From: Catajapyx aquilonaris
Taxonomy: Eukaryota
Direction: 5' to 3'
DNA length: 20,000 nucleotides
NCBI GenBank assembly: GCA_000934665.2
Contig: JYFJ02001872.1
Span: 47,771-67,770 of the forward strand
Shown: piece after piece, positions 1-20,000 of the stretch
Layout: every line of letters begins with the position of its first letter
Position numbering within the stretch: the stretch's first letter is position 1
Program-made: the position numbers and the translations under genes
The notes under the pieces: generated by a model
What the model saw: the letters and a program-made list of their open reading frames with translations, nothing else
Told to the model about the DNA's origin: nothing
The model's database searches: none

Positions 1-349
1 ATGGCATGTTCACTGTGCTGCCAATTATGTATTTATTTAAATTATTCCATATCTAATTGTATGTGCCAGGATTTGCAGAGATGACATTGTAATTGAACTA
101 CTTTTCAGTACTGGTAGATTTCTTGAATAGTGCCAGCGTCACATATGGCAGGTGTTTTTTCAGAGGAAACTCTAATCATAATAAGTTGGATACTCATGTA
201 GTACATGTGAAATTCAATGCAATACAGATCTAACAATTCCATAATATAATTACGTGCGCATTACATAATTACAGACGAAATTTCTTTGCTAATTAGACTG
301 GATTTTTCAAGTGCTATGAATTAATTATCAGCATGATATCCGAGTTTGA

Positions 350-638
350 CACTGGAGCCTTGCTGTGGGGTCTTTTCGGACCCCAAAGGAATTTAAATGC
401 ATTAAAATTACAATTACAATGAACTGTTTGCCCATTTTTAAAGTATATAACTGGAAGTGCATGTTTATTTTGAATTAGCGATCAATTTAGGCATTGTTCA
501 AAGAATGATTGTATATAGTCAATACCTTTAAAAGTATCATATAAAAATTAATAAAAATTAAAGTAGCCTATGGCGTGGGAACATAAAAGACCCCACGGCA
601 CGGTTAACGTAACTTTCAGGCACGGCACGGTTCCAGGG
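350..638. mobile_element. Degenerate piggyBac-like MITE in a DENND1 intron
   Basis: Left end ttga|cactggagccttgctgtggggtctttt aligns with the reverse complement of the right end, ttta|ccctggaaccgtgccgtg. An internal inverted copy aaaagaccccacggcacggtt lies at about 585-605, plus a ggggtc..gacccc palindrome. A CCC-start TIR and decayed TTAA-like flanks are piggyBac hallmarks. Confidence 0.5.
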
Positions 639-750
639 TAAAACTAGTTGCAGGTCTTTTTTAATGCAGTACTTCACTTGAAGTAAAGTATGCAAACAAG
701 AGAAAATAATATACCATATAAGTGGTAATTCTTCTCCCAATATATTTCAG

Positions 751-3700
751 GCCTCGTGAGCAGGTGCGGAACTTGTTTGAGTGCTTTTGTGAGGTGGAGG
801 CAGCAAAGTCATCCACAGAGATGCCTCGAATTGTTAAAAAGTTCCCAGAAAGCTACAAACAACATGAAGTGCTCAAATCTGTCCCACAATTTTCTTTCCC
901 ATGCGAGTTCCCTAAGCCAAAGTGAGCTTTCATCTACTTAATACTGACATCTTCAATACTTTCAGTGTGTAACAAATTATTTCTTTTACTGTAGTGATGT
1001 GGTACAACATTTTTCATTTGTCCTCACTAACATTGACTCAAAGTGGACATTTGGCTTCTGCCGCTTGGCCCCAGGGCCAGCAACAGCTCTGGTCATCCTC
1101 AGTTTCCTACCATGGCATGAAGTTTTTTACAAGTGAGTCATCATAAGAATGCAGGGTTTCTGAAAAAATAGACTATGTTTGATGGAATGGGTGTGCATTT
1201 TTTGCAGGCTGCTGAACCAATTGGCAGAGCTTACTCAACCCAGGTCAGTGAGTCACCCAGATGTCAATCCAGTGTGGACCTTCCTGGAAGCCCTCAACCG
1301 TGTGTCTGTTCCTGAACCAGGGGGTACACTTCAGGTTCCATTTGAAAAAGAAGTTAAGGTGTGTTATTGTGTTTACTTGTAATTAAGAATTTTCACAAGC
1401 AATAAAAGTAAATTGTGCAGAACATTACAGTAACTTTTAACACTGTGTGCTCTGTGAAGGTAAATGTTGTAAGTCATGAGGTACATTATTAAATACTTTT
1501 GTTTAAAGACAACATCCAGAGCATTGATTGAGCAGTGTCCCAAAGTCAACAAGATCTCTTACGTGCTTGTTGTGGACAGAAATTCCCATTGCCACACTGT
1601 TGTGCAATCTTTTCCAAAATGGGATTCAATGTTTTATGTTAAAAGTAATTCCAGTGTAAAAATTGCTTTAAATGGTTGTGTGCTTTCTTTGCAGATCTTT
1701 ACATGTAACTGTCCAGATGAGTTTTCTTTACCAAGTATACCAGAAAGTGTGAGTATATGATCCTATGTCGTTAATTTGGTCAAAAATTTTAATGTGGACT
1801 AAATAGGGGATTTTAAACATTTTATGCATTTTGACACAACTCCCAGGACATGTCATGTCACAAAACTCATTAGCTTTTTAAGAAGGGTGGAAAGGTTAAA
1901 CGATGCTCCATGTCAGACAAACGTATTTTTCCAAGTAATCTCTGGAGAAAAACAATTTGAGCGACTATCATAGAGAAAGTTATTGATGGGCAGTCTGTAA
2001 CTTCTACTTAAATAATATTTCTTTTCAGCGCAACTTGACCGAATACGTGAATGCCATTGAGGTGTCCAACATGCTGGCAATCTTTGCATCCCTCTTGTTT
2101 GAGCGTCGAATACTCGTGGTGTCAAGCCGCTTATCTCGCTTGAGCGCTTGTGTACAGGCTGCCAATGCTCTCCTGTACCCCATGCATTGGCAACACATCT
2201 TTATCCCAGTGCTTCCTGCAGCCCTGCAGGATTATCTTCTTGCTCCAATGCCTTACTTGATTGGGGTACCATTACCAATCTGGAAGAGGGTTAGAAAGTC
2301 AGAGCTGGGTGATGTTGTCGTTGTTGATGCTGACAGGAATCGGGTAGACACCCCCTTCCAGGACGTTGAGAGTTTGCCTCCAGAAGTGGTTTGTAGTATA
2401 TGTGCAAATGTTTCATGGATATCTAGTTTTGGTTGTGACTAGCTGACAGTTAGTTAAAAATATAACAATTACTTTACTTCCCATCGTGGCTTTTCCCTAA
2501 AGAAGGGTGCCGCAATAACAGGAAAGAGCATAAACGCTTGCTTCCTCTATACCTCATACTGTCATACATAAAATCTAGAACACTCCTTAGGAGTGCCCAG
2601 AAAACAATAACAATGACAAGTATATCAGTATGATATTGGAGAGGGGGCTAGAAAGAGGAAATGTGGGATGGAGGATCAGGAAGCAGGAGTGGGAGGGAGG
2701 GTAATAATTGATGAGAAGGATTCTGATGAAGTGTGTTATAAGGATGATGTAGAGTAGCAGTCGTCACCTTTTTTGTTATTGCTGAACCCTTCCTTTAATG
2801 ATGGTGAAGCAGTGGCAAGAGCCACTTATATAATGAGGCAGCTGTGTAGGGTATGTTTCGTTCACTTTCAAAATTCTCCTACCACCCAGACAGATATCCT
2901 GATCAACCTTGAGATGCCTGCCATTAGTTGTTATTAGCCTGCTTCTGAGAAATGATCTGAATCCATTTAAAAGGGCTTTATTTCTTGAAAGGTGGCATCA
3001 TTTCGAAGACGTCTTCGCAGTCCTGACAGTCTCCTGAGGGATGGTGTGGCTCGAGCTTTTTTGAGAGCCCTGGTACAGCTTATAGGCGGGTACAGAGATG
3101 CGCTACGCTTCCATCAAGGAGCCAAGATCACCTTTGACCAAGAGCTGTTTGTATTATCCAGGCCATCGAATCTCCAACCTTTTCTACGATCCATGTTACA
3201 CCTCCAGATATTCCAGCAGGTAGGGTAGTCATTCTTAGATGCACCACTTTCAGTACTAACATTTTATTCTTACAGTTTGTAGAGGAGCGACTGGATATTC
3301 TGAACTCAGGACAGGGCTTCTCTGATGAATTTGAACTTGAGGCATACCGATACTCAGAGAAGGAAAGCTCAAAGTTAAAGCAGCAATATCGGGAATGGCT
3401 TAGTACAGTGAGGAAAGAAGGTGGAGCTTTTCTCAAAAATGTTAAAAACAAGGTAAGGGGTGATGACTTGATTGGTCTTGGCAGTTGGCATGGGTAGTGC
3501 ACGTTTTTGCTAGGATGGGTTGTTGATATGTTTGCTTTTTTTGTTCTTGTTTGTTTTCTACTTTTTTTTCCCAGGCCAATCCTGCAGTCAAGTCAGCTGT
3601 TAAGACTGTAAGTGTGGCTTTTTGTTTGGGGACCTATATTGTTTAGACTACTGGAAAGTCACTTGTTTTGGACGTATTATGAATTATGATGTGCTACTGT

Positions 3701-6700
3701 AATTTTAGTATATTTTACAATGCATGGATTCAGTGAGCAAGATTTATTTTATGAGATTTTGTTGAGAGATTTTTACCTCCTGCTGCTGACTGACATTTTC
3801 ATATTGCATTGAGAATACTCAGGCTTGTCATTTATTAAATACAAGGGCTAATTGAAAAGTAATTTACAACTTTTTAAATTCCAACGCTTCATTACAGAAA
3901 CTGATGCTGGCATGTACATATAAAAGGGCAAGGGTGGAATATTCGTCCCACTGCTAGTTACTTCTAACTTAGCATTACCATTGCAACACTGGTACACTGC
4001 TAAGTTAGCAGTAACTAGCAGTGGGACAAAAATACCACCCCAAGTCTTTCTCTAATTTAAGACATAGTCACCATCCACTTTGATGCACTTGTCTTACCGT
4101 ACATTAGTTTTTCCATGCCCCTGCAGAAAAAGCGTCAGGTTGGCTGGGCAGGCAGCCTCTTTCACTTCCTTGATGTTGCTGAGGTCTTGAGAGGCCAGTA
4201 CTTCTTTCTTGGCCCAAGATATGCGAGACCATGGTTAAGACCATCATTTCGTACTAATGAAGAGGCACCTGGCCGATCAGCACTTCAGCAACATGGAGCA
4301 AGTGAAAGAAGCCATACGCCACTGGTTTCTCATCCAGCCTGACCCTTTTTTCTGCAGGGGCATGGTAAAACTAGTGTCCCAAATGCACCAAAGTGGATGG
4401 TGACTTTTTCTAAAAGTAGAGAAAGACTTGCCATTTCATATGTATATGTCAATTTCAGTTTCTGTAATGAAACTTTGGAATTTAAAAAGTTGTCAATTAC
4501 TTTTCGATTAGCCCTTGTATTTTTGCCACTGTTCAGTTCATTCCTCAGGTGGTCTTGTTTGCTTTGTTGCTATTTCAGTAAATAAGGACGCATCGAGGTT
4601 GTTCCTAGATGCCAGCTGAGTATGTACTATTGGCATGGAAATGGTTCGCACACTTGTCTGGACCATTTCTGTGTTGATAGTTGTGATTTTGTGAACAATA
4701 TAGTACAGAGCTGGACATTTGTTTAGTGTACATGAGATGATGTTGCACAGTAGTGCCAGCTTATTATAAACTGTCAACTGGACACAATATCCTAACTAGC
4801 GCTGCCAAGAGCTAATAACTCTTGGCGCTGCATGTTGCAGTTGATGCTTTAGCATTTAATAGGAGCAGCTAATTACACAAAATTGTAATTAGTTGACTTG
4901 ATTGTATTTGTAACAATCCTGTCATACATATGAACCATGAAACTGATCATACTCTCAAAGTGGGAGTTGTTATTTTTATTATAACCCATTTGGGGTTGTC
5001 ACCAATATTGAGAAATGATGCCAAGGTGGGAGTTCATTTTTTATAATTTTCACTTGTTCAGATGAATTTTCAACTTATTACTGAATTTTGATCATGTCTT
5101 TTCCATGTTCATCGCACATGTAGGTAAAGGAGCGAGGCAAGTCAGCCTATAAGGACATCAAGTCAAGGTTCAAGGATCTGCACAGCCGAGATGAGTTTGA
5201 TGCAGTCCCTTCCCATGACCCTATGCCCTTCGCCATGTCTAGTTCCAAACCCCACTCAGCTCCCTCCTCTCCCACTGTCAAGCAGAGGCCCCTCACAATA
5301 GCTACAACCTCTTATAGGAGGGAAGGGCCACCTTTCAGGCCACCCAGACCTACTCACAGGTTAGAGAAAGTTCTTCTCACAATTCTTTTACCATTTCGTG
5401 AGTAAATATTGTGATTTACAACCAGTTAAGTGATCCACTATCAGGCGGATTTAGCACTTGTGGTAGTCTTAGATGTAGTACTTTGCAACTCATCCTTCAG
5501 CCAGTATTATATACAAGTGCTTGTTCTAGTTTAATTTTTCTGTGTTGCCATGTCGCATAGGTCAGATATGTTGTCCTGGAAAAACTGCTGCAAAATCAGT
5601 ATCATTTTTTTCAGGTATTCAATTTTGTGCTTCCATTGAAACAACTTGCTAATACTGTTGTGTTATTATTTGTCTTGTGGCAGTCCTGGACATTACAATC
5701 CATTAGATGCTACCTCTCCTGGAACCCCTGGCAGTCCCGAGGGAGCATCCAGTGCGAGTGGTTCTGGATCTGAACTGCACCCTCCTTGCCTGAACCTCGA
5801 CCTCATGAATGATATGCAGGACTTTCTCTTCAGGACAGTCCCCTCGTCTTCCTCCTCTGCTTCCTCACTGGGACCTCCTGTTGATCGATCCGTAAGTATT
5901 CGTTGCCTTGCTCATCAACCTCTCACATTTCCCCTTTTAATTATGTGTTTCTCTATCTTCATACAACTACACTGTTTGTCTTTGTTTATCAACCTATCAA
6001 AAGCACTTGTGTGTATTATTTATATGCACTGGGAACTAAGACTGGAAAGCTGCTTGATTGTCTAAAATGTAGAAATTCTTTCTGTACAGAGTTATAGGAT
6101 GTAATAATTGTAATGTTAATAAAATTTTGTCTAATACATCTTCTATGGTCAAGTCGTCAGCTTTCTACTTTTATGGATGTTTGTATGTAATTTTTATTGA
6201 GCATTGGTCTCATGTTGTAGGCATGAGGTCTCTACACATATTATTTTGTGATGAGCTTTTTAGCATAAATAGGAAGCTGTTTTAGGGCACCTTCTGATGC
6301 AGTCCCTGAAAGACATTCAAACATGATTTATTATTATGCCAATTGGCTATTATCATCATGTGATAAGGTAGTATGGTTGTTGAGGTAAAAACCAACTGCT
6401 CTCCAGTCTGAGGTTTCACAGACCACATACGTCTTGCACTTTTTTCTTCTGTCCATTTCTTACTGCCTACATTGTTGTGCGGATGGTTGAGGGTGCTGGG
6501 GGGAAACCCCACCTCTTGCAGCTGAAACCCACCCGAAGCTTCGACAGCTCCACCAGTAAGGATGCTTTTGGCCAGCGTCCCTTCCTTGCTGTGTCTACAG
6601 ACACTCCTCTCTCATCCGAAGCCCTACTACTGGCCCCTGCCCCTGAACCTACTGCCATTTCTTCTCCGTCTTCCCTCTCGCCAATCCCACCACCTTCTCC

Positions 6701-8288
6701 TCCTCCAAGACCCACCAGAAGACGGCAGGTGGGCAGCACTCATGATGGAATTTCTTCCAAGGTAAGGGCTTTTCTGTCTGGGCGCCTTAATTGTGATTTT
6801 GCCCTTTATTTTGAGCTTTTAGTGTTCCACCGTGTAATACTTTCTCTCCTATTTTTTGTTCAGGAAAGGACTGGTACGTCACACGTAAATATTGTGGTGT
6901 CCCTGTCGAGTTGACTCGCGTGTGGCTTGCATGACTTGTGTGTAGACGTGCTTGAACTTACCTCATGTACATTTTAAATTCCGATAGATTAGAGGAGTAT
7001 TTCATAGCCAGCTTATGAAAAGAGAATGTAAGTTACATAACAGTTAGGCTGGGTTGCAGCGTGGGGATTTTTCTAGAAACCTGGTGTTACCATTGCAATT
7101 AATTGTTGCTTAACAAATCATAACAATAGTAATCATGGGGTTTCGAGTGAAACTCTCGATGGTGCAGCCCAGCCTTAGAGTTAGTGGAGTGTTGAAAATT
7201 GTGATTCAATAAAGCAGTTGATAATGACTTCACCTATTTATATGTAGGTGAGCTCTTATTATGTGTAATACTGAACAAAAGTCACTAAAAACTGCAGATC
7301 TAATGTAAGAATTAAAGCTTAAAATTTTTTACAGAAGTATCAAGTCAAATGTTGTAAAGTTGTGTGCAAGGTAATAAGTGGTACAAGCTTTGAGCCACTG
7401 ATGTATTCTGCATGTTTTCAAGACTCCAGCTCACTGGAAAAGGACTAAGAAGCTTATTGCAACTAAAATTGGTTTTGAGCAGGACAACTTGTGTAGATCA
7501 GTTTGCATATTGCAAGTAAGAATAAATTAAGGAGTTCTGCTGTACCTGACCCAGAGGCATTTACTTGGCTACTGTGCAAAGCGACAAGACCCTGAAATCA
7601 AACAAAACAAGAAAAATAGTAGCTCAGAACAAGGCTTTATGTATTTTTAAAATTGGTATACTGCACAGTACCAGTAAAATTCATGGAATGTAAAGGACGG
7701 TTATTGACAGTGCCAACCTGCACGTGTTTCATGAGTTGTGGTACATGTACCCCAGCCTACAGGTAGCTCCTTCCATGCTAGGCCAGTACTATATCTGGTT
7801 CTAGTACTGGGGCCTTCATTGGATTGAAACTGCCCAGTGTTAATTTACCTGTTAAATGTGTAGTGTAGTAATGCTTATGTGTGCAAACATGCCTGCAGGA
7901 GCACACAGTGACCACAGGCGACCTGATTCGCCTGGATTCAAGCTCAGCAGAGGAGGAATTCGACCCACTCCATCCAAGCAGGCGGCGCCCTTCGGAACCA
8001 TCAAGCAGCTTGAGGGTCAACCCAGCATACGACCTGCACCTGGTTCCACCCAGGGCCCACTCCACTCAGCCTTACTCCAAGGGCGATGCAGACCTGCTGA
8101 GGGAGTACGGGCTGGACTTCAGCCAACTCCACCTATCCGGACCAAGCGGAAGTCACGTGGAGGCAACAACCAATGGGGCAGGAGTCAAGGTGCGTCAGCC
8201 AGCACAACTGGACCCATTTGCACAGTTGGTCGACTTGACCGAAGCAAGGAAGGGTTTGCACAAAACCAACTGGACAACATTTGATTGA
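751..8288 (+). CDS. DENND1: DENN domain-containing protein 1 (connecdenn, Rab35 GEF), 5'-partial. Exons 751-921, 995-1132, 1208-1358, 1695-1748, 2029-2388, 2992-3219, 3276-3452, 3575-3607, 5124-5359, 5684-5891, 6522-6761 (alternative donor 6728), 7899-8288
   Basis: GT-AG introns with consistent phases join uDENN (LFECFCEV..FP..F.FPCEF; QHFSFVLTNIDSKWTFGFCR; SFLPWHEVFYKLLN), cDENN (LPSIPESRNLTEY; LFERRILV; LYPMHWQHIFIPVLP; APMPYLIG) and dDENN (FLRALVQLIGGYRDAL; QIFQQFVEERL..GFSDEFE). A Ser/Pro-rich tail follows with endocytic motifs DLIRLD, FDPL, DLL, DPF and C-terminal WTTFD* (WxxF-acidic). Start exon not seen in the window. Confidence 0.93.
3842..4517. mobile_element. Mariner-derived fold-back (palindromic) non-autonomous element with TA target-site duplication
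   Basis: Ends are TA|caagggctaattgaaaagt ... acttttcgattagcccttg|TA. The arms are inverted copies almost to the centre (about 4230). The right arm translates LMKRHLADQHFSNMEQVKEAIRHWFLIQPDPFFCRGMVKLVSQ/CTKVDGDFF*K*, resembling a mariner transposase C-terminus. Confidence 0.88.
3932..4040. mobile_element. Palindromic MITE (PIF/Harbinger-like) nested in the left arm of the mariner fold-back; CAA target-site duplication
   Basis: gggtggaatattcgtcccactgctagttacttctaacttagca pairs with tgctaagttagcagtaactagcagtgggacaaaaataccaccc. It is flanked by caa (3929-3931, 4041-4043), and the opposite host arm has a single CAA (empty site). Confidence 0.88.
7047..7174. mobile_element. Tourist/PIF-Harbinger-like MITE with TTA target-site duplication
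   Basis: TTA|ggctgggttgcagc ... ggtgcagcccagcc|TTA, with degenerate inverted similarity extending about 50 bp inward. Confidence 0.82.
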
Positions 8289-9847
8289 AGTTCCAGTGAA
8301 ATCAAGTGCTTAGGGGAAATTGTTTTTGTTGTTTTGTTGTTTATGGGTGTGGGTGGTGGTACGATGAGATCGGGGGTGGGAAGGGGGGGGGTCGGGTGTA
8401 TTGTTGTGATGAAGTTATTAAGCCAAAGGTACTCCATATTTGGTTGTCATGTATGCTATTTACAAGCACCGGCTGTAATATTTCCATTAATGGTTTATCA
8501 TGAGCTGTTACTGCAGGCCTCTATTTTCCATTCTTGTGGTCACCTGAAGATCGGAACAAGCGAGCTTGTTATTGACGAAATTAAGAATTGAGTCAAAAAA
8601 AGGTCAACAACCATTAGAAGTCCAATGTGCGAATGTGAAGGAATTTATCGTAAATTTATTGAAGAAAAAGTATTTTTGTAAGAATGTACCATTTAAAAAA
8701 AAGATTTTCCTCAGAACTACTGTATAACACACAATGTACTCAAAGCTTGTCATATGTAAGTACAGGCTTGATTTAGTTGCCAATGCGATATGGTTATGCC
8801 TACAGCATGCCATGCAATTTAATTTTTTTTGCATTCTGTGACAAAAGTGTGAAGCACAATATGTGGTCACATATACATAAGTATAAGAAGTTTATGTCTC
8901 AAAGTTTATCCAACTATACTTTCAAGATTTCCTAGGCTGGACCAGCTTGGAAAGAATTTGAAGGCTTGTTATGATTATTTCAGAGTATTACGTAACTGAT
9001 ATGTTATAAATATTATATTGTTTTATCACTGAGTGATAATAGACTTGAATCAAATATTCAAGGTTCTAGGGGTTAATGAATTTTTAATGGACCACTGCAA
9101 ATTACATTTGTGTTGAAAACTAACTTGCTTCATAGATATACCGGTGACAAAGTGCAACGCACAGCAAACTGACATGGTTTGATTAGTTGTGGTAAAGAAG
9201 CATTTACTTCCGGCACCTTGAGAGTAATTTGCAGTGGTATGTGAAGGGGTTGCACTGCAGTGTACAAGTCAGCATAATTTGGACACCAATTTTCAAAGTA
9301 GGTAAGGTATGCAGTGATTTGAGGTGATTATGGATAATTGCAAAATACTACCTCAAGACAACTATACTTACGTTACCAGAATTGACAACAGTAGTGTGGC
9401 TACATTTCATATGGATTCTTTAGAGAAAGGTCTATGATTTATGAAAGTTGGGAATGTTGCAGGATACTCGCTGAAGCATTCACGCAAATTTATTTTTATT
9501 GGTGAAAATATTGAGGGGGCCTTCACATTCCTTTTGTGTGGTAATTTCTAAAAGTGATGAAGAGTTGAACTCTTAAATTATTCCAAATCTATTTCATGAG
9601 TGGTGCTGGACACAAAATTCATTATATTGCTCATATACCATGCATGAGTTTGAAAGAAAGGTACACATGTCTCCTTCCATGTTATGAAACCTGTGACTGT
9701 GGTAACTTGTTACTTCCTCATAAAAAGATGATGTGGTGCTGCAATGTCATGGTGATACCATAGAGCTGCTTTTGTATACATATCCCTGTGAACTCCCTGA
9801 GTTGTCTTTCCTGGAGTGACCACAAGTTTTCATTTTCCAAACCCTCT

Positions 9848-9853
9848 TTATTT
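9848..9853 (-). terminator. Probable polyadenylation signal of ValRS
   Basis: AATAAA on the minus strand about 140 nt after the stop codon. Confidence 0.45.
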
Positions 9854-9991
9854 CATGACATAGCTCTTATTCCGTCATGTAAAAACCCTCTTTCTACCAA
9901 AACTGCCCTTCAGAATTCCATTCATCTTCCCTTCCTGAGCAAGTTAATGAAAACAGATTGCTATAAAACAGTGTATTATTTTTCCATAGTC

Positions 9992-12900
9992 TTAGAAGGC
10001 CTTCAGTGCTTCCATTGCTCTAGATATCCTGGCCAATTCTCCATCCAATTGTGTTGCCTTCTCTGAATTTGCTTTGCGAACTTCCTCAGGCACCTTCGTC
10101 TCATAGTCTGCCACCTGCATTGCTTGTAAAAGCCGTCCCAGTTGTGAATCTAGCTGTTCCTTCTTGCGCTCCAGCTTCTGCTGTTCCTTCGCTGCATCAA
10201 CCAATCCCTGGAAATTTTCCATTGTTTACTAGAACTAACTTAAGAGGACACAATTTACTAACCTGCAGTAATAGATGAACTTCACACTTATCTGATACAG
10301 TGACAACAGCACACCCTCCTGGAGGGTTGGCAGTGACTTCAACCTTTCCGCATGATGCAAGTGTTGCTATTGTCCCAGCATATTCATTGACAATTGATGT
10401 TGTCAACTTGTCAGAGCAGCACAGAAACACTGTGAAGGTGGGATAAAACAAAGTGCAACAGTTCTAATGCAATGCTACTTCCCACAGGATTGCATATAAT
10501 ATTCATAATCCTCCTAATTGGCATTGATACAACTGGAGTTAATTGTTCCATACATTAGGTTACTAGCTTCATTGTGTACTTACGATCAGTTTTCACTTTG
10601 TTTGGCAGCACATAATCAGATTTGGTGGACCGAACAGTGTGAACAATCTTCTGAACAAACTCGACCTCTTGTTCAATGTTCGCATCACTCCAGTGATACT
10701 GTTGGAAAAGTAAAGACTTAAAATTGACCCCTCTAACAAGGCATATGTGCCTACCTGGGTCTCCTCTGGATACTCTGCAACACCTATGCTGTTGGCTGCT
10801 TTATCACGTGGTAGCCGTTGATACAGCTCCTCACTCAGGAAGGGCATAAATGGGGATATGAGCCTAAGACCCACGTCAAGGCAGATCCAAAGCACGTTGG
10901 ACTCGAGAGTTGTATCGGCCCCTGATTGGAAGTGAGGCTTAAGGTACTCCAGGTACACATCACACAGCTCATACAACCAGAAGTTGTAACAGGCAGTGGT
11001 TGCTGCATTCAGATCATAGGCTGAAAACCCTTCATTGCAGGTGCGCACAGCCTCACTCAGCCTGCTCAATATCCACCGGTCCATTTTGGTCAGCTTGGAA
11101 TTTAGGCCAGAATTGGACAGGTTTGCTTCCATATTCCGCTTCCAGCGAGCTAGGTGTGGCAGATGATCCACTGGTAAGTTTCCAATGGACAAGAAGGTGT
11201 CCGAGTCCAGTTTGGATGCTGTCCATCCCTGCAGGTAGCTCTGTTCTGCCAACTTATCATTCAGGTTCTTGAGCTCACTTTCAGTTACATGGCCGCTGGT
11301 TTCCTGTGATGCTGTTATGTGTTTAGAGTTGGGGCAGAAAGAAGGAGGCAGTACTGAGAGAGCAAAGCGAGTTGCATTCCAGAGCTTGTTGCAGAAGAAA
11401 CGGTAACCTTGTACACGCAAGACGTCCAAGTTGATGTCACGTCCTGTTAGAGGTAAGATGGAAAGTGACCTTCAGAAATGCATTTTGTAAATAAAACTTT
11501 ACATAAGGATCCACATCCTAGCATAAAATATGACACCTACCTTGCGAGGTAATAATAATAATAATTAATAATTGATACCCCATTATCAGCCCATTGGGCT
11601 TTATTAGGGGGGGATTTCTCCCAATTTTTTGTCGGGAACTCTTTCCATTTTTACTATACTTTTTCATCGGAATTGAGGCAAGGATAGGTAAGGAAGGAAG
11701 CGGCTGTGGCCTATAGCTACCTTGCGAGGTGTATGCACAGAGGGCAAATCGAAGTGCATCACTGCCACATTCTGGGATACCATTAGGGTAGTCCTGCTTC
11801 TGACCTTCCATTGCCCTTTTCACTTCAGTAGGATCCAGGTTTCCACCTTGCAGCTGGGCATGTAATCCCTGCCAGACATGACAATGTTAGCATGAGAATC
11901 TAATTTTGAACACCTGTGGTCACACTCACTTCTAAGGAAATTCCTGTGATGACATCCAGAGGATCAATGATGTTTCCCAGTGATTTACTCATCTTTCGCC
12001 CATGGGCATCTCGTACCATAGCATGGAGATATACCTCTCTGGAATTGCAGCCAAGTTACCAAGGAAGTCATGTTGAAATCAATACGAGTGGGTAAATGCT
12101 CACTTGAAAGGCAGTTGTCCCATAAGTTTCTGTCCAAAGAAGACCATTCTTGCAACCCAAAAGAAAATTATATCATGCCCTGTCTCAAGAAGAGTCCCAG
12201 GGTAGAAAGCTTTCAGGTCTTCCGTCTAAATGGCAAATATTATTCAGATTTAATAGGCTGTCATGATAGTAATTCATAAAACAAATGGTAGATACCTGCT
12301 CAGGCCATCCCAAAGTTGAAAAGGGGAAGAGACCTGAGGAAAACCAAGTATCCAGTACATCACCATCCTGCTTGAGACTGATCTTGTCTGGAGACACTCC
12401 AAATTTAGCTGCAGCCTCTGTCTTGGCTTCCTCTTCTGTGTGCCCACTAACCCAGTACTTGTTGTCAAGTTCCTGTGAGAGATCCAGCATTTAATATTAC
12501 ATCATGCTTGCCAGCAGCAGTACTTACATTTCCTGCAGGAACTGAAGGGTCATTCACAGTGACAAAGTAAGCAGGGATGCGATGGCCCCACCACAGCTGA
12601 CGTGAGATACACCAGTCCCTACGAATAAAAGTAGAGAAAGATTGGAGGAAGAATGCACCTCTATACTGTATTGACATAAGATCTCCATTGACATTTTTTG
12701 CTGAATATTTTGACACTCCTTACCTATACCGTGCATAAGAATTATTCTGCTTCTGCGCTTGTAGAACTCATGGGTAAAAGCAATGAAAAACCGAACGCAC
12801 CTGATGTTCTCCATCCAGTGAAACCAGGTCTTTTTGTGAGTGTCAGGAATAATTCGAAGTTCTCCTGATTGGACTGCTTGGATGGCATTGGCAGCCAAAT

Positions 12901-15586
12901 CATCACAGCGAACATACCTGCAAGTATATGGTAACTGAATGTGATACTGAAACTGAGAGGAATGTTACTCATATTGAGGTCAAATCTCTCCTATCTCATA
13001 AAGTCACTGTCACAACCTTTACTTAATATTGAGTTGTAATTTACTCAAGCTCTGAACTTGTCATACTGGGTGGAAGTGTGAAAATCTGAAATTTCTCAAC
13101 AGCTGTTTGCTATTTGCTTGGTCAATGTCAATACCACTGGGATGAATGGAGCCTACGTAAAGACTTATTAAATAATGAGCCACATATTGTGGACTCAATT
13201 TCATACAGCCACAGGTGGAAAAGAAAGTGACCAGTGACAACTGCATAAAATATCTGAGAGCTTTGTATATCACAGATTCCGCAGTGTGACTGGGCCTCAT
13301 CTCTGCCGTCAGTTGTAAGAAGACCGTAACTCAAAAACTAGTAAGGGCGAAAGTCGCATGCATGCCGTGCACTTATCCACCCTGGCTCAGAGGGGATTAG
13401 TGCAGGGCGTGCATGCGACTTTCGCCCGTAGTGGTTTTCGAGTTACGGTCTTCTTACATCTGACGGCAGATCTGAGGCACAAGAATTTGATCAAAATGGA
13501 ATACTCACCACTGAGGCTTGATAAGGGGCTCAACAATATCTTTGGAGCGGCTGCATACGGGAACCACCATTGGATTGTCCTTGGTATCTCGATATAAATT
13601 TAAGTCCTTAAGGGCCTTCAAGACAGCCTTGCGAGCATCAAACCTCTTCATACCCTGTTTAAACAAAATACTGAATGAAGATTCTATGCAATCAGGGAAT
13701 TAAAATAAATTCAGTTTAAAGCTACTAGCTAATTTTTTGCAGCCTTATGAATAGTATCACTGAAATTAAATAATATTAATCACTCCTCAATAACCTAATG
13801 CCATAAAGCAATAAAAGTGTACTATCGGAAATGATACTCACTTTGAACTGCTCACATTCACCAATGATGTTACCCTCATCATCTAGGATGGTGATGAAGG
13901 GCAAATTGTTCCTCATTCCCACCTCATAGTCATTATGGTCATGAGCAGGAGTTATCTTGACTGCACCAGTGCCAAATTCTTTGTCAACAAACTCATCACA
14001 AATTATGGGCAGACGTCTGGAGCAGAATGGATGCTTCACAAATTTTCCATGCAGGTGCTTGTAACGGGGATCATCTGGATGTACAGCTACAGCAGTATCG
14101 CCGAGCATGGTTTCTATTCGAGTAGTGGCCACTACAACTTCACCTTCTTCTCCATCTACCTGGTATGCAAAGGACACCAGGACCCCAAATTCAACCTTTG
14201 TTGCATAGCCTGGCACAGACAGTAGAGTACGTCCAGGGAGCTCCTGCTTGTCCACCTCAATGTCAGAGATGGCAGACTTGAGGGTGCAAGACCAGTTGAC
14301 CAATCTGGCACTCCTGTAAATGTCACCTGAGTGATGCAAGCGCACAAATGCCTCCCTAACAGCACGGGATGGTGCAGGATCCATGGTAAAGCAGACACGG
14401 TCCCAGTCCAGAGAGGAACCCAAAATGCGCAGTTGGTGATAGATGTGATCTCCCTTACTAGAAAAGAAAAATTTCTTTGTAGCCCATTGGTGCAAAAACT
14501 GTGGGGCTTTGGAATGACCCATGGGAATAATACCAACAAAACTGGACAGGCATTGAGCTGCGAGACTTAAATTTCCATCTTGGTATGACTGCTCCTCAAA
14601 TGTGAGAACCTGAGAAATCTAAACCTTTCATTGTGTGGTGTTTGTCCTTATCTACAATTCGAATTTTAGCATGACTGCAGCAAAATCTTTGGTATTTATT
14701 GCGTGAGGCAAGATGATGCTCATGTTGCAGTGATATTTCTCCAAGCTTGGCATACTTTTAACTTACTCTTTTTTCCAATCCCAGACTTTCTGCACAAATT
14801 TCTCTCTTCCTAGGTCGTGTCGTGTGAGTTTTTCCTCTTTCCACAAACGTTTCTCCACCACTACCTGGGTAGCAATTCCAGCATGATCACAACCAGGAAC
14901 CCATAGCGTGGTCCTTCCTTTCATTCGGTGCCATCTCGTCAGAGCATCCTCAATGGAATTAGTGAGCGCATGGCCCAGATGGAGACTACCAGTCACATTG
15001 GGAGGAGGGATAACCATCACAAACTTGCCCTTTGGGTTCTCCTCACCAATTTTCTTGCCCTGAAGATCATGGAAAAAAAACACATTGGGCTGATTCGGAG
15101 TTGATTTAATTGTGATCATGCATTGTATAACTTGGTACTGCTAATTTAAGGAATAGATTATCGTACATGAACTTGTGTGAAAGCCTGCATACCCCATACT
15201 CTGGCTTGAAGAATCCTTCCTTCTCCCACCAGGCGTACCAGGCAGCCTCCACAAACTTGGGGCTGTAAGCATCAGGCATGGCCCCCGAGACGTCCTTCTT
15301 CTCTCCTGGGCGAGTGTTGCCCTGGTACACAGCAGCCTCCTCCTTCTTCTTGGGCTCCCTCTTCGGCTTACTCTGAAAACCACATGCTCATCATCAGTAT
15401 GCCGGATAACGGCAAGGAGTAACACCCACCCACCTCCACAGATTTATTATCCTTTACAGGCTGGGCCACCTTCTGCTCCTGCTTCTGCTTGAATTTTTCC
15501 ATCTTGGCCATCTTCTTGGCCTCCTTCTCCAACTGCTTGGCCGTCTTGGGAGGCTGCTGCCCCTCAGCTTCGCCAACACCGTTCAT
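9992..15586 (-). CDS. ValRS: Valyl-tRNA synthetase (cytosolic type). Exons 15586-15434, 15372-15193, 15059-14767, 14457-13842, 13654-13509, 12917-12801, 12618-12528, 12472-12296, 12225-12104, 12038-11930, 11868-11721, 11443-10755, 10698-10584, 10429-10263, 10207-9992
   Basis: Class I aaRS motifs: [14 protein letters not shown] (HIGH), [94 protein letters not shown]. Lys-rich N-terminus [12 protein letters not shown] and a C-terminal coiled coil. All junctions are GT-AG and phase-consistent. The true start may lie upstream (ATG at 15798). Confidence 0.96.
11551..11716 (-). mobile_element. 5'-truncated SINE/retroposon with a (TAT)n tail and a 14-bp TSD, inserted at a ValRS exon-intron junction
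   Basis: Exact direct repeat ctaccttgcgaggt at 11537-11550 and 11717-11730. The minus strand begins ctataggccacagccgcttccttcc (resembling a core motif I recall from insect tRNA-SINEs), contains AATAAA and ends in (tat)n. Confidence 0.85.
13291..13481. repeat. 191-bp near-perfect palindrome (fold-back MITE-like element or hairpin) in a ValRS intron
   Basis: Arms 13291-13384 and 13388-13481 are ungapped reverse complements (about 81/94 matches by manual count) around a 3-nt loop. Confidence 0.92.
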
Positions 15587-15757
15587 GGCTCCTTGCAGCC
15601 TGACACAACCTGTACCTCTCGAGGTGAGGATGGTGCCCAGCAGAGCGCGGAGGCGGTGGCGGGATGTACGGCAGATAGGCAGGGGGACGTGGCTGAGGCA
15701 ATTCCACCGTGCACTTTCACCATGTGGAAGAGAGGACAACACCGGCTCGCACGGACG

Positions 15758-15930
15758 CACTAGTGGCGCCACCTGACAGTTTACGCACAGTCCGCCATGT
15801 TTGACGTCACTGCACTCTTTCATCTCTGATTGGTCCGGAGCTCAGACATGGCCGTCGGGTTTCTTCTGTTTTTGTTTTTCCCCGCGAAGTACGGCTGGCC
15901 GTAGCCTCCGTTGTGCCATGACAACGAGGG
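15758..15930 (-). promoter_or_regulatory. CpG-rich ValRS promoter region with CRE, CCAAT, YY1-like, CTCF-like, E2F-like and X-box-like motifs
   Basis: Perfect TGACGTCA at 15802-15809, CCAAT (minus) at 15829-15833, aacATGGCGG at about 15792-15801, caggtggcgccactagtg (minus) at about 15758-15775, ttttccccgcg at about 15876-15886 and gtgccatgacaac at about 15913-15925. It lies between the VgR 3' end and the ValRS start. Confidence 0.55.
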
Positions 15931-16282
15931 ACTGACCAGGCTGCCTGACTTCGCTGGAGATGTTCATCATCGTCGGGCACACTTACATCCGCTAGTGGAG
16001 TCCACGAGATTGCAACCAAGGTGCGTGAGGCCAAGCCTGCTGAAACACATCAAGACCTGGCAGCATGATGCACAGGTTGGCCACTTACGTACAGTGCATG
16101 CTAGCACATCAAATGTGCATGTATCTTCAGAATAATCGAGACACTGTTTCATTGTGATGTCTTCTATTACTAAGCTGAATACTTTGCCTGTTCACATTGC
16201 AAGTGGCAAGTTATTTTACACTATAATTTCATTGTGGAGAGAAAAATGTTCATAGACATGACTTGTGGTGCCCAAGATAACC

Positions 16283-16288
16283 TTTATT
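16283..16288 (-). terminator. Probable polyadenylation signal of VgR
   Basis: AATAAA on the minus strand about 110 nt after the stop codon. Confidence 0.5.
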
Positions 16289-16398
16289 TTCAGTGAGGTC
16301 AACTCTATTATGTACAGCATGATGAGCAAATGTATAACAAGATTTCCTGCAACAATACATTGCTAATATCTTTCAACAGCAAATTTACAATTGACATG

Positions 16399-19300
16399 TC
16401 AGAGGGGTATGAGTCTAGCTTGCTGGCTCCCTGATGGCAACGGGGAATCATTAACGTCAAATAAATCATTAGAAGAGTCATTGTTCAACTTATTGGGCAC
16501 ATTTCTGTCACTGGTCACGTCAGTCCTGTGTTTTGGTGGAAGCCCAGGTGCTGGAGGGGGTGTATCATCATATGCTGGGTTTGCAAATGGGATCACAGGC
16601 TCTGATTCAATGTCATTGCTGAACCGAACCCAATGTGGCTTGATCTGGCTGGCTTTGGTCAAGAATCGCTTCCCATAAGCAAAACAGGCTGCACCAATGA
16701 GGATGAGTATGAGAAGCACAATCACAACTACTGCTCCTGCTGAAATTGATGATCCTGATTCCTCTTCTGATTTGGTTGGGTCGAGCTGACCACTTGGTAC
16801 ATCAGTGCTGGTGACAGGCCACTCTGGATTTTCAGTTCTAGGTCCCGTCCCTTCAGTTGCATTCTGAAAAAAATTAGAAATGAAATAAAGCCAACAGTAC
16901 CAATATTGTATCTATCGATTACGCCAGTGATTTCTCGTGTTATAATTTTAAATGACAATGCAAAATTTATGGCAAGTTAAATTCTAATCTTTAACCATTA
17001 CTAATGCATTAAACACTCCAATTGGCTCTTTGAGAAGTCTACATTAGAATATATGCAGCTGATTTGAGTGCCAAGAAATTGAACTTACATTGAAAGTGGT
17101 TGAAGCACATTTACTGGGTCTTCCTGCCATAGGTGCTGTACCATCTGGACACATGCACACTCCACCCTCAGGTTTCAGCAAGCAGAGACGCTCACAGTTC
17201 TTCTTCCGGCACCCATTCATGCCCCAAGGCTGCCTTGACCTCTGCATTACAGTGACTGGTCCTGCAGCCCTCAAGTTGACTTCCAGTACTGTGCATTCCT
17301 CACCTTCCTGGGTCTCTCTGCAGCTTGCAAGAGACCCAGCATCACTATTCAACCAGATCGCTTTTTCTTCAAACAGGACCAGATTTGATGGCTGTGATAC
17401 GTGTGTGGAAAATAAGGTCCTGCGAAGGTGGCCATCCAGTCCAACTGACTCCACCATGTTGGCTCCTGAATCAGCCCAAGCTACGCGACGTAAAGGATGG
17501 TCCACTGACACTGAGGTAGGAGACGTCACCTTATGCGAGGCCAATATGCGGGTGTTCTTTCCGTCCATATCTGCAGTCCAAATGGCACCACCTTCCAGGT
17601 GATGTATTGACACCTCACTCCAGACTATGCGTCCATCCTCAGGAACCAGAGCCAATGATGTCACAGATCTTCCAACTCTCTTAGTTAGTGTGGCACAGTC
17701 ACCAACCTGTCCCACAGTAGCGCACACTGCAATGGAATCTCCAGACGAGTTCTTTGACACATAGTACAGGTTTGAAGTGATCCAATCGAGTGCTATGGCA
17801 GCTGGTTGCTTCAAATCCCCCAGCAGTAGATAGCTCTGACTATTGCCCCTGCTTCTGAGTGCTGCATGACGGACTTCACCAGTTTCTGGGACACTCCATA
17901 ACACATCGCCTGTTTCAGCCCGAAAATCCAATCCACCAACGTTGGATGTTTGGGGCAACAGCATTGACCATGATTGCCCTGATGAAATGTGGAGGCTCCA
18001 TATTTGGCTGCCATTTGTGTATACAACCTTGGCTTCGGGACCTAATGTAGGAAAATAGCATAAGTTAAACACTCACCAACTTATGGACTTAATCAGCATT
18101 AAGACAAATCCAGATAATTGCAAGGTAAATTTCCACTATTTAAGAACGACTGTACCTAGTGCTATGCAGGTATGTTCATCTGGTGATAGCTGATATTCAG
18201 GAGCACACCAGCACTTGAATCCACCCCAGGTGTTGTTACAGTACTGAGAGCAAGGGGAAGGATGTAAGCGACACTCATCCACATCAGCACAGAACTTGTT
18301 GTGCCTAAGGCGTAAACCAGGCTTGCAAGAACACACTGGATCTACAGGAGTAGGTCTACATCCACCTTCACATCCTCCATTGGGAGGCGTGAAACAAGCT
18401 TCAGAGCAACGGCCTCCTTCATCGGATCCATCGATGCAGTCCATGTGGTCGTCACAAACAGCCCCCAGTGACACACACCCACCAGATCTACAGCTCCATT
18501 CGCCTTCTCGGCATGGGGTCACCCTGGTGTTATTTCTAGCTATGGGCTTGTTGATCAAAATGCAGCGGGGATCAGATTCATCTGAGTTATCACCACAATC
18601 GTCTTGTCCATCGCAGAACCAGTCCATAGGGATACAACGGCGTCTGTTGCGACATTGAAACGAGCCAGTCGCGCAAATGCACTGGGTCTCATCTTGCCCA
18701 CCGCTGCATTCTGATGTGCCATTGCATTTAGCAGCATCGGGCACGCATTCAAATGAAAACGGTGAGCAGCGGAAATATCCAATCTGACACGTAGGAAATA
18801 TTGTCGCAGGATATGAGCTGGTCTGTGCGGTCACCTGGTCGCAGCCAATCTCATCTGATCCATCACTGCAGTCATCTTCACCGTCACAGCGCCACCGTAA
18901 CGTGATACAGTGGTTATCACCATTGCAACGGAAACGATTTGGTGCACACTCAACTGGGGCCACTCGTGTGCTGCAGTTCCTTTCATCAGACCCATCAAGA
19001 CAGTCTTCCTCTTCATCGCACTTCCATCTCGAGGGTATGCATGCACCATCGTCACACATGAATTTCCTGGGTGGGAGGCAAGATTCTGGGGAAATGCATC
19101 CAGCTTCGTCTTCTGATCCAGGACAGTCTGGTTTCCCGTCACACTGGTCCCTGGCTGGGATGCAAGTCCCGTCAGTGCAGGGGAAATGTGTTGATGCACA
19201 TTCAGGTGGAGGTCCACAGGTCAAGCCATCTGATGTCCTCTCCAGCCCATCAGGACATGAGCAGGTGCGTCCACCAGGATGCATGAGGCACAAGTGGGAA

Positions 19301-20000
19301 CACTGGCCATTATTACGGCTGCAGGGATGCTCACTTGGAATGACAGCCTCGGGTCGCATATTTCTCCATGCCGATGATACACGGATCCAGTATGCCTCTC
19401 TACCAGGATTAGCCACCTGCACTGTCGGACCGTCCCGATCAGCACTGGGCAGTGGCAGACTGCGTACTAGTCCACCGCTGCGCCTCTCTGTCCAATAAGC
19501 TGTGCTCGCCATTATCGCGATAGACACTGGTTGTGACATCCTTTGGCGAACTGGACGCCTTTTGGATCCATCCACATCGACTTTCTCAAGCATGCCTGTG
19601 GTTGTATCAACCCAGTAGAGGGCCTGAGCCACGTGATCAAAGGCCATGCTGACAGGTTCCCTTATAGCAGCACGTACTATTGGCTTTCTGGCACCTCCGT
19701 CCATTTGCATCCTTTCTATCTTAGCTCCTCTTCCAGCAATCCCAAAGTACAAAAGGCCCAAGTTGGGTGCCAGGGCAAGAGACACTGGCCTTCCAACAGT
19801 GTGTTCTAATAATACTGCCCTGCTTCTCTTGCCTTTAACTGGTTCCAGCTGAATGACCTCAATGGTGAGACGCTCCGAGTCAGCGAAATAGAGCATTCGC
19901 CCAGTCGTGTCCACATCTAAGGCTTCCACAAATCCAACTTGCCCAGGAGGAATGATTACTTGTCTTGATCCATCCCTCAGCGATACTGAGACAATAGAGT
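16399..20000 (-). CDS. VgR: Vitellogenin receptor (yolkless-like LDLR family), 5'-partial. Exons >20000-18156, 18041-17089, 16863-16399
   Basis: Order of domains: YWTD propeller (LYFAD, LYWVD, AYWTE), EGF, six LDLa repeats (e.g. CDGEDDCSDGSDE), EGF and Ca-binding EGF (DVDEC..CNNTWGGFKC), a second degenerate propeller, EGF, Ser/Thr/Pro-rich stalk, TM helix (AVVVIVLLILILIGAACFAY), and a cytoplasmic tail with FANPAY (NPxY) and a terminal RLIPL. The frame is open to the window edge. Confidence 0.85.

Follow-up and report, generated by a model that had tools for sequence, protein, structure and literature searches.

Can an essential gene absorb a retroposon that lands on one of its own splice junctions, and, if the insertion leaves two copies of the 5' splice site in front of a single acceptor, which of the two is used? 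This question is raised by the gene for cytosolic valyl-tRNA synthetase (ValRS) in the window (the whole stretch of DNA that was analysed, 20,000 nt long), where a SINE-derived insert at the end of exon 11 is flanked by a target-site duplication (TSD) that contains the donor, and where the sequence between the two donors is open in the reading frame of the enzyme. A preliminary description of this DNA had proposed that the insertion created an optional exon extension.

The ValRS gene and the age of its intron

ValRS homologues tile positions 15568-9998 of the window in tblastn searches, the top-scoring ones being insect proteins, and the coding sequence resolves into 15 exons and 14 GT-AG introns (55-591 nt in length, median 70). 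It is open with either donor of the intron after exon 11: the upstream donor yields 1112 aa, the downstream one 1172 aa. The relevant parts of the gene are as follows.

9992..15586, minus strand: gene for cytosolic valyl-tRNA synthetase, about 1112 aa in 15 exons; the limits of intron 1 are not unique (several equivalent solutions)
11721..11868, minus strand: ValRS exon 11, 148 nt; its final base is the first base of the Gly codon in YTSQG
10755..11443, minus strand: ValRS exon 12, 689 nt; begins G-RDINLD
11444..11540, minus strand: original phase-1 intron after ValRS exon 11, 97 nt; with the insertion 277 nt (11720-11444)

A second cytosolic ValRS that could act as a back-up was not found in the genome; by motif and score, the other PF00133 loci resemble a mitochondrial ValRS, two IleRS and one LeuRS (a small match, C595, was left out).

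Comparison of homologous loci indicates that the intron is ancient and that the SINE entered an existing intron at +4. Among 80 metagenome loci at the ValRS site, 47 are contiguous, 28 are interrupted and 5 lack the motif. A GT-AG intron of 49-584 nt, checked at both ends, lies at the same phase-1 position in 11 of the 28 interrupted loci (two near-duplicates); 16 of the remaining ones have no downstream motif that we could find (14 of them with GT at the position), and one is ambiguous. In the mitochondrial-type ValRS of this genome, too, that codon is interrupted by an intron, which is 98 nt long. As the intron recurs at its phase-1 position in these 11 of the 80 loci and in the mitochondrial-type gene, we rejected an intron created by the SINE, and the earlier claim that an ancestral donor was duplicated by the TSD is supported. 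Among the 11 confirmed donors of this intron in other eukaryotes, three have G at +5 and two have C, so a new donor with C at +5 is within the natural range; intron 8 of the window's ValRS has a +5 C donor as well.

Anatomy of the insertion

The insert consists of the following parts, all read on the minus strand.

11717..11730, minus strand: upstream TSD copy, the last 10 exon bases plus GTAG; carries the donor in use, AAG/GTAGCT (+5 C)
11716..11716, minus strand: single C at the insert's 5' junction, fitting neither the target nor the SINE majority; now the donor's +5 base
11574..11715, minus strand: SINE 3' half, positions 147-288 of 288, in gene sense, 142 nt; 2 substitutions relative to the majority, at 11634 and 11593
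11600..11605, minus strand: AATAAA, native to the SINE family; without evidence of use
11551..11573, minus strand: (ATT)n tail, 23 nt, one unit irregular
11537..11550, minus strand: downstream TSD copy; donor with ancestral intron context, AAG/GTAGGT (+5 G), the gene's best U1 match

The two TSD copies are identical at 14/14 positions with a spacing of 180 nt (166 nt separate them), and the chance of such a 14-nt duplication at a given site pair is about 4e-9. The insertion point is +4 of the phase-1 intron. Both donors, with exon ends at 11721 (AAG/GTAGCT) and 11541 (AAG/GTAGGT), thus lie inside TSD copies, the upstream one being the one used, and they share one acceptor, CAG/GA at 11444/11443. 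Use of the donor at 11541/11540 would take the SINE into the exon in frame, with an open reading frame of 1172 aa.

Several elements of the preliminary description were confirmed here: the 14-bp TSD over the exon-intron boundary (10 exon plus 4 intron bases), the new donor AG/GTAGCT with the ancestral AG/GTAGGT 180 nt downstream, and the stop-free 60-codon read-through with the peptide as described. The difference between the donors had wrongly been placed at +6, where both have T; the -10 to +4 context is identical and they differ at +5 (C vs G). The wording that the TSD "rebuilt" a donor can be made more exact: the native donor stayed on the exon and lost its +5 G, and the stronger copy ended up 180 nt downstream of it.

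The SINE family and the age of this copy

With the 194-nt insert as query, 711 candidates were found in the genome, and all 40 that were scored match at 93-100%. Most copies reach about 146 nt beyond the 5' end of the insert. The complete element measures 288 nt and combines a tRNA-like head with an (ATT)n tail; direct repeats of 9-20 nt flank 27 of 29 other copies. A full-length copy (L003) aligns with RF00005 at model positions 8-63 (27.9 bits, E 8e-4, just below the 29-bit cut-off), and the SINE head has GCT at the anticodon position; ARAGORN called no tRNA in 10 of 10 SINE loci. By these sequence features the insert is the 3' half of a tRNA-derived SINE (SINE2). The SINE origin claimed earlier, for which a genome-wide search of the insert had been suggested, is therefore borne out, though incompletely described: the window copy is a 5'-truncated half of the 288-nt SINE, without the tRNA-related head.

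Neither orientation of the full-length SINE contains an open frame; one appears only when the truncation lies at position 123 or beyond. Among 38 distinct tail-selected copies, 33 are full length and 5 are 5'-truncated, and 3 (the window copy included) start after position 123. The frame of the insert is stop-free across the body in 23 of the 28 other copies tested (one further copy, L018, gave no sequence), and the (ATT)n tail has no stop in sense. The absence of stops thus comes with the SINE family, and we regard the frame as probably coincidental; the open 60-codon frame would be a by-product of a SINE half that has one open frame. Selection for the open frame via loss of a stop was considered and rejected, the family majority being open already. 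Once the element is truncated at this point, the chance that frame and length both fit is about 1 in 9. Open in-frame inserts are uncommon (2 of the 37 other tail-selected copies are truncated enough), yet the locus was picked for that very feature.

Both substitutions of the window copy are near-private by exact pattern matching: the 11634 variant is found in 2 places and the corresponding majority pattern in 116, the 11593 variant in 1 place and its majority pattern in 89. With respect to the open frame, one is silent and the other replaces K by N. The copy lies 1.4% from the family majority, and out of 51 distinct copies 14 have zero mismatches in the SINE 3' part and 12 have two. From these comparisons the family appears young and the window copy middling, not among the youngest. 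A perfect TSD dates little because only the downstream copy is free to change; this copy would be intact with a probability of 0.82 at 1.4% divergence and still 0.5 at 5%. The earlier suggestion that the perfect TSD marks a young, possibly polymorphic insertion is weak on this account, and also in view of the two near-private substitutions and of the empty allele, which was not seen in the DNA runs described below.

Some further observations were made on the family. The central segment of the SINE may resemble the Pln domain of Talua-like insect SINEs; the Pln domain is named in PMC5786205. Segment 11680-11714 is common to many more abundant repeats with differing 3' parts: loose contig ends fall at 11679-11682 and 11712-11714 in all four runs, diverged copies occur in L009, L024, L041 and L047, and the pattern suggests a superfamily of SINEs that share one core but have exchanged their tails. 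The SINE head as query gave 2,773 candidates. At 11634 (minus strand) the family's CAG has become CCG in the window copy, silently with respect to the open frame; this CAG is a would-be acceptor 88 nt past the upstream donor, which with the old donor would delimit a frame-shifting 92-nt mini-exon. Its loss is a single event for which chance is possible, and one other copy, L033, has the same change. A partner LINE was searched for through the tail, which was unmatched in the 30 loci fetched from 150 scored RT matches (929 candidates). One locus, L092 (G000:C1070:91534-91559), was set aside when it turned out to be an extremely short insertion of this SINE: only the final 19 nt and the tail are present, and the site has a direct repeat of its own, of some 15 nt.

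Donor strength favours the old donor

Paired with the genome's own U1, the old donor reaches -12.2 kcal/mol, the best in the gene, as compared to -6.2 for the new donor and -4.6 to -11.1 at the other ValRS introns, 12 of 13 of which have G at +5. The old donor was said in the preliminary description to be closer to consensus, and in terms of strength it is. It also yields a 97-nt intron, inside the gene's range of 55-591 nt, and is nearer to the acceptor than the new donor. For competing donors in human data, PMC9225289 reports that the stronger site prevails in 86% of events and in 90% of those in intron-defined classes, that short introns shift the choice towards the downstream donor, and that smaller exons are also preferred. 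The rules of strength and proximity therefore predict exonisation of the SINE, opposite to the outcome in the only spliced data set (X5, below). The locus is like the competing 5' splice sites of that study, as far as outlined there, in having two donors of identical -10 to +4 context with one acceptor, and unlike most of them in that the weaker, distal donor is chosen, a minority outcome, if X5 carries the insertion.

The SINE tail and the TSD can fold over the old donor in a 6-bp stem. As a cause of the outcome this hairpin was rejected: after the cost of opening, the old donor retains -6.0 to -8.2 kcal/mol and the new one +0.3 to -2.7, in 4 of 4 folding-window sizes. The GC content of the insert's last 120 nt is 33-37%, similar to the intron (34%), while the flanking exons have 50%; exon 11 would grow from 148 to 328 nt if extended to the old donor.

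Transcript and DNA contigs

Of five sequencing runs that contain the stretch, four were compared with it, all as contigs: X1, X3 and X4 are DNA runs from one sample, possibly the assembly's own source, and X5 comes from a second sample (S2) and a second study, its kind unrecorded. X5 behaves like RNA, 7 GT-AG introns being missing from its contigs and present in the DNA runs, and we treated it accordingly.

In X1, X3 and X4, multi-kilobase contigs enter both ends of the insert with 0 differences and without a 180-nt skip, and no empty allele was found in these three runs; the sampled animal looks homozygous or haploid for the insertion and lives with it. That a repeat was mis-joined into the intron during assembly, which the preliminary description had named as a possible artefact, is hardly credible, because the contigs of all three DNA runs span both insert junctions without differences. 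The contigs do break inside the repeat, none spans the whole insert, and the DNA runs are perhaps the source of the assembly; against this, they were assembled independently, the TSD has a length typical of the family and the copy has substitutions of its own.

X5 contains a single 3,329-nt contig (depth 26.5) that joins 11720/11442 over a 277-nt GT-AG skip, i.e., exon end 11721 to 11443, and no 97-nt skip (old donor) is listed among its contigs. The bin depths at the site (17, 0, 72.7 and 29.2) equal what this contig and a second one, from another SINE copy, contribute. Nothing else in X5 covers 11443-11616 or the exon-SINE junction, so that no transcript with the SINE was seen among these contigs, from which minor forms are dropped; at a depth of 26.5 we estimate that inclusion below about a fifth could escape. 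X5 does contain contigs of the SINE family elsewhere, which as contigs carry no start, strand or polymerase information.

The earlier claim that the upstream donor works agrees with the X5 junction, whereas use of the optional exon extension is not supported, the only spliced data set showing the 277-nt skip alone. Exclusive use of the 11721 donor, which had been named as the result that would overturn the extension, is where X5 leans, with the reservation that contigs drop minor forms and that its genotype is indirect. An insertion-free allele makes the same mRNA as the 277-nt skip. Over 1,325 coding nt, with about 299 synonymous sites, X5 shows 0 differences from the reference. A model with flat priors and equal rates, which gives an estimate and not a genotype, places the insertion before the split of the haplotypes with a probability of 0.99 on the assumption that both substitutions postdate it and of 0.78 on the assumption that neither does. 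On this basis we infer that X5 carries the insertion.

The preliminary description had also raised premature polyadenylation. The AATAAA is present in sense (11605-11600) and a U-rich tail comes after it, so intronic polyadenylation with reduced ValRS output could be imagined. We consider it very improbable: the X5 contig joins across the site and extends over exons 12 and 13 without a change in depth, and the signal is flanked by two donors, U1 being reported to suppress nearby intronic sites (PMC5499120).

Would the enzyme tolerate 60 additional residues?

The insertion site lies 72 residues past KMSKS (58 plus 14) and maps to 562/563 of Thermus thermophilus ValRS 1GAX. The spacing of the motifs over the site is 29 aa in 115 of the 116 homologues that have both motifs; this set derives from 120 listed of 595 matches, 4 without one motif, and is mostly vertebrate. 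The exception is P0003, a public ValRS protein whose 22 extra residues at the junction read like the unspliced intron of L113; we regard them as a gene-model artefact and no natural insert. The SINE peptide is in no protein among the same 120 listed matches. The ninth residue past the site matches human Arg942 (position 942 in P0031), which is modelled as a tRNA contact and is hypomorphic when changed, according to PMC6372652. Predicted structures are poor at the site (mean pLDDT 47.7 for P0001, for which there was no PDB match; pLDDT <50 over residues 169-199 of the homologue P0100). Because of the invariant spacing, the nearby residue matching Arg942 and the only one cytosolic ValRS found, a functional long form of 1172 aa is unlikely.

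These data bear on the reading in which the old, stronger and nearer donor wins on the insertion allele. Carriers would then make mostly a 1172-aa ValRS with a 60-aa SINE loop, the allele would have survived only through its frame, and the animals of X5 would be insertion-free. Donor strength, the +5 G and proximity (PMC9225289, as outlined) all speak for it, as does the rarity of an open-frame truncation, multiplied by about 1 in 9 for frame and length, and X5 cannot reveal its genotype. Opposed to it are the identity of X5 to the reference across 1,325 coding nt, the constant length of the site in 115/116 homologues and the position of the insert 9 residues before the arginine that matches Arg942, a tRNA contact in the model (PMC6372652). 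In the weighing, a prior of four fifths for dominance of the old donor was multiplied by a viability of three twentieths and compared to one fifth for dominance of the new donor, which gives a ratio of three fifths; the X5 result enters as a factor, the probability that this sample is insertion-free (about one twentieth to one fifth), and lowers the ratio to between roughly one thirtieth and one ninth, and our value was set within that range. It is improbable, then, that the old donor serves much or most of the mRNA and that the only cytosolic ValRS of an apparently homozygous animal has 60 SINE-derived residues. Were it true that the old donor dominates in carriers, ValRS would tolerate a 60-residue foreign insert at an invariant site, before a tRNA-contacting helix; a rare 5' truncation that left the SINE in frame would have led, via the duplicated donor, to instant full exonisation in an essential enzyme, which would surprise specialists.

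A minor isoform, kept or regulated for a function as in Alu exon elongation, could also arise from the old donor while the upstream one dominates. The old donor is intact and strong, its product escapes a premature stop, and the contigs are compatible with a form below roughly a fifth of transcripts (estimated at depth 26.5). We nevertheless think this quite unlikely: the insertion occurred recently (the copy diverges by 1.4% from the family majority) and its open frame is inherited, the substitutions (one silent, one K to N) give no sign of selection, and the SINE peptide is absent among the 120 listed of 595 protein matches.

A probable reading: a tolerated insertion, spliced out

The reading that we consider probable is a tolerated insertion that is spliced out, its open frame being coincidental. 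Judging from the tail and the TSD, target-primed reverse transcription would have copied a tRNA-derived SINE into ValRS. The staggered cut spanned the exon-intron junction (10 exon plus 4 intron bases) and reverse transcription halted halfway, so that 166 nt now separate the two donor copies. The upstream copy, its +5 G now C, still works and pairs with the old acceptor, and the SINE is removed together with the second donor as one 277-nt intron, giving the normal 1112-aa ValRS, as seen in one sample of indirect genotype. Splice commitment during transcription is made on a first-come basis. Exon 11 is most likely defined to the first donor during transcription, and two features probably disfavour the second donor: the insert is A+T-rich in its 3' part, much as an intron is (33% GC vs 50% in the flanking exons), and the exon would have to be 328 nt long. 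Use of the old donor would be at most a minor leak; leakage at a low level is quite possible and would be noise.

As it most likely stands, the locus exemplifies a known principle, namely that an insertion into an essential gene can be tolerated when its TSD spans a splice site. Its value is modest and lies in a natural competition of two donors in which the weaker and more distant one appears to win against both standard rules.

Comparison with known systems

Maize Ds and dSpm insertions can be spliced out. With tRNA-derived SINEs (SINE2) mobilised by target-primed reverse transcription, as outlined in PMC5786205, the family shares a tRNA-like head, a body, a simple-repeat tail, a TSD of variable length and many near-identical copies; it differs from that outline in that the window copy lacks the head and the search of 30 RT loci yielded no partner LINE. 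Transposon-derived introns (introners) resemble it, in the summary given in PMC11282704, in that a splice site lies in the TSD and the element is spliced out, which makes a genic insertion tolerable. They differ, by the same summary, in that here no new intron position arose: a retroposon duplicated the existing donor of an ancient intron, and two donors compete. Alu exonisation by exon elongation, described in part in PMC5204098 for AluSx in TSEN54, likewise has a SINE beside an exon end that is includable via a downstream donor, but at our locus the second donor stems from the host TSD, the element is in sense and no transcript with the SINE was seen. The locus works like a TSD-assisted tolerance of insertion; it is not an introner, and probably not an exonised SINE. 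Among the titles and abstract openings surveyed, which included few subscription papers, no SINE TSD duplicating a donor was described.

Other features of the window

Rfam and ARAGORN gave no match anywhere in the 20,000-nt window. A plus-strand gene at 1987-8288, presumably encoding a protein resembling the DENN-domain proteins (from ORF translations), sits tail to tail with ValRS, and upstream of ValRS there is a minus-strand gene at 16399-19500 that we take, again from ORF translations, to belong to the LDL-receptor family. An apparent intron of the plus-strand gene contains a nested inverted repeat of 686 nt at 3837-4522 (foldback or MITE-like), and intron 5 of ValRS contains a MITE-like element at 13291-13481, with arms of 94 nt that are 86% complementary and separated by 3 nt. 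ValRS exon 12 (10755-11443) encodes about 90 additional residues between the NKLWNA helix and the anticodon-binding region, which match weakly the EF1-beta chain 5dqs_D (E 4e-4); a wasp ValRS homologue has a longer segment at the same place.

Follow-up and report, generated by a model that had tools for sequence, protein, structure and literature searches.

The valyl-tRNA synthetase (ValRS) gene of Catajapyx aquilonaris carries about 70 extra residues in a normally short linker, which raises the questions of what this segment is, whether it is expressed and what it might bind. The gene lies in a window of 20,000 nt, the whole stretch of DNA that was analysed. Its CDS, of the cytoplasmic type, occupies 9992..15586 on the minus strand, from the start codon ATG (15584..15586) to the C-terminal coiled coil and stop (9992-9994), and encodes 1111-1112 aa in 15 exons, as defined by ORFs, spliced contigs, Pfam and a profile match. 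Twelve introns are GT..AG joints from the spliced contig set, and two further ones were inferred from frame and GT/AG. The HIGH motif, present as HLGH (exon 14767-15059, minus strand), and the KMSKS motif (exon 11930-12038, minus strand) were read in the ORFs; together with an Anticodon_1 domain (Pfam, E 1.3e-27), they identify a class Ia valyl-tRNA synthetase, a class recognized by these signatures, a tRNA-synt_1 core with editing domain and a helical Anticodon_1 domain. A ValRS profile search matched the Thermus thermophilus enzyme (1gax_A, E 8.6e-214). Other arthropod ValRS were about 60-66% identical to that of Catajapyx over about 1000 aa, and the latter was placed in the pancrustacean clade of the arthropod ValRS tree. 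A conserved exon of the gene showed 74-81% identity to almost all bilaterians and revealed no close relative, so that the ValRS tree alone provides the placement. An Rfam search of the window gave no match.

The insert lies in an undivided exon of 689 nt (10755..11443, minus strand) that runs from the last part of the catalytic/stem-contact region through the insert into the beginning of the anticodon-binding domain. Its translation (10755-11441) is contained in a minus-strand ORF at 10593..11471, and the upstream intron (11444..11720, minus strand), known from a spliced-contig joint, contains a 166-bp repeat element. Two minus-strand anchors delimit the insert: NKLWNATRF upstream (11364..11390), with N, K, W, N and A invariant in the ValRS alignment, and MDRWILSRL downstream (11058..11084), where Pfam Anticodon_1 begins. 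The first-pass annotation had counted about 93 codons between them in one open exon, and reading the ORF bore this out, including the peptide it quoted. These 93 codons (11085..11363, minus strand) correspond to a normal linker of about 24 plus about 70 extra, compared with about 24-29 residues in insert-free ValRS. From NKLWNA to D-x-W-I-L the spacing was 97 in Catajapyx and 27-28 residues in insert-free ValRS (20/117 pattern-measurable matches); a slightly different measure gave 25-38 residues in 71 of the 81 measurable proteins from an unbiased ValRS search. Position 1 of the Anticodon_1 profile is the D of MDRWIL. The insert thus immediately precedes the helical anticodon-binding domain, at its junction with the preceding region, and does not lie inside it, which corrects the original wording. 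Positions 11120-11291, initially assigned to the insert, hold a segment ending WKRNMEAN in the same frame.

Expression was examined in a single sequencing run (X1) of unrecorded library type, available as contigs in which minor isoforms would not show. These contigs are spliced and were therefore used as transcript evidence. Contig record 1 (3329 nt) spans 10755-11442 without difference or gap and is spliced on both sides of the insert exon (joints 10698/10755 and 11442/11720), whose boundaries were refined to CT..AC. Retention in a spliced transcript contig shows that the segment is exonic, as had been supposed from the open frame. No insert-skipping joint was listed among the spliced contigs, which cannot reveal a minor isoform, and inspection by eye revealed no GT..AG pair in frame whose use would bring the linker back to normal length.

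The extra ~70 residues are homologous to the N-terminal GST-C-like domain of eEF1B-alpha. In a phmmer search of the PDB with the 88-aa insert, the sole significant match was 5dqs_D (E 1.1e-4; 34% identity to the human sequence), the N-domain of human EF-1-beta crystallized with eEF1B-gamma. A profile of 38 insert-bearing ValRS matched residues 8-76 of the same chain (E 6.6e-8), and 5dqs_D was the only non-synthetase among the 60 matches listed. Against 1.84e9 representative proteins, phmmer returned 12 matches at E<=1e-3, six of which were identified by Pfam as Arc1p_N_like/GST-C modules. These six included P0290, a complete eEF1B-alpha (EF1_GNE + EF-1_beta_acid; E 9.7e-4, 40% identity; by BLASTP 45% over 44 ungapped residues), and P0287, the N-terminus of a cysteinyl-tRNA synthetase (CysRS). 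The insert itself scored 19.7 bits with Arc1p_N_like (PF21972), below the gathering cut-off of 27 bits; the true eEF1B-alpha P0290 scored 35.8 bits, and 11 of the 38 insert-bearing ValRS matched at E<=0.01. The ESM Atlas gave no more than leads, to an Arc1p_N_like cluster (0.92) and to GST_C clusters. A word-indexed search for the insert alone among longer proteins gave no score for any of 58 candidates, an outcome that reflects the limited sensitivity of the index and is no sign of absence. What the first-pass annotation had recognized as a pattern is thus backed statistically by 5dqs_D and P0290, and also by the fold described below. An eEF1B-alpha gene was rejected as the identity of the locus: ValRS sequence flanks the module on both sides in one exon, which makes it a domain homologue, and neither an acidic region nor EF1_GNE follows it.

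Structure prediction agrees with this assignment. For the eEF1B-alpha-N-like module (11106..11285, minus strand; delimited by AF2 models and PDB sequence matches), AF2 predicted, at pLDDT above 90, three helices (residues 32-44, 55-64 and 73-88 of model P0278) between tethers of low confidence. A structure search of 48,161 chains, independent of Foldseek, recovered 5dqs_D at rank 3, tied with ranks 1-2 at Z 7.6, a value shared with generic GST-C domains and in a range that the tool grades as middling. The superposition had an rmsd of 2.1 A over 62 aligned of 87 residues, with 29% identity, the highest among the top rows. The highest-Z neighbours included EPRS-AIMP2, AIMP3-MRS, Plasmodium p43, GluRS N-domains and Arc1p, and nearly all other top Foldseek/VIA matches were GST C-terminal domains or GST-like domains of synthetase complexes. 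Foldseek with the insert model gave a best E of 0.16, with no match <=0.001 and 5dqs_D not listed, and a follow-up comparison that depended on Foldseek did not bring up this chain either; with the whole-exon model it returned synthetase anticodon domains only. Alignments to GSTs covered about 60 residues, always in the C-terminal part of the GST chain. The insert is not a canonical glutathione S-transferase, which has a thioredoxin-like N-domain and a complete helical C-domain; the models predict instead the stand-alone three-helix GST-C-like fold of the eEF1B-alpha N-domain.

According to the passages of PMC9458455 on structure 5DQS, two segments of eEF1B-alpha touch eEF1B-gamma. The first corresponds in Catajapyx to EQSYLQGWT (11220..11246, minus strand), aligned with loop D21-V29 (DKSYIEGYV), and the second to a segment at 11130..11159 (minus strand), aligned with helix 3 C50-I59 (CHALRWYNHI). 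Of the 41 other ValRS inserts, 38 share the G of the loop segment, and the helix-3-equivalent segment retains W in 41/41, L in 34/41 and R in 32/41 inserts. Mean column entropy was 1.95 bits in the contact-equivalent segments and 2.51 bits in the rest of the module, the former thus being more conserved. Four contact-equivalent residues are altered in Catajapyx (Y28→W, Y56→K, N57→R and H58→N).

The first-pass annotation had proposed a graft peculiar to this lineage. As worded, this proposal was not supported, because the same module was found at the same site in ValRS of barnacles, copepods, orthopterans, phasmids, cockroaches, hemipterans, thrips, lice and hymenopterans. Among the sequences sampled, the insert was lacking in chelicerates and myriapods, in one ostracod, in every non-arthropod and in the dipteran, beetle and caddisfly ValRS. 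One insert-bearing record has received the automatic name 'Probable elongation factor 1-beta [Gryllus bimaculatus]'. In four insect species the insert is the only difference between the annotated ValRS isoforms X1 and X2, and the X2 isoforms show that the enzyme can dispense with the module. The insect and crustacean X1 records share module and insertion site with Catajapyx, but in insects the block comprises 111-131 aa and is optional, whereas in Catajapyx about 70 aa are encoded in one exon with both flanks; barnacle ValRS, with 96-107 residues between the anchors, has a similarly short insert. A tree of 48 modules (75 columns) left 23 of its 45 inner branches open, with modules from eEF1B-alpha and CysRS scattered among the ValRS inserts, and cannot choose between one acquisition and several. 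Our argument for a probable single gain in ValRS is drawn solely from the shared insertion site and the tree of the host enzyme.

The N-terminus was of interest since deuterostome-type ValRS carries a GST-like domain of about 200 aa before a Lys-rich tRNA-binding stretch. In Catajapyx the Lys-rich stretch follows immediately after the ATG at 15586, as at the start of other arthropod ValRS, and the N-terminus matches the arthropod consensus. No GST-like extension was found upstream of this ATG, where the RNA contig extends only 12 nt further and the 5' end of the transcript is unmapped; an LDL-receptor-like gene ends just upstream, at 16399. With 1111-1112 aa compared with 1271 aa in Anolis, the enzyme is not of the deuterostome type, in line with the initial observation that such an extension is lacking.

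Beyond the homology, predicted fold, expression, cross-lineage conservation and lack of an N-terminal GST extension documented above, we infer that this pancrustacean cytoplasmic-type ValRS occupies, by way of its eEF1B-alpha-N-homologous module, the eEF1B-alpha site of eEF1B-gamma (probability roughly 0.55). Judged from sequence and model, docking onto eEF1B-gamma is the most likely function of the module. The ~70 residues sit in the loop that leads from the catalytic/stem-contact part into the helical anticodon-binding domain and would form an independently folded module of three helices on flexible tethers, which could plug ValRS into the site normally used by eEF1B-alpha. ValRS would then adjoin the exchange factors and eEF1A, allowing direct handover of Val-tRNA. 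A module that uses this site must compete with eEF1B-alpha. Optional inclusion in insects may create bound and free ValRS pools; in Catajapyx the module is fused into one exon, and the single transcript contig observed contains it. The broader proposition, which we advance tentatively and at somewhat less than even odds, is that pancrustacean ValRS imitates the docking domain of eEF1B-alpha with an internal module that occupies eEF1B-gamma, forming a ValRS-eEF1B complex independent of and convergent with that of the deuterostome GST domain, a second route to a ValRS-EF1 complex in which insect splicing would switch between free and EF1-bound pools.

The module might instead have no partner and be a tolerated decoration of an insertion-prone surface loop, tuning tRNA handling, stability or localization or being nearly neutral. 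Its optional use in insects and its absence from several holometabolan orders sampled are consistent with this idea, as are its fast divergence (other ValRS inserts scored <=24.8 bits against that of Catajapyx) and the unrelated 116-aa insert at the same ValRS site in P0090. We nevertheless consider it unlikely, as D and W are invariant (41/41 ValRS inserts) and L, N, G and R nearly so among barnacle, copepod, insect and Catajapyx inserts, and a confidently folded domain retained throughout such distant lineages is hard to explain without selection. Docking onto another GST-like protein, either CysRS or a subunit of the multi-synthetase complex (MetRS, GluProRS, AIMP2 or AIMP3), would draw ValRS into that complex and not to eEF1B. 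The high-Z structures named above and the best Pfam family, Arc1p_N_like, could point in this direction, and C. elegans ValRS belongs to the multi-synthetase complex without a GST domain, as stated in the relevant part of PMC4394549. However, the significant sequence matches are the N-termini of eEF1B-alpha and CysRS, not components of the complex. Those components pair through full GST-like domains, whereas the module resembles the C-terminal helical part only, which makes this alternative quite improbable. An artefact (retained intron, misassembly or annotation error) was rejected as highly improbable, since nothing except the unusual exon length speaks for it, and against it stand the open frame, the homology to a protein domain, a contig that is spliced at 12 other introns and retains the segment with zero differences, and the same segment in many independent database records.

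Docking of the module onto eEF1B-gamma, if true, would have consequences beyond this species. The 1995 work of Brandsma et al. is said to have reported an association of ValRS with EF-1 in Artemia; a pancrustacean ValRS-eEF1B complex would explain it and would provide a concrete candidate for the tether. It would also overturn the view of ValRS-EF1 complexes as deuterostome-only; a 2015 review says of the GST-like domain by which ValRS docks that it 'could be restricted to' Deuterostomia (PMC4394549). Why only the synthetase for valine is wired to the elongation-factor complex is described as an open question in the corresponding part of PMC9458455, and if crustaceans and insects have a second tether of another structure, this would indicate repeated selection for ValRS-EF1 coupling. 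The insect X1/X2 isoforms would offer a natural on/off tether for tests of tRNA channelling. Even if eEF1B-gamma is not bound, the insert is a clean case in which a domain for protein docking has been relocated to an internal loop of a synthetase. The insert is already present in public records, and its wide occurrence there reduces its novelty, as the first-pass annotation had allowed; a full-text literature search, with most subscription journals outside its coverage, brought up no paper that describes an internal insert in ValRS.

Among known systems, the eEF1B-alpha N-domain (5DQS chain D) shares with the insert the three-helix GST-C-like fold and the pattern L-N-x-x-L...S-Y-(ILV)-x-G...S-x-x-D...F...(H)-(L)-x-R-W. 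This likeness runs on into the following ...E-x-x-x-L-P-x-G stretch in many inserts of copepods and insects. In eEF1B-alpha, however, the module is N-terminal in an exchange factor, whereas in Catajapyx it is internal to a synthetase. CysRS P0287 (Arc1p_N_like + tRNA-synt_1e), 43% identical to the insert, carries the same module on another class I synthetase, and an isoform of human CysRS binds eEF1-gamma through such an N-terminal extension; the eukaryotic CysRS module is terminal and that of ValRS internal. The assembly domains that Arc1p, AIMP3, AIMP2, MetRS and GluProRS contribute to the multi-synthetase complex belong to the same superfamily and are the nearest folds by Z, but they are complete, heterodimerizing GST-like domains to which no significant sequence match of the ValRS insert was found. 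In deuterostome ValRS, as described in parts of PMC4394549 and PMC9458455, the extension is a full N-terminal GST-like domain that binds the eEF1B-delta/beta subunit. The Catajapyx module, in contrast, is a C-terminal-like helical piece about 770 residues into the protein, with eEF1B-gamma as its expected partner. Common to both is an added non-catalytic piece of the GST superfamily that couples ValRS to the EF1 complex or, in Catajapyx, is proposed to do so.

Judged from its encoded sequence, the gene that carries the insert is a ValRS of the cytoplasmic type. HLGH and KMSKS motifs, the editing domain and a C-terminal coiled coil are encoded by other minus-strand exons (ORF translations), and a homologue-guided exon layout covers residues 15-1049 of cockroach ValRS. 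The coding sequence, built from the contig joints and two further introns that were inferred from reading frame and GT/AG, occupies 9992-15586 on the minus strand and yields a product of 1111-1112 aa. The insert lies in the minus-strand ORF 10593..11471. Its exon translation (P0001) is in frame and has 93 residues between the anchors NKLWNATRF and MDRWILSRL, confirming the peptide and position reported in the first-pass annotation. The helical domain follows the downstream anchor; it matches Pfam Anticodon_1 (E 1.3e-27), with the D of MDRWIL at profile position 1.

Run X1 is the sole public sequencing run containing DNA of the window; its library type is not on record, and it is kept as contigs. 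These contigs are spliced, with 12 GT..AG joints along the ValRS gene. Record 1 (3329 nt) crosses 10755-11442 without difference or gap and is spliced on both sides of this exon (joints 10698/10755 and 11442/11720). The insert therefore belongs to a spliced transcript and is exonic, as had been proposed. No joint skipping the insert is listed for the run X1 contigs, although contigs cannot exclude a minor isoform. The 3′ UTR measures at least about 990 nt, since the contig begins at 9000 and the stop lies at 9992.

The intron at 11444-11720 (minus strand) contains a 166-bp repeat element (11551-11716) that ends in an (ATT)n-like tail on the gene strand and is flanked by the 14-bp direct repeat CTACCTTGCGAGGT (11537-11550 and 11717-11730). 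Because the duplicated target takes in the final 10 nt of the exon upstream together with GTAG, there are two copies of the 5′ splice site, of which the transcript contig uses the upstream one. Run X1 depth was 123-820 over the element versus about 26 over the gene, a difference that a multicopy SINE-like repeat would be expected to show.

At the 5′ end, the start codon (ATG at 15586, minus strand) leads directly into an N-terminal stretch of 25 residues that can be aligned to the consensus N-terminus of 37 arthropod ValRS. No N-terminal GST extension was found in the ATG context, the arthropod alignment or the upstream ORFs, which upholds the earlier view that the vertebrate-type extension is absent. 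The mapped part of the transcript (RNA contig) reaches 12 nt upstream of the ATG. The upstream neighbour, likewise on the minus strand (16399-19998; ORF translations only), encodes an LDL-receptor-related protein and ends at 16399; its ORFs contain LDLa and EGF-like repeats rich in cysteine, propeller sequence of the YWTD type, a transmembrane stretch and, near the C-terminus, a FANPAY motif. A DENN-domain-like gene (1987-8288, plus; ORF translations only) converges on the ValRS 3′ end.

The proposed kinship of the insert with the eEF1B-alpha N-domain was supported by sequence searches. In a single-sequence search with the 88-aa insert (P0002), the sole significant PDB chain was 5dqs_D (E 1.1e-4; residues 28-77 versus 13-62), the N-domain of human EF-1-beta (eEF1B-alpha) crystallised together with eEF1B-gamma's GST-like domain. 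A profile of 38 insert-bearing ValRS matched the same chain over residues 8-76 (E 6.6e-8), as the only non-synthetase among the 60 matches listed. Among 1.84 billion representatives, 12 proteins matched the insert at E<=1e-3: by Pfam, six are repeat proteins aligned in many weak pieces and six bear Arc1p_N_like/GST-C modules, including a complete eEF1B-alpha (P0290, with EF1_GNE and EF-1_beta_acid; 45% BLASTP identity over 44 ungapped residues) and a CysRS N-terminus (P0287). The window insert itself scored 19.7 bits against Pfam Arc1p_N_like, below the 27-bit threshold.

AlphaFold2, run with an alignment, predicted three helices with pLDDT above 90 and low-confidence tethers on either side. 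Foldseek returned only GST C-terminal domains for this model, with weak E-values. In a Foldseek-independent search of 48,161 chains, 5dqs_D ranked third (Z 7.6 and rmsd 2.1 A, with 62 of the chain's 87 residues aligned at 29% identity), tied with two GST-like chains. Such Z values are unremarkable alone; combined with the statistics of the sequence searches, they agree with a stand-alone GST-C-like module of the eEF1B-alpha type.

Two parts of eEF1B-alpha, loop D21-V29 and helix C50-I59, make contact with eEF1B-gamma in 5DQS, according to Bondarchuk et al. 2022 (PMC9458455). In the alignment of P0002 with 5dqs_D, EQSYLQGWT corresponds to the loop and a 10-residue segment to the helix. Across 41 other ValRS inserts, the contact-equivalent columns are better conserved on average (entropy 1.95 versus 2.51 bits elsewhere), with G retained in 38, R in 32 and W in all 41; the second invariant residue is a D equivalent to D34. 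This conservation is compatible with a retained binding surface, but many of the same residues are also core positions.

To our knowledge, docking onto eEF1B-gamma is the only function known for the eEF1B-alpha N-domain family. It is also the most likely role of the insert. We put the probability that it binds eEF1B-gamma at roughly 0.55; ValRS would thereby be tethered to eEF1B. Docking to another GST-like partner seems improbable, and that the insert has no partner at all is unlikely.

The insert-exon search, biased towards insert-bearers, gave 120 matches. Of the 117 measurable by anchor patterns, 93 had anchors at least 90 residues apart, 20 had a spacing of 27-28 and four had intermediate spacings, three of which were examined and proved to be pattern mis-hits within inserts; the three unmeasured matches visibly bear the insert. 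The long spacing in P0090 (1184 aa) reflects an unrelated repeat-like insert of 116 aa at the same site, with repeated ...KDD...IQSMMA.MATKDD... units and no eEF1B-like motif, which suggests that this loop tolerates insertions. An unbiased search with the conserved upstream exon yielded 101 further proteins, 20 of them fragments or without a pattern match. Among the 81 measured, the anchors lay 25-38 residues apart in 71, five carried the module (four Hemiptera and Blattella) and five were mis-measured. The ValRS-like P0177 of Centruroides sculpturatus (1182 aa) scored 623 bits against the 205-aa query, compared with about 350-390 for all others, suggesting that the conserved exon is repeated in its gene model.

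Carriers of the module include Orthoptera, Phasmatodea, Blattodea, Hemiptera, Thysanoptera, Phthiraptera and Hymenoptera among insects, and the barnacle Amphibalanus and the copepods Tigriopus and Acartia among crustaceans. It was not found in the sampled dipteran, beetle or caddisfly ValRS, in the sampled chelicerates, myriapods or ostracod Darwinula, or in the sampled molluscs, annelid, brachiopod, priapulid, sea star, coral and vertebrates. In database gene models of four insect species, the two members of annotated isoform pairs differ solely by a single block of 111-131 aa at the insert site.

We built a ValRS tree from 52 rows (the window and 51 hand-picked taxon representatives of 221 search matches) by a quick search with SH-aLRT support only; columns filled in <70% of rows were dropped, which removed the insert. 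Chelicerates and myriapods are recovered, followed by pancrustaceans. The window ValRS forms a separate branch in a clade with barnacles, copepods and insects (support 98), and Darwinula falls outside it. This is most simply read as a single acquisition close to the base of the clade, followed in insects by loss or by optional splicing. The window module scores 34-40 bits against eEF1B-alpha and CysRS modules versus at most 24.8 against other ValRS inserts, and the module tree did not resolve the branching; on these grounds, the window module may instead have been re-acquired or converted.

Four of the 38 insert-bearing ValRS (P0080, P0084, P0105 and P0111; copepod-like in the tree, 1208-1214 aa) have an N-terminal WHEP-TRS domain (best E 6.4e-22); we know of no listing of WHEP for ValRS. 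Two eEF1B-like modules also occur in tandem in a 252-aa protein (P0282), and together with a Helitron helicase-like N-domain in P0285, possibly a captured gene fragment.

Brandsma et al. reportedly observed an association of ValRS with EF-1 in Artemia in 1995, for which the insert is a candidate explanation. Many public protein records already contain the insert; a few of them show precomputed GST_C or Arc1p_N_like matches at its position, and one is auto-named 'Probable elongation factor 1-beta'. We found no description of an internal ValRS insert in the full-text literature searched, whose coverage mostly omits subscription journals, nor in the accessible parts of PMC4394549, PMC9458455, PMC10452860, PMC4250081 and PMC11580382. 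Synthetases are well known to carry docking modules of the GST superfamily, but a mimic of eEF1B-alpha that is internal to ValRS and optionally spliced is, as far as we could find, not a known one. PMC4394549 and PMC9458455 describe deuterostome ValRS as joining the EF1 complex through a full N-terminal GST-like domain whose binding partner is the delta/beta subunit, and the former, a review, states that this domain of ValRS 'could be restricted to' Deuterostomia. Unlike that N-terminal domain, the insert described here is an internal module, putatively for docking onto eEF1B-gamma.
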